A stretch of 64,000 nt of DNA from an uncultured Acidobacteriota bacterium (GTDB lineage Bacteria; Acidobacteriota; Thermoanaerobaculia; UBA5066). The stretch's first letter is position 1, and the number at the start of each line of letters is the position of its first letter. Position numbers and translations under genes: made by a program. Shown piece after piece: positions 1 to 64,000 of the stretch. Below the pieces are notes generated by a model, which saw only the letters and a list, made by a program, of their open reading frames with translations, had not been told where the DNA came from and searched no databases. The stretch lies in contig CAVZYA010000002.1 of the NCBI GenBank assembly GCA_963779415.1, positions 928,001 to 992,000 on the forward strand. Reading direction: 5' to 3'.

Positions 1-537
1 GCTTCTTCCATCCCCGTTCCCGTGACCCTCACGAAGCTCTTTTTCATCTTTCTGAAGATCGGCGCCGTCGTCTTCGGAAGCGGGTACGTCCTTCTGGCCT
101 TTCTCAGAGCCGACTTCGTGGAGGGGACACGCTGGCTGACCGAGGCCCGGCTTCTGGATGCCGTCGCGGTCGGGCAGGTCACGCCGGGACCTGTCTTCAC
201 GACCGCGACCTTCATCGGCTACCTCCTCGCGGGGCTTCCCGGGGCGGCCGTGGCGACCGTTGCGATCTTCCTTCCGTCCTTCTTCCTGGTGGCCCTGAGC
301 GGTCCCCTCGTCCCGCGGCTTCGTACGTCGCCGATGGCGGCGGCCATTCTCGACGGCGTGAATGCGGGAGCCGTGGCGGTAATCCTCGTCGTCGGTCTGC
401 AGCTCGGGCGGACGGCCCTCGTCGACGGGACGACGATCGCCCTGGCGGCGGCCGGGTTCCTCGTCCTCGTGGTCCTCAGGCCCAATTCCGCCTGGCTGGT
501 CCTGGCCGGCGCTCTTGTGGGATGGTTGAGGGGCTGA
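1..537 (+). CDS. chrA: Chromate efflux transporter, C-terminal part (truncated by window edge)
   Basis: FLKIGAVVFGSGYV and GQVTPGP motifs of the CHR family; frame is open to position 1. Confidence 0.9.
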   Translation, partial: ASSIPVPVTLTKLFFIFLKIGAVVFGSGYVLLAFLRADFVEGTRWLTEARLLDAVAVGQVTPGPVFTTATFIGYLLAGLPGAAVATVAIFLPSFFLVALSGPLVPRLRTSPMAAAILDGVNAGAVAVILVVGLQLGRTALVDGTTIALAAAGFLVLVVLRPNSAWLVLAGALVGWLRG

Positions 538-549
538 AGGAGGTCCGAA

Positions 550-1023
550 ATGATGAGAGACGTGGGGGCGAAGGCGGCGGCGGTTTCCGACCGGCCTCTC
601 GCGGGCATTCTCCTGATCCGGCTGGCGGTCGGTCTGATCTTCTTCACCCAGGGGATCCTGAAGTTCACCGACCCGAACATGGGGATCGTCCGCTTCACCC
701 GCATCGGTTTTCCGGTCCCCGGCTTTACGGCAGAGTTCGTCGGCGCCTTCGAGATCGTCTGCGGGCTTCTCGTTCTTCTCGGCCTTCGGACGCGGGTGGC
801 GGCGCTGCCGCTTTTGATCGTCATTTCGACCGCGATCGCCACGACGAAGATCCCGGAGCTCTTTCGGACGGGTCAGGGCTTCTGGTACATGGTGAGCGAT
901 GCGCGGACCGACTTCGCGATGTTCTGCTCCCTGCTTTTCCTGCTCCTTGCGGGGGGCGGGAGCTGGTCGCTGGATGCCCTTGGCCGTCGCCGCGAGGAGA
1001 GCCAGGGCTCGACCACGTCGTAG
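550..1023 (+). CDS. DoxX family membrane protein
   Basis: RLAVGLIFFTQGILK, EIVCGLLVLLGLRTR and GGGSWSLD DoxX pattern; AAGGAGG SD upstream. Confidence 0.85.
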   Translation: MMRDVGAKAAAVSDRPLAGILLIRLAVGLIFFTQGILKFTDPNMGIVRFTRIGFPVPGFTAEFVGAFEIVCGLLVLLGLRTRVAALPLLIVISTAIATTKIPELFRTGQGFWYMVSDARTDFAMFCSLLFLLLAGGGSWSLDALGRRREESQGSTTS

Positions 1024-1045
1024 AGGAAGCCCGGGTCGGTCTCCG

Positions 1046-1121
1046 AGAAAGAAAAATGCCCTCCCGCCGTCCGGAGGTTTGGCCCGCGTGGGGCGGGCAG
1101 GGGGGTGGACGGCGGGAGGGC
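1046..1121 (-). terminator. Intrinsic terminator of the nifJ-DHODH-like operon (may also act on the + strand)
   Basis: Perfect 15-bp inverted repeat GCCCTCCCGCCGTCC (1058-1072) / GGACGGCGGGAGGGC (1107-1121), followed on the minus strand by ATTTTTCTTTCT; lies between convergent genes. Confidence 0.75.
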
Positions 1122-1144
1122 GGGGGGGCGTCAGGAACCGCGCG

Positions 1145-2152
1145 TCAGGACATGGCCTCCACCTTGAATGACTGGAGGATCCGCATGTAGTTCGCGCGCT
1201 CGAAGGACGAGGGGTCCGGGCTCTTGAGAAGGCTCATCGAGCCCTTCATCTGGGAGACCGATTCGTATTCGTGCTTCTGCATCCAGGCGGTGAAGTCGTT
1301 CCTCACGACGGCGAGCTGTTTCGGTCCGCGCCGGAGGATGGCCGAGACCATCTGAACGGCATCCGCGCCCGTCATGACCGCCTTCACGGCGTCGAGCCCG
1401 GTGTGGACCCCTCCCGAGACGGCGAGGCTCGCCCGGAGACGGCCGGCGAGGATGGCGAGCCACCGGAGGCGCAGGAGCAGCTCCGAGGAGTCGGAGAGGG
1501 AGAGGGAGGGGACGACCTCCAGCTCCTCGGGGTCGAGATCGGGCTGGTAGAAGCGGTTGAAGAGGACGAGCCCGTCCACCTTCAGCCGGTCCAGCTCGCT
1601 CGCGAAGTGGCCGAGGGAGGAGAAGAAGGGCGCGAGCTTGACCGCGAGAGGGATCTTCACGCCGTTCTTGACGGCGTGGACCATCTCGAGGATCCGGCGC
1701 TCGACGAGGCTTCCCGCTTCCCACGATTTCGCGGCGAGGTAGTAGACGTTCAGCTCGAGGGCGTCGGCGCCGGCCTGCTCGATCTTCTGGGCGTACTCGA
1801 GCCAGCCGCCGAGCGTGACGCCGTTGAGCGACGCGATGACGGGGAGCTTGACGGCCGACTTGATCTTCTGGATCTGCTCGAGGTACTGCTCCGGCCCGAG
1901 GCGGTACTCCTCGGGCTCGGGGAAATACGAAAGCGCCTCGGCGAACGCCGCGGCGTGAATCTCCATCGCCTCGATCGTCCCGATCTGCTCCCGGGTGATC
2001 TGCTCCTCGAAGAGCGAGTGCATGACGATGGCCGAAGCGCCCGCGTCCTCGAGCCGCCGCACCGTGTCGAGGTCGTCGACCATCGGCGAGGCGCCGGGCA
2101 TGAACGGGTGGGGGAGCTTGAGGCCGAGATACGTGGTCGAGAGATCCATCAT
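1145..2152 (-). CDS. Dihydroorotate dehydrogenase-like flavoprotein (PFOR-associated subfamily)
   Basis: DLSTTYLGLKLPHP, SLFEEQI, ALELN, LFNRFYQPD, SGGVH and FERANY motifs; directly downstream of nifJ. Confidence 0.85.
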   Translation of the reverse strand: MMDLSTTYLGLKLPHPFMPGASPMVDDLDTVRRLEDAGASAIVMHSLFEEQITREQIGTIEAMEIHAAAFAEALSYFPEPEEYRLGPEQYLEQIQKIKSAVKLPVIASLNGVTLGGWLEYAQKIEQAGADALELNVYYLAAKSWEAGSLVERRILEMVHAVKNGVKIPLAVKLAPFFSSLGHFASELDRLKVDGLVLFNRFYQPDLDPEELEVVPSLSLSDSSELLLRLRWLAILAGRLRASLAVSGGVHTGLDAVKAVMTGADAVQMVSAILRRGPKQLAVVRNDFTAWMQKHEYESVSQMKGSMSLLKSPDPSSFERANYMRILQSFKVEAMS

Positions 2153-2159
2153 CCCCTCC

Positions 2160-5100
2160 TCACGCCTTCGGAGCCACCGGGGCCGCAGAGGCCGGGGCGG
2201 ACGGGGGCGTGATGCCCGCCTTCGTCATCGTGATCCTGGCCAGGTTCTCGTAGATGGCGAAGCGCTCGCGCACATCGCGCTCGGCCTTGTGAAGGAGCAT
2301 GCGGAACCGGACCGGGTCCTGCTGCTCGACCATCCGGAAGCGCGCCTCGTTTCGCATGAACTGCGCGAGCGAGGCCTTGATCGACGTGGAGTCCATGACG
2401 AGCGGCGTCTCGCCCGTCGGAATCCGCCGCGGGTCGAAGCGGTAGAGCGGCCAGTAGCCCGAGTCGACGGCCAGCTTCTGCTGGTCGAGGCTGAACGACA
2501 GGTCGTAGCCGTGGGCGATGCAGGGGCTGTATGCGATGAGCATCGAGGGGCCGGACCAGGAGTCGGCCTCGAGGAATGCTTTCACTGTCTGGTTGTCCTT
2601 GGAGCCGAAGGCGAGGTGTGCGACGTAGACGTGGCCGTACGTCATCGCGAGCATCCCGAGGTCCTTTTTCGGAACCCCCTTGCCGTTCGCGGCGAACTTC
2701 GCCGCAGCCCCCATCGGCGTCGCTTTCGACGCCTGGCCGCCCGTGTTCGAGTAGACCTCGGTGTCGAGGACGAGGACGTTGACGTCCTTGTTGGAGGCGA
2801 GGACGTGGTCGAGGCCGCCGTAGCCGATGTCGTAGGCCCAGCCGTCGCCGCCGACGATCCAGACGCTCTTCTTGACGAGGAAATCGGCGAGCTGGTCGAG
2901 GATCTTTCCGGCCTCGGCCTCCTTCCCGCCGATCCCCTTCAGCTTCGTCCGAAGGGCCGCGACGCGCTGGCGCTGGGCCGCGATGCCGGCCTCGCCCGTC
3001 ATGTCGGCCCCGAGGATCTCCGAGACGAGCGTCTCGCCGAGAGAGGCCGAGAGCGTCTTCAAGAGGTGCGTCGCGTAGTCCTTCTGCGAGTCGATCGCGA
3101 GGCGGTACCCGAAGCCGAACTCGGCGTTGTCCTCGAAGAGCGAGTTGTTCCAGGCCGGCCCCCGCCCGTCGCGGTTCGTCGCGTACGGGGTCGTCGGGAG
3201 GTTCCCGCCGTAGATCGAGGAGCAGCCCGTGGCGTTCGCGATGATCGTCCGGTCGCCGAAGAGCTGCGTCAGGAGCTTGACGTACGGCGTCTCGCCGCAG
3301 CCGGAGCAGGCGCCCGAGAACTCGAAGAGCGGCTCGAGGAACTGCGTCCCCTTCACGTCCATCCGGACCGTGTCGCGCGGCGCCTCGGGGAGGTCGAGGA
3401 AGAAGGCGAAGTTCGCGGCCTCGGCCTCGCGGAGCGGGCGCTGCGGGTGCATGTCGAGAGACTTGTGCTTCGGGTTCGACTTGTCCTTCGCGGGGCAGAC
3501 GGCGACGCAGAGAGTGCAGCCCGTGCAGTCCTCCGGGGCGACCTGGACCGTGTACTTCTGTCCCTTGTACTCCGGCCCCTTGAAGTCCATCGACTTGAAG
3601 GTGGCCGGGGCCTTCCCGAGACGGGCCGGGTCGTAGACCTTCACGCGGATCGCCGCGTGGGGGCAGACCATCGCGCACTTGTTGCACTGGATGCAGATCT
3701 TCTCGTCCCAGACGGGGATGTCGAGGGCGATGTTCCGCTTCTCCCACCTCGCGGTCGCGAGGGGCCACGTCCCGTCGGGAGGAAAGGCGCTGACCGGAAG
3801 GAGGTCCCCCTTGCCCGCCAGCATGACCGCCGAGACGCGCTTGACGAAGTCGGGCGCGGCATCGGAGACGATCGGGGGGCGACGCCGCGTCGCCGTGACC
3901 TTCGGGGGGACCGGCAGCTCGAAAAGGTGCTCGAGGGTGCCGTCGATCGCCGCGAAGTTCTTCTTGACGATCTCGGGTCCCTTCCGGCCGTACGTCTTCT
4001 CGACGGCCTTCTTGATCTCGGCGATCGCGTCCTCGCGCGGAAGGACGCCCGAGATCGCGAAGAAGCAGGTCTGCATGATCGTGTTGATCCGCGCCCCCAT
4101 GCCGAGCTCGCGGGCCACCTTGTAGGCGTCGATGCCAAAGACCCGGAGCTTCCGCTCGACGATCGTCTCCTGCATCTCGCGGGGGAGAGCGTCCCAGACC
4201 TCCTCCTTCTCCCGACCGACGTTCAGAAGGACGGTGCCCCCCGGTGCCGCGTACTCGAGGACGTCGTACTTGTCGAGGAACGACTCCTGGTGGCAGGCGA
4301 CGAACTTCGCCTTCGTGATGAGGTAGGTCGAGCGGATCGGCTTCGCCGAGAAGCGGAGGTGCGAGATCGTGACCGCGCCCGACTTCTTCGAGTCGTAGAC
4401 GAAATAGCCCTGCGCCTCTTTCCCGGTCTCCTCCCCGATGATCTTGATCGAGTTCTTGTTCGCGCTGACGGTGCCGTCGGCCCCGAGGCCGTAGAAGACG
4501 GCGCGCGAGACCTCGTCGGCCTCCGTGTCCACGTCGGGATCCCACGGGAGGGACGTGTGGGTGACGTCGTCCACGATGCCGACCGTGAAGTGGTTCTTCG
4601 GGGCGCTCTTGCCGAGCTCGTCGAAGACCGCCTTCACCATGGCGGGAGTGAACTCCTTCGACGAGAGGCCGTAGCGCCCGCCGACCACGACCGGGTCCTT
4701 CGCGAACCGGGTCAGGCCGGCGCTCTTCGCCTCCACGAGGCCCGTCACGACGTCCATGTAGAGCGGGTCGCCGATGGCGCCCGGCTCCTTCGTCCGGTCG
4801 AGGACGGCGATCGACTTCACGGTCTTCGGAAGCGCCGCGAGGAAGGCCGGGATGTCGAACGGGCGGTAGAGGCGGACCTTGACGATCCCCACCTTCTCGC
4901 CGCGGGCGACCATCCACTCCACGGCCTCGTGCGCCGCCTCGGCGCCCGAGCCCATCAGGACGACGACCCGCTCGGCCTCCGGGTGCCCCACGTAATCGAA
5001 GAGGCGGTAGGCGCGTCCGGTCCGCTTCGCGAAGCGGTCCATCTCCTGCTGGACGATCCCGGCGCAGGCGCGCGTACCAGCGGTTGCAGGCCTCGCGGGC

Positions 5101-5784
5101 CTGGAAAAACGCGTCGGGGTTCTGCGCCGAGCCGCGGAGGACCGGACGGTCGGGCGAAAGGGCCCGCCCCTTGTGCGCGGCGATCGCCTCGGGATCGAGA
5201 AGGGCACGAAGATCCTCGTCCGCGAGCTCCTCGATCTTGGAGACCTCGTGGGAGGTCCGGAAGCCGTCGAAGAAGTGGAGGAACGGGACGCGCGACTTCA
5301 GGGTCGCCATCTGCCCGATGGCGGCGAAGTCGTGCGCCTCCTGAACGGAGTTCGAGCTGAGCATGGCGAAGCCGGTCTGCCGGCAGGCCATGACGTCCGA
5401 GTGGTCCCCGAAGATCGAGAGGGCGTGCGTGGCGACGGTGCGGGCCGCCACGTGCATGCAGTAGGAGGTCAGCTCCCCCGCGATCTTGTACATGTTGGGG
5501 ATCATCAGGAGGAGGCCCTGCGCGGCGGTGAACGTCGTGGCCAGCGCCCCGGCCTGGAGCGCGCCGTGGACGGCGCCCGCGGCGCCCCCCTCCGACTGCA
5601 TCTCGACGACCTCGGGAACGTTCCCCCAGATGTTCTTCATCCCCTTGGAGGACCACTCGTCGGCCCACTCGCCCATGTTCGAGGAGGGGGTGATCGGATA
5701 GATGGCGATGACCTCGTTCGTCCGGTGGGCGACCGAGGCGACGGCTTCATTCCCGTCAAGGGCGATCGAACGGCGTTCTGTCAT
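2160..5784 (-). CDS. nifJ: Pyruvate:ferredoxin/flavodoxin oxidoreductase (one frameshift near 5070)
   Basis: YPITPSS and MQSEGGA in the 5784 frame; CIQCNKC, DCTGCTLC, GACSGCGETPY and GGDGWAYDIG in the 2160 frame; removing one base in GCGCGC near 5066-5074 joins them. Confidence 0.95.
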
Positions 5785-5969
5785 AAAGGACCCCCCGTAA
5801 CGGACGGATCATTCGACGGAGCCCTCGTGCCGGCCATGATCCGAATGAATCAGTGAAGAATCAGGAGTTTACGGGTCCGCGGACGCACGGCGGAATCCCG
5901 CAGGATCCGCCGTTCGTATAAGCTTTCTGCATTCGGCGCTTCCTCTCCGGGGGAGCGCGGAGGTTTTCG

Positions 5970-6830
5970 ATGAACCAACTGAAGACACTGATCCTTCTGG
6001 CGGCCCTGACGGCCCTGCTCCTCTGGCTCGGCCAGCTCATCGGCGGCCAGCAGGGAATGATGATCGCGCTCGTGATGGCGCTCGTCATGAACTTCGGGAG
6101 CTACTGGTTTTCGGACAAGATCGTCCTCGCGATGTACGGAGCTCAGCCGGTGTCCGAGGCCGACGCGCCCGAGCTCTTCACGATCGTCCGGAATCTCGCC
6201 CAGAAGACCGGCATTCCGATGCCGAAGGTCTACATCATTCCCGAAGAGGCTCCGAACGCCTTCGCGACCGGCCGGAACCCCGACCACGCGGCCGTTGCCG
6301 CGACGCAGGGGCTCCTTCGCCTGATGAGTCGCGAGGAGATCGAAGGGGTCCTCGCCCACGAGCTGGGGCACGTGAAGCACCGTGACACTCTCATCATGGC
6401 GGTGGCCGCGACGATGGCCGGCGCCCTGTCGCAGCTCGCAACGATGGCGCTCTGGTTCGGCGGAGGACGTGGCAGCAATGACCGCGAGGGGGGGAACCCG
6501 ATCGCAGGCCTCATCGGCATCCTCGTCGCGCCCTTCGCCGCGATGCTCATCCAGATGGCCATCTCGCGGTCGCGCGAGTTCCTCGCGGACGAGGCGAGCG
6601 CGCAGATCACCGGGAACCCGATGGAGCTCGCGGGCGCCCTGAAGAAACTCGAGGCGTGGAAGGCCGAGGTGCCGATGACGCACGGCTCGCCCGCCACCGC
6701 GCACCTCTTCATCGTGAACCCGTTCTCGGGCGGTGCGATCGCCGGCCTCTTCTCCACCCACCCCTCGACGCAGCAGCGGATCGAGCGGCTGGAGGCGATG
6801 GCGCGAACCGGAGGAATCCGGCCGGCGTAA
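5970..6830 (+). CDS. htpX: Zinc metalloprotease HtpX (M48)
   Basis: [24 protein letters not shown] and FSTHP motifs. Confidence 0.95.
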
Positions 6831-7856
6831 GTGTCTGCCAACGTCATCCTCTTCCCCTTTGCCGAGTACTGGTGGGTCTATGGGCTCTTCCTTCTCGTCG
6901 TTCTTGCCATGCTCGCGCTCGACCTCGGCGTGTTCCACCGGAAGACGCACGCTGTCTCCTTCCGCGAGGCGGCGGTCTGGAGCGTCGTCTGGGTCGCCCT
7001 CTCGCTCGCCGTCGGCGCGGCAATCTGGAAGTACGCCGAGTGGCGGTTTCCCCAGGTGCCGCGCCTCACGTCGCTTCCGGGATTCGTCCCCGAAACGGCG
7101 GCCTGGCAGACCTTCCTCGAATACCTGACGGGCTACGTCGTCGAGAAGTCGCTCTCCGTCGACAACGTGTTCATCTTTGCCGTCGTTTTCGGCTTCTTCG
7201 CGATCCCCGCGGAGCTGCAGCACCGGGTCCTGTTCTGGGGGATCCTCGGCGCCCTCGTCTTCCGGGCGGCCTTCATCGCTCTTGGTGCGGTTCTCCTGTC
7301 GATCCACTGGGTCCTCTGGGTGTTCGGCGGCTTGCTCGTCCTGACGGGGCTGAAGATCCTCGTCGCCCCCGACAAGCCGATCGACCCCGGGCGGAACCTC
7401 GTCATCCGGCTCGTGAAGAAGCTCGTCCCGGTGACGCACGAGCTGAAGGGCCCCGCTTTCTTCATCCGGGAGGCCGGGCGCCTCGTTGCGACGCCGCTCT
7501 TCCTGACCCTCTTCTTCATCGAGTTCACGGACGTCGTCTTCGCGATCGACTCGGTCCCGGCCATCTTCGCCATCACGGACGAGCCCCTCATCGTCTTCAC
7601 GTCGAACATCTGCGCCATCCTCGGCCTCCGCGCGATGTTCTTCCTGCTGTCGGGGGCGGTCGGAAAGTTCCACCTTCTGAAGTACGGCCTCGGAACGGTT
7701 CTCGTCTTCGTCGGCCTGAAGATGGCGTGGCTGAACGAGGCCTTCGGCGGGAAGTTCCCGGTGACCTGGTCGCTCGGCATCATCGCCGTCCTGATCGGCG
7801 GGGCGATCGCGGCGTCGTTTCTCTTCCCGAAGCGCAACGCCGGAACGTCCGGCTAG
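6831..7856 (+). CDS. TerC/Alx family membrane protein
   Basis: EKSLSVDNVF, QHRVLFWGILGA, DVVFAIDSVPA and SNICAILGLRAM; abuts the htpX stop codon. Confidence 0.92.
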   Translation: MSANVILFPFAEYWWVYGLFLLVVLAMLALDLGVFHRKTHAVSFREAAVWSVVWVALSLAVGAAIWKYAEWRFPQVPRLTSLPGFVPETAAWQTFLEYLTGYVVEKSLSVDNVFIFAVVFGFFAIPAELQHRVLFWGILGALVFRAAFIALGAVLLSIHWVLWVFGGLLVLTGLKILVAPDKPIDPGRNLVIRLVKKLVPVTHELKGPAFFIREAGRLVATPLFLTLFFIEFTDVVFAIDSVPAIFAITDEPLIVFTSNICAILGLRAMFFLLSGAVGKFHLLKYGLGTVLVFVGLKMAWLNEAFGGKFPVTWSLGIIAVLIGGAIAASFLFPKRNAGTSG

Positions 7857-8530
7857 TCCGGGAGGACGACCTCCGTCCGGCGGTTCCGCGCGCGCCCGTC
7901 GGGGGTGTCGTTCGGTGCGATCCCGAACTCCTTCCCGAAGCCGCGTGTCTTGAGACGCGAGCGGGGAACGCCGCGGCTTTCGAGATACGTCACGACGGCG
8001 ACGGCCCTCGCGAGAGAGAGCCGGTCGTTCAGCTCGTCGCTTCCGGTCGAGTCGGTGAAGCCGCAGACGATGGCTTCCGTCTTCGGAAAGTACGTGGTCA
8101 GGATCTCCGCCTGCTTGTCGAGGACGGGGAAGGCTTCCTCCTTCAGCTCCGCCTTTCCGGAGTCGAAGGAGACCTTCTCGGCGTACTCGAAGACGAGAAG
8201 GCGCGTGAGGCCGAGCCGGCGGGCGAGCGGGGAGGGACCGTCGCTCCCGAGCCGGAAGACGACCTCGGCCTTCTCGGGCGAGAGGATCCGGACCCGCTTC
8301 TCGACGGTCTCGAGGTCGCCCCGGACGGCCACGAGGGCGGCGAGGTCGGCGTAGGTCTCGAGGCTCACGGTGCGAGGCGCCGGGCCGAGGCTCTTTCCGC
8401 GCAGCTTCACCTCGGCGCCCGCCGGATCGCTCGTCACGTCCACCGCCATCCGCATGGCGACTTTCTTCTCGGCACAGGCGACGAGCGCCGCTGCGAGAAG
8501 GACGAGAGCGGAGAGGGCGACTCGCCGCAC
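7853..8530 (-). CDS. PEGA + OmpA-like peptidoglycan-binding lipoprotein
   Basis: Lipobox LVAC after GTG at 8530; VTSDPAGAEV (PEGA-like); GFTDSTG, LSLARA and RNRR (OmpA C-terminal). Confidence 0.85.
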   Translation of the reverse strand: MRRVALSALVLLAAALVACAEKKVAMRMAVDVTSDPAGAEVKLRGKSLGPAPRTVSLETYADLAALVAVRGDLETVEKRVRILSPEKAEVVFRLGSDGPSPLARRLGLTRLLVFEYAEKVSFDSGKAELKEEAFPVLDKQAEILTTYFPKTEAIVCGFTDSTGSDELNDRLSLARAVAVVTYLESRGVPRSRLKTRGFGKEFGIAPNDTPDGRARNRRTEVVLPD

Positions 8531-8556
8531 GGGAGGAGTATAGGAGCGTCCCCCGG

Positions 8557-10158
8557 TCAGAAGCTGACGGAGGCGGCGAAGCGCCCCTCGACGGGCTTGC
8601 CATCCGCGGCCATCGCCGGCTTGTAACGCGCCTTCCGGACGGCGGCGAGGACGACGGCGTCGCACTCGGAGATACCGGACGAGGAGATCACCTTCGCGCT
8701 CGCAAGCGATCCTCCCTCGGCCACGACGAGGGAGAGGCCGACGGTCTTACCCGCGCAGGGGGCCACGAGCAGGCCCGGCAGCGTCAGGACGGGGGGCTCC
8801 TCGAAGTCCGGCGGGTACTTCGCGCGACGCTCCTCGGCGGGAGGCGCTGTCGCGGAGGGGCGCGCCGCGGCGCGCCGGGCCGGTACGGTGGCGAAGAGCG
8901 CCGGCACCGCTCCTCCCGCGACGGTCGACGTGGCCGCGGGGGCGGGCGCCGCCTGCGGTGCTGCCGTCGCCGTCGCCGAAGGGGTCGACGCGGCAGGTGT
9001 CGGGATCCGGAGACGGCTTTCGGGAACCGGAGGGGTCTCGGCGGATGTGGGCGCGACGCGTCCGCTCCTCCGGATGAAGGAGAAGATGACGACGACCGCG
9101 ATGGCGGCGAGGGCGAGGGAGAGAAGCCGCGCCCGTCTCCGGAAGAACGGAGCTTCGAAGGTGCCGGCGGCGCCCGCGGGGACGCTTGCGCTCGCGGAAG
9201 GAGGGATGCCGGCGACGACCGGTGCGGGCGCGGGCGCCGGCGCGGGGGCCGAGACGGGGACGGGTAGAAAGCCGGTCGAAGGCTCACGGCCGGAGACGCC
9301 GTTTTCGGGGTACGCCCGCGCGAGAAAGCCTTCGAGGGCCGCTTTCATCTCGCGGGCGTCGGCATAGCGGGCCGAGCGGTCGCGCGCGAGGACCTTCAGG
9401 ACGATCCGCTCCATCTCCGGGTCGATCCCCGGGACGCGCTTCGAGAGGGGCTCGACCTCCTCGGAGATCCTCCGGAGGGCTGTCGCGACGGGCTCCTCGG
9501 AGTCGAAGGGGACCGAATCGGTGAGCGCTTCGTAGAGGGTGATTCCGAGGGAATAGAGATCGCTCCGGCGGTCGACGGGCTCCCCGCGGAGCTGCTCGGG
9601 AGAGAGATAGCCGGGGGAGCCGAGGACGAAGCCGGTCACCGTCCGCGCGATCCCGCCGCTGACCTTGGCGATTCCGAAATCCGAGAGGATCGGGCGGCCG
9701 CCCGGATCGAGCAGGACGTTCCCCGGCTTGATGTCCCGGTGGACGACGCCGCGCCCGTGGGCGTAGTCGAGCGCGTCGAGGAGCGGCACCGCGAGGCGCG
9801 CGACCTCCTCCTCGTGAAGCCGGCCGTGCCGTTCGAGCTTCAGGGCGAGGGAGGGCCCGTCGACGAAGCTCATCGTGTACCAGAGGAGATCGCCCGCGCT
9901 CCCGAAGTCGTGGACCCGGATGATGGACGGATGCTCGAGGGAGGCGACGATCCGCGCTTCCTGGATGAAGCGCTCCATGAACCCCGCCGTCGCCGCGCGG
10001 GTCTCGTTCAGGACCTTGAGCGCCTCGAACCGCTCGAGGTTGCGGTTTCGGACCTTGTAGACGGACGCGAACCCGCCGACCCCGAGGAGCCCGAGAACCT
10101 CGTAGCGCTCTCCGAGGAGATCCTGGACCTGCCGTCCCCGCGCGTCGATCGGCTGCAC
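8557..10158 (-). CDS. Hanks-type Ser/Thr kinase with TM helix, Pro/Ala linker and TonB C-terminal-like domain
   Basis: GVGGFASVY, ALK, HRDIKPGN, DFG and YLSPEQ; C-terminal VISSSG..CDAVVLAAVRKARYKPA..DGKPV. Confidence 0.9.
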   Translation of the reverse strand: MQPIDARGRQVQDLLGERYEVLGLLGVGGFASVYKVRNRNLERFEALKVLNETRAATAGFMERFIQEARIVASLEHPSIIRVHDFGSAGDLLWYTMSFVDGPSLALKLERHGRLHEEEVARLAVPLLDALDYAHGRGVVHRDIKPGNVLLDPGGRPILSDFGIAKVSGGIARTVTGFVLGSPGYLSPEQLRGEPVDRRSDLYSLGITLYEALTDSVPFDSEEPVATALRRISEEVEPLSKRVPGIDPEMERIVLKVLARDRSARYADAREMKAALEGFLARAYPENGVSGREPSTGFLPVPVSAPAPAPAPAPVVAGIPPSASASVPAGAAGTFEAPFFRRRARLLSLALAAIAVVVIFSFIRRSGRVAPTSAETPPVPESRLRIPTPAASTPSATATAAPQAAPAPAATSTVAGGAVPALFATVPARRAAARPSATAPPAEERRAKYPPDFEEPPVLTLPGLLVAPCAGKTVGLSLVVAEGGSLASAKVISSSGISECDAVVLAAVRKARYKPAMAADGKPVEGRFAASVSF

Positions 10159-10217
10159 GGGGGCATCCTATCGCCGGCAGGCGGCGGGCCGACCGGACCC
10201 GCCCCGGCGCGTCGCCT

Positions 10218-10490
10218 TCACCGCCGCCGGCGGGCTCGCTCGTAGATCTCGCGGCGGTGGCCGACCATCACGACGAGGACGACGATCTCGCTCTCGCAGA
10301 TCTCGTAGACGATCCGGTAGTCCCCGACGCGAAATGACCACCACGGGGAGAGCTCGCCGTGAAGCGGCTTCCCGGCCCGGGGCTCTTCAGCGAGCCGTTC
10401 GAGCGCTTTTCGGGCCCGCCGGGCGACGCCGGCGGGGAGCTCGATGAGGTCTCGCGCGGCTCCCGGAAGGTAGAGCAACCGGTAGGACAT
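10218..10490 (-). CDS. Type II TA toxin, RelE/ParE family
   Basis: GKPLHGEL..WSFRVGDYRIVYEI..VGHRREIY. Confidence 0.9.
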   Translation of the reverse strand: MSYRLLYLPGAARDLIELPAGVARRARKALERLAEEPRAGKPLHGELSPWWSFRVGDYRIVYEICESEIVVLVVMVGHRREIYERARRRR

Positions 10491-10746
10491 CGGGACCCCA
10501 GACCTCCTCGTGGCTCAGGAACCGCCCTGTGGCCCGCTCGCGCCGGGCGCGGGCGATCTTCTTCATCGCGGAAGCATCGGAGAGGATGGAGACAGTCTCG
10601 AGAAGGCTCTCCCACTCCTCGACGGGGACGAGGACGCCGGCCGGAAGCCCGTTCCGGGTGATTCGTACGGTTTCGCCCCGCTCCTCGACTCCCCGAAGGA
10701 GCGTCAGCAGCGTGTTCCTGGCCTGTGAGGCCGTCACCGTGTTCAT
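10387..10746 (-). CDS. Type II TA antitoxin, Phd/YefM family (C-terminal extension overlaps toxin)
   Basis: MNTVTASQARNTL..VRITRNG.PAGVLVPVEEWESLLETV; 3' portion of ORF 10387..11961; TATAAT upstream. Confidence 0.85.
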   Translation of the reverse strand: MNTVTASQARNTLLTLLRGVEERGETVRITRNGLPAGVLVPVEEWESLLETVSILSDASAMKKIARARRERATGRFLSHEEVWGPDVLPVALPSGSRARPHRAPRRRRPAGPKSARTAR

Positions 10747-10857
10747 GACGATGGCCATTATAACGGCTATGGGCGGCGGCAGAGGGCCCTCGGTGCCGTC
10801 TCCGACTCCTCGGGAAAGACGGCGCCGGTGTGGTCCAGAATCAGACGGGAGGTCTCC

Positions 10858-12201
10858 ATGGACTACCCGATCTGGGACGTGGCGGTCGGCGGCGGCGTGC
10901 TGATCGGAACGATCGCCATCCTCCACGTCGTCGTCTCCCATTTCGCCGTCGGCGGAGGCCTCGTGATGGCCTGGGCGGAGGGTCTTCTCGTCCGAAGCCC
11001 CGACCCGGCGCTCCGGGCGCTGCTGAAGCGCTCGTCGCTGATGCTGATCCTCGTCTCGACCGTCTTCGGCGCGATCAGCGGCGTCGGCATCTGGTTCGTC
11101 ATCGGCCTCGTCCACCCGGCGGCCACGTCCGCCCTCATCCACACGTTCGTCTGGGGATGGGCGATCGAATGGGCCTTCTTCCTTCTCGAGGTGATCACGG
11201 CCCTCGCCTGGTACGCGACGTGGGACCGCGTCCGCCCGCGGACGCACCTTCTGCTCATCGTCCTCTACGCCTTCGCCGCCTACATGTCCCTCGTCATCAT
11301 CCAGGGAATCCTCGGATTCATGCTCACGCCGGGCCGGTGGCTCGAGACCCGCGGCTTCTGGGACGGCTTTTTCAACCCGACATACCTCCCCGGTCTTCTC
11401 TTCCGGACGGGCGTCTGCCTCCTCCTGGCCGGGACCTATCTGACGCTCGCCGCGCTGCGCGAGAAGGATCGCGAGGCGCGCGGCCGCCTCGTCCGGTTCC
11501 TCGCCCGGATCGAGGTCGCCGGGGTCCTTCTCGCGACCGCCGGCCTCTACGCCTGGAAGGGGGCTCTCCCGGAGGACGTGAAGGCGATCTTCCTCGGCGC
11601 GAAGCCTCTGGTGGTCTCGGTGGCGATGGGGTGGCGGCACCTCTTCTTCGCCGTCGCGGCCTCGGCGCTCCTCGCCCTCCTCGCGGCTACCTTCCCGCGC
11701 GCCGTCCGGTGGCCGCAGGCGGTCCTCGCCCTCATCGCGGCGTTCGGCCTCCTCGGCGGATACGAGCGGGTCCGCGAGGGGGCGCGTAAGCCGTTCGTCA
11801 TCCGCAACTACATGTTCGCAAACGGCGTCCTCGTCTCCGAGATCCCGCGGCTCAACAAGGACGGCATCCTCTCGAAGGCGCGGTGGGCCGCCCACGAGGC
11901 CGGGCGGGACCCCGTCTCGCTCGGCCGCGCGGTCTTTCGGGCCGAGTGCGCCTCGTGTCACACGTTGGACGGATACCTCTCGATCCGGCAGAGGACGGCC
12001 GCCGCCGACTCCGATTTCCTGACTCTCTTCCTGACGTCGCTGCGCGACGACGGGGTGAACTGGACGTCCCGGCCCCCCGGAAAGCCGGATTTTCCCTACA
12101 TGCCCCCCTTCGTCGGAACCGACGGTGAGCTCCAGGCGCTCGTCTCGTATCTCGACTCCCTGAAGACGGTGAAGACCGCGGAGGCGACCCGTGCAGAGTG
12201 A
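10858..12201 (+). CDS. Cytochrome bd subunit I (CydA)-like membrane protein fused to a C-terminal c-type cytochrome
   Basis: LHVVVSHFAVGGG, WAIEWAFF, REGARKPF (cf. E..RQPW); CASCH at 11947-11961 and distal YMPP; GGAGG SD before ATG 10858. Confidence 0.8.
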   Translation: MDYPIWDVAVGGGVLIGTIAILHVVVSHFAVGGGLVMAWAEGLLVRSPDPALRALLKRSSLMLILVSTVFGAISGVGIWFVIGLVHPAATSALIHTFVWGWAIEWAFFLLEVITALAWYATWDRVRPRTHLLLIVLYAFAAYMSLVIIQGILGFMLTPGRWLETRGFWDGFFNPTYLPGLLFRTGVCLLLAGTYLTLAALREKDREARGRLVRFLARIEVAGVLLATAGLYAWKGALPEDVKAIFLGAKPLVVSVAMGWRHLFFAVAASALLALLAATFPRAVRWPQAVLALIAAFGLLGGYERVREGARKPFVIRNYMFANGVLVSEIPRLNKDGILSKARWAAHEAGRDPVSLGRAVFRAECASCHTLDGYLSIRQRTAAADSDFLTLFLTSLRDDGVNWTSRPPGKPDFPYMPPFVGTDGELQALVSYLDSLKTVKTAEATRAE

Positions 12202-13279
12202 CCTGATCCCGGCTCTCGACCCCTCTCCGGTCCCCGGACCCCCCGCCCTTCTCGTCGTCCTCTGGATCGTGACCTTCTTCCTTCACCTCCTCTTCGTGAA
12301 CGCCGCCCTCGGCGGGGCGATCTTCGCCGCGGTCCTTCCGGCGTCCCTCTGCCCCGCTTCGCGCCGGGCCCTCACGCTCTTCGTCGCCGAGATCAACTCG
12401 TGGGCGGTCTCCCTCGCGATCACCTTCGCGATCGCGCCGCTTCTCTTCGTGCAGACCCTCTACGGCCGATTCTTCTACACGGCCACGGTCCTCATCGCCC
12501 CGGTCTGGCTCGGGCTCCTGGTTCTTCTCATGCTCGCGTACTACCTCAACTGGGCGGCCAAGTTCCGGCTCCGGGCGGGAAAGGACGCGACGCTCTTCCT
12601 CGCCGCGACGGCGCTTCTCTACCTCGTCATCGCGGCGATCCAGACCGGAGTCCACCTGATCTCGGTCCAGCCGTCGCTCTGGAGCGTCTTCCTCGCCCGT
12701 CCGGCGCTCGTCCTCTGGGACCCGACGTTCCTCCCGCGCTTTCTCCACTTCGTCCTCGCCGCGGTGACGATGGCGGCGATCCTCCCGGCGGCCTTCCCGA
12801 AGGCGCTGGGCCAAGCCGCGCCGGAATCGGCTCGCTGCGGGCTCCTCGTCGCCCTCGTCGCCACCGGCGCGCAGTTTCCCGTCGGCCTCTGGCTCCTCGG
12901 GGTCCTCCCCAGGTCCGTAATCATCGGGCTCATGACGGGGGGGATTGCGAAGATGGCGCCCCTCAGCCTCGGGATCCTGCTGGGCCTCGCGCTCCTCGGC
13001 CTCCTCGTCCGGGCGGCCACGGCGCCGGGAAACGTCCGTCTCGCGAGGGTCGTCCTCGGGCACTTCGCGGCGGCGGCGTTCTTCATGGTCGTCACGCGCC
13101 ACCAGGTCCGGGACCTCTACCTCGCCGCAGCGCGGGCGAACGAGCGGCTCGTCGTGGCGCCCCAGTGGGGCGTCCTCGCACTCTTCCTCGTCACCTTCGT
13201 CCTCTGCGCGGGCCTCTCCGTCTGGGCCCTCGTCCGCGCGGCCACGGACCGCCCGGGGCCGGGAGAGACGGCAGCCTAG
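12191..13279 (+). CDS. Polytopic membrane partner subunit (CydA'-like) of the upstream bd-like oxidoreductase
   Basis: Overlaps the upstream stop; many TM segments with FFLHLLFVN, APLLFVQ and RFLHFVLA. Confidence 0.65.
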   Translation: MQSDLIPALDPSPVPGPPALLVVLWIVTFFLHLLFVNAALGGAIFAAVLPASLCPASRRALTLFVAEINSWAVSLAITFAIAPLLFVQTLYGRFFYTATVLIAPVWLGLLVLLMLAYYLNWAAKFRLRAGKDATLFLAATALLYLVIAAIQTGVHLISVQPSLWSVFLARPALVLWDPTFLPRFLHFVLAAVTMAAILPAAFPKALGQAAPESARCGLLVALVATGAQFPVGLWLLGVLPRSVIIGLMTGGIAKMAPLSLGILLGLALLGLLVRAATAPGNVRLARVVLGHFAAAAFFMVVTRHQVRDLYLAAARANERLVVAPQWGVLALFLVTFVLCAGLSVWALVRAATDRPGPGETAA

Positions 13280-14160
13280 GCAGGAGCTGTCAGCCCTGCC
13301 AGTCGTTCGACGATGGGCGGAATCAGGGACGTGGCCAGGTGCCGGTGGGAGCCTCCCCCGAGGACGACCTCCAGTTTCCCGCCGCAGACCTCGTCCGCCA
13401 GCCCCGTCATCAGATCGGCGATCTTCCAGTAGCAGGGCCCGGTCAAGCCGATGTCCCCGTAGTCGCCTTGATGCGTGTCGAAGCCGAAGTACCAGAAGAG
13501 AAGGTCGGGCCTGAAATCGCGGACCCGGTGCGCGGCGTGCCGCTCGACCAGATTGACGTAGACGTCGTTTTGGGATCGTCCGTCTCGACTGCCCTCCCAC
13601 GGGCCAGGACAGGCTACGTCCACCTTCGTCCCGTCCGGGGACTCGTAGTCCGTGCCGCAGAAACAGATCTGGAGGACGTCGGGGTCCCCGCGAAGGAGCT
13701 CCCGCGTGCCGTCGCCGTGGTGGGCGTCCGTGTCGACGATTGCGAACCTCCGGAGGCTGCGCCGCTCCCGAAGGTTGACGATGCTGAGAACGACGTCGTT
13801 GAAGCAGCAGAAGCCTCCGAAGTCGTCCCGCCCCGAATGATGCCCGCCGGCGCCGATGAAGACGAAGGCGTTGGAGATTTCCCCGTCGGCGATCTTCTCG
13901 CCGGCGTTCACGACACCCCCCGCGGAGTGCCACGCGGTGGAGCAGAGGGGATCCCTTCCCACGCGCTCCAGAAGGCCGGGCGTATGGACCTTCAGGAGCA
14001 ACTCCTCGGGAACGGGCTCCGGTTCGAACAATACGGCGCGACCGCTCCCGAGAATCCCGTCCAGGGCCTTCGGAAAGTCGGCCAGCCGGGATCCCACGGT
14101 CAGGTAGCTGCGCCGGGAGTAGGACGGGTGATAGAAAACTCCGGTCCTTCCCTTCGCCAT
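13276..14160 (-). CDS. Histone deacetylase / AcuC-like family protein
   Basis: GGHH, GFCCFNDV, DTDAHHGDGT and GFDTH motifs. Confidence 0.88.
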   Translation of the reverse strand: MAKGRTGVFYHPSYSRRSYLTVGSRLADFPKALDGILGSGRAVLFEPEPVPEELLLKVHTPGLLERVGRDPLCSTAWHSAGGVVNAGEKIADGEISNAFVFIGAGGHHSGRDDFGGFCCFNDVVLSIVNLRERRSLRRFAIVDTDAHHGDGTRELLRGDPDVLQICFCGTDYESPDGTKVDVACPGPWEGSRDGRSQNDVYVNLVERHAAHRVRDFRPDLLFWYFGFDTHQGDYGDIGLTGPCYWKIADLMTGLADEVCGGKLEVVLGGGSHRHLATSLIPPIVERLAGLTAPA

Positions 14161-14188
14161 GACGGCACCTGCCCCGTGAGATCGTCGG

Positions 14189-17100
14189 TCAGTCGAACCG
14201 GACGCTGACCAGCTTCGATACGCCAGGCTCTTCCTGGGTGACGCCGTAGAGCGCCTGCGCGGTCTCCATCGTCCTCTTGTTGTGCGTGATCAGGATGAAC
14301 TGCGTCTCCTCGGAAAGCTCCACGAGGAGCGACGTGAAGCGGTCGATGTTTGCTTCGTCGAGCGGGGCGTCGACCTCGTCGAGGATGCAGAATGGGGACG
14401 GCTTGTACTTGAAGATCGAGACGAGGAGGGCGATCGCCGTGAGCGCCTTCTCGCCGCCGGAGAGGAGGCCGATCGTCTGGTTCCGCTTCCCCGGGGGCTG
14501 CGCCATGATCTCCAGCCCCGACTCGAGAGGATCGTCCTCGTCGAGCAGGTGCATCGACGCGGTCCCCCCTCGAAAGAGCCGCTGGAAGACCAGGGCGAAG
14601 TTCGCGTTGATGGCGGTGAAGGCCTCGGCGAACCGGTCGGAGGAGGTGAGGTTGATCGTCCGGATCGTCTCGAGGATCTGCTCGAGCGACTTCTCGAGGT
14701 CGAGCTTCTGCGTCGTCAGCTCCTGCAGGCGCTTCGACTCGATCTCGTACTCCTCGAGCGCCGCGTGGTTGACGGGACCGAGACGCTCGAGGGCGAGCGT
14801 CTTCTCGACGACCTCCTCGGCGAGCGCGGCCTCGTCGGGAGGCGGCTCTTCAGGAGCCGTTTCAACGGGAGGGAGTTCTTCGGGAAGACAGCCGAACTCC
14901 GTCCGGCACGACTCGACGAGGTAGTCACGGTCGGCCTTCCTGCGTTCGAGGGCCAGCTCGGCCTCGAAGCGGGACCGGCGCGCCGCGTCGACGGCTTCCC
15001 GGCCGGCGTGCTCGCGCCCTTCCAGCTCCTCGCGACCGATGCGGCGTTCCTCGAGGACCCGCTCGGCCTCCGCGCGAAGCCCCTCCGCGAGACGGGTGGC
15101 CTCGACGGCGGCTGCTCTCGCGGAGGCGGCCGCCTCACCCGCGGCGGAGGCCGCCCCGGCCCGGCGGCCGTTCTCCTCGAGGCCCTGCGTCAGTTCGGCG
15201 ACGCGACGCGCCGCGTCGCCGGCCCGAGTCGCGGCCGAGGCGGCGGCGTCCACGGCCGCCCGGCGGCGCTCGAGAAGGACGTCGCGCGCCGTTCGCGCGC
15301 CGGCATCCCCCTCGGCGGCCAGAAGGCGCGATGCGCGGAGGGCATCGACGCCTCTCTCCAGCTCCGTGATCGTCCGCTCGAGCGTCTGAAGGTCCGCCGT
15401 CCGCTCCTCCGCGAGGCGCGCCGCCTCGGCCCGCATCCCGCCGGCGGCGGCGAGGTCGGCGAGAAGGGCGGCGTGCTCCTCGGAGAGGACGGAAGCTTCC
15501 TGCGCGGCACGGCGCCTCTCGTCCGTGGCGGCCGCGGCCCGCGCCTCGGCCTCGGAGGAGTCGCGCTCGCGGCCCCGCACATCGCCGAGCGCCCGGTCGG
15601 CGCCGGTCGCGTACTGGCTCGCGGCGGCGGTGGTGGCGTCGATCTCGAGGTCGAAGCTGTCGATGCGGCGGACGAGGTCGGCGCGCTCCTCCCCGAGCGC
15701 CTTCAGGTCGCGCCGGACGATGAAGAGCCCTTCGCCCGGGACCTCGGTCCCGGCCGCCTCGACGACGGAGCCGCGGACGACGACGCCGTCGCGGCTGACG
15801 ATCGTCCGTTCGGGATGGAGAGACGCGAGGGCGAGGGCGTCGTCGTCGCTCTCGACGAAGACCGCATCGGGAAGGGCCGAGGAGAGCGGCTCGTTCCCCG
15901 CGCGCGGCGAGAGGAAGTCCCGCGTCACGCCGAGGACGCGCGGATCGTGAGGCGTCAGCGGGAAGGGCGTGGCGGGAAGAGGGAGGAGGAATCGCGCCGT
16001 GCCGAGCTTCTCGTTCCGGACGGCGGCGACGGCGCGTCCGAGCGCGTCGCGGCTCCCGAGGACGGGCGCCTCGAGGGCGGCGCCGAGGGCGGCGTCGAGA
16101 GCCGCCTCGAATCCGGAGCGCGCCTCGAACCGATCGGCGAGGACGCCGTCCGGAGAGAGGCCGGCGGCCGCGAGGGCGCGCCTTGCGGCCTCGCCTCCCG
16201 CCTCGCGCTCGGCGAGGGTCGTCTCGAGAGCCGCGCTCCGGAGGGCGATCCCGTGCTGGCGGCCGAGGAGCCGCTCCCGCTCCTCCTTCAGCGAGCCGAG
16301 CCGCTCCTCGGCTGCGCGGCGCCCCTCATCGAGAGCGTCCAGCTCGGCCCGGGCCTTCTCGAGCGCGTCGCGCGCGGCGTCGCGCTGGGCCTCGGCCTCG
16401 CGAACGGCCGCCTCGCGCCCTTCGAGGGCCTCTCGTGCGCGCTCGATCCGTTCCTCGAGCTTCGTCCGGGCGAAGGAGAGCCGCTCGGCGAGGAGGACGG
16501 CGTCGCGCTCGCGGTTCGAGGCGTCCGCGGCGCGAGCGCCGGTGGCGAGGAGATCGCGCCGCGCCCCCTCCCGCCTCGAGACGAGGTCGGCTTCCCGCCG
16601 GCTGACGTCCTCGAGAAGGGAAGAGGCGCTTCGGACCCGCTCTTCGGCGGCGACGAGCTCACTCTCCACGGAGAGGCGAACCGTCTCCGCCCGCCCGGAT
16701 TCGTCTACGGCGCGCAGGTGATCTCCCTGCGCCTCCACGCGCTGGGCTTCGAGCAGCTCTCCCCGGGCCGTGGCCTCCTCCGCTTCGCGCGAGGCGGCGG
16801 CGACCGCGGCCTCCGCGGCCAGAAGCGCCTCCCGCGCCCGGGCGAGGGCGTCGCTCCGCTCGCGCCGGAGATCCTCGTCCAGGTCCGAGAGCCGGCGGGC
16901 CTCGGCGAGGGCGGCGTCGAGACGCCCGGCTTCGGCGAGAGCCGCCGCTTCAGCATCGGTGGCGGCGCGGAGGACCCCCTCCGCCTCGGAGAGGCCGGCC
17001 GCGAAGCGGTCCGCCCGAAGACGCGAGAGCCGCTTCTTCAGACCGGCGAGGACCGCGGCCTGCTCCTTCCACCGCGCGGCGCGCGAGGCCTGCCGCTTCA

Positions 17101-17719
17101 GGGAGGCGCAGGTCCGGTCGATCTCGCCGACGACGTCGGAGAGACGCAGGAGGTTCGCGCGCGTCTCCTCCATCTTCAGCTCGGCCTGCCGTTTCCGGAT
17201 CTTGTACTTCGAGACGCCGGCCGCCTCCTCGATCAGGCGCCGTCGGTCCTGGGGCTTCGTCGAGAGGATCAGCTCGATCTTCTGCTGCTCGATGATCGAA
17301 TAGGCACGGACGCCGAGACCCGTCCCGAGAAGGAGGTCCTGGACGTCGCGCAGCCGGCACTTCCTTCCGTTCAGGACGTAGTCGCTCTCGCCGTCGCGGG
17401 TGACGCGGCGGGCGATCGTCACCTCGCCGCCGGTGTCGGCCCAGTGGTCGGTGCCGCGCGACTCCAGGGTCAGCATCACCTCGGCCATTCCGATCGGCTT
17501 TCGCCGGGAGGCGCCGTGGAAGATCACGTCCTCCATCGTCGTCCCGCGGAGGCTCTTGGCCGACTGCTCGCCGAGGACCCACTGGACGGCGTCCGCGATG
17601 TTCGACTTGCCGGAGCCGTTCGGCCCCACGATGGCGGTGATCCGGCCGGGAAGCGTCAGAGCCGTCCGGTCGACGAACGACTTGAAGCCCTGGATCTCGA
17701 GTTTCTTCAGACGGAACAT
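14189..17719 (-). CDS. smc: Chromosome segregation protein SMC
   Basis: GFKSF, Walker A GPNGSGKSN, long coiled coils, LSGGEK signature, LDEVDAPLD. Confidence 0.95.
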   Translation of the reverse strand: MFRLKKLEIQGFKSFVDRTALTLPGRITAIVGPNGSGKSNIADAVQWVLGEQSAKSLRGTTMEDVIFHGASRRKPIGMAEVMLTLESRGTDHWADTGGEVTIARRVTRDGESDYVLNGRKCRLRDVQDLLLGTGLGVRAYSIIEQQKIELILSTKPQDRRRLIEEAAGVSKYKIRKRQAELKMEETRANLLRLSDVVGEIDRTCASLKRQASRAARWKEQAAVLAGLKKRLSRLRADRFAAGLSEAEGVLRAATDAEAAALAEAGRLDAALAEARRLSDLDEDLRRERSDALARAREALLAAEAAVAAASREAEEATARGELLEAQRVEAQGDHLRAVDESGRAETVRLSVESELVAAEERVRSASSLLEDVSRREADLVSRREGARRDLLATGARAADASNRERDAVLLAERLSFARTKLEERIERAREALEGREAAVREAEAQRDAARDALEKARAELDALDEGRRAAEERLGSLKEERERLLGRQHGIALRSAALETTLAEREAGGEAARRALAAAGLSPDGVLADRFEARSGFEAALDAALGAALEAPVLGSRDALGRAVAAVRNEKLGTARFLLPLPATPFPLTPHDPRVLGVTRDFLSPRAGNEPLSSALPDAVFVESDDDALALASLHPERTIVSRDGVVVRGSVVEAAGTEVPGEGLFIVRRDLKALGEERADLVRRIDSFDLEIDATTAAASQYATGADRALGDVRGRERDSSEAEARAAAATDERRRAAQEASVLSEEHAALLADLAAAGGMRAEAARLAEERTADLQTLERTITELERGVDALRASRLLAAEGDAGARTARDVLLERRRAAVDAAASAATRAGDAARRVAELTQGLEENGRRAGAASAAGEAAASARAAAVEATRLAEGLRAEAERVLEERRIGREELEGREHAGREAVDAARRSRFEAELALERRKADRDYLVESCRTEFGCLPEELPPVETAPEEPPPDEAALAEEVVEKTLALERLGPVNHAALEEYEIESKRLQELTTQKLDLEKSLEQILETIRTINLTSSDRFAEAFTAINANFALVFQRLFRGGTASMHLLDEDDPLESGLEIMAQPPGKRNQTIGLLSGGEKALTAIALLVSIFKYKPSPFCILDEVDAPLDEANIDRFTSLLVELSEETQFILITHNKRTMETAQALYGVTQEEPGVSKLVSVRFD

Positions 17720-17763
17720 TCAGGGATGCCGCCGGGCGGCGCGAGACGCTAGCACGCCTCCCG

Positions 17764-18405
17764 TCACGAGAGAAGTGTCTCGTCGAGAAGCGTCTTCAGA
17801 AGTCCGCCGCGCGAGCGGACTCCCAGCTTCGTGAAGACGTGCTTGAGGTGGTCCTTCACCGTCCACTCGGTGATGAAGAGCTCACGCGCGATCTCCGCGT
17901 TCCGGAGCCCGCGGAGAAGGGCGGTGACGACCTCGGCCTCGCGTCCGGAGAGGCCGAGGGCGCAGAGGTGCGGGCGGAGGTCGGCGGGGCGAAGAGGCCC
18001 TTCCGGCCGCCCCGGGTTCCCATCCATCTCGCAGCGGGCCGACAGCTCGAGAAGCTGGGAGAGAAACGGCTCGAGAAGAGCGAAGCGGAGCCGCTCGGGC
18101 TCCGTCCAGGGGCGCGGGGCGCGGCGGAGAAGGACGAGCTTCCCTTCGACGAGGGCCGGGCAGCAGAACGCGAGCTCCAGGCGGCGGGCCGGGTCCGCCG
18201 GAGGGGCGGGGCCCCGGACGGCGCGGGCTGCGGAGAGGCGCTGGCGGTGGAAGCGCCGGCGGTACCGGAGCCCCTGCGGGCGGAAGACCACCTCCACCTC
18301 CACGGCGTCCGGGTCGAGAACCGACCGGACCGATTCCAGGACGCGGGTCAGGTTCCCGTCGTGCGGGGATCGGAACGGAGGGGGCGGGGCGGAGGAGCGT
18401 GCCAC
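17764..18405 (-). CDS. LuxR-family HTH transcriptional regulator
   Basis: C-terminal LSGREAEV..GLRNAEIARELFITEWTVKDHLKHVFTKLGV; start at GTG 18405 chosen for an upstream AGGAAG and TACAAT (start uncertain). Confidence 0.8.
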   Translation of the reverse strand: MARSSAPPPPFRSPHDGNLTRVLESVRSVLDPDAVEVEVVFRPQGLRYRRRFHRQRLSAARAVRGPAPPADPARRLELAFCCPALVEGKLVLLRRAPRPWTEPERLRFALLEPFLSQLLELSARCEMDGNPGRPEGPLRPADLRPHLCALGLSGREAEVVTALLRGLRNAEIARELFITEWTVKDHLKHVFTKLGVRSRGGLLKTLLDETLLS

Positions 18406-18539
18406 GTGTCTTCCTGCCCCCGGATTGTACGGAGGGATCGACCGTTCAAATCCTGACGCCGGCGGACGCACAGGACGGGGGGCGTGCTAGGATCCTGCTG
18501 TTCAACAGACGGACCGGCGTTCCCCGGAGGCTTACTTCC

Positions 18540-20480
18540 ATGCTGAGCTTCGAGGTCCGGAAGACCGGCGGCGAGTCGGAAGTCCGGAAAGTTCATCGCG
18601 ATGTCATTCACATTGGCGCTTCGTCGGGCAACGACCTCGTCGTGCGCGCCCGGGGTGTTCTCGGACGGCACGCCCGGATCTCGGTGGTCGGTGACGAGCT
18701 TCGGCTCGACGTTCTCGGTACGGCTCCCGGCTCCGACGTCACCCTCAACGGCTCGGTCGTCCGCTCCGCCTCGCTCGCGTCCGGCGACCGGATCTCGATC
18801 GGCGAAGCGACGATCACGCTCCTGAACGGACCGGCCCCGAACCCGAACCGGATCTCGGCCCCGCCTCCGCGCGGCCGCGACGCCTTCTCGATGGCGGCAG
18901 CGGCGCTGGGCGGGGGGAATGCGGCGGCCGCGCCGTCTCCGGCGGCCCCCGCGACTCCGGCGGCCCGGCCGGCTCCGGCTCCTCCGCCGGCGCCTCGCCC
19001 GTCCAACCACGTCGCCGATCTCGTCCCGCACCGGGTGGAGGAGGAGCGTGCCGCCGCACCGGCCCGGCCCGCGGATCTCTGGACGGGCATCTTCCTTCGG
19101 CTCTCTCACGGCGGCTCGTACGAGGAGATGCTTCAGGAGCTCGCGTCCTTCGTCGCCGGCAGCTCTCCCGTTCACTCGATCGCGTTCACCTCGCTCGAGG
19201 AGCCGGGGGCCGGCGAGGCCCTCGCGGCGCTCTGGAAAGGGACGCTCCCGAAGCTCTCCCCAAAGACGATCTCGGATCTCCGCGAGCGAGGGGCCCCCGT
19301 CGAAGCGTTCGAGGCGGGGACGCGGATCCGTGCCTTCCCGGTCACGCCTCCCGGAGGCGAGAGTGTCGCGGCCATTCTCGTCCCGTCCGAGACGGCCTCG
19401 GACCCGCATTGGGGCGAGTTCATCGCCCACCTCGCGGCGACGCTCGGCTTCGTCCACGCGTATCGGAGCGAACCGACCTTCGGCGAACGGGGAAGCCTTT
19501 CCGCCGCGGCGCCGGTGGCGGCGTCCGTCGGAGACCCGCTCGCTCTTCTCGTCGGCGGATCGCTCGCGATGCAGAACCTGAAGGCTTCGCTCTCGCGCGT
19601 GGCGGCCGCGCGCGCGCCGGTCCTCCTCATCGGAGACGTCGGGACGGGCAAGACGCTTGCCGCCGAGACGCTGCACTCGCTCTCCCCGCGCCGCTCCCGC
19701 CCGCTGGTCCGGATTGCCGCGACGGCCGCGACGCCGCAGTCGCTCGAGGAGGATCTTCTCGGCGGGCCCGCGTCGTCGGACCGGCGCCGGCGCGGCGGCC
19801 GCCTCTTCGAAGCCGAAGGAGGGACGCTCCTCGTCGAGGAGGTCGGCGACCTTCCGGCGCCAACCCAGGCTCTCTTCTTCCGGCTCCTCGAAGCACGCGA
19901 GGTGACGGCGTCCGGTGGGCGGACCGTCCCCGTGGACGTGCGCGTCATCGGCACCTCGTCCCGCCCCCTGACCCGGGCCGTCGAGGACGGCCACTTCCGC
20001 GACGACCTCTATTTCCGCCTCTCGGCCCTGACGCTCCGGATCCCGCCCCTGAAGGATCGTAAGGAGGACCTCCCGGCGCTCCTCGACGCCTTCGCGGCGC
20101 GGCACGGCGGCCCGACGGCAGAGCAGTTCGACGTGGAAGCGATGAACGCCCTTCTCGGCTACGGCTATCCGGGAAACATCCGCGAGCTGGAGAACGAGAT
20201 GCGGCGTCTCGCGGCCCAGATGGGACCGGGGCCCGTGACGCTGGCCCATCTCGACCAGAAGTTCTCCGGCGAGCACGTCGAGCTGGCGCTGAAGGAGAGC
20301 GACGACCTCAAGGAGATCGTGGAAAAAGTCGAGCGGCAGGTCATCGAGCGCGTCATGCGGAAAGTGCGCGGGAACCAGTCGCTCGGCGCGCGCCTCCTCA
20401 ACATTTCGCGCGGCAGCCTCATCGCGAAGATGAAGCAGTACGACATAAAGGATTTCCGCTACCTGAGAAGGAACGAGTAG
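18540..20480 (+). CDS. FHA-domain, sigma54-activator-like AAA+ regulator with Fis HTH (degenerate)
   Basis: N-terminal FHA-like (IGASSGNDLVV..HARI..LNG); GDVGTGKT, FRDDLYFRL, YPGNIRELEN; C-terminal HTH; GGAGG SD; TGCTAGGAT extended -10 at 18485-18493. Confidence 0.85.
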   Translation: MLSFEVRKTGGESEVRKVHRDVIHIGASSGNDLVVRARGVLGRHARISVVGDELRLDVLGTAPGSDVTLNGSVVRSASLASGDRISIGEATITLLNGPAPNPNRISAPPPRGRDAFSMAAAALGGGNAAAAPSPAAPATPAARPAPAPPPAPRPSNHVADLVPHRVEEERAAAPARPADLWTGIFLRLSHGGSYEEMLQELASFVAGSSPVHSIAFTSLEEPGAGEALAALWKGTLPKLSPKTISDLRERGAPVEAFEAGTRIRAFPVTPPGGESVAAILVPSETASDPHWGEFIAHLAATLGFVHAYRSEPTFGERGSLSAAAPVAASVGDPLALLVGGSLAMQNLKASLSRVAAARAPVLLIGDVGTGKTLAAETLHSLSPRRSRPLVRIAATAATPQSLEEDLLGGPASSDRRRRGGRLFEAEGGTLLVEEVGDLPAPTQALFFRLLEAREVTASGGRTVPVDVRVIGTSSRPLTRAVEDGHFRDDLYFRLSALTLRIPPLKDRKEDLPALLDAFAARHGGPTAEQFDVEAMNALLGYGYPGNIRELENEMRRLAAQMGPGPVTLAHLDQKFSGEHVELALKESDDLKEIVEKVERQVIERVMRKVRGNQSLGARLLNISRGSLIAKMKQYDIKDFRYLRRNE

Positions 20481-20502
20481 CGGCCCGGTCTAGACTTCCT
20501 TC

Positions 20503-21882
20503 GTGCCGGACCGGGAAGCCCGCGCGTTCCGCGGGCGCCTCACCGCAATCCTCGTCGTTCTCGGCCTCCTGACGGCGGGCTCGGTGGCGCTTTTCGGCCA
20601 TCTCCTCTTCAAGTCGCTCTCGCGCGACGTCGTCAACGACGCGCTGCTCCTCTCGCGCCTCGACGCCGAGAGGATCGCCCGTGGCGTGGCCGAGAAGTCC
20701 GCGGGCGACCCCTACATCCTCAAGCTGAAGCAGACGGAGATCGACCGCTATCTCCGGCAGGGGCTGGCCGAGCGGCAGATCCTGACGGAAGTCCAGATAG
20801 TGGACGTCCGGAAGAACGAGGTCATCTACTCCTACGGCTCCACGCTCAAGGTTCCGGAGACGACGCCGTCGGGCGTCGAAGGAGGATCGTCGGTCCCGGT
20901 CGAGCCGGTCCTTCCGCTGCCGCGAACCTATTCCCTCGAGACGCCGACGTCGAACCCCTACGACATCGAGGTCCCGATCGGCGACTTCGCGGTGCTCCGG
21001 TTCGGCGTCTCGCGCAAGGAGCTGGCCCGGCGGGTGGAGAGGCTCCGGAACGAGCTTTATCTCCGGACCGCGGCGGCCGCGGTCGTCTCGCTTCTCGGGA
21101 TCGCGGCCGCGTCCGCCGCCGTCGCGATCCTCTACCGGAGGACGCGGCGGGCGGAGGAGGCCCGCCAGGAGGCGGAACGACGCGCCGAGCTGGGCGAAGT
21201 GGCCGCGGGGCTCGCGCACGAGATCCGGAATCCGCTGAACGCCATGAGCCTCAACCTCGAGCTTCTCGAGGAGCAGCTCGGGAAGGCCCCCTCCGGAAGC
21301 GCCGTGGCGAGGGTCTCCTCGGCTTCCGCGGCCGAGCTCGCGGAAGCGGCGCGGCTCGAGACGTCGCGCCTCTCGCGCCTCCTGACGGATTTTCTCTCCT
21401 ACGCGCGCCCCACTCCCATCAGCGCGGTCCCGTCCGACCTGAACGAGCCGGCCGGAGAGGCCGTCGCCTTCCTGACGGCCGAGGCGACGAAGCGGGGGAT
21501 CGTCCTCGACTTCACGCCGCATCCCGGCGGGGCGCCCGCCCTTCTCGACGCGGCGCGCGTCAAGCAGGTCGTCCTGAACCTCGTCGGCAACGCGCTCGAC
21601 GCGGTGGAGGACGAGAGGGCCGCAGCACGCGAGGTCCACGTCCGCGTCGACGCGGAGGGGTCGAGCTGGAGGCTCACCGTCACCGACCTCGGGCCGGGCG
21701 TCCCCGACGACAAGAAGGACGAGCTCTTCCGCCTCTTCGAGTCGACGAAGCCCGCAGGGACCGGCCTCGGCCTTCCGATCGCCGATCGGATCGTCCGCGC
21801 CCACGGCGGCACGCTGACCCTCCACTCCGAAAAAGGCCAGCCGACCCGCGCCGTCGCGACGTTCCCGAAGCTGGCGAGTTGA
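20503..21882 (+). CDS. Membrane sensor histidine kinase
   Basis: Two TM segments; H-box AHEIRNPL, N-box NLVGNA, DLGPG and GTGLGL. Confidence 0.92.
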   Translation: MPDREARAFRGRLTAILVVLGLLTAGSVALFGHLLFKSLSRDVVNDALLLSRLDAERIARGVAEKSAGDPYILKLKQTEIDRYLRQGLAERQILTEVQIVDVRKNEVIYSYGSTLKVPETTPSGVEGGSSVPVEPVLPLPRTYSLETPTSNPYDIEVPIGDFAVLRFGVSRKELARRVERLRNELYLRTAAAAVVSLLGIAAASAAVAILYRRTRRAEEARQEAERRAELGEVAAGLAHEIRNPLNAMSLNLELLEEQLGKAPSGSAVARVSSASAAELAEAARLETSRLSRLLTDFLSYARPTPISAVPSDLNEPAGEAVAFLTAEATKRGIVLDFTPHPGGAPALLDAARVKQVVLNLVGNALDAVEDERAAAREVHVRVDAEGSSWRLTVTDLGPGVPDDKKDELFRLFESTKPAGTGLGLPIADRIVRAHGGTLTLHSEKGQPTRAVATFPKLAS

Positions 21883-22049
21883 GCCGAGAACTACGTCAGA
21901 AAATAGACGGAGGCGATCGTGGCGAGCGACATCGCGATGGGGACCCAGGCACCCGGCCTGTGGAGCGAAAGCTCGTTCGCATCCCTCCGAAATATTGGGA
22001 ATGTCCGCGAGCAGATCGTAGAAATGAGACCTGACCCCGTTGCCTGCAA

Positions 22050-22511
22050 CTACCAGCAAGCCAGCGATTCAACGCCTCGTGAGCTGGACACAACCCGGGC
22101 ATTCGAGCATGGCTTCACTGCGAACACCTCCGGTGGGTCGCCGAGAAAAGGCGTCCAGGTAGAGTCCCAGCGGAGGAAGAACACGAAACCGGCGTCGACA
22201 CGAAGAAAGCCGGTGGCTAACGTGACATCCTCGACACCCGGGTCGCTTTCCTCATATGCCGCGAAGAACGGGGCGCCCGCACGAAAGGCAGAAACGACAC
22301 ATGCATCAACCGTGGAGCGGTCCCCGTTAAAGGCTGCCGTTCCGCAGTTGGTTGCGTTCGGCCCAGCCAGGCTCCGCAGAACGAACGGAAAACCGAGACG
22401 AAGGGAGTTCGGGACAGCCTGACCCATGGGCGTACGAGCTGATGCGCAGGCTGTGATCAGAGGGGCAGCGACGCAAACGAGGGTGAGTAGAAGGGCGCGA
22501 CCACGGTTCAC
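22050..22511 (-). CDS. Hypothetical lipoprotein in an AT-richer insertion
   Basis: Signal peptide with lipobox ITAC and four further Cys; atypical codon usage; no family recognised. Confidence 0.6.
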   Translation of the reverse strand: MNRGRALLLTLVCVAAPLITACASARTPMGQAVPNSLRLGFPFVLRSLAGPNATNCGTAAFNGDRSTVDACVVSAFRAGAPFFAAYEESDPGVEDVTLATGFLRVDAGFVFFLRWDSTWTPFLGDPPEVFAVKPCSNARVVSSSRGVESLACW

Positions 22512-22639
22512 TGCTTTTGCGGCCTAACCAGTAGTAGACGGCATGGGGAGTGGATACATCCAGGAATTCCTGGGCCGATTTTCGCGCCTCTGGGCAGAGA
22601 TAGCCAGAAAGGCATGGTCAGCGATAGGCAGGTTTTCGC

Positions 22640-23104
22640 TCATCCAACAAGGATCTTCACCCCCGTCAGATCGCCCTCGCCCCGCTGGAACGCGAGGATG
22701 CGGTCGACGAGCGTCCTGACGGGCCCGGGGAAGCCGAGGAGAAGCTCGCCTTGCGGGTTGAGAAGGACCTGCTCCGTCGTCCCGGTCGCCAGAAGCTCGC
22801 GTGAGGGGAGGCGCCGGACGTCGTAATCCATGACGAGCTTCGCCGTCTCGGGGGGAAGGAGCGCGGCCGAAACCTCGAGTGTGTCGTCGAGGCGCGCCGG
22901 GCGCTTCACGACCGCGTCGAAGCGGACGATCGGCACCTTGTACCCGAGCGCGAGCGCCTCGGCCGGCGTCAGGCCCGCCGCGGCGCAGAGTGCGTTTCGC
23001 GCGACCTCGAAATAGGCGAGGTAGTGGCCGTGCCAGACGACGCCATAAGAATCGACCTCGGGAAACCGGACGTCGAAGGAGACGGTGAAACGGCGGGAGG
23101 TCAT
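22640..23104 (-). CDS. Acyl-CoA/ACP thioesterase (4HBT/YbgC hotdog family)
   Basis: VRFPEVDSYGVVWHGHYLAYFEVAR; ATG at 23104 overlaps the upstream stop. Confidence 0.88.
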   Translation of the reverse strand: MTSRRFTVSFDVRFPEVDSYGVVWHGHYLAYFEVARNALCAAAGLTPAEALALGYKVPIVRFDAVVKRPARLDDTLEVSAALLPPETAKLVMDYDVRRLPSRELLATGTTEQVLLNPQGELLLGFPGPVRTLVDRILAFQRGEGDLTGVKILVG

Positions 23105-24204
23105 GGGCGCTTGAGGACGGTGCAGAGGACGTTCCCCCCCGCGCCGAAGGCGTTGACGAGGACGGCGCCCGTCTCCGGACGCTCGGCGATCTCTTCCGCG
23201 GCGAGGGCGAGCTGAATGGCGCCGATGGCGGGGTTCTCTCCGAGAGACTCTTTCACGGCGACCGTTCGCGGCTGTGCCGGAAAGACGATTTCGAGAGCGC
23301 GCGCTTCGGCTCCATCGGTTTCCATCACGCCGTTTCGGGAGAGATGGACGAGGCCGATCTCCGACGGCGCGAGGCCGGCCTCGTCGAGCGCGGCACGCAT
23401 GGCGGCGGAAAGCTCCGCCGGATCGGCCCTCCGGAGCTGGGGGGAGACGGCGGCGGGGCGGATGACGACCGACGCGACGCGCGCCTTTACGGCGGCGCCC
23501 CTCTCGCGCGCCGCCTCTTCGTCCTCGACGAGCAGGAAGGCGGCTCCTTCCCCGAGGACGAATCCGGCCCGGCGTGCGGTCCGGGTCGCGTGAATCCTCT
23601 CGTAGACGAGGTGGTACTCGAGGTTCCACTCGTCGGAGGCTCCGACGAGGATGGCGTCGGCGCGCCGGTCGTCGAGGAGGAGCCGGGCGTAGAGGAGGGC
23701 GTTCTGCGCCGCCGGGTCCTTCTGCGTGATCGTGACGTTCGGCCCGCGGATCTGAAGCTCGATGGCGGTGACGGAGGCGGGGGCGTTCGAGACGGTGTAC
23801 GGAAAGAGGAAGGGAGACGCGGAGTCGGGCCCTTCGAGCGCCATCTGCCTCTCGAAGTCGACGAGCGGCCCGGCTCCCGCCGAGCCCGTGCCGACGAGGA
23901 TTCCGGTCCGCTCTTCCCGTCCGGCCATCGCGTAACCCCCGCTCGCGAGCGCCTGCCGCGCCGCCACCACGGCGTACTGGCTGGCCCGGTCGAGCCGGCG
24001 GGACTTCATCTTCGACATCTCGGGTTCGGTCGTGAACGTCACGATCCGCGCGGCGGGGGAGTGGTCCGGCCGGCTCGCCGGGATGTCGGGGGCTTCGACC
24101 GGGGCGAGAGCGCTTCTCCCCTCCGCGAGGGCAGTGCGCGTCGAGGGAAGGTCACGCCCGAGCGCGGTGACGGCCGAGGCACCGGTGACGACCACGGAGC
24201 GCAT
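23101..24204 (-). CDS. Beta-ketoacyl synthase-like protein lacking the catalytic Cys (chain-length-factor-like)
   Basis: KAS fold motifs (VVVTG, RRLDRASQ, SPFLFPYTVSN, GEGAA, FGAGGN); ITQKDPA where TACSS is expected. Confidence 0.8.
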   Translation of the reverse strand: MRSVVVTGASAVTALGRDLPSTRTALAEGRSALAPVEAPDIPASRPDHSPAARIVTFTTEPEMSKMKSRRLDRASQYAVVAARQALASGGYAMAGREERTGILVGTGSAGAGPLVDFERQMALEGPDSASPFLFPYTVSNAPASVTAIELQIRGPNVTITQKDPAAQNALLYARLLLDDRRADAILVGASDEWNLEYHLVYERIHATRTARRAGFVLGEGAAFLLVEDEEAARERGAAVKARVASVVIRPAAVSPQLRRADPAELSAAMRAALDEAGLAPSEIGLVHLSRNGVMETDGAEARALEIVFPAQPRTVAVKESLGENPAIGAIQLALAAEEIAERPETGAVLVNAFGAGGNVLCTVLKRP

Positions 24205-24206
24205 CG

Positions 24207-25418
24207 TCAGGCGGCCCCGAACGCGACGACGGTGGAGTTCCCTCCGAAGGCGAAGGAGCTGGAGAGGGCGGCGCGGACTCGGACCTCCCGAGCCACGTTC
24301 GGGACGACGTCGAGGTCACATTCGGGATCGGGGTTCTCGTACCGGATCGTGGGGGGGACGATGCCGGTCTCGATCGTCAGAACGGTTGCCACCGCTTCGA
24401 TCGCTCCGGCCGAGCAGAGGCAGTGGCCGAGCATCGACTTGATCGCGGAGACCGGAATCTCCATCGCGCGGCTCCCGAGGGCGCGCTTGAGCGCCTCCGT
24501 CTCGGCCGGGTCGTTCTGGGGGGTCGCCGTCGCGTGAGCATTCACGTAGTCGACGTCGCCGGGGTTCAGCCCCGCGTCGTGAAGACAGGCGCATAGAGTC
24601 CGCGCCCCCGCCTCGCCGGTCGGCTCGGGCTGGGTCATGTGGTGCGCGTCGGAGGTGACGCCGTAGCCGAGGAAGCGCGCGTGGATGGTGGCGCCTCGCC
24701 GCCGCGCCCGGTCTTCTTCCTCGAAAATGAGTATTCCCGCGGCCTCGCCCACCGTCATTCCCTTCCGCTCCCGGTCGAACGGGCGGCACGGCTCCGGGTC
24801 GGTGGCGCGCAGGGCGTTGAAGCCGCCGTGCGTCAGGCGGGCGAGAGTGTCGGCGCCTCCGGTCACGACGACGTCGCAGAGGCCGTGGCGGATCAGGTCG
24901 GCCGCGTAGCCGAGCGAGGTGGCCGACGACGAGCAGGCGGTCGTGATCGTCGAGCGCGGGCCGAGGAGGCGCCACCGCTCGGCGATCCGGTCGGTCGTCT
25001 GGTCGGGAGGATGGTTCAGGACGCGGGTCGGACGCGCGGCGCGCGGCCCTTCGGCGAGGAGGGTCCGGTAGTAGTTCTCGCTGTCGAGAAGGCCGGAGAC
25101 GCCGGCGCCGAGGACGACGCCGATTCTCTTCGGGTCTTCGCGGGAAAGGTCGAGGCCGCTGTCCCGAAGTGCCTCGGCGGCTGCGGCGAGGCCGATGACA
25201 TCCGTCCGCGAGAGGCGCCGCCGGACGGAGGGCGTCACGCCCGGATCGGGGAGCGACTTCACTTCGGCCGCCAGTTTCGTCCGGAAAGCCGAGGCGTCGA
25301 AGAGCGCGATGGGGCCGATGCCGCTCCGGCCGGCCACGAGGCCGTCCCATGTCGCGCGGAGGTCGTTTCCGAGCGACGAGACCGCCCCGAGGCCGGTGAC
25401 GGCGACGCGTCGGCTCAC
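24207..25418 (-). CDS. fabF: 3-oxoacyl-ACP synthase II-like (KAS II)
   Basis: TTACSSS, VNAHATAT, LGHCL and FAFGGN; GTG 25418 overlaps the M16 stop. Confidence 0.88.
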   Translation of the reverse strand: MSRRVAVTGLGAVSSLGNDLRATWDGLVAGRSGIGPIALFDASAFRTKLAAEVKSLPDPGVTPSVRRRLSRTDVIGLAAAAEALRDSGLDLSREDPKRIGVVLGAGVSGLLDSENYYRTLLAEGPRAARPTRVLNHPPDQTTDRIAERWRLLGPRSTITTACSSSATSLGYAADLIRHGLCDVVVTGGADTLARLTHGGFNALRATDPEPCRPFDRERKGMTVGEAAGILIFEEEDRARRRGATIHARFLGYGVTSDAHHMTQPEPTGEAGARTLCACLHDAGLNPGDVDYVNAHATATPQNDPAETEALKRALGSRAMEIPVSAIKSMLGHCLCSAGAIEAVATVLTIETGIVPPTIRYENPDPECDLDVVPNVAREVRVRAALSSSFAFGGNSTVVAFGAA

Positions 25419-27550
25419 GGGCCGGATTTCGGCGCCGGCTTCTCGAAAGCCTTCGCGTCCGCGCCGGCGTTCACGCGGACCTCCTCGATCCGGAGCGTCT
25501 GGACCTTCTGCCCGTTCTGCGAGATCTCCTGCAGGAACGGGACCGTCAGCCCCTCGACGGGGCGGAAGTCGGAATAGTCGACGACGACGGTCGACGGCCC
25601 TGCCGGACCGGACCCGGCGTACGACGCGCGGAGGAGCCGTCCGCTCCCGGGGTCGAGGAACCACCGGACGTCGACCCCCTCGTACGAGAGGTCGAGGATC
25701 TCGGCCGCCACTTCTCCGATCTTCTCGGTGCCGGAGGCGGAGGCCGAGAGCTTCGGGTCCTCCCCCTTCTGTCCGAGATAGAAGGGACTGCGGCGGACCT
25801 GCTTCAGCATCTCGTCGCGCTGGGAGACGGGGAGGTCCTGCGTTCCCATCGGGGTGACGACGAAAGCGCCGGCGGGGGTCGCGATCTGCGTCAGGTTCCC
25901 CATCGGCGTCTGCATCTCCTGGCGGATCCGGTCCGGGAAAACGAGGAGCGATGTAACGCCCAGCTCCATCTCGCCGCCGGGGGTCTTCATGACGGCCTTC
26001 CCCTTCGTCGTGAGGTCCTTCACGGCGCCGAGGCGCCCGGCGCCTCCCATCGCGGCGACGCTCCTCGCAAATAGCGCCTTGCCGGCCGTGCGGGAAGCGT
26101 CCGTCGCGGCCGCCTTCTTCTCTCCGGGAGGGGGCGGAATCGTGATGTCGACCTTCGTCACCGGGCCGAACACCGTGAGCGGGCGGTCGAAGTCGGCGCT
26201 CCTGCCGACGACGAGGAGCGCGAGGTCCGCGCGCCGGACGTACCTCTTCGCGACCCGCTGGACGTCCTCCGCCGTCACTTTCTCGACGGCGGTCCGGTAG
26301 CGGTCGAGGAAGTCGGGCGGGTAGCCGTAGAACTCGTTCAGGACCTGCTCGCGGAGGACCTTTTCCTTCGAGTCGAAGCGGAAGATGAAGGAGTTGAGGA
26401 TCGCGTCCTTCGCCTTCTTCATCTCATCCCCGGAGGGGGGCTTCGCGGCGATCGCGTCGATCTCGACGAAAAGGGCATCGATTCCCGCGGCTGTCGTCGC
26501 GCTCTTCGTGCCGAGAAAGACGTCGAAGAGGCCGGGATAGTCCCAGTTCGACCGGACGCCGCCGGAGACGGCGTACGCGAGGCCCTTCTCCGAGCGGACG
26601 TGGCTGAAGAGGCGTGACGAGAAGCCGCCGCCGAAGATCTCGTTCATCACCTCGAGGGCGAAGTAGTCGGGATTCTTCCGTTCGATCCCGAGGGCGACGA
26701 GATGGATGCTCGACTGGTTCACGTCGTCCTTCTCGACGAGGAAGACGCCGGGGGCGGGGGCCGTCCGGTACCCGGCCGGAGGGTCGGCGACGGCGGGGCC
26801 TTTCGCCCAGCCGCCGAAGGCCTTCCGGAGCTTCGCCTCCATCTCTTTCGCGTCGAAGTCCCCGACGACGCCCATGACGATCCGGTCGGGATGGACGTAC
26901 TTCCGATGCCACGCGAAGAGGTCCTCCCGCGTGATCGCCGCGACCGTCGCGTATTCCGGGATGCGGGCGTAGGGACTCCCGGCGCCGTAGCCGAGCTTCC
27001 TCGCCTCGCGGCTCGCGATCTCCATCGGCTCGTCGTTCCGGCGCGCGATCGCCGTCCGCATCTGGTTCGTCGCGAGGACGAGCTTCTCCTCGCGGAACTC
27101 GGGGGCTTCGAGGAGGTCGGCGAAGACGGAGAAGACGGCGTCGAAATCCCCCTTCAGGCAGGAGAGGGAGATGCTCGCAGCAGCCGTCCCGACGCCGGTC
27201 TCGACCTTCGCCGCCCGGGCCTCGAGGAAGTCGTCCAGCTCGTCGCCGGTCTTCGTCTTCGTCCCGCCCGTCCGCCAGCTCTGTCCGACGACGGAGCCGA
27301 GGCCCGCTTTTTCCGCCGGGTCGTTCCGGGTGCCGCCCCGGATGACGGCATAGGCGTCGATGAGCGGCAGCTCGTGATCCTCCATCAGGAGAAGAACCAT
27401 TCCGTTCGGGAGGGCGACCCGGACGGGCTTCGCGATCGTGAAGGACTTGAGCGGCGGGGTGGGGATCTCCTTCCACTCCTTCGCCTGCGCCAGAAGGAGG
27501 GCCGGGGAGAGGAGGAGCGCGACGGCAGCGGCAGCGAGGAGCTTCTTCAT
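25415..27550 (-). CDS. M16B peptidase, non-catalytic subunit, with extra C-terminal beta-rich domain
   Basis: Signal peptide, LPNGM, SSRLFSHVRSEKGLAY; no HxxEH; ~230-aa C-terminal extension. Confidence 0.85.
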   Translation of the reverse strand: MKKLLAAAAVALLLSPALLLAQAKEWKEIPTPPLKSFTIAKPVRVALPNGMVLLLMEDHELPLIDAYAVIRGGTRNDPAEKAGLGSVVGQSWRTGGTKTKTGDELDDFLEARAAKVETGVGTAAASISLSCLKGDFDAVFSVFADLLEAPEFREEKLVLATNQMRTAIARRNDEPMEIASREARKLGYGAGSPYARIPEYATVAAITREDLFAWHRKYVHPDRIVMGVVGDFDAKEMEAKLRKAFGGWAKGPAVADPPAGYRTAPAPGVFLVEKDDVNQSSIHLVALGIERKNPDYFALEVMNEIFGGGFSSRLFSHVRSEKGLAYAVSGGVRSNWDYPGLFDVFLGTKSATTAAGIDALFVEIDAIAAKPPSGDEMKKAKDAILNSFIFRFDSKEKVLREQVLNEFYGYPPDFLDRYRTAVEKVTAEDVQRVAKRYVRRADLALLVVGRSADFDRPLTVFGPVTKVDITIPPPPGEKKAAATDASRTAGKALFARSVAAMGGAGRLGAVKDLTTKGKAVMKTPGGEMELGVTSLLVFPDRIRQEMQTPMGNLTQIATPAGAFVVTPMGTQDLPVSQRDEMLKQVRRSPFYLGQKGEDPKLSASASGTEKIGEVAAEILDLSYEGVDVRWFLDPGSGRLLRASYAGSGPAGPSTVVVDYSDFRPVEGLTVPFLQEISQNGQKVQTLRIEEVRVNAGADAKAFEKPAPKSGP

Positions 27551-27558
27551 CGACGGCC

Positions 27559-29103
27559 TCACGACTTCTTCTCCTCTTTCTTTTCCTCTCTCGCGGGGGT
27601 CTCGGCTTTCGTCTCGATCCGCCCGACGGTCCGGTTCCTCTCGACGAAGATCCGGCTCGCCACCCGGCGGATGTCGGCCTTCGAGACCTTGTCGATCTTC
27701 TCCACCGCGCGGAAGAGCTCGCGCCAGTCGCCGTACCGTGTCTGGTAGCTTCCGAGCTCGTTCGCGAGCCCCTGGTTGTCCGCGAGCTTCCGGATCAGGT
27801 TCGCCTTCGCCCGGGTCTTGACCATCGCGAGCTCGGCGTCCGTGACGTCCTCGTTCTTCAACCGCTCCAGTTCGGCGCGGATGGCGTCCCGGACCTCGTC
27901 ATTCGTCCTGCCGGGGAGGGGGACGCCGTACGCGATGAAGAGGTTCGGGTACTTGTCGCCCGGGAAGTCGGGGAAGCCCTCCGCGACGGCCGCGACCTTC
28001 TTGTCGCGGACGAGACTCCGGTAGAGGCGCGAGGTCCGTCCGGAGGTGAGGAGGTCGCCGATCACGTCGTAGACGGCGCCGTCCGGATCGAGCGCGCCCG
28101 GCTTGTGATACCCCTCCATGTAGAACGGCTGGGAGGGGTCGACGAGGACGACTTCCTTCTCGGCGATCTGCGGAGGCTCCTCGGTCCGGATCTCGGGGGG
28201 CCGGGGCGCCTTCGGCAGTCGGCCGAAGTACTTCTCGATCACCGGGAGAGCCTCGGCGGCCTTCACGTCACCGACCACGGTCACGACCATGTTCGAGGGG
28301 ACGTAGTACTTCCTGAAGAACGCCGCCGCGTCGGTCGCGGTGAAGCTCTTCAGGTCGGACGGCCAGCCCAGGACGGGGTTGCCGTAGGGGTGCGCAACGA
28401 AGGCGACCGCGAGGAACTGCTCGACGAGGCGGCCGATCGGGCTCGAGTCGGTCCGCATCCGTCGCTCCTCGGTCACGACATCCCGCTCCTTGTAGAACTC
28501 GCGGAAGACAGGGGTCAGGAAGCGTCCCGACTCGAGGTAGGCCCAGAGCTCGAAGCGGTTCTCCGGCATGGAGAAGAAGTAGCCCGTCTCGTCCGAGGTC
28601 GTGAAGGCGTTCAGTCCCTCGCCTCCCGCGCGCTCGACGATCTCGCCGAACTCGTTGTTCACGACGTAGCCGTCCGCCTCGGCCATGGCGTCCCTCCACG
28701 CCTTCTCCAGCTCGGCGACCTTCTTCTCGTCGCGCCCGGTGGGCCGGCGCCGTTCGGCGTCGTAGGCGAGAAAGGCGGCTTCGACCTTCTCGAGGGCCTT
28801 CTTTTCGGCCGGGTAGTCCTTCGTGCCGATCCTGTCGGTCCCCTTGAAGGCCATGTGCTCGAACATGTGGGCGAGGCCGGTCTGCCCCACCTGCTCCTGC
28901 GCGCCCCCCGCGTTGACGTCCGTGAAGAAGGAGAAGACGGGGGCGACGGGGCGCTCGCAGACGATGACCGTGAGGCCGTTTTCGAGCGTCTTCGTCGTCA
29001 CCCTCTTCTCGAAGCTCGTGAGGTCCTGCGCCGCAGCGCCCATGGCGCCGAAGAGCAGAAGGGCGACGGCCGGAAGGGGGGTCAGACGTTGGATCTGTCT
29101 CAT
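27559..29103 (-). CDS. M16B (pitrilysin-family) zinc peptidase, catalytic subunit
   Basis: GLAHMFEHMAFKGT (HxxEH), NAFT, ERDVVTEERR. Confidence 0.92.
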   Translation of the reverse strand: MRQIQRLTPLPAVALLLFGAMGAAAQDLTSFEKRVTTKTLENGLTVIVCERPVAPVFSFFTDVNAGGAQEQVGQTGLAHMFEHMAFKGTDRIGTKDYPAEKKALEKVEAAFLAYDAERRRPTGRDEKKVAELEKAWRDAMAEADGYVVNNEFGEIVERAGGEGLNAFTTSDETGYFFSMPENRFELWAYLESGRFLTPVFREFYKERDVVTEERRMRTDSSPIGRLVEQFLAVAFVAHPYGNPVLGWPSDLKSFTATDAAAFFRKYYVPSNMVVTVVGDVKAAEALPVIEKYFGRLPKAPRPPEIRTEEPPQIAEKEVVLVDPSQPFYMEGYHKPGALDPDGAVYDVIGDLLTSGRTSRLYRSLVRDKKVAAVAEGFPDFPGDKYPNLFIAYGVPLPGRTNDEVRDAIRAELERLKNEDVTDAELAMVKTRAKANLIRKLADNQGLANELGSYQTRYGDWRELFRAVEKIDKVSKADIRRVASRIFVERNRTVGRIETKAETPAREEKKEEKKS

Positions 29104-29233
29104 GCGGTTCTCCCTCGACCTTCCGAGTATGTCCGAAACGGGCCCTTCCGTCCCGAGCCCGTGGCGTCGGGGAGAAGGGCGGCCGTCCATGCCAGGACGG
29201 TCCGGTCCGGGTTCGCGCTAGCCTTGTCGGCGG

Positions 29234-30538
29234 ATGTCGTCGTCCGCCACGCCGCTCCCGGAGACTCCCCGTGTCCGGCACGCGCTCCGGTCCCTGCGCC
29301 ACCGGAACTACCGGCTCTTCTTCGGGGGGCAGCTGATCTCCCTGATCGGGACCTGGATGCAGAACGTGGCCCAGTCGTGGCTCGTCTACCGCCTGACGGG
29401 CTCGGAGGCGCTCCTCGGGCTGGTCGGCTTCGCCGGTCTGATCCCGATCTTTCTTCTCGCGCCGTTCGGAGGCGCGATCGCGGACCGGGCCGACCGGCGC
29501 CGCGTCCTCATCGCGACGCAGACGGCGTCCCTCCTCGCGGCGCTCGTCCTCGCGCTCCTGACGCTTCTGGGGGCGGTCGCCGTCTGGCACGTCGTCTGCA
29601 CGGCCGTGGCGCTCGGGATCGTGAACGCCGTGGACATCCCGACGCGGCAGGCCTTCGTCCCGAGCCTCGTCGGCGAGGAGGACCTCGTCAACGCGATCGC
29701 GCTGAACTCGACGATGTTCAACGGGGCAAGGATCGTCGGACCGGCCGTGGCCGGGGTCGTCCTGGCGGCGGTGGGAGAGGGATGGTGCTTCGCCGCGAAC
29801 GCCGCGAGCTTCCTCGCGGTCATCGTGGGGCTCGTCCTGATCTCCGTCCCCGCCCACGCGCCGGAACGGCGGACCCTCTCCACGATGGCGCACATCGCGG
29901 AAGGCTTCCGGTACGCGTGGAGCAACGTTCCGATCCGGGTCCTTCTCCTCCTGCTCGGCGTCGTCAGCCTGACGGGGATGCCCTACACGATCCTGATGCC
30001 GGTCTTCGCGGACCGGATCCTCCACGGCGGGGCGCGCTCCCTCGGCGTCCTGATGGCCGCCTCCGGATGCGGCGCGCTCGGAGGGGCGCTCCTCCTCGCC
30101 TCGCGGCGGGAGATCCGCGGGCTCGGCCTCTGGATCGCGCTCGCCGCGGCCGGCTTCGGCGCCAGCCTCGTCCTCTTCTCCCTCTCGCGGACGCTCTGGC
30201 TCTCGGTCGGCCTCCTCGTCCCCGCCGGCTTCGCGATGATCGTGCAGATGGCCTCCTCGAACACGCTCGTCCAGTCCATGGTCCCGGACAAGCTGCGGGG
30301 CCGCGTGATGTCGGTCTACTCGATGATGTTTTTGGGGATGGCGCCGTTCGGATCCCTTCTGGCCGGAGTCCTCGCCGAGCGCGTCGGCGCCCCGACGACC
30401 GTCGCGGCGGGAGGAGCCGTCTGCATGGCGGCGGCGGCGCTCTTCGGGCGGCGCCTCCCCACCATCCGGGAGGAGGGACGGCGCCTCGTCGCGGCGAGCC
30501 GGAGGGAGCGCCCCTCGTCGCATAATTCCCCGTCATGA
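29234..30538 (+). CDS. MFS transporter
   Basis: About 12 TM segments; NYRLFFGGQLIS, GAIADRADRRR and LRGRVMS. Confidence 0.9.
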   Translation: MSSSATPLPETPRVRHALRSLRHRNYRLFFGGQLISLIGTWMQNVAQSWLVYRLTGSEALLGLVGFAGLIPIFLLAPFGGAIADRADRRRVLIATQTASLLAALVLALLTLLGAVAVWHVVCTAVALGIVNAVDIPTRQAFVPSLVGEEDLVNAIALNSTMFNGARIVGPAVAGVVLAAVGEGWCFAANAASFLAVIVGLVLISVPAHAPERRTLSTMAHIAEGFRYAWSNVPIRVLLLLLGVVSLTGMPYTILMPVFADRILHGGARSLGVLMAASGCGALGGALLLASRREIRGLGLWIALAAAGFGASLVLFSLSRTLWLSVGLLVPAGFAMIVQMASSNTLVQSMVPDKLRGRVMSVYSMMFLGMAPFGSLLAGVLAERVGAPTTVAAGGAVCMAAAALFGRRLPTIREEGRRLVAASRRERPSSHNSPS

Positions 30539-30960
30539 CGCGGGTCGACTGGCACCGGTACTTCATGAACATCGCCCGGGAGGTGGCGCAACGGGCCACC
30601 TGCCCGCGAAAGCACGTCGGGGCCGTTATCGTCCGCGACAAGCGGATCCTCTCGACCGGCTACAACGGATCGCTGCGTGGGCTGCCGCACTGCGACGAGG
30701 TCGGGTGCCTGATGGAGGACGGCCACTGCACGGCGACCGTCCACGCCGAGGCGAACGCCATTCTCCAGGCGGCGATGAACGGCGTCCGGATCGAGGGAGG
30801 CGAGATCTACACGACGGCCTCGCCCTGCTGGAACTGCTTCAAGCTGATCGCGAACGCGGGCCTCGTGGCGATCTACTTCGGCGAGTTCTACCGGGAGGAA
30901 CGGATCCACGACTACGCGGAGAAGGCGGGAATCGAACTCGTCGATCTCGGAAGGGTCTGA
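30535..30960 (+). CDS. dCMP deaminase / ComEB family
   Basis: TGYNG, HAEANA and PCWNC zinc motifs. Confidence 0.92.
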   Translation: MTRVDWHRYFMNIAREVAQRATCPRKHVGAVIVRDKRILSTGYNGSLRGLPHCDEVGCLMEDGHCTATVHAEANAILQAAMNGVRIEGGEIYTTASPCWNCFKLIANAGLVAIYFGEFYREERIHDYAEKAGIELVDLGRV

Positions 30961-30963
30961 GGG

Positions 30964-32844
30964 CTATTTCGTCGCGTCGGGGCGGGAGCCCAGCGTCACC
31001 TCGATCGGCTTTTCGACGACCTGGCCGTTTTCGGTCCGCTTCACGACGAAGAGGACCTTCTGCCCCGGCTTGAGCGCCTGCAGCGCATAGGTGTAGTCGT
31101 AGAGGTTCCGGATCTCCTTGTCGCCCACCTTGACGAGGAGGTCGCCTGTCTCGATTCCGGCTTTCTCGGCGGGTGAGCCCGCGGTCACGCCGGAGAACCT
31201 CACGCCGGCTTTCTCCTCGGAGAAGTCGGGAATCCCTCCGACCCAGACCCGGAGCCCGCGTCCGGACCGTGGAGGGGCCTCGTCCTTGACAGGGGTGAAG
31301 GCGATCTTTTCTGGCGCGTCGGCCATCCCCTCGATCACGGGGGCGACGAAGGAGACGACGCGGACGATCCCGCCGGCGTCGATCTTGTCGGCCGTGTCCC
31401 CAGGCTTGTGGTAGTCGGCGTGCGCGCCGGTGAAGAGGAAGAGGACCGGAATCTTCGCGGCGTAGAAGGGGCCGTGATCCGAGGGGCCGAAGCCTCCCGA
31501 CTGCAAGGAGAGCTTGAGCTTCGCCTCCTCGTTCGAACGGTCGACGAGGGGCTTCCATGCCGGGGAGGTCCCGAGCCCCTGAAGATCGAGCTTGTTGTCG
31601 CGGAGGCGCCCGACCATGTCGAGGTTGACCATCGCCACGAGGGAGCTCGCGGGAGCCGTCGGGTTCTTCGTGAAGTGGAGCGATCCGAGCGTTCCCTCCT
31701 CCTCCGCGCCGAACGAGACGAAGAGGATCGAGCGGGAGAGCCCGGCGCGCCGCGTGGAGAAGAGACGCGCCAGCTCGAGCATGGCGGCCGTCCCCGAGGC
31801 GTTGTCGTCGGCGCCGGGGTGGATGCGTGGCTCCCCGCTCCGGTCCAGGGAACTTCCGCCCCCCATCCCCAAATGGTCGTAATGCGCGCCGACGACGACG
31901 AACTCGTCCTTCTTCGGTCCGTTCGGATTCCGGAGCATGGCGACGACGTTCCGGGTGGTGACGCGGCGCGGTGAGACGTCCGCGACGAGCGAGACCTTCG
32001 AGTCGGCGAGGGGGAACGACGCCGGCTTCTTGGCCTCGTCGATCGCCTTCTGCGCCCCTTCCAGCGTCTTTCCCGACCCGGCGAAGAGGGCCTCGGAGAC
32101 GGGACGTTTCACGGAGACGGCGACGAGGCCGGCGTCCGCGAAGGCGGCGTCGGTCCGCATCGCGACGAGATCGTCGGCCACGTCCTTCGTGAGAGGCCCG
32201 GTCGCGACGAGGAGCGCCCTGGCCCCCTTCTCGCGCGCGAGGCTCGCCTTGAAACGAAGGGCGGCGAACGGAGTGAAAGGAGACTTCTCATCGTCGCCGT
32301 CGGGGGAGTAGCGGAGGACGAGGACGATCTTGTCCTTGACGTCGAGCCCGGCGTAGTCGTCGTACGAGAGTTCCGGCGCCGTGATGCCGTAGCCGGCGAA
32401 GACGACCTCCGCCGCCGCGCTGCCGGGGGCCGAGAAGGCGAGCGGCCGGAAGTCGGCGTCGAGGGCCCACTCCTTCCTCGCCGGTCCATCCCCGGTGACG
32501 AGCGAGTTCTTCGGCCCGAGGTCGACCCCGTCGATGAAGTCGAACTTCTGGAACCAGCCGCCGTCCGTCCCCGCGGGAGCGAGGCCGAGCGTCTTGAACC
32601 GTGCAGCGACCCAGTCGGCCGCGATGTCGGCTTCGGGGGTTCCGGCGCGGCGTCCCTTCAGTGCAGGCGAGGCGAGCCACGTGACGTCTGCCTTGATCCG
32701 GCCGGCAGAGGCGGCATCGGCGGCGGAGACGGCGGCCGGCGCGGCGGTCGCCGCCGGAGCCACGGCGGGCTGCGGCTGGGCCAGAGCGATGGCGGGGAAG
32801 GCGAGGGAGATCGCGAGAAGAGGGGCGAAGCGGTGCGTCTTCAT
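30964..32844 (-). CDS. M28 aminopeptidase with PA and PDZ domains
   Basis: Signal peptide; GAHYDHLG, GADDNASG, AEEEG, NLDMVG, SDH and DYH; C-terminal GSPAEKAG. Confidence 0.92.
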   Translation of the reverse strand: MKTHRFAPLLAISLAFPAIALAQPQPAVAPAATAAPAAVSAADAASAGRIKADVTWLASPALKGRRAGTPEADIAADWVAARFKTLGLAPAGTDGGWFQKFDFIDGVDLGPKNSLVTGDGPARKEWALDADFRPLAFSAPGSAAAEVVFAGYGITAPELSYDDYAGLDVKDKIVLVLRYSPDGDDEKSPFTPFAALRFKASLAREKGARALLVATGPLTKDVADDLVAMRTDAAFADAGLVAVSVKRPVSEALFAGSGKTLEGAQKAIDEAKKPASFPLADSKVSLVADVSPRRVTTRNVVAMLRNPNGPKKDEFVVVGAHYDHLGMGGGSSLDRSGEPRIHPGADDNASGTAAMLELARLFSTRRAGLSRSILFVSFGAEEEGTLGSLHFTKNPTAPASSLVAMVNLDMVGRLRDNKLDLQGLGTSPAWKPLVDRSNEEAKLKLSLQSGGFGPSDHGPFYAAKIPVLFLFTGAHADYHKPGDTADKIDAGGIVRVVSFVAPVIEGMADAPEKIAFTPVKDEAPPRSGRGLRVWVGGIPDFSEEKAGVRFSGVTAGSPAEKAGIETGDLLVKVGDKEIRNLYDYTYALQALKPGQKVLFVVKRTENGQVVEKPIEVTLGSRPDATK

Positions 32845-32898
32845 CGTCCCCCTTTTACACGACCGGCCGGAGTTGCGAAATGGGGCGCCCGCTCCTTC

Positions 32899-34773
32899 TC
32901 ACCACGTGACCCGGACGCCGAGAGCGACGGTCCGGCCGGGAAGCGGGACGCCCGGGGCTCCCTCGTAGAGCGTGTCCGTCAGGTTCCGCCCCTCGACGTA
33001 GATCTCGGCGATCTCGCCCTGCAGGAGGTCGCGGCCGAGCCGGACGTCCCAGAGCCAGACACCGGCCGCGTAAGAGGGGCGGGCGAAGTACGAAACGCGG
33101 GTGAGCGCGTCGATCGCGAGCGGGAGCGTGCCGCCGAGAATGAGGTCCCACTTCACGTGGAGCGGGTCGAGGACGTACTTCCCTTCCGTGGCGCCCCCGG
33201 CGGCCTCCGAGAGCGCCGAAAGATCCGTGAAGAGGTACGACGCCGCGAGCGACGCGCGCGAGAGGAGCACCCCTTTCCGGCCGTGCCACGCCGCCGTCGC
33301 CTCGACGCCGCTCGTGTCGGCCGTCCGGACGTTCTCCGCGACCCACGGGACGCCCGGAGAGGAGCGGACGAAATCGATCATGTTCGTCCCGTGGCGGTGG
33401 AAGCCGACGAGGTCGAGCGCCCATCCCCCCTCGGCCCAGCCGATCCCCGCCTCGACGTTCGTCGCGCTCTCCGTCGAGAGGGACGGATTGCCCTGGTTCT
33501 GCGGATCGCGGTAGTAAAGCTCCGTGTAGGTCGGGACCCGGAAGGCCGTCCCGGCGGAAGCGCGGAGGGTGAGACGGGGAAGGAGGGCGAAGTAGACACC
33601 GGCGTGCGGCGTAAAGCGGGACCCGAAGTCGCTGGTGTCGTCGCCGCGAAGCCCGATCCGGAATCCCCCCGCCGCGGGAGCGTCCCCGTCGAACGGGCGT
33701 CCCATCTCGAGAAAGACCGCCCCGTGCCGGCGGGAGTGCGATCCGAGAACCGTCGAATCGACGGAGTCTCCCCCCGCCTCGATGCCGGCGACGACTGTCC
33801 CTCCGAGAAACGCGTGCCGCGCCCAGAGCCGCCCCAGAACGAGGCTCGTGTCGGAGAGGTTCTCGTAGAGGGAGGGGCTCGACCGATCGAGGACGAAGTC
33901 GTCGTGGTGCCCACGCCACGAGACGGAAGGGGTCAGCGTCCATCCGCCGAGCGAGAGCGTCGCCGCCGCGGCGGCGGTACGGACCTCCGTCGTCTCCTGC
34001 TGGTTCGGCGGGGCCGTTCCGTAGAAGGAATACGCCCCGTACCCGCGGCGGGCGTAGCCGAATGAAGCCGAGAGCGGGCCGCTCCCCGTCTCCCAGCGGG
34101 CCGAGCCGCGGAGGACGTCCTCCGCCTGATCCGTGTCGTCGCGGAAGCCGGACGACTCCGACCGGAACCAGTCCGCGGCGAGGGCGACGGCGTCTCCGAT
34201 CTTCGAGGCGAGACGGAGCCCCCCCGCGGCCAGCGAGTCCGAGCCGACGGCGAGACGGCCGTCGAGCTGCGCGCGGGCGCGCCCCAGATTCCCTCCGCGG
34301 GTGACGATGTTCACGACGCCCCCGACGGCGTCGGCTCCCCAGACCGCCGACCCCGCGCTGTAGAGGATCTCGATCCGCTCGACGCCGTCGAGAGGAACGT
34401 CGAGGTCCGCCGCACCGTGGATCGACTGCGGGTCGTTCATCGGCTCGCCGTCCACGAGGATCAGCGTCCCGCTCGCGTCGGTGCCGCGAAGCCCGATGTC
34501 GGCCGGTGTGCCGCCGGCTCCGCGGCGGCGGACGTCGACGCCGGCCACCCACTGGAGAACGTCGGCGACGGAGCGGCCGGGAAAGTGCTCGATCTCGGCG
34601 CGCGAGACGACACGGACGGTGGCGGAGGGATCGGCGATCCCGAGCCGCGTCGCGACGGCCCGGATCCCGGCGTCGGGCTTCTTCGGCGGCTCGTCCTCCG
34701 GCGCGGGCTCCTGCCCCCGCGCCGCCCGAGCGACGGCCGCGAAAAGGAAGAGAAGAAGAGCCCTCCGCGGCAT
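32899..34773 (-). CDS. TonB-dependent outer-membrane receptor (BtuB-like)
   Basis: Signal peptide at ATG 34773; plug LILVDG..ERIEIL..GADAVGGVVNIVT; C-terminal aromatic residue (VTW). Confidence 0.88.
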   Translation of the reverse strand: MPRRALLLFLFAAVARAARGQEPAPEDEPPKKPDAGIRAVATRLGIADPSATVRVVSRAEIEHFPGRSVADVLQWVAGVDVRRRGAGGTPADIGLRGTDASGTLILVDGEPMNDPQSIHGAADLDVPLDGVERIEILYSAGSAVWGADAVGGVVNIVTRGGNLGRARAQLDGRLAVGSDSLAAGGLRLASKIGDAVALAADWFRSESSGFRDDTDQAEDVLRGSARWETGSGPLSASFGYARRGYGAYSFYGTAPPNQQETTEVRTAAAAATLSLGGWTLTPSVSWRGHHDDFVLDRSSPSLYENLSDTSLVLGRLWARHAFLGGTVVAGIEAGGDSVDSTVLGSHSRRHGAVFLEMGRPFDGDAPAAGGFRIGLRGDDTSDFGSRFTPHAGVYFALLPRLTLRASAGTAFRVPTYTELYYRDPQNQGNPSLSTESATNVEAGIGWAEGGWALDLVGFHRHGTNMIDFVRSSPGVPWVAENVRTADTSGVEATAAWHGRKGVLLSRASLAASYLFTDLSALSEAAGGATEGKYVLDPLHVKWDLILGGTLPLAIDALTRVSYFARPSYAAGVWLWDVRLGRDLLQGEIAEIYVEGRNLTDTLYEGAPGVPLPGRTVALGVRVTW

Positions 34774-34805
34774 CTGGGGCGAGGATAACGAATCGGCCGG
34801 GGCGC

Positions 34806-35564
34806 TCAGGCGGCGCGCCGGGAGCGGGTCTCGCGCTTGGGGCCGGAAATCGCCAACGTCAGGACGAAGCCCGCATCCTCGCGCCAGAAACCGGCGAGCG
34901 GGCGATCGCCCCCCGGAACTCCCGGGGAGACGAGCGCCTCGAACCCCTTCCAGCCTCCGCCGTCGGGACGGGGGAGGCCGGGGAGGCCGGTGGCTTCGCT
35001 CTCCGACAGAATGATTCCGACCGAGAGGGTGTCGACGGCGAGGCCGACGCGAAGCGCCTTCAGGACGGCTTCCTTCGCGCTCCAGACGGCCGTGGCGAAG
35101 ATGTCGCGATCGCCGCCCGGAGAGAGCGCCCCCCACGCGTCGATCTCGTGGGGCCTGAAGAAGTCGCGGACGAACCCGGCTTCGCGGGGGGCGATCCGCT
35201 CGAGGTCGGCGCCGGCGGAGAGTCCGTCTCCCGTTTCGGCCCACGCGGCCGAGAACGCCATCCCCTCGGAGTGACTGATCGACACGCCGACGGGAAGCTT
35301 TCCGCCATCGGCAAGGCGGACGACCGGCGCTCCCGAAACCTCGGCCACGATGTCGAAGGCGTCGAGGGGAAGCTCCATCCGGACGAGGTCGGAAAGGAGG
35401 CGCGCGACGAGCGTCTTCGCCGCCAGGCGCCCGAGAAGCCAGTCGGCTCGCCGTTTCGGGATCCGAAGGGCCGCGAGCCTCTGCCGCTCGGCGGGCCCGA
35501 GCCATCCGGGCGTCCCCGCGGGAGGGACGGGAAGGCTCGCAAGGAGCGACCAGTGAATCGTCAC
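34806..35564 (-). CDS. Sfp-type 4'-phosphopantetheinyl transferase
   Basis: [23 protein letters not shown] and [10 protein letters not shown]; GTG overlaps the PKS stop (GTGA). Confidence 0.9.
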
Positions 35565-38500
35565 AGGGTGACCGTCCCTTCGAGAGGTACGGTCCGGTAG
35601 CCCAGAAGCTCGACGAAGACGTTCCCGGCCTCGTCCACGACGCGCCCGTCGAACGACGCGCCGCCGTCGAGGGCCGTCACGACGGCCCAGAGCCGCTTCG
35701 ACTTCGCGTCTTCCTCGTCGCCGAAAACCCGGACGGACGCGAGGGCGGCGGGAAGAGCGAGGCGCTTCTTCGCTCCGACCTCCCAGATCCCGGCCGTCTG
35801 GAAGCAGAGCTCGATGAGCCGCGGCGCGACGAGCGCGGCGGCGTTCGGCGGCTCGGCGTTCGGCGGAAGGTCCTTCGCGAGGAGGCCCCACGCAGTTTCG
35901 CCGTCGACGAGGACCCCCTCGAGGACGCGATAGGCCGGACCGTGGAAGTAGACGCGGTAGACCGCCTCGCGGCCGATCGGGAGAGGGTTCTGTGTGGATG
36001 GAGGCTTCTTCGAGATCTTCGGCATCTGCCGGATCGCCTTCGTCATCAGGACCCGCGCGCGGAAGTGGAGACGGACGACGGGGGGAAGGTCCGGCTTCGG
36101 CTGCGTGACGGAGGAGAGCGTCGCCGTGACGAAGAGGTCGCTGCCGGCCCCGGCCGGGGCTGCCTTCGCCGCGAGATGGAGAGTCGACGGAAGCATCCGG
36201 AAGAACTTGAAGGGACGGACGAACTCTTCTTCCTCTACGGCCGCCACGCCGAAGCCCGGGCAGAGAACGCTCGCGATCTCGGCGAACGTCTCGGTCCCCA
36301 TGACGCCCGGAAGGAGCGGCGTTCCCTCCATCGAATGATCGAAGAGGAAAGGCTGCACCTTCGGGTCGAGGGGAGTCTCCGCGAGCAGGCCATCGTGAAG
36401 GCGCGCCGCGAGGAGGCGGCCGACGGTGACGAAGGGGCGGTCGCGCCGGGCGAGGCGGGCGTTCGCCTTCGCGGCGTCGAGGCCCCCCTCCGTATCCCAC
36501 TCGGCGCCGAGGACGCCGAGCCGACCGGCCACGACGATCTCGCCCGAGAAGGCCGAAGCGACGAGCTCCCGGCGGACCGTCGGGATTCCCGCCTCGGGCG
36601 GAAGCATGTCGATCCCGGCCGCCTCCATGATCTTCGGGATCGAGCCGCGCGTCGCCATCCCGATGCCGCCCCAGGCGGTCCAGTCGATCGCGATCGCGCG
36701 CGTCTCGGGGCGGTGCTTCCGGAGCCACGACGAGATCGAGCAGAGAAGCGCGTTGGCCGCGCTGTAGTCGGTCTGGCCGTCGTTCCCGAAGCGCCCCGCG
36801 ACCGAGCTGAAGACGACGGTCGCCCCGAGCGGCATCCCCTCGGCGGCGCGAAGGAGGGAGAAGAAGCCGTCGGCCTTGATGTCGAAGACGACGTCGAACT
36901 CCGTCGGCTCCTTGTCGGCGAGCTTGCGGGAGATCTCGACCCCTCCGGCGTGGACGAGGACGTCGATCCTCCCGTGCCGGGCGCGGATCTCGGAGACGAC
37001 GGCCTCGAGGGCGGCGCCGTCGAGGAGGTTCGCGCTTCGCCAGACGGCGGTCCCTCCGGAGTTCTCGACCGCCGAGATCGCACGAAGTGCGGCGTCCGAT
37101 CGCTCGATGCCGAGGATCGTCCGGTCGATGACGGCGGGCGTCGGCTTCTCGCCGCGCCGCTTCGCTTCTTCGATGAGCGCTCTCTTCAGGGCTTCCCGGT
37201 CGGTTCGGAAGAGGGCGATCTTCGGGTCGTCGCGTCGCGGCTCCGGAACGAGATCGAGAAGCCAGAACGTGCCGCCCGAGGCGGCGGCGAGGTCGGCCAC
37301 GATGGCGCTCGTGATCCCTCCGGCCGCGCCCGTAACGACGAAGACGGACTCCTTCCCGAGGGTGAGCCCGGGCGTCCCGTCGCGGGCGGGACGCTCCTCG
37401 AGGCTCACCGTCCAGCGAAGGCCATCCTTCCGTCCGGCCTCGACGACGCCGGGATCGGCGAGCGTCTCTTCGAGAAGCGCCTCGGTCACGTCCGCGGCAT
37501 TCGCTCTTTCTTCGACGTCGACGACTTTCACGAGCGCCCCGGGGCGCTCGCGCTTGTATGCCTTGGTGAAGCCGGCCACGGCGCCGCCGAGCGGGGCCGT
37601 GGCGCCCTCCGCCCCTTCCCCGAAAAGGCCCCCCATTCGCGTCGCGGAGACGAGGAAGGTACCGGGCGAGGCGACCGCGTCGTAGAGGACGCGCATCGCC
37701 GCGTGGAGGCTCTTCGTCCGGCGGCGGTTCGCGTCGCGGAAGGCGGCGAGATCGAGGGTGAGGAGCGAAGGCTCGACATCGAGGGCGGGGAGCCAGTAGA
37801 CGCCGTGGACCGGCCCTTCGGTGAGCCATCTCCGAAGCCGGGCCTCGAGGGCGGCGGCCGGACCGTCCGCGAGGACGAGGACGGCGACGCCCCTCTTCTC
37901 GAGCCGCGTCTTCAGCTCTTCCGCGACCCCCCCTTCGTCGGGGGCGACGACGACGCGGCTTCCCGCTCCGAGCGCCACGCCGGTCGACTTCATCAGGTCG
38001 ATCGGGGGCCGGAGCGACGGGACGGCCACGCGCCTCGGGACGCGGTCGGCGTCTTCGAGCGTGGCCGGTAAGGCTTTCGCAGGTGCGATCAGCACCTTTT
38101 CTTCGAGGGGGAGAGGGGGAGGCGCAGAAGCAGAGCCGGTTGGCGGCAGCGCACCGGCGATGATCTCTGCCTTTTCGCTTTCGACGCTCGCACGCGCCGA
38201 AGGCGCGGGCGCGAGTTCCGGCCGGTGGGTATAGACGAACTGGACGACATGGCGGAGCGTGGGGAAGTCGCGGAGCTTGAGGCTCTCCTGTCTCGGGATG
38301 TTCCAGGTCTCGCGCACGGCGGCGAAGGTCTCGGCCTGCTTGACCGTGTCGACGCCGAGGTCGGCCTCGAGGTCGAGGTCCAGCTCGAGCATCTCGGGGG
38401 GTAGCCGGTCTTCTCGGCCACGATGGCGAGGACCTTCGTCACCACATCGTCTGATGCCGGTAAGGCAGCCGCGGGGGCAAGGAGCACCTTTTCTTCGAGG

Positions 38501-41500
38501 GAAAGAGAGGAGACGGGCCGTGGCTGTTGCAGTGCCGAAGGCGCGGGTGCGAGCTCGGGGCGGTGGTCGTAGACGAACTTCACGACGTGCCGGAGGGTCG
38601 GGAAGTCGCGGAGCTTGAGGCTCTCCTGTCTCGGGATGTTCCAGGCCTCGCGGACGGCGGCGAAAGTCTCGGCCTGCTTGACGGTGTCGACGCCGAGGTC
38701 GGCCTCGAGGTCGAGGTCCAGCTCGAGCATCTCGGGCGGATAGCCGGTCTTCTCGGCCACGATGGCGAGGACCTTCGTCACGACCTCGTCCGACCCGCTG
38801 ACCGCTGCGGGGGAGGCCTGCGCAGAGGCAACCAACACCTTCTCTTCGAGGGGGAGAGAGGCGAGCCGGAGCGGCCGACGGCGCGGGCGCGCGTCGTCTC
38901 TCCCGTCTCCCCGCCCGGGGCGCGGCGAGCGGGAGACGTCCCCCACTTCCAGCGGCTCGGAGCGGGGGAGCGGGCCGGCGCGCCCTTCGACGCGATCCGG
39001 AGATTCCGTTTCACGACCTCGAGCTCGGGGGCGTCCTCGCCCGTGATCTCGGCCAGCCAGCGCCCGTAAAGCGCCTTGTCGTCGACACGGTCGAGCGGGC
39101 CGGGGACCCGGCGCGTGAACGTGAGGGAGATCTGCGAGCCGAAGCCGGCGGCGAGGTGGATCGCGTAGGTCGACGGGGTACCGCCCGCCGCGCGAGAGGT
39201 TCAGGAGGCCGAGGTCGGGGTCGACCTCGCGGAAGTTCGGGACGGGGGGAACGATTCCGTGCTCGAGGATCTTCACGGCGATGACGTCCTCGATCCCGAC
39301 TCCCATCGGGTGGCCGGTGAACCCCTTCGTGTTCGCGACGACGATCTCGCTCGCCCCGGGCCCGAAGACGCTGCCGAAGGGCGGCGACCTCGGCGGAGGC
39401 GCTCCCGCCGCGGGCCGGCGTGAAGGTCTCGTGCGACATGAAGACGGTCTCGCGGAGCGATCGAGCGCCGGTCGATCCCGAAGCGGCGCTCGGCGGAGGA
39501 GACGAGGCTCTCGACGACCTGCGCGATGTGCTCCACGTCGAGGCGCGTCCCGTGGAAGGCGCTGTTCCGCGTCTCGGTGGAGAGAAGCTCCACGATGCCG
39601 CGCATCCCGCGCTCCTCGACCGCGTCCTGGCTCTCGACGACGAGGGCGCACGCCCCCATCCCGATCGAGGGTCCCGTGGCGGCGGCGGTCGAAGGGGAGG
39701 GCCGCCTCCTCGACCTTGTCGTCCGTCGCCGCGGCGCCGGTCGCGAGGAAGCCGGCGCCGATCCACGGGAAGAGATTCGTCGCCCGATGACGTTGTCGGC
39801 GCCGATGACGAGGACGCGGCGGCAGCGGCCCACGCGGATCCAGTCCTCGGCCAGCGCGATCGCCTGGGCCGTCGAGGCGCAGGCGGCGTTGACCTGGGTG
39901 TTGGGGCCGCGCGCGCCGACGTACTCGGCGAACTGGCTGTGCCCCATGGAGAGGATCCGGAAGCAGGAAGCGCCGGTCGAAGCGTACGGGTTCTGCGCGA
40001 GCTCGTCGTCGAGCAGGCCGATCCGCCGGCGGATCTCCGCGATCGTCGCGGCGTCGCGCGTCGTCCGGAGAAGATCCTCGAGCGTCGCCTTCTCCTTCCG
40101 GCCGCGCCTCGTACGGCGTGGAAGCGGGACATCTCGTCGGCGAAGCGGTCGTAGCCGGGGAAGGCGCTCGCGAAGATGACGCCCGTCTCGTCGCGGAGCG
40201 GCTCCGGGAGCAGCCACCGGTCGGGGAGGAACCTCCCCGTCGTCGTCTTCTTCCAGGTCTGGACGAGCGGGATGCCCGCCTCGCGCAGGGCGTCGAGGCC
40301 GGCGGCGATGGCGAGCTGCGTCGTCATGTCGAGCGCCTCCGACGAGCTTCTCGGGGACGCCGTACTCCGCGGCGAGGTCGAAGGCGCCGGGGCGCGCCGC
40401 GAGCTTGATGACGTCGTCGGTGTCTCGATCGTCTCGAAGCGGCCGCTCCCGTCCTCTCCCTTCACGACGCGCGTGACCTTCCGGTCGCGGCATGGCGCTC
40501 GCGGAAACGCTCGGGAAGGAGGGCGACGAACTGCTCGCCGCCGAGGATCCGCGCGGCGTTCTCCGGGTCCATGACCGGCTTGTCGGCCCCGGGAAGGCCG
40601 AGGCCGGTGCCGCTGATGACGATCGAGCCCGCGGGGACCTCGTTGCGGTCGAGAGCGCCGCGGGGGCCGGCGTCGAGCTGCCGGAGGGTCTCGGAGAGCA
40701 GCGCCTTCAGCTCGGCGATCGGCGGCCGAGGAGCCGACGGCGGGGGCCGAGGCGTGCGAGACCGTCGCGAGAGCCGGGACGATCTTCTCCGCCGGACGGC
40801 CATGTCCCGCGGCCCAGAGGCCGCAGAGGGCGTGGGAGAACGTCGGGACGTCGCCGGGCTTCGGCGCGTTCGTGAAGAGCGAGACGAGGCCGTCGCGTCC
40901 TTCGAGGACGTCGTCGACGAACCCTTTCAGCGCGCGCTTCGGCCCGACCTCGACGAACGTCCGGGCCCCTTCGGCCCAGAGCGTCTCGAGTCCCTTGACC
41001 CACTGGACGGGGGAGGCGATCTGCCGCTGGAGGATCTCCTTGATCTCGCCGGGCGTCGTCCGGGTAGAGGTCCCCCGTCACGTTGGCGACGACGGCGAGG
41101 CGCGGCGGCGAGACGCGAGAGGCGGTCGAGCACCTTGCGGAGCGGCCCGCTCGCGGGAGCGACGATCTCCGTGTGGAAGGCGTGGCTGACCGGAAGGCGC
41201 ATGACGTGGTAGCCGCGCTTCTGAAGCGCCTCGACGGCGGCCTCGACGGCGGCCGGGCTCGCCGCCGATGACGCACTGGGCCCGGCTGTTGATGTTCGCG
41301 GCGACGACGTAGCCGTCGATCGTCCGGAGGACCGCTTCGACCACCTCGACGGAGGCCATGACGGCGGCCATCTCGCCGTTGTCGGCGAGGGAGACGTGCG
41401 TCATCTCGCGCCCGCGCGCGGCGGCGGCCTCGAGGGCATCGGCGAAGGGCATCACCCCGGCGGCGACGAGCGCGCCGTACTCGCCGAGCGAGTGGCCCAT

Positions 41501-43594
41501 CACCATCTCGGGCTCGAAGCCGTAGACTCGCGAGCGAGCTCGACAGAGCGCGATGTCGGCCGTCAGCATCGCGGGCTGCGTGATGGCCGTCTGCTTGAGA
41601 GCCTCCTCGGCCTCCCGGAGCGCCTCGGGGTCCTTGGCGTCGACGAAGACGAGCGACGTGAGCGACCGGCCGAGGATCGGCGTCGATGACGCGGTCGGCC
41701 TCGTCGAAGACCGCCCGGGCCTCCGGGAGCCGCGAGGCGAGGTCGCGCCCCATGTTCACGTACTGGCTCCCCTGCCCGGGGAAGAGGAAGGCGAGCTTTC
41801 CGGCGGCGGGGCCGCTGCCGCGGAAGATCCCCTGCGACGCGAGGGCCGTGAGGGCCTTCGGCGCTTCCGGCCTCGAGCGCCTTCTGCGTCTTTCCCAGCT
41901 TCTCGAGAAGCTCCTCGCCGATCCGAAGTCGATCGACGAGCCGCTCGCGCGCGGCAAGGACGTCTGCCCCGGGGCGCGCGGCGGGGGGAACGAACCCTTC
42001 CTTCACCCGCGCCATGAGGGCGTCGAGATCGCGCCCGAGGGCTGCCGGAGAGTCCGCGCCGAGGGCCGCGACGCCGCGGAGGGGGGTCTTCTCGGGTCGT
42101 CTCGCCTCCGGGGCGACGGCGGCGGGAACGGACGAGGGAACGGAAACGGCGACCTGGTCGCGTCCTTTCGACGTCAGCATCCCCGGAACGTGCTCCTCGA
42201 GGACGAGGTGGAAGTTCGTCCCGCCGAAACCGTAGGCCGAGACGCCGCAGCGCCGGGGCGTCCCGTTCTTCGTCTTCCAGTCGCGAGAGCTCGTGGGCGA
42301 GGCGGAAGGGGCTCGTCTCGAAATCGATGTTCGGGTTCGGCGTCCCGGCGTTCAGCGTGGGCGGGAGCTTCTTCTCGTGGACGGCATAGACCGCCTTGAG
42401 GAGGCCGGCCGCGCCGGCCGCCGCCTTCAGGTGGCCGACGTTGCTCTTGGCCGAGCCGAGCGCGATCGATCCGCGCGGGGCGCCCCCGAAGACCGACGCG
42501 AGGCTCTCCACCTCCACGACGTCGCCGACCTTCGTGCTCGTCCCGTGCGCCTCGATGAGGCGTGCAGGTGGCCGGGTCGAGCCCGGCGTCGCGCCAGGCC
42601 CGCTCGACCGCGAGCTGCTGCCCGGCCGGGTTCGGCGCCGTGATCCCTTTCCCTTGCCGTCGCTCGACGCCGCCGATGCCGCGCAGAACGCCGTAGATCC
42701 GGTCGCCGTCCCGCTCGGCGTCGGCGAGGCGCTTCAGCAGGAAAGCCGCGCACCCTTCGCCCATGACGAAGCCGTCGGCGCCGTCGCCGAAGGGGCGCGT
42801 CCCGGTGGCCGAGAGCGCGCCGATCTTGCAGAACTTCACGAAGGTCGAGGGGCCCATGTTCCGGTCGACGCCGCCCGTGAGAACGGCGTCGCAGTGCCCG
42901 CCGGCGAGGAGGTCCATCGCCGCGTCGACGGCCGCGAAGGTGGAGGCGCAGGCCGCGTCGGTGATGAAGTTCGGACCGCGGAGGTTCAGGACGTTCGCGA
43001 CGCGTCCGGAGATGATGTTCGGCAGCTCGCCCGGCATCGAGTCCTCGGTGATGGGGGGGAGCATCGCCGACACCTTCTCGTGCCAGCGCGGCGAGGATCG
43101 CCTTCGCGGACGCTCGCGGGAAGTGTCGAGAACTCCGTCACTCCTTCCAGTGCCTTGCGCCAGCTCGGGGAAGAAGACGCGGTGCGCCGTGAGGTAGTGA
43201 AGCTCGCCCCCCATCGCCGTCCCGAGGACGACTCCCGTCCGCTCGGTGTCGAGCGGACGATTCGGCCAGCCGTAGTCGGCGAGCGCCTCGGCGGCGATCG
43301 TCACCGCCCACTGCTGTCCCTCGTCCATCGCCGAGGCGACCTTCGGCGGGATGTGAAACCGCTTCCAGTCGAAGGTGAAGCCGCGGACCCAGCCGCCGAT
43401 CTTGCTGTACGTCTTGTCGGGGGCCGCCGGGTCGGGGTCCAGAAGTCGGCCGGGTTCCAGCGCTCGGGCGAGACCTCCGAGATGCAATACCGCTTCTCGC
43501 GGATGTTCTTCCAGAAGGCGGGGGCGTTCGGGGCGTCGGGGAGGATGGCTCCGATCCCCACGATCGCGGCGGCGCGGCTCTGGCGTTCGCTCAT
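35561..43594 (-). CDS. Giant iterative type I PKS/FAS, KS-AT-KS-ACP-ACP-KR-DH (many frameshifts between 38400 and 43450)
   Basis: Start [15 protein letters not shown] at 43594; KS1 DAACAS/EAHGTST/SNVGHL; [19 protein letters not shown]; KS2 NAACAS/SHET/TGHPM; 2x [14 protein letters not shown]; KR TGAAGGI..DYSAAN; [12 protein letters not shown]. Reconstructed by eye across frames. Confidence 0.85.
38060..38860 (-). repeat. Tandem ACP + linker duplication within the PKS
   Basis: Near-identical ACP-coding segments at about 38220-38450 and 38560-38790; LEEKVL linker motif occurs three times (38092, 38484, 38836). Confidence 0.9.
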
Positions 43595-43613
43595 GGCTTC
43601 TTCAATTCTCCGG

Positions 43614-45239
43614 TCATCCGGCGGGGAACGCCCGGGCGAGTTCCCGGGCGAGGAAATCCTCGTCCTCGATCCGTCCCGCCTGCGCCGCGAAGGCGCTGTC
43701 GAGGGCGAGGCTCTGCGCGAGGGCCGCGTCGGTCTGGCCGGCGGCGTTCGCCCACTTGAGGCCGTCGGACGCCACACGGACGAGCGCCTCGCGGGCGTGG
43801 ACCCGTGCCATCGCGGCGAGGACGGGGGCGCCGAGGGAGAGAACGGTCGACGGCTTCGACGCGGCGCGCTCGGAGAAGATCGCCGCGGTCTCGGCCCACG
43901 CCGTCAGCTCCCCGAGACGGAAGAGGACGTGCTGGTTCCGCGTGAGGCGGTCCAGGCGGCACCGCTCGAAGAGGGCGGCGAGGGAGCGGAGCGCCTGCGC
44001 CGCGAATGGCGCGCCCGTCTCGGCGCTGTCCGCCAAGACGCGCCGCCCAGTCGAGATACCAGGTCCCCCTGGTCTTCAGGTGGTGCTGCCACCGGTCGCG
44101 GGCGATCGTCCACTCCATGATCTCCGAGGTTCCTTCGTAGATCGTCGTGATCCTGACGTCGCGCTTGATCTTCTCGACCAGGTACTCGCGCGTGTAGCCG
44201 TACCCGCCGAGCGCCTGGATCGAGTCTTCGGCGGCCGGTTGCCGGCTTCCGTCGCCGCGTACTTCGCGACGGCCCCCTCGGTCGCGAGGTCCGGCTCGCC
44301 GCCGTCGATCCGCTCGGCCGTCCACTCGATGTAGGCGCGCGCCGCCTCCAGCCGGACGGCGTTCGGAACGATGAGCTTGTGGGTGTACCCCTGCTTCTGC
44401 GAGAGGGGGGCTCCCCCCTGGACGCGGGTCTGCGAGTAGCGGATCGCCCGCTCGAGTGCGGCCCAGCCGGCCCCGAGGCCGAACGCCGCGACCATCAGGC
44501 GCGTGTAGCCGAAGACGGCCTGCGCCTGCGCGAGCCCCTTCCCCTCGATTCCCCCCACGAGCCGCTCGGCCGGGACCACGACGTCCTCGAGGAACAGTGC
44601 CGCCGTGTTGCTCGCCCGGATGCCGTGCTTGTCCTCCGGCTTGCCGTGCGAGAAGCCGGGGAGCCCCTTCTCGACGACGAACCACGAGGGGCCGCCGGGG
44701 GCGTTCGCGAGGATCGTGTAGATGTCCGCGACGCCGCCGTTCGAGATCCACTGCTTCCGGCCGGAGATCCGGTAGGCCGTCGTCTTCCCGCCTTCGGCGA
44801 CCGGCACCGCCGTCGTCTGGAGGGCCGCGAGGTCGCTCCCCGCCTGCGGCTCGGTCGCCCCGTAAGCCATCAGGAGCCCCTCGTCCGCGAGGCGCCCCAT
44901 CCAATGCGCCTTCTGATCCGGCGTCGCACCGACGAGAATCGGGTCGGCCCCGAGGCAGGTCGCGAGGACGCCGGTCGCGATGCCGAGGTCGATTCCGGAC
45001 ATCACCTCGCAGACGCGGTAGATGTCCCAGGCGCTTCCGCCGAGACCGCCGCTCTCCTCCGGGACGAAGAGAAGGTGGATGCCGATCTGCTGCGGGTCGT
45101 AGAGGTCCTTCAGGACCTTCTCGGGGAAGACGTCCTCGTGGTCCAGCTTCAGGAGGACCTCGGGAGTCAGCTCGCGCGCCGCGTACTCCTTCAGCGTCGC
45201 GAGGAGCATCTCCAGAGTTTCATTGTCGAGACGTGCCAT
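43614..45239 (-). CDS. Acyl-CoA dehydrogenase with C-terminal extension (frameshifts near 44230 and 44040)
   Basis: [20 protein letters not shown] and KHGIRAS, then [17 protein letters not shown] in a second frame; GGAG SD. Confidence 0.88.
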
Positions 45240-45301
45240 CGGCTCCCCCTCCCGGCGGACGGTACCGGCGAACTCTAGGCGTGAACCGCGGCTCAGCCTT
45301 T

Positions 45302-45328
45302 AGTGCAGATGCACTTGATTCAACTGCA
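45302..45328. promoter_or_regulatory. Candidate operator(s) in the divergent ACAD-PKS / hydrolase intergenic region
   Basis: AT-rich patch with palindromes AGTGCA-GA-TGCACT (45302-45315) and TTGA-T-TCAA (45315-45323). Confidence 0.35.
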
Positions 45329-45404
45329 TGGGGGGCCTCGAGATGCCGTCCCCTGCGACCCCGTCTCACGGAACGGGGTACGATCCCCGTCCCACGGGCT
45401 CTCC

Positions 45405-46539
45405 ATGGATACGCTGACCCACGGACTCGCCGGCGCCCTGATCGCGAGAGGTTTTCCCGGCACGGGCGACGCGGACCTCGATGCGCGCCTCGGGCGCCGG
45501 GAGGCGATCGTCGGGTTTCTCTCGGCCATCCTCCCGGACGCGGACGCCCTTCCGAATCCGCTCTCGGCCGAGTTCTACATCGAGCACCACCGGCATCTCT
45601 CTCACTCGTTCGTCCTCCTTCCTCTCTGGGCCGTGGCCCTCGGCCTCCTCTTTTCGCTCCGGCTTCCCCTCCCCGAGGGGGGCGTCGGCGCGGCGGCCCG
45701 GCGAACCGCCCGAATCCGCCTCGTCCTCGTCTCGGCGCTCGGCCTGGCCTCGCACATCCTCCTCGACTGGGTCACGTCGTGGGGGACGCGGTTTCTGGCG
45801 CCGCTCTCCGAGCGGGCCTTCGCGCTCGACTGGCTCTTCATCGTGGATCTCTTCCTCTCCGGGCTCCTCCTCGTGGGCGTCGCCGGAGCGTTGCTCTTCC
45901 TTCGCAGCCGGAGCCGCGCCGTGGCTCGTGTCTCGCTCGCGACGGCGGCGCTCTACGTCGGCTTCTGCGGCGTGATGCACGGCCGGGCGCTGGCCGTCGC
46001 GAAGGGGCTCGCGCCGGAGGCACCGGTCTCGTGCCGCGATCCCGCAGCCGCTTCTTCCGACGCGCTGGCTCCTCCTTTCGGAGACGGGACACGAAGTTCG
46101 GGCGGACTTCGTCGATCTCCTCGCCCGGGCTCCGGCGGGGCCGCCTCCCTCCCGGGAGGCTCTCGCCGCCTTTCACGCCTCGCGGGAGCCGCTTCTGCCG
46201 CTCCTGAAGCGACTGGGGGCTTTCTACCGGCCGGCCGACGACCCCGCCCCGTATTTCCTCGAAGGGGAGGGGAAGTTCGCCGAGCGCGGCCTGGCGGATG
46301 CGGAAGCCTCCGTCTTCGGCCGCTTCGCCCGTTTCCCGGTGGCGCGCGCCGAGAAAGCCGGGGACGGAAGCGTCGTCGTCACGGTCCGCGACGCACGTTT
46401 CGCCCATCTCGCGGACGGGTTCGACCCGTTCGCCTACGTTCTCCGGTACGGGCCGGACGGGCGGCTCGCCGCTTCGGGCTTTACCTCTCCCCGCTGGATG
46501 AAGCCGCCGGGATCGCACGGCCTCGGCCTGGCGCGGTAG
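45405..46539 (+). CDS. Membrane-bound metal-dependent hydrolase (YdjM-like), frameshift near 46030
   Basis: MDTLTH, LPDAD, HRHLSHS and SHILLD..TSWG; continues as AAIPQP..RW..FARFP..DARF in the frame ending at 46539. Confidence 0.8.
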
Positions 46540-46556
46540 CGGGGGCGGCGGTCCCC

Positions 46557-46898
46557 CTATTCGATCCAGAGATCCAGCGTGACCCGGAGGGCGTCGTCGA
46601 CCCGGCGCATCTCCTCGGCGCCGAGAACGGCCAGTCGCGAACGAAGACGGAGCCGGTCCACCGAACGAATCTGGTCTCCAAGGGCCCTCGCCGGCTTCCC
46701 GGCGATCTCGACGGCGGCCTCGCCGGGATAGAGACTCTCAACGTTTCCGGTCACGGGGACGACGACGACACGGCTCCCGAACCGGTTGCACGAGTCGTTC
46801 GAGACGACGATCGCGGGGCGCGTCTTCCTGATCTCCGTGCCGAGGGCCGGGTCAAGGGCGACCCACCAGACTTCTCCCCGCCTTGGCGCGCGCTTCAC
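46557..46898 (-). CDS. Type II TA toxin, MazF/PemK family
   Basis: RRGEVWWVALDP..GTEIRKTRPAIVVSND..VVPVT..DQIRSVD; GTG at 46898. Confidence 0.88.
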   Translation of the reverse strand: MKRAPRRGEVWWVALDPALGTEIRKTRPAIVVSNDSCNRFGSRVVVVPVTGNVESLYPGEAAVEIAGKPARALGDQIRSVDRLRLRSRLAVLGAEEMRRVDDALRVTLDLWIE

Positions 46899-47123
46899 GT
46901 TGGCCAGCCTTCCGATCTCCGTGACGGCCCAGTCGCGAGAAAGCTCTTTCCGCCACCGTTCTTTCCGCGCCGCCTTGTAAGCCGCGTCCAGCGTCGCTGC
47001 ATCGGGCGCCAGCCGCGCCCGGACGGCCGCTTCGATGAACGCGCTGATCTTCTTGGGCGGCACCTCTTCCTTGAGTCGCCGGTAGAGCTTCGGGTCCATC
47101 GTGATGTTCAGTCGGGCGGGCAT
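46895..47123 (-). CDS. RHH-like antitoxin (appears fused to the toxin by a probable one-base insertion near 46912)
   Basis: MPARLNITMDPKLYRRLK..KISAFIEAAV; removing one base gives ...TEIEGWPT* with a GTGA overlap on the toxin start; AGGAGG SD. Confidence 0.75.
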
Positions 47124-47144
47124 GGCGGACCTCCTGCAGGGAAA

Positions 47145-47159
47145 CTGTATTCTATACAG
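47145..47159. promoter_or_regulatory. Palindromic operator overlapping the -10 (TAGAAT, minus strand) of the TA operon
   Basis: CTGTAT-TCT-ATACAG inverted repeat. Confidence 0.55.
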
Positions 47160-47260
47160 GATTTGACCGGCTCCCCGAAAACCCGCAGAGCTGCCTGGCT
47201 GGAAACGGAGTGAGGACCCACTCCGGTCACACCGCGCCTCGGGCGGCTAAGGGTGGCCGG

Positions 47261-49114
47261 TCACCGGGCGTAGCCGAGAGAGTGGAGCCTCCGCGCTTCC
47301 TCGGGGGCGAGCGACGGCCGTCCGCCCGGCGCGTAGACGGTCTCCTGACGATGGAAATTCTCGAGCCACCCGCGCAGGTCGGCCACCCGACGCGGCTCGT
47401 CCGCGCTCCGGTCGAACGACTCCGCGGGATCGGCCTCGATGTCGAACAGCTCCGACTTGGCGCCGTCGGTCACGATGAGCTTCCAGCGGCCGTCGACGAC
47501 GACTTCGAAGGCATGACGGAACCGGTCCCCGAAGAGGAGGCACATCGCGACGTTCACGCCGTTCTCCGCGACGAGGCGGCGCGGCCGCGAGGCGACGACG
47601 GGCGCCTCCGGAAGGGCCAGGGAGGTCAGCAGATGGGACGGGGTGACACCGGCGGCGCGCAGAAGGGTCGGGTAGACGTCGACGGAGGAGACGGGCGCCG
47701 GGTCGACGTGAGGCGTCACCTTCCAGGAGCGCGGGTACCGGACGAGGAGGGGAACCCGGAGAGCCTGGTCGTAGACGTAATGGCCGTGGTCGAGGAGGTT
47801 CTTCCTCCCGAGAAAGTCGCCGTGGTCCGCGGTGAAGACGACGAGCGTTTCCCACCCGGTCGAGGTGCTCGCGTCCACTCCCGAGAGAAGGAGGCCGAAG
47901 TGGTGGTCGACGTACCGCACCTCGCCGTCGTAGAGCGCGGCGATGTGAGCGAGGACGTCCGGCGGCAGAGGATCGCCCCAGCGCATGATCCTCTCTGCGA
48001 GAGGCTCCCCATCGAGCTGGGTATCCCAGGTCTCGAAGCAGTTGGCCGGAAGGGGTCCGTCGTACCGATAGCCCGGCCTCAGGTCTTCGGGCGGGGGCTG
48101 GTATGGCTGGTGGGGGCCGAAGAGGTGGACGAAGAGGAAGATCGGCCGGAGGCTGGAGCGGCGCGCGTCCCGAAGCCAGCCGAGGGCCTCATTCGCGGCT
48201 AGGTCGTCGTGGTCGTGCTTGGTGAAGCGAGAAGCGGTCGAAACCGCGGGCGAAACCGGTTCTTGGGGAGACGAGGAACCAGTCGCTGAAGCCGCCCGTT
48301 GCATATCCGCCGCGAGAGAGGGCCTCGGCAACGTCTCGACGCCGCGGGTCATGATGGTATGGATGGGGTGCGGCTCGTTGGGGGCCCCATGGAGGAACCA
48401 CCATCGGGAGATGGGGAGCGATTCGGCGGCGTCGTTGCAGAAGCGCGCTCCGTGGGCCGACGGATGGATTCCCGTGAAGATCGAGGACATGGCCGGGATC
48501 GTCCATGGCGCGACGGACCAGACGTGCGTGAACCGGACCGCCTCCCCCGCGAATCGCTGGACGTTGGGGGCCAGGTCGGCGAACTCGCGGGCGTTGATCC
48601 GATCGGCACGCAGAGTGTCCACGGTGACGAGGACGATGTCGGGCCGCACGGTGGGCGACAGGAAGAGGCCGGCTGCCGACGCGGCGGCAGATGCCGCGAG
48701 GCCGAGGCGAAGGGCGAGGCGGACGCGAAGCACCGGAAACGCCGCCGCGAGGACGAGGAGTCCGCCGCCCACGAGCCGGCCCGCGACCTGGTCCACCTCG
48801 GCGCCCTGTACGGAACCGGCCGGAGCGGCGAGAAGAAGGGCCACGGCCGCCGCCGCGGCCGCCGGAGGGGCGAGGCGCCCGAACCGGGTGCGTGCCCCGA
48901 GTCCCAGAGCGACGACGATCCACGCGATCAAGACGAGCGCGGCGGTCGTGCCGAGCACCTCCGCCACGGCGAGCGGGGCCCTCGTCGACCATGCCGGGAG
49001 GGTGAAGAGAGGCCGGACCGCGATGAAGCACGCCACGGTCAACGCGGCGGGCAGAACCAGCGCCGTTCCCCGGAAGGCGATTCGAAGCCCTGAATCGTCC
49101 AACAGAACCGACAT
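47261..49114 (-). CDS. Membrane-anchored sulfatase-like / alkaline-phosphatase-superfamily enzyme (compensating frameshifts near 48220-48330)
   Basis: N-terminal TM segments; VTVDTLRAD, APWTIP, HLFGPH, YDGEVRYVD and TADHG; the expected AEALSRGGYATGGF..GFARGFD segment lies in another frame. Confidence 0.8.
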   Translation of the reverse strand: MSVLLDDSGLRIAFRGTALVLPAALTVACFIAVRPLFTLPAWSTRAPLAVAEVLGTTAALVLIAWIVVALGLGARTRFGRLAPPAAAAAAVALLLAAPAGSVQGAEVDQVAGRLVGGGLLVLAAAFPVLRVRLALRLGLAASAAASAAGLFLSPTVRPDIVLVTVDTLRADRINAREFADLAPNVQRFAGEAVRFTHVWSVAPWTIPAMSSIFTGIHPSAHGARFCNDAAESLPISRWWFLHGAPNEPHPIHTIMTRGVETLPRPSLAADMQRAASATGSSSPQEPVSPAVSTASRFTKHDHDDLAANEALGWLRDARRSSLRPIFLFVHLFGPHQPYQPPPEDLRPGYRYDGPLPANCFETWDTQLDGEPLAERIMRWGDPLPPDVLAHIAALYDGEVRYVDHHFGLLLSGVDASTSTGWETLVVFTADHGDFLGRKNLLDHGHYVYDQALRVPLLVRYPRSWKVTPHVDPAPVSSVDVYPTLLRAAGVTPSHLLTSLALPEAPVVASRPRRLVAENGVNVAMCLLFGDRFRHAFEVVVDGRWKLIVTDGAKSELFDIEADPAESFDRSADEPRRVADLRGWLENFHRQETVYAPGGRPSLAPEEARRLHSLGYAR

Positions 49115-49179
49115 TTTATCGTACAGGGCGCGCGGAGCGGGGGTCAGGCCGCGCCATGGACGGCCGCGTTTCCGGGGGG

Positions 49180-50190
49180 TTACGCCTCGGCGGTTGCCGG
49201 TGTCGCGGGGGCATTCGGCTTCGTGGCCGGCTCCGCGCCTCGGGCCAGCCACGCCGAGGCCGTTCCGAGATACGCCGTCCGGGAGAAGATCCGGGCGAAG
49301 ACGACGACTTGCTGCAGGAAGAGGAGCGTGGCGTAGTCGGAGAGGTCGCCGCCGTCCCACGCCCGGCCGTAACGCACCCAGAGCGCGAGCGGGAGGATCC
49401 CGAACGCCCCGAAGAAGATCTCGAGGCCGAGCGTTCCGACGGGGTGCGCGAAGGCCATGCCGAGCCCGCGTCCGAGCGCGGCGGCGAGGTTGATGCTCCC
49501 CGAGAGCCCCATCGAGGCCCGGCCGAACTGGACGACGACCCGGACGAAGCCCGCCACGACGAGGAAGACCGTGAGACGGACGAGCTGCAGGACGAGCGCC
49601 TGCCACTCATAACGGAATTGGGATGCGTCGTAGAGGAAGCCCGTCCCGACATAGAGGTAGCGCCAGGCAGCAATCAGAAGGACGGCCGAGAGGACTCCGA
49701 GGAAGAGCGACGGGAAGGCGAACCTCCCGCAGTCCTCGCCGAACGCCGCGAGGCTCGAGCGTCCGCTCGCCGCGCCGAAGCGCCCGGCGAATCCTCCCGC
49801 GAGAATGGCGGCGAGCGCAGTCGAGAGCGCGCCGAACGCGACCGTCGCGCCGGCAAGGCCGTCCCTCGGGAGGAGGTCCGCGAGCGAAGCGCGGGCCGAG
49901 GTGCCCGACGGCGTGTTCCCGGTCACGACGTCCTCCAGCTTGCCGACGTCTCCGAGGACGTCCGGGCGGACCCGGGTGAAGTGGGCGAAGAAGAGCGGGT
50001 CGACGCCCTTCGTCAGCCGCTCGGCCCACGGGTTGCGGTCGAGCGTCTCGTGGAGGGCGCTCGCGGCCGGTCGGACGAGAACGAACGCGAGGGCGGCGTT
50101 CAAAAGGAGAGCGAGGAGGAGCGCCTTCCACATCGTGAGGGTGGAGGCGAAGGCGCGGAAGACGAGGACGGTGACCGAATGGCGTCTCAT
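49180..50190 (-). CDS. Hypothetical polytopic membrane protein coupled to the M1 peptidase
   Basis: Several hydrophobic segments; ATG overlaps the M1 stop (ATGA). Confidence 0.7.
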   Translation of the reverse strand: MRRHSVTVLVFRAFASTLTMWKALLLALLLNAALAFVLVRPAASALHETLDRNPWAERLTKGVDPLFFAHFTRVRPDVLGDVGKLEDVVTGNTPSGTSARASLADLLPRDGLAGATVAFGALSTALAAILAGGFAGRFGAASGRSSLAAFGEDCGRFAFPSLFLGVLSAVLLIAAWRYLYVGTGFLYDASQFRYEWQALVLQLVRLTVFLVVAGFVRVVVQFGRASMGLSGSINLAAALGRGLGMAFAHPVGTLGLEIFFGAFGILPLALWVRYGRAWDGGDLSDYATLLFLQQVVVFARIFSRTAYLGTASAWLARGAEPATKPNAPATPATAEA

Positions 50191-52187
50191 CGCACCCCCC
50201 CGACGAATCCGAGGAGGGCGAAGAACTCGAGGGCGTTCTGCGCCCAGAAGCGGAGGCGCATGGCCCACGCGCTCACGGCGCGCGCGTCCTTCTCCACCGT
50301 CATCCCGTTGTTCAGGACGTTGACGTCGAGGAGGAGCTTCCGGTCGGGGTCGACGCGTGCCGAGAGGAGCCTCGGTCCCGTCGCGCGGTAGCGCACCCAC
50401 CGGTCCTTCCCGTCCCAGACCGTCCGGAAGAGCTGCCCGCCGGCGAAGACCAACTCCACGTCGACCGGCCAGACCGCCTCGCCCATCCGCCGGACGACGA
50501 CGACCGACTCGTATGACACGGGATCCTTCGGCGCCGCTTCCTTCTCCTGGAACCGAAGGGCCGACCCCTCGCCGATCCACCCGACGGGAGGGGCGATTTT
50601 CTTCGTGGAGACGGAGCCGATGGCGTAGTCGAACGTGTTCGATGTGTCCCACGCCTCGTGGAAGAGCTCGTCCGCCCCGGGTCCGGCGATCTCCTTCACG
50701 ATCCCCCGGAAATCCGCGGCCGTCGGGTGACGGAAGGAGAAGCGCGTCGCGTACGTCTTCAGGATCTTCCCGAACGTCTCCGCGCCGAGCGTCCGCTCGG
50801 CCGAGGCGAGCGTGAGCGCCGTCTTCGAGTAGGCGTTCACGCGGATCGCCGCGCCGTCCAGCATCCGGTACGAGGGCTCGCTCGTCTCATCGGACCGGGA
50901 GGCGACCTGCCAGTCGAGGTAGCGCTGGCTTCCGAAGTCGGGGCGGGGAAGCCGGATCCCGCGGAAGACGATCGGGATCCCGAAAATGCGCTTCACGAGC
51001 GGCGGATCGCCGAAGGCGCCGCTCATCGTGACTTCGGTCGCGTAGCTGTTGAATCCCTCGTCGAGGTGCGCCTCCTCGAACTCGTTCGAGGCGAGGAGGC
51101 CGTAGAAGATCTGGTGTCCGAACTCGTGGACGGTGACCCCCTCCGGGCTTCCCGTCCCGGCCGGGGAGAGCCAGCTCGCCCCTCCGGTGAAGAGGGTCGG
51201 GTACTCCATCCCCCCCGACGCGGCGCCCCATGGCGGATCGACGACCGTCACCTGCGGGTACGGATAGGGAACGTAACGCGTCCCGTAGTCGAGAAGCGCC
51301 GCGCGCGTTGCGGCGAAGTAGCGTTCCTTCACGCGCCGGTGGTCGGGCTGGAGAAGAAGGACGATCTCCACCTTCGGAAGGCCCGGCGCGTCGAACGTTT
51401 CGCGGGAGACTTCGAAACGGGGCGAAGCGGTCCAGGCGAAGTCGTGGACGTCCTCGGCGACGAAGCGGACCTTCACCCCCGCGGCGACGTCCGTCTCTTC
51501 CTTCGGGACGCCGGAAGCGCCGACCTTCCCCTTGAACTCCTTCGGGAGCGTCAGCGTCACGTCGTAGTCGCCGAAGTCGGCGAAAAACTCCGTCCCGGCG
51601 TGGAACTGATGGACGTTCCACCCCGAGTCGGTGGCCACGCCGAGCTTCGGGAACCACTGCGCCCCCATGACGAAGTCGTCCTTCCAGCCGGTCCTCGCGA
51701 TGGTCCGGGGAAGCTTCGCCCCCCAGTCGAGGGAAAACGCGAGCGCTTGGCCGGGCTCGACGGGACGCGGGAGCGGCACGCAGGCGACGGTCCGGTCGTC
51801 GGGGTTTCCGTCGTCGGGGGAAACGTAGTGGAGGCCCGCCGTCAGGTCGGTGCCGTCCGCGAGGACGATCCGGTGAATCGCGCTCCACCCGAACCACTCC
51901 GCCGCGTTCCCGTGCCCGCGCCCGCGGCCGACCCCCTCCTCGTTCTCCTTCATCCAGGTGGAGCGGTTGGTCTTCCAGGCGTTCAGGTAGAGGTGGAAGC
52001 AGAGGTCGGGGACCGGCCGGGACGTCCGGTTCGTGAAGGTGACCGCCGACTTCCCGGCGAGGGTGTGCTCCGTCGCGTCGTACGTCACGTCCATCCGGTA
52101 CGAGGCGACGGGCGCGACCCGTGCTCCGGCGAGGAGGGGTGGAGTGAGCAGGAATACGGCGGAGAGGAGTGCGCTGTGAGGCTTCAC
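50187..52187 (-). CDS. M1 family zinc aminopeptidase
   Basis: Signal peptide; GGMEYP, HEFGH and LDEG. Confidence 0.92.
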   Translation of the reverse strand: MKPHSALLSAVFLLTPPLLAGARVAPVASYRMDVTYDATEHTLAGKSAVTFTNRTSRPVPDLCFHLYLNAWKTNRSTWMKENEEGVGRGRGHGNAAEWFGWSAIHRIVLADGTDLTAGLHYVSPDDGNPDDRTVACVPLPRPVEPGQALAFSLDWGAKLPRTIARTGWKDDFVMGAQWFPKLGVATDSGWNVHQFHAGTEFFADFGDYDVTLTLPKEFKGKVGASGVPKEETDVAAGVKVRFVAEDVHDFAWTASPRFEVSRETFDAPGLPKVEIVLLLQPDHRRVKERYFAATRAALLDYGTRYVPYPYPQVTVVDPPWGAASGGMEYPTLFTGGASWLSPAGTGSPEGVTVHEFGHQIFYGLLASNEFEEAHLDEGFNSYATEVTMSGAFGDPPLVKRIFGIPIVFRGIRLPRPDFGSQRYLDWQVASRSDETSEPSYRMLDGAAIRVNAYSKTALTLASAERTLGAETFGKILKTYATRFSFRHPTAADFRGIVKEIAGPGADELFHEAWDTSNTFDYAIGSVSTKKIAPPVGWIGEGSALRFQEKEAAPKDPVSYESVVVVRRMGEAVWPVDVELVFAGGQLFRTVWDGKDRWVRYRATGPRLLSARVDPDRKLLLDVNVLNNGMTVEKDARAVSAWAMRLRFWAQNALEFFALLGFVGGVR

Positions 52188-52237
52188 GGCGGGCGATGCT
52201 AGCAAGGTGAGAGGCACGAAGGCGCTATAGTTTCGGC

Positions 52238-52810
52238 ATGTCGCGGCCGGCGGAGCGGCTCGCCACGTGGGCGGACATCGCGGGATATCCGGAAGGGACG
52301 CGTGTCGAGATCTTCGACGGCGAGATCCAGATGGCGCCTCGTCCCGCCATCGCCCACGGTCTCATCCAGGCCTCCGTCTCGCATTTCATCGGGGGGCCGT
52401 TCGGCTTCGGAGACGGTCCGGGAGGCTGGTGGATCGTCATCGAGCCCGATGTGGAGCTGGCGGCGCACGTGGTCGTGGAACCCGATGTCGTCGGATGGCG
52501 CCGCTCACGAGTTCCGGAGTTTCCTGCCGAGCGACCGGTTCGGATCGTTCCCGACTGGATCTGCGAGGTTCTTTCGCCGTTCAACCGCCGGCAGGACCTC
52601 GTGACGAAGGCAGATCTGTACCTCCGCTGCGGCGTCCCGTACTACTGGACCATCGACCCCGAGGAGCGTGTCCTCCAGGCCCTGCGCCTCGACAAGACGA
52701 AAGGCTCATGGGAAGTCCTGGGGACCTGGTCCGACGGGCAGAAGGTCGCGATCCCGCCTTTTGAAGCCGTCACTCTCGACGTGACCCGGCTCTTCCCTCC
52801 GGCAAAGTAG
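52238..52810 (+). CDS. Uma2-family PD-(D/E)xK endonuclease
   Basis: EIFDGEI, EPD, PDWICEVLSP and K..Y..GVPYYWTIDP. Confidence 0.9.
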   Translation: MSRPAERLATWADIAGYPEGTRVEIFDGEIQMAPRPAIAHGLIQASVSHFIGGPFGFGDGPGGWWIVIEPDVELAAHVVVEPDVVGWRRSRVPEFPAERPVRIVPDWICEVLSPFNRRQDLVTKADLYLRCGVPYYWTIDPEERVLQALRLDKTKGSWEVLGTWSDGQKVAIPPFEAVTLDVTRLFPPAK

Positions 52811-52853
52811 GCACCGGACAAGAGGCCCCACCCCGGTCTCGTCTCCCGCCTAG

Positions 52854-56389
<3,536 letters not shown>

Positions 56390-56394
56390 CGGCG

Positions 56395-57195
56395 ATGTCG
56401 TCGAAGCTCCCCCTCCTCCTCGTGGCCGCGCTCCTTTTCGGCGGCCTTTTCCTGTTCCTCCGCTTCTTCGCGCGCGTCCTCGCTTTTCCCGGCTCGCGCG
56501 TCTCCTTTTCGGAGGCGGGGGCGCTCGGGGACCGGGGGTGGATGCTGACGTTCGTGACGGGGGACGGCCTCACTCTCCGGGCGGCGTGGATCTCCTCGGG
56601 AGTCTCCGGCGCGAAGGTCGTCGTCTTCTTCCACGGCAACGCCGAGTCGGCCGCGCAGAATCTTCCGCTCGCCCGGGCGCTCTCTTCGGAAGGGGTCGAC
56701 GTGGTCCTCGCGGAGTACCGCGGGTACGGAGGAGAGCCGGGGCGTCCGGACGAAACGGGGCTCTATGCCGATGGCACGGCGCTTCTCGGGGCCCTGGAAC
56801 GGGAGGGAGTGACGCGGGACCGGCTCGTTCTCGTCGGCCGCTCTCTCGGGACGGGCGTCGCCGTCGAGATGGCGCTCCGATTTCCTCCCTCGCTCCTCAT
56901 CCTCGTCTCGCCGTACACGTCGCTTACGGACCTCGGCCGGTCTCTCATCGGGCCGCTCGCGCCCCTCCTCGTTCCCGACCGGTTCGACAACCTCGGAAAG
57001 ATCGCGCGTCTGACCTGTCCCGTCGTCATCCTCCACGGCACGAAGGATGACGTGATTCCGTTCCGGATGGGCGAGAAGCTCGCCGCCGCGGGGAAGAACG
57101 TCCGGTTCCTTCCCCTCGAGGGGAGGACGCACAACGACATCCCCGACCTCCCGGCGCTCCTCCTCTCGAGGATTCGCGCGGAGGCCGGGGTCTAG
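56395..57195 (+). CDS. Alpha/beta hydrolase
   Basis: FHGNA, GRSLG, HGTKDDVIP and HND. Confidence 0.9.
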   Translation: MSSKLPLLLVAALLFGGLFLFLRFFARVLAFPGSRVSFSEAGALGDRGWMLTFVTGDGLTLRAAWISSGVSGAKVVVFFHGNAESAAQNLPLARALSSEGVDVVLAEYRGYGGEPGRPDETGLYADGTALLGALEREGVTRDRLVLVGRSLGTGVAVEMALRFPPSLLILVSPYTSLTDLGRSLIGPLAPLLVPDRFDNLGKIARLTCPVVILHGTKDDVIPFRMGEKLAAAGKNVRFLPLEGRTHNDIPDLPALLLSRIRAEAGV

Positions 57196-57219
57196 AATCC
57201 CGGGAAGCGGAGGATCCCG

Positions 57220-57435
57220 ATGGACGTGCCGACGAAGGTCTACGTGACGTGTCCGATCTCGGATCTGAAGCAGGTTGCGGGGACGCTGATCTCGATCTCT
57301 CCGCTCGGCTACTACGAGCTGCACGTCACGTTCGGCGCGAACACCCACGTCGTCCTTCTTCCGATCGTGGCGACGACGCTGACGGTCGCCGAGCCGGTCC
57401 TGAACCCGCCCGCCGGCTTCGAGCTCGAGCGCTAG
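57220..57435 (+). CDS. Small hypothetical protein (71 aa)
   Basis: GGAGG SD, host-like codon usage, fills the intergenic gap. Confidence 0.7.
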   Translation: MDVPTKVYVTCPISDLKQVAGTLISISPLGYYELHVTFGANTHVVLLPIVATTLTVAEPVLNPPAGFELER

Positions 57436-57457
57436 CGCGGAGCCTCCGGAGCCGCCG

Positions 57458-58922
57458 ATGACGTCGGAACCCCTCTCCGCCGTCGACACGGCGTGGCTCC
57501 ACATGGAGGAGCCGACGAACCTGATGATGGTGACGGGGGTCCTCGTCTTCGACGAGATCCTCGACTTCGGCCGCCTCGCGGCGCTGATGAAGGAACGCCT
57601 CCTCCGCGTTCCGCGTCTGACGCAGCGCATCGTCGATCCCCGCCTTCCCTTCACGCCGCCCCGCTGGGAGACCGACCCGACCTTCGACCTCCGGGCGCAC
57701 CTCCACCGCGTCGCCCTTCATCCGCCCGGGGACCAGGCGGCGCTCCGCGAACTCGTGAGCGACCTGATGTCGATGCCGCTCGACTTCTCCAAGCCGCTCT
57801 GGCAGTTCCACCTCGTCGAGGGGTTCGGAAAGGGAAGCGCCCTCGTCGGCCGTCTTCCACCATGTACTCGGGGACGGCGTCGCCCTCGTGAGGCTGATCC
57901 TGTCGATCGCGGACGGCGCCGGGCCGGAAGGCGAGGCGGCGTCATTCGGCGAGCCGCACGGATGGGAGCGGCTCGGCGCCTTCCTCGGTCCGGCAGCGAA
58001 GGCCGTTTCTCGAGGATTCGCCGTGACACAGGGGATCGTCCGCGAAGGGGTCGAGTCCCTCGTCCATCCCGAACACCTCCTCGAGATCGCGGCGCGCGGC
58101 GCCAGCGGTGCGGACGCGCTGGCCAAGCTGGTCCTGATGCCGCCCGACCCGATCACACCCTTCAAGGGGCCGCTCGGCGTCGAGAAGATGGCCGCCTGGT
58201 CCGACCCGATCCCGCTCGACGAGGTGAAGGCGGTGGGGAAGGCTCTGGGAGGGACGGTGAACGACGTCCTTCTCGCCTCCGTGACCGGGGCGCTCCGGCG
58301 CTACCTCGAAGGGCGCGGCGCCCTCTCTCCCGGTCTCGAGTTCCGCGCCGTCGTTCCGGTGAATCTCCGCCGGCCCGAGGAGGAGCACGAGCTGGGGAAC
58401 CGGTTCGGCCTCGTCTTCCTTTCCCTCCCCGTCGGCGTCGAGGATCCCGTCGAGAGGCTCTTCGAGCTGAAGGAGCGGATGGACGAGATCAAGGGATCGC
58501 CCGAGGCGATCGTCGCCCTCGCCCTGCTCGGCGCGATCGGCACGGCCCCCATCCCCGTCGAGCGGCTCGTCGTCGAGCTGTTCGGGCGGGGCGGTACGGG
58601 CGTGATGACGAACGTCGCCGGACCCCGCCAGCGGATCCGTCTGGCCGGACGGCCGGCGACCGGAATGATGTTCTGGGTCCCGCAGTCGGGGCGGCTCGGT
58701 CTCGGCGTCAGCATCCTGAGCTACGCGGGGGGCGTCTCGCTCGGCGTCGCGACCGACGCAGGTCTCGTCCCCGACCCGGAGGCGATCCTCGACGGCTTCC
58801 GCGCGGAGTTCGACGCTCTGGCGGAGGCCGCGCGCCGGCAGGAGTCGCCGGCCCCCGTTCCTCCCCGACGCGCACCGGTCAGGCCGGCGGGTCGGCGGCG
58901 TTCCCGTCCGTCTCGGCGGTGA
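57458..58922 (+). CDS. Wax ester synthase / diacylglycerol acyltransferase (WS/DGAT), frameshift near 57856
   Basis: LSAVDTAWLHME and PLDFSKPLWQ; removing one base restores RLHHVLGDG; TVNDV, VPVNLR, GNRFG and TNVAGP. Confidence 0.88.
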
Positions 58923-61140
58923 GGTCGGAGGCGTCCTCGGTGCCTCCGCGCGCGAGGCGTTCGGCCGCGCGCAGCATCCGGCGGCGGGCGTCTTCGAGGA
59001 AATCGGCCTGCGAGTCGACGGCGGGGGCGCCCGGTGCGGGGCGGAGCCGCTCGTAGCGGCCGTCCGCGTGGAGGGCGCGTGCCCGGACGTTGTCGGCGAG
59101 GGAGAGCTCCAGCGCGCGGACGACCTCCGCCGCGGCGGCCGGGTCTTCGACCGGGAAGGAGATCTCGACCCTCCGGAAGAAGTTCCGGGGCATCCAGTCG
59201 GCCGACGACAGGTAGACCTTCCGGTCGCCTCCGTTCTCGAAGACGAACGCGCGGCTGTGCTCGAGGAATCGCCCGACGACGGAACGGACCCGGATGTTCT
59301 CCGACAGCCCCGGAACTCCCGGTTTCAGGCAGCAGATGCCGCGGATGGAGAGATCCACCGGGACGCCGGCCTGGGACGCCTCGTAGAGCGCGGCGATGAC
59401 CTTCGTGTCGACGAGGGCGTTCATCTTGGCGCGGATTCCGGAGGGATGTCCGGCGCGTGCGTGTGCCGTCTCTCTCTCGATCCATTCGAGGACGGTGCGG
59501 TGCATCTCCCTCGGGGCCGTGACGAGCTTCTCGTACCGGATGCGCCCGGCGATCCCGGTCAGCGCGTTGAAGAGCTTCGAGGCGTCCTCGCCGAACTCGG
59601 GGCGGCAGGTCAGAAGGCCGAAGTCGGTATAGACGCGCGCCGTCGTCGGGTTGTAGTTGCCGGTTCCGAGGTGGACGTACCGGCGCAACTCGTCCTTCTC
59701 CCGCCGGACGACGAGGGCGATCTTCCCGTGGGTCTTGAGCCCCATGACGCCGTAGACGACGTGGACCCCCGCCTGCTCGAGAGCCTTGGCCCAGACGATG
59801 TTGTTCTCCTCGTCGAAGCGCGCCTTCAGCTCCACGAGGACGGCGACCTGCTTGCCGTTCTCGGCGGCGCGGACGAGGGCCGGGATGATCGGGGATTCCG
59901 AGCCCGCCCGGTAGAGCGTCATCTTGATGGCGAGCGTCTTTCCGTCCTCCGCCGCGCGCTGGATCAGCTCGACGACCGGTCCGAAGGAGTCGTACGGGTG
60001 GTGGAGGAGGATGTCGCCGGAGCGGATCGCCGCGAAGATCGAGGTCTCCGGCCGCGGCAGGAGGGTGGGGAGCGCCGGCGTGAACGGCGGGTCCTTCAGG
60101 TCGTGGCGGTCGAGCTTCCAGAGGGCCATGAGGTCGCCGCCTCCGAGCGGGCCGTCAACCTCGTAGACCTCCTGCTCGGTGATCTCGAGCTGCTTCAAGA
60201 GGAGCTTCCGGACGCGCTTGGGCGTCTTCGGGGCGACCTCGAGACGGACGACCGCGCCGAATCGGCGGCGCCGGACCTCCTGCTCGATCGTCGCGAGAAG
60301 GTCTGCGGCCTCGTCTTCCTGGATCTCGATGTCGGCGTCCCGGGTCACGCGGAAGAGGTGAGAGGAGACGATCTCGAAACCCGGGAAGAGCTCGCCGAGA
60401 TTCGCCTGGATCAGCGACTCGAGAAGGACGAAGTCGGCCTTCTCCGGCCGGACCTTCTTCTTCCCTTCCTCGATCTCGCGCAGCGAGACGAGCCGAGGTA
60501 GCGCGGCGGGGACCTTGACGCGCGCGAAACGGATGTCTCCCGTCTCGGGGTCCTTCACCTCGACGGCGAGGTTGATGGAGAGGTTCGAGAGGAACGGGAA
60601 CGGGTGCCCGGGGTCGACGACGAGCGGCGTCAGGACGGGGAGGACGTGCTTCCGGAACCAGGCGCTCGCCGCCTCGCGCGTCGCTTCGGCGAGGTCCGGG
60701 GCGGAGAGGACCGAGATCCCCGCCGCCGCGAGCTTCGGGAGGAGGTCGCCCGTCAGGCAGGCCGACTGGCGTGACTCCATCTTCAGAACGGCCTCGCGGA
60801 TCTTCAGGAGCTGCTCGGCCGGGGTGAGACCGTCCTCGGCCCGCTCGACCTTCCCGGACCAGACCTGGTCGAGGACGCCCGCGACCCGGATCATGAAGAA
60901 TTCGTCGAGATTCGTCTCCGAGATGGAGAGGAACTTGAGCCGCTCCAGGAGCGGCCAGCGTTCGTCGAGGGCCTCGTCGAGGACCCGCTCGTTGAACTCC
61001 AGCCACGACAGCTCCCGGTCGAGGAGCGAGATCGCCGCCTCCGGGGAAGGCACCGCGGAGGGAGTTGCCGCCGCCTCGGCGGCGGGCTCGACCAGCTCGA
61101 GGTTTCGTCGCCTGCGGGGTCTGCTTTCGTGGTGGATCAT
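58879..61140 (-). CDS. ppk1: Polyphosphate kinase 1
   Basis: RELSWLEFNERVL, HPFP, LHHPYDSF, ELKARFDEENNI, KTHGK and RFLEHSR. Confidence 0.97.
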   Translation of the reverse strand: MIHHESRPRRRRNLELVEPAAEAAATPSAVPSPEAAISLLDRELSWLEFNERVLDEALDERWPLLERLKFLSISETNLDEFFMIRVAGVLDQVWSGKVERAEDGLTPAEQLLKIREAVLKMESRQSACLTGDLLPKLAAAGISVLSAPDLAEATREAASAWFRKHVLPVLTPLVVDPGHPFPFLSNLSINLAVEVKDPETGDIRFARVKVPAALPRLVSLREIEEGKKKVRPEKADFVLLESLIQANLGELFPGFEIVSSHLFRVTRDADIEIQEDEAADLLATIEQEVRRRRFGAVVRLEVAPKTPKRVRKLLLKQLEITEQEVYEVDGPLGGGDLMALWKLDRHDLKDPPFTPALPTLLPRPETSIFAAIRSGDILLHHPYDSFGPVVELIQRAAEDGKTLAIKMTLYRAGSESPIIPALVRAAENGKQVAVLVELKARFDEENNIVWAKALEQAGVHVVYGVMGLKTHGKIALVVRREKDELRRYVHLGTGNYNPTTARVYTDFGLLTCRPEFGEDASKLFNALTGIAGRIRYEKLVTAPREMHRTVLEWIERETAHARAGHPSGIRAKMNALVDTKVIAALYEASQAGVPVDLSIRGICCLKPGVPGLSENIRVRSVVGRFLEHSRAFVFENGGDRKVYLSSADWMPRNFFRRVEISFPVEDPAAAAEVVRALELSLADNVRARALHADGRYERLRPAPGAPAVDSQADFLEDARRRMLRAAERLARGGTEDASDLTAETDGNAADPPA

Positions 61141-61261
61141 CGCGGGGTCTCCCCACCTTGGGGGGTCAGAGGATACCGGAGGCCGGTCCGCTTCGCCCGG
61201 CCGGCCTTGGCATCACCCGATTTCCCGATAAGCCCTGTTTTCGGAGAGGATTGGGATCGGC

Positions 61262-61648
61262 ATGGCAGAGGAACCGCAGGATCCGCTCCGGCTCCGCGAG
61301 ATCGCCGAAGGGCTCGGCCTCCCGGCGGCGAGGCGGCACATCGTTCTCTGCTCCGACGCGACGAAGCCGAATTGCTGCGAGAGGGAACGGAGCCTCGTTG
61401 CCTGGGACTACCTGAAATCGCGTCTCCGCGAGCTGGGCCTCTCGGAGGGGGGCGGGATCGCCCGGACGAAAGCAAACTGCCTCCGGATCTGCGCGGGAGG
61501 ACCGATCGCGGTCGTCTACCCGGAGGGCGTCTGGTACCGGGCGTGTGACCCGCCGGTTCTCGAACGGATCATCCGCGAGCACCTCGTCGGCGGATCTCCG
61601 GTCGCCGAGTTCGTGATCGCCGCGCGGCCGCTCGGCGGAGATGCATGA
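61262..61648 (+). CDS. Thioredoxin-like [2Fe-2S] ferredoxin
   Basis: [27 protein letters not shown]. Confidence 0.88.
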
Positions 61649-61748
61649 GGCCTCCCGCCGGATCCGGGCGGGCCTTCGCTCGCCGTATCTTCGCCTCCGG
61701 GGCCGGAGTGGAATAAGCTCTTTCTGTCGTTTGTCCGGAGGTTTCGCC

Positions 61749-62915
61749 ATGAAGAAGAAGATAGTCCTTCCGCTCGCCCTCGCCGCCCTTCTCTCGCCGG
61801 GCTGCGGTCCCAAAGGAGAGCTTCCCGCGATCCAGATCGGCCTGATCGCGGAGCTGACCGGGCCCCTTTCCGTCATTGGCGCGTCGTGCCGGAGCGCGGC
61901 CGAGATGAAGGTCGCCCAGATCGGTGAAAAGGGCGGCATCGACGTGGGCGGGAAGAAGTACAACCTGAAGCTCGTCATCGCCGACAGCCAGAGCACCCCC
62001 GAGGGGGCGCTCGCCGCCGCACAGGGCCTCGTCAAGGAGGACGCGGTCGTCGGGCTGATCGGGCCGAACGCGAGCCTCGAGGCCGTTCCCGTGGCCGATG
62101 CCGCCGAAGAGGCGAAAGTGCCGATGATCACGCCGTGGTCCACGGCCCCGAAAACGACGATCGACGCGAAGACCGGCCAGCCGAAGCAGTGGGTATTCCG
62201 GGCCTGCTTCACGGACGCCTGGCAGGGCGAGGTTCTCGCGAAGTTCGCCGACGGCTACGTCAAGGCGAAGAAGGCGGCCGTTCTGTTCGACCCGAGCTCG
62301 GAAGCGCCGAAGATCCAGGCCGAGCTGTTCCGGCAGGACTTCGAGAAGGCGGGGGGGAAGGTCGTCGCTTACGAGACCTACACGAGCGGCGACAAGGACT
62401 TCTCGGCGGTCTTCGCGAGGATCAAGAAGGCCGCGCCCGACGTCGTCTTCCTCTCCGGCTACTACAACGACGTTGCCCTCCAGCTCGCGCAGGCTCACGC
62501 GGCGGGGATCACGGTCCCCTTCCTCGGCAGTGACAACTGGGGGACGTCGGACTTCGTGAAGCTCGCGGGGAAGGAAGCCGAGGGCTCCTTCTACAGCGCC
62601 CACTACAACCCGGACCGCCGGAACGAGATCACCGGTGCCTTCGTCATCAGCTACAAGAAGAGTCATGCCGACGCCGTGCCGGACGACGTGGCGGCCCTCA
62701 CCTACGACGCGTTCGGGCTCTTCGTCGAGGCGCTGCAGAAGGCCGGCAATCCGAGCCGGCAGGCCGTCCGCGACGCGCTCGCCGGGATCCGGGAGTACGA
62801 CGGAGTGACCGGCAAGTTCCGGTTCGCCGAAGGCTCCCGTGACCCGGTGAAGACGACCGTGATGTTCAAGGTGGAAGGGGGAAAACCCTCCTTCGTCACG
62901 AACATCGAGCCGTAA
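61749..62915 (+). CDS. Branched-chain amino acid ABC transporter substrate-binding lipoprotein (LivJ/K-like)
   Basis: GGAGG SD, lipobox LSPGC, ELTGP, FRACFTD, DKDFS and YDA; no permease or ATPase adjacent. Confidence 0.88.
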   Translation: MKKKIVLPLALAALLSPGCGPKGELPAIQIGLIAELTGPLSVIGASCRSAAEMKVAQIGEKGGIDVGGKKYNLKLVIADSQSTPEGALAAAQGLVKEDAVVGLIGPNASLEAVPVADAAEEAKVPMITPWSTAPKTTIDAKTGQPKQWVFRACFTDAWQGEVLAKFADGYVKAKKAAVLFDPSSEAPKIQAELFRQDFEKAGGKVVAYETYTSGDKDFSAVFARIKKAAPDVVFLSGYYNDVALQLAQAHAAGITVPFLGSDNWGTSDFVKLAGKEAEGSFYSAHYNPDRRNEITGAFVISYKKSHADAVPDDVAALTYDAFGLFVEALQKAGNPSRQAVRDALAGIREYDGVTGKFRFAEGSRDPVKTTVMFKVEGGKPSFVTNIEP

Positions 62916-62928
62916 GGGAGGAGGAACG

Positions 62929-63999
62929 TCAGCCGGCCGCGGCCTCGCGCGCCGCGGCCGCGAGATCCTCGAGCGCGGCGTCGACCCGGTCCCGGTGGGT
63001 CCGGAACGAAAGGACGCAGATCCGGAGGAGACTCTTCCCCTTCGTCGTCGTCGCCGTCAGGTGGACCCGGCCGCGGGCGTTGACGGTGTCGAGGATCCGG
63101 CGGTTCAGGGTCTCGATCGCGGCCTCCCCGACTCCCCTCGGCGCGAACCGGAACGCGAGGAGTGAGAGCTCCGGCGGCGCGACGATCTCGACGTCCGGGT
63201 GCCTTGCCAGCTCGCGCGCCGCGTACGACGCGAGGTCCAGCTTCTCGTCGAGGTTCCGGCGGAACGGGCCGAGGCCGTACATCTTGAGCGGGAGCCAGGC
63301 GGCGAGACCGCGAAAGGGGCGCGACAGCTCCGGCGAGATCCTGCAAAAGTCGACAGAGTCGGCGTCGCTCTGCATCCCGGGCAGGTATTCGCCTCCGGCC
63401 CCGTGTGCCCGCCGGAGGGTCGCGGCGTCACGGACGAGGAGGCAGCCCGAGCCGTACGGGAGGAAGAGCCCCTTGTGAGGGTCGAGGACGATCGAGTCGG
63501 CCCGCTCGATCCCGGCCATGGTCCGCTTTCCGCGCTCCGTCAGGACGAAGAAGCCCCCGTACGCGGCGTCGACGTGAAACCAGAGGCGCTCGCGCTCGCA
63601 GATTCCGGCGAGAGCCGCGAGGTCGTCCACGGCGCCCGTATTCGTCGTCCCCGCATTCCCGACGACGAGGAAGGGAGAGAGCCCCTTGCGCCGGTCCCCG
63701 GTGACCGCCTCTTCGAGAAGGTCGAGGCGGATCCGGAACGCGTCGTCCGACGGAATCTCCCGGACGCTCCGCGCGGGAAATCCGGAGAGGGCGGCCGCCT
63801 TGGCGACGCAGTGGTGCGTCTGGTCGCTGGCGTAGAGGACGCCCCGGAGGAACTCCTCGGGAAGGCGGTCGCGGCGCGCCGCGACGATCGCGGAGAAGTT
63901 CGCGAGCGAGCCGCCGCTCGCGAAAAAGCCCCCGGCTCCTTCGGGGAAGCCGACGAGGCGGGCAAACCACCGAAGGACGTTCGTCTCGAGCTGGACGAG
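62929..63999 (-). CDS. Group II PLP-dependent amino acid decarboxylase (5' end beyond window)
   Basis: SGGSLAN, GTTNTGAVD, WFHVDAAYGG and DPHK; frame is open to the window edge. Confidence 0.9.
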   Translation of the reverse strand, partial: LVQLETNVLRWFARLVGFPEGAGGFFASGGSLANFSAIVAARRDRLPEEFLRGVLYASDQTHHCVAKAAALSGFPARSVREIPSDDAFRIRLDLLEEAVTGDRRKGLSPFLVVGNAGTTNTGAVDDLAALAGICERERLWFHVDAAYGGFFVLTERGKRTMAGIERADSIVLDPHKGLFLPYGSGCLLVRDAATLRRAHGAGGEYLPGMQSDADSVDFCRISPELSRPFRGLAAWLPLKMYGLGPFRRNLDEKLDLASYAARELARHPDVEIVAPPELSLLAFRFAPRGVGEAAIETLNRRILDTVNARGRVHLTATTTKGKSLLRICVLSFRTHRDRVDAALEDLAAAAREAAAG

Positions 64000-64000
64000 G

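Follow-up and report, generated by a model that had tools for sequence, protein, structure and literature searches.

Threonine in place of the phosphopantetheinyl serine in tandem carrier domains of a PfaA-like synthase, and the Sfp-type transferase encoded next to it

To our knowledge, serine is treated as the universal phosphopantetheine acceptor in the carriers of fatty acid, polyketide, and nonribosomal peptide synthesis, and all characterised Sfp-type 4'-phosphopantetheinyl transferases (PPTases) load serine. The locus described here lies in a 64,000-nucleotide stretch of the genome of an uncultured Acidobacteriota bacterium (the window) and raises the question of whether threonine can take that role. 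In the minus-strand translation, both acyl carrier protein (ACP) repeats of a large synthase have Thr where the phosphopantetheinyl Ser is expected, and a PPTase gene adjoins. A preliminary description made from the sequence alone had reported the two threonines, and we read the same codons at the same positions (Table 1). Thr in place of Ser is thus a real observation; that this Thr is the phosphopantetheine site, loaded by the PPTase of the operon, is in our judgment probable.

Table 1. Features of the threonine-type cluster, with positions in the window
Feature	Positions	Strand	Evidence
Acyl-CoA dehydrogenase family gene, first of the conserved cluster	43617..45239	-	tblastn with G003 ortholog, 77% identity, 540 aa
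PfaA-like type I synthase, KS-AT-KS2-ACP-ACP-KR-DH	35561..43594	-	Pfam domains on frame pieces; architecture of G003 ortholog
ACP repeat 1	38536..38787	-	Thr codon ACC 38683-38685 at canonical attachment position; PP-binding 24.2 bits
ACP repeat 2	38198..38448	-	Thr codon ACG 38345-38347; 1-base frameshift in C-run 38396-38401; two pieces in two frames
Ketoreductase domain	36668..37342	-	Pfam KR, E 5.5e-21
Polyketide-synthase-type dehydratase domain	35579..36397	-	Pfam PS-DH, E 7.3e-12; PKS_DH_N, E 2e-4
Sfp-type 4'-phosphopantetheinyl transferase	34806..35564	-	Pfam ACPS 46.8 bits (cut-off 25) and 4PPT_N

The only significant PDB matches of the repeat (phmmer) are ACPs, and in alignment the Thr column is that of the phosphopantetheinyl Ser of the PigH ACPs (5y08) and of the ACPs 2koo, 2cnr, and 1x3o. 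An AF2 model (pLDDT 89.1) has helices at residues 2-14, 35-48, and 65-75, a helical-bundle ACP fold with the Thr, residue 35, as the first residue of helix II. The Ser that serves PF00550 carriers as phosphopantetheine site, within a (D/H)S(L/I) motif at the N terminus of helix II, is absent; Thr occupies the place in both copies and in all orthologs. The PP-binding (PF00550) score is marginal on the window frame (19.8 bits against a gathering cut-off of 20.8), lies above the cut-off in a genome search, and reaches 43 bits in the G003 ortholog when its three copies are summed. That search found only four PP-binding places in the whole genome; the remaining three all have Ser and are located outside the cluster, which holds no further carrier by the same search. 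The invariant hydroxyl residues of the domain are T14, T35, and T64, with T35 alone at the canonical site, and the domain has no other conserved Ser.

The cluster occurs in at least 10 phyla, among them Acidobacteriota, Chloroflexota, and Myxococcota, and runs from an acyl-CoA dehydrogenase gene through the KS-AT-KS-ACPn-KR-DH synthase, sometimes with a giant acetyl-CoA carboxylase, to the Sfp-type PPTase. Acyl-CoA_dh_N, _M, and _1 domains are found in the dehydrogenase ortholog. In 63 of the 69 loci that could be assessed, an acyl-CoA dehydrogenase gene precedes the synthase at a distance of at most 700 bp. In the intact G003 ortholog of the synthase (2808 aa), the catalytic motifs of KS1, AT, KS2, KR, and DH are all present.

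The preliminary description had considered that homologs might mostly carry Asp-Ser at this site; the opposite was found, the orthologs carrying Asp-Thr without exception. The orthologous synthase, present in 16 of 40 related genomes, has Thr in every ACP copy. The best 150 matches among 1.84 billion representative proteins, from a search in which the motif was not used in the query, comprise 112 all-Thr proteins, 33 all-Ser proteins of the PfaA type, and 3 that mix the two; Thr occupies 407 of their 588 ACP stretches, and the only residues other than Thr or Ser are one Ala and one Asp. Across 80 loci in at least 10 phyla, all 293 of 293 ACP copies have Thr, a count on which the choice of loci by a pattern containing DTVKQAE bears. 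Loci L033 and L034 did not enter the analysis. Each of the four Thr codons occurs (ACG 140, ACC 129, ACA 15, ACT 9) and no Ser codon does; Ser is a single base change away, yet Thr is strictly retained. Array size ranges from two to seven ACPs across loci, with two in the window as assembled. The mixed arrays read TTTTS (P0034 and P0125) and STT (P0082), the last with DLGVDSIKQAE next to DLGIDTVKQAE.

This pattern bears on the strongest alternative, which we regard as unlikely: that the Thr-type domains are unmodified pseudo-carriers, serving as scaffolds or spacers, while substrates are bound to CoA or to an ACP in trans and the PPTase serves another protein. The marginal PP-binding score would agree with it, as would the S36T variant of Escherichia coli ACP, which according to PMC3340395 cannot be phosphopantetheinylated and does not complement. 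From that variant it follows that ordinary PPTases reject Thr, which makes the Thr-type case surprising. A scaffold, however, would have no reason to retain Thr, and the 588 stretches depart from a hydroxyl residue only in the Ala and Asp already mentioned; Ser and Thr copies interchange inside arrays, arrays of this size resemble the productive ACP arrays of polyunsaturated fatty acid (PUFA) synthases, and the cluster offers no alternative carrier. The non-loading scaffold that the preliminary description had held open is weakened by these points.

A PPTase directly downstream, coupled by a GTGA overlap at 35561-35564, was also part of the preliminary description, and we read it likewise: in GTGA 35564..35561 the synthase stop TGA (35563-35561) overlaps the GTG start of the PPTase (35564-35562). 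At 252 aa the enzyme has the two-domain size of the group II PPTases Sfp, human AASDHPPT, EntD, and PfaE/HetI, and it shares their motifs GxDxE and WSxKExxxK, of which G118, D120, E122, W161, S162, K164, E165, and K169 are invariant in 30 PPTase sequences. The family alignment gives canonical Sfp motifs and no obvious active-site change. The clade is very divergent from characterised Sfp-type PPTases. A profile matches Sfp (1qr0/4mrt, E 1.7e-12, positions 5-169), human PPT (2cg5, E 6.8e-10), and 7bcz; a single-sequence search of the PDB returned nothing significant and no Sfp-type structure, and the NCBIfam HetI and AcpT scores are far under their cut-offs.

Synthase and PPTase travel together, as a co-occurrence check proposed in the preliminary description bore out. 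A same-strand PPTase lies downstream of the synthase in 62 of 70 assessable loci, with none in three loci that have at least 7 kb of downstream room (L045, L072, and L116); among 41 genomes, 14 have both PPTase and Thr-type ACP, three the ACP only, one the PPTase only, and 23 neither. What the sequences show is a Thr at the canonical position, conserved within a large clade and accompanied by a PPTase of intact catalytic motifs. A model of the PPTase with CoA, Mg, and ACP scored 0.82, against 0.01 for the best of three controls. Of 80 solved complexes 58 reach that mark, as do 2 of 110 mismatched pairs. At least 92% of contacts recur between runs, partner pLDDT is at least 85, and the catalytic Glu of the PPTase, E165, contacts ACP residue 35; because similar complexes have already been solved, the model speaks for likeness rather than binding.

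Two related genomes also encode a Ser-type PfaA-like synthase, and no PPTase was found adjoining that synthase. The PPTase of the Thr-type cluster is the sole Sfp-type PPTase in these genomes, which hints that one transferase may serve Ser and Thr carriers alike. It also lends the pseudo-carrier alternative a target, since the operon PPTase could serve this synthase, which has no PPTase of its own; against that, genome G000 has the PPTase and lacks a Ser-type PfaA. The preliminary description had proposed a Thr-phosphopantetheinylation pair orthogonal to housekeeping ACPs. Conservation of Asp-Thr and co-occurrence with the PPTase favor the pair, whereas its orthogonality finds no support in the two genomes with a sole Sfp-type enzyme.

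Less probable again, and in our view a slim chance, is that the Thr bears something else (a different prosthetic group, or an acyl chain bound directly in oxoester linkage) or that attachment occurs at another residue. The operon supplies an Sfp-type PPTase with intact CoA and Mg motifs, T35 is placed at the catalytic Glu in the complex model, and the domain has neither another conserved Ser nor another invariant hydroxyl at the canonical site.

The assembly itself called for scrutiny. About 35 single-base indels, one of them within ACP2, affect the synthase and dehydrogenase genes; in DNA alignment, 27 extra and 8 missing bases, almost all of them 1-base indels, are unique to the window. Those of the synthase span about 38399 to 43441, the frame being unbroken between 38401 and the stop, and tblastn of the G003 ortholog against the window gives at least 12 frame switches. 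ACP2 has six C at 38401-38396, where the counterpart in ACP1 is seven bases, CCGCCCG, and that in the ortholog CCCGCCG; the synthase is therefore not a single open frame in this assembly, a break that had escaped the preliminary description. The dehydrogenase gene has ~70 codons out of frame, with a stop at 44076-44078. Nucleotide identity in the broken part is 0.80-0.87 between window and G003 versus 0.77-0.83 between G003 and L042, with no excess of substitutions. Since nearly all changes are 1-base indels, substitutions are not in excess, and the adjoining TonB-receptor and M28 peptidase genes show no breaks, the indels are probably consensus errors rather than the marks of a real pseudogene; if they are real, the window's copy of the synthase may be non-functional. 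No listed sequencing run contained more than 0.11 of the sampled words, no RNA run was among those listed, and X1-X4, searched at 85% likeness, gave contigs of relatives only. That the Thr codons are an artefact of the window has a negligible probability even with so many indels in the same gene, for the errors are indels and not substitutions, the broken part is no less similar to the orthologs in nucleotide sequence, and independent assemblies spanning many phyla all have Thr, encoded by each of the four ACN codons. Base-calling error as the source of Thr, against which the preliminary description had cited the two different codons, is ruled out by that conservation, which includes every copy in the 16 relatives.

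Phosphopantetheinylation of the Thr thus remains the reading we prefer, and both the modification and the operon PPTase as its agent are inferred from sequence. The tandem domains would be true acyl carriers of a synthase that works iteratively, in the manner of a PUFA synthase, and makes a lipid or polyketide; the PPTase would move 4'-phosphopantetheine from CoA onto the hydroxyl of the Thr that opens helix II, and the holo domains would shuttle malonyl and growing acyl chains among KS, KR, and DH, probably also serving the acyl-CoA-dehydrogenase-type enzyme encoded upstream. Thr might be favored because it insulates the carriers from AcpS or phosphodiesterases, or because the phosphodiester of a secondary alcohol is more stable. 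The wider proposal, that a carrier clade across at least 10 phyla is phosphopantetheinylated on Thr by a clade of Sfp-type PPTases that co-evolved with it and gained Thr acceptance, we put forward tentatively, at somewhat less than even chances.

No report of a Thr attachment site was found in the literature searched, largely open-access main texts, in agreement with the preliminary description, which knew of no characterised example; the text seen of PMC11744666, PMC12232313, PMC10308959, PMC2148441, PMC10607373, PMC8602292, and PMC7949117 has no bearing on it. The evidence suggests that, in a widespread synthase, a textbook modification takes a threonine-linked form not previously described. 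Ser-to-Thr serves as a "dead" control in E. coli, and a natural Thr clade with its own transferase genes would widen the chemistry of the modification, with O-phosphopantetheinyl-threonine as a new natural form. If this is so, carrier and transferase would be shielded from AcpS-type loading, and perhaps also against beta-elimination or removal by phosphodiesterases, and could be used for orthogonal tagging and loading; a naturally orthogonal or dual-specific PPTase/tag pair could serve protein labelling and pathway engineering. Motif-based rules that call Thr-type domains inactive would be questioned.

The cluster resembles the Type R secondary lipid synthase of Shulse and Allen (2011), whose main text (PMC3098273) describes a single pfaA homolog, KS-MAT-CLF-ACP(3-6)-KR, with a PPTase gene after it. 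This uncharacterised cluster of unknown product has a scattered distribution in Acidobacteria, Chloroflexi, and Elusimicrobia, and its Koribacter version has an acetyl-CoA carboxylase gene between the two genes. Domain order, downstream PPTase, and occasional carboxylase gene match that description, and the taxa of our metagenome-assembled loci agree (Korobacteraceae, L109; Elusimicrobiota, L119; Chloroflexia), a likeness drawn from taxa and description. In contrast to the Type R "CLF," the second KS here retains the active-site Cys in 72 of 72 loci, and the set includes a DH at the C terminus and, upstream, a conserved acyl-CoA dehydrogenase, both of which the description lacks. The words "serine" and "threonine" are both absent from that main text, and the Thr site is therefore not described there. 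The cluster also draws attention to a widespread lipid pathway of unknown product whose hosts, bacteria of soil and sediment, include Acidobacteriota, Chloroflexota, and Myxococcota.

The best NCBIfam match is PfaA (TIGR02813), which shares KS-AT and the tandem ACPs-KR-DH, although the intact ortholog, at 971.4 bits, falls under the 1010.1 cut-off. PfaA ACPs are 38-49% identical to the Thr-type ACPs within a common LEADLGID-x-[IV]K context and differ in their Ser (DLGIDSIKRVE). Unlike PfaA, the Thr-type synthase has an extra KS between AT and ACPs, and its cluster lacks PfaB/C/D partners. In a KS tree, the Thr-type proteins (29 Thr and 1 mixed) form a separate group with an SH-aLRT of 84. Elsewhere in the window, Pfam finds two discrete KS genes at 23.2-25.3 kb.

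Three consecutive genes on the minus strand of the window (69.5% G+C; G000:C2:928001-992000 in the three-contig, 4.36-Mb host genome) encode an acyl-CoA dehydrogenase (ACAD), a large type I synthase, and a 252-codon Sfp-type 4'-phosphopantetheinyl transferase (PPTase). The preliminary description had reported threonine, in place of the usual phosphopantetheinyl serine, in both carrier (ACP) repeats of the synthase and a PPTase gene coupled to it directly downstream. Reading the sequence confirmed both statements: the threonine is encoded by ACC in the first repeat and by ACG in the second, and the start of the PPTase gene overlaps the synthase stop in a GTGA.

Coordinates of the cluster genes, the threonine codons, and related genes elsewhere
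Feature	Location	Strand	Basis or remark
ACAD gene	window 45239-43617	minus	tblastn with ortholog, Pfam
Large type I synthase	window 43594-35561	minus	tblastn with G003 ortholog, Pfam
252-codon PPTase gene	window 35564-34806	minus	GTGA overlap with synthase stop
ACP repeat 1, Thr codon ACC	window 38685-38683	minus	translation
ACP repeat 2, Thr codon ACG	window 38347-38345	minus	translation
AcpS-like gene 1	G000:C1:2013208-2013510
AcpS-like gene 2	G000:C1:1168747-1169046		at end of 298-codon open frame
Ser-type PfaA-like gene (two ACPs, DLGIDSIKRVEILS), then KS/AT-rich PfaC-like gene	L122 (G021:C1:488001-508000), L123 (G017:C3:99001-119000)

In G003, a genome of the same genus, an intact ortholog (2808 aa when counted from the likely start) shows the order KS, AT, second KS, three ACPs, KR, and DH, with the motifs DAACAS, EAHGT, and KSNVGH in the first KS, GHSLG and HAFH in the AT, NSACAS in the second KS, S...YxxxN in the KR, and HxxxGxxxxP in the DH. 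The NCBIfam model for PfaA gives 971.4, short of its cut-off (1010.1), and the synthase is therefore a relative of PfaA and not a member. The gene set, comprising a pfaA homolog, an ACP array, a PPTase, and sometimes an acetyl-CoA carboxylase (ACC), matches that of the Type R cluster in the account of Shulse and Allen 2011 (PMC3098273), where one KS-MAT-CLF-ACP(3-6)-KR homolog precedes a PPTase gene in Koribacter, Solibacter, Elusimicrobium, and Roseiflexus, an ACC gene lies between the two in Koribacter, and the product is given as unknown. Neither "serine" nor "threonine" occurs in the main text of that paper, and we found no threonine at a carrier attachment site in the full-text literature within reach, beyond which lay most subscription journals and all supplements. 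The cluster type is already known but uncharacterized; the new part would be a different acceptor residue in a carrier/PPTase system, which would surprise specialists and is directly testable.

The threonine sits at the canonical attachment position of the carrier. In a phmmer search of all PDB chains, it aligned with the phosphopantetheinyl serine of both PigH ACPs (5y08; DLGVDSIALAE and DLGIDSVSVA) and of the ACPs 2koo, 2cnr, and 1x3o. An AlphaFold2 model of the domain, built on 12 orthologous domains (mean pLDDT, 89.1), places this residue, position 35, at the exact start of helix II.

Threonine-type ACP domains occur in 16 of 40 relatives, all from the window's own family (16/24 genomes, versus 0/9 and 0/7 in the two other groups), as two to six copies within open frames of 2,300 to 3,600 codons, and every ACP copy printed from the relatives' loci reads LG[IV]DTVKQAE. 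Conservation of the residue, suggested in the preliminary description, was borne out when 1.84 billion representative proteins were scanned with phmmer independently of the motif (5981 matches at E ≤ 1e-3, 882 at E ≤ 1e-30). In the best 150 of the 5981 matches, position 35 was read in every matched stretch and was Thr in 407 of 588, Ser in 179, and Ala and Asp in one each; by protein, 112 were all-Thr, 33 all-Ser, three mixed for Ser and Thr (P0034 and P0125, TTTTS; P0082, STT), one Ala/Thr, and one Asp/Thr. Sequences of the PfaA type (DLGIDSIKRVE) and of a DLGIDSIKKAQ type are among the all-Ser proteins of this set. P0049 and P0071 each have one copy with Ala (GIDAVKQ) or Asp at the site in an otherwise threonine-type array, and by analogy with other tandem ACP arrays, these are probably dead copies. 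A first-KS tree of 50 rows was built from the G003 ortholog and those 49 of the 150 proteins whose domain is near-complete, the 101 fragments being omitted. In it, 29 threonine-type proteins and the one mixed protein form a single group (SH-aLRT, 84), outside which the long-branched threonine-type protein P0094 is placed; the Ser/Thr labels require three changes on this tree, compared to 16.4 in shuffles.

Scanning one genome per prokaryote species gave at least 558 confirmed places, the nearest being Acidobacteriota/Thermoanaerobaculia metagenome-assembled genomes at 87 to 91%. By record titles, the best 80 of these loci, which we fetched, belong to Acidobacteriota (33), Chloroflexota (22), Myxococcota (9), Gemmatimonadota (3), Actinomycetota (2), and Spirochaetota, Pseudomonadota, Bacteroidota, Rhodothermota, and Elusimicrobiota (one each), with six unplaced. 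All 293 ACP copies in these 80 loci have Thr, a count in which one or more copies per locus are subject to bias, because the loci were chosen by patterns that included DTVKQAE. The codons are ACG (140), ACC (129), ACA (15), and ACT (9), each a single base change away from Ser; that no Ser appears despite saturated third positions and this one-base distance argues for selection on threonine itself.

The order common to the 80 loci is ACAD, KS-AT-KS-ACPn-KR-DH, and PPTase, with two to seven ACPs per complete array (63 loci) and the ACAD gene no more than 700 bp upstream of the synthase in 63 of 69 assessable loci. In the 70 loci that include the synthase end, a same-strand PPTase gene lies within 1.5 kb downstream in 38 and at 5.3 to 6.0 kb in 24; none was found downstream in the remaining eight, of which one offers less than 1 kb of room, four less than 7 kb, and three (L045, L072, and L116) at least 7 kb. 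In the two of the 24 gapped loci that were scanned, L064 (12946-18561) and L047 (13458-18785), the gap is occupied by one giant, eukaryote-style acetyl-CoA carboxylase of ∼1,780 to 1,870 aa (BC-BCCP-ACC_central-CT), and frames of similar length fill it in three others, a gene content which suggests that the cluster supplies its own malonyl-CoA. At each of the 72 loci where it can be seen, the active-site Cys of the second KS (window ∼38900-40720; the CLF of Shulse and Allen) is retained (motifs such as VNAACAST). This domain may be a further active ketosynthase and not a chain-length factor.

The PPTase matches Pfam ACPS at 46.8 bits (cut-off, 25) and 4PPT_N at 23.1 bits, below the cut-off of 27. 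A profile was needed to match it to solved structures, as the single sequence matched none of Sfp, human PPT, or EntD; with the profile, matches were obtained to Sfp (1qr0/4mrt; E = 1.7e-12; positions 5 to 169), human PPT (E = 6.8e-10), and EntD. Invariant in 30 aligned cluster PPTases are G118, D120, and E122 (GxDxE) and W161, S162, K164, E165, and K169 (WSxKExxxK), and no obvious active-site change was seen in this clade. Beyond this gene, the host genome encodes two members of the PPTase family, which are AcpS-like, and its other three carriers each have Ser (DSLD in AcpP, LDSID and LDSIA in the remaining two).

Co-occurrence of the synthase with this PPTase clade, a proposed check on their pairing, was found at both scales, in 62 of the 70 loci and across 41 genomes. 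Fourteen of these have both threonine-type ACPs and a strong match to the clade, against three with the ACPs only (G001, G007, and G008, the first two being fragmented assemblies) and one with the PPTase only (G018, 77% complete); 23, including the unpublished genome G025, have neither, and the genomes being kin, the count is descriptive. A predicted complex of the PPTase and ACP alignments with CoA and Mg scored 0.82 (best of three controls, 0.01), with at least 92% contact agreement between runs and a partner pLDDT of at least 85. Of 80 solved complexes, 58 attain this mark, as do 2 of 110 mismatched pairs; the calibration holds only approximately, as our own alignments and ligands went into the runs, and since PPTase-carrier complexes have already been solved, a passing score may derive from those known structures. 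In the model, ACP residue 35 is in contact with E165, and residue 36 with W161 and E122; what the model shows is a likeness to a normal PPTase-carrier pair, with the threonine at the catalytic Glu, and nothing beyond that likeness.

The most economical reading, which we regard as probable, is that the threonine would be the phosphopantetheine site and that the operon's PPTase would load it. It is favored because a synthase with all its catalytic motifs under selection requires a carrier and the cluster holds no other, because the PPTase travels with the synthase, and because the threonine is strictly kept, with Ser sometimes replacing it inside the same array. Against it, Escherichia coli ACP S36T is not open to phosphopantetheinylation and fails to complement (PMC3340395), so ordinary enzymes do not use threonine. 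G021 and G017, which belong to the window's family, also hold a Ser-type PfaA-like and PfaC-like pair, with no PPTase found beside it at either locus (L122 and L123). Their sole Sfp-type PPTase is that of the threonine cluster, which points to an enzyme of dual Ser/Thr specificity, unless the Ser-type synthase depends on an AcpS-like one. That the threonine-type domains are instead unmodified scaffolds is unlikely. We consider it very improbable that the threonine carries another modification or that another site is used: the domain has no conserved Ser elsewhere, its invariant hydroxyl residues being T14, T35, and T64. The chance that the threonine codons are an artefact is negligible.

The window's own synthase is not a single open frame. 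In a tblastn alignment with the G003 protein, at least 12 frame changes fall between 43594 and 38401, after which a single frame continues over 946 aa as far as the stop. Window-unique single-base indels (27 extra and 8 missing bases) and one 2-base insertion appear between 43441 and 38399 in a three-way alignment of the DNA, one missing base falling in a C-run inside ACP2, and part of the ACAD gene is out of frame and contains a stop (44076-44078). Relative to two orthologs, the dense run of indels spans 38399-44300. These are likely local consensus errors of the assembly, and true decay of this copy into a pseudogene is the less likely explanation: the flanks are clean (35564-38400, the PPTase gene, and the intact downstream TonB receptor and M28 peptidase genes), nucleotide identity to the orthologs is not lower in the broken part, where substitutions are not in excess, and relatives' contigs in other metagenomes show single-base differences at several of these positions (39456, 39666, 40422, 40490/1, and 42561-7). 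The threonine finding is unaffected, as it rests on intact orthologs.

At 23266-25238 on the minus strand, ∼10 kb from the cluster, two separate, adjoining genes encode ketoacyl synthases by Pfam (ketoacyl-synt N and C), a type II-style KS pair. In G003 (L032:17968-19515), a protein whose C-terminal domain is MiaE-like (diiron hydroxylase) is encoded directly upstream of the ACAD gene, and in the window, a protein with such a domain is found at ∼49235-50131, ∼4 kb from the ACAD gene.
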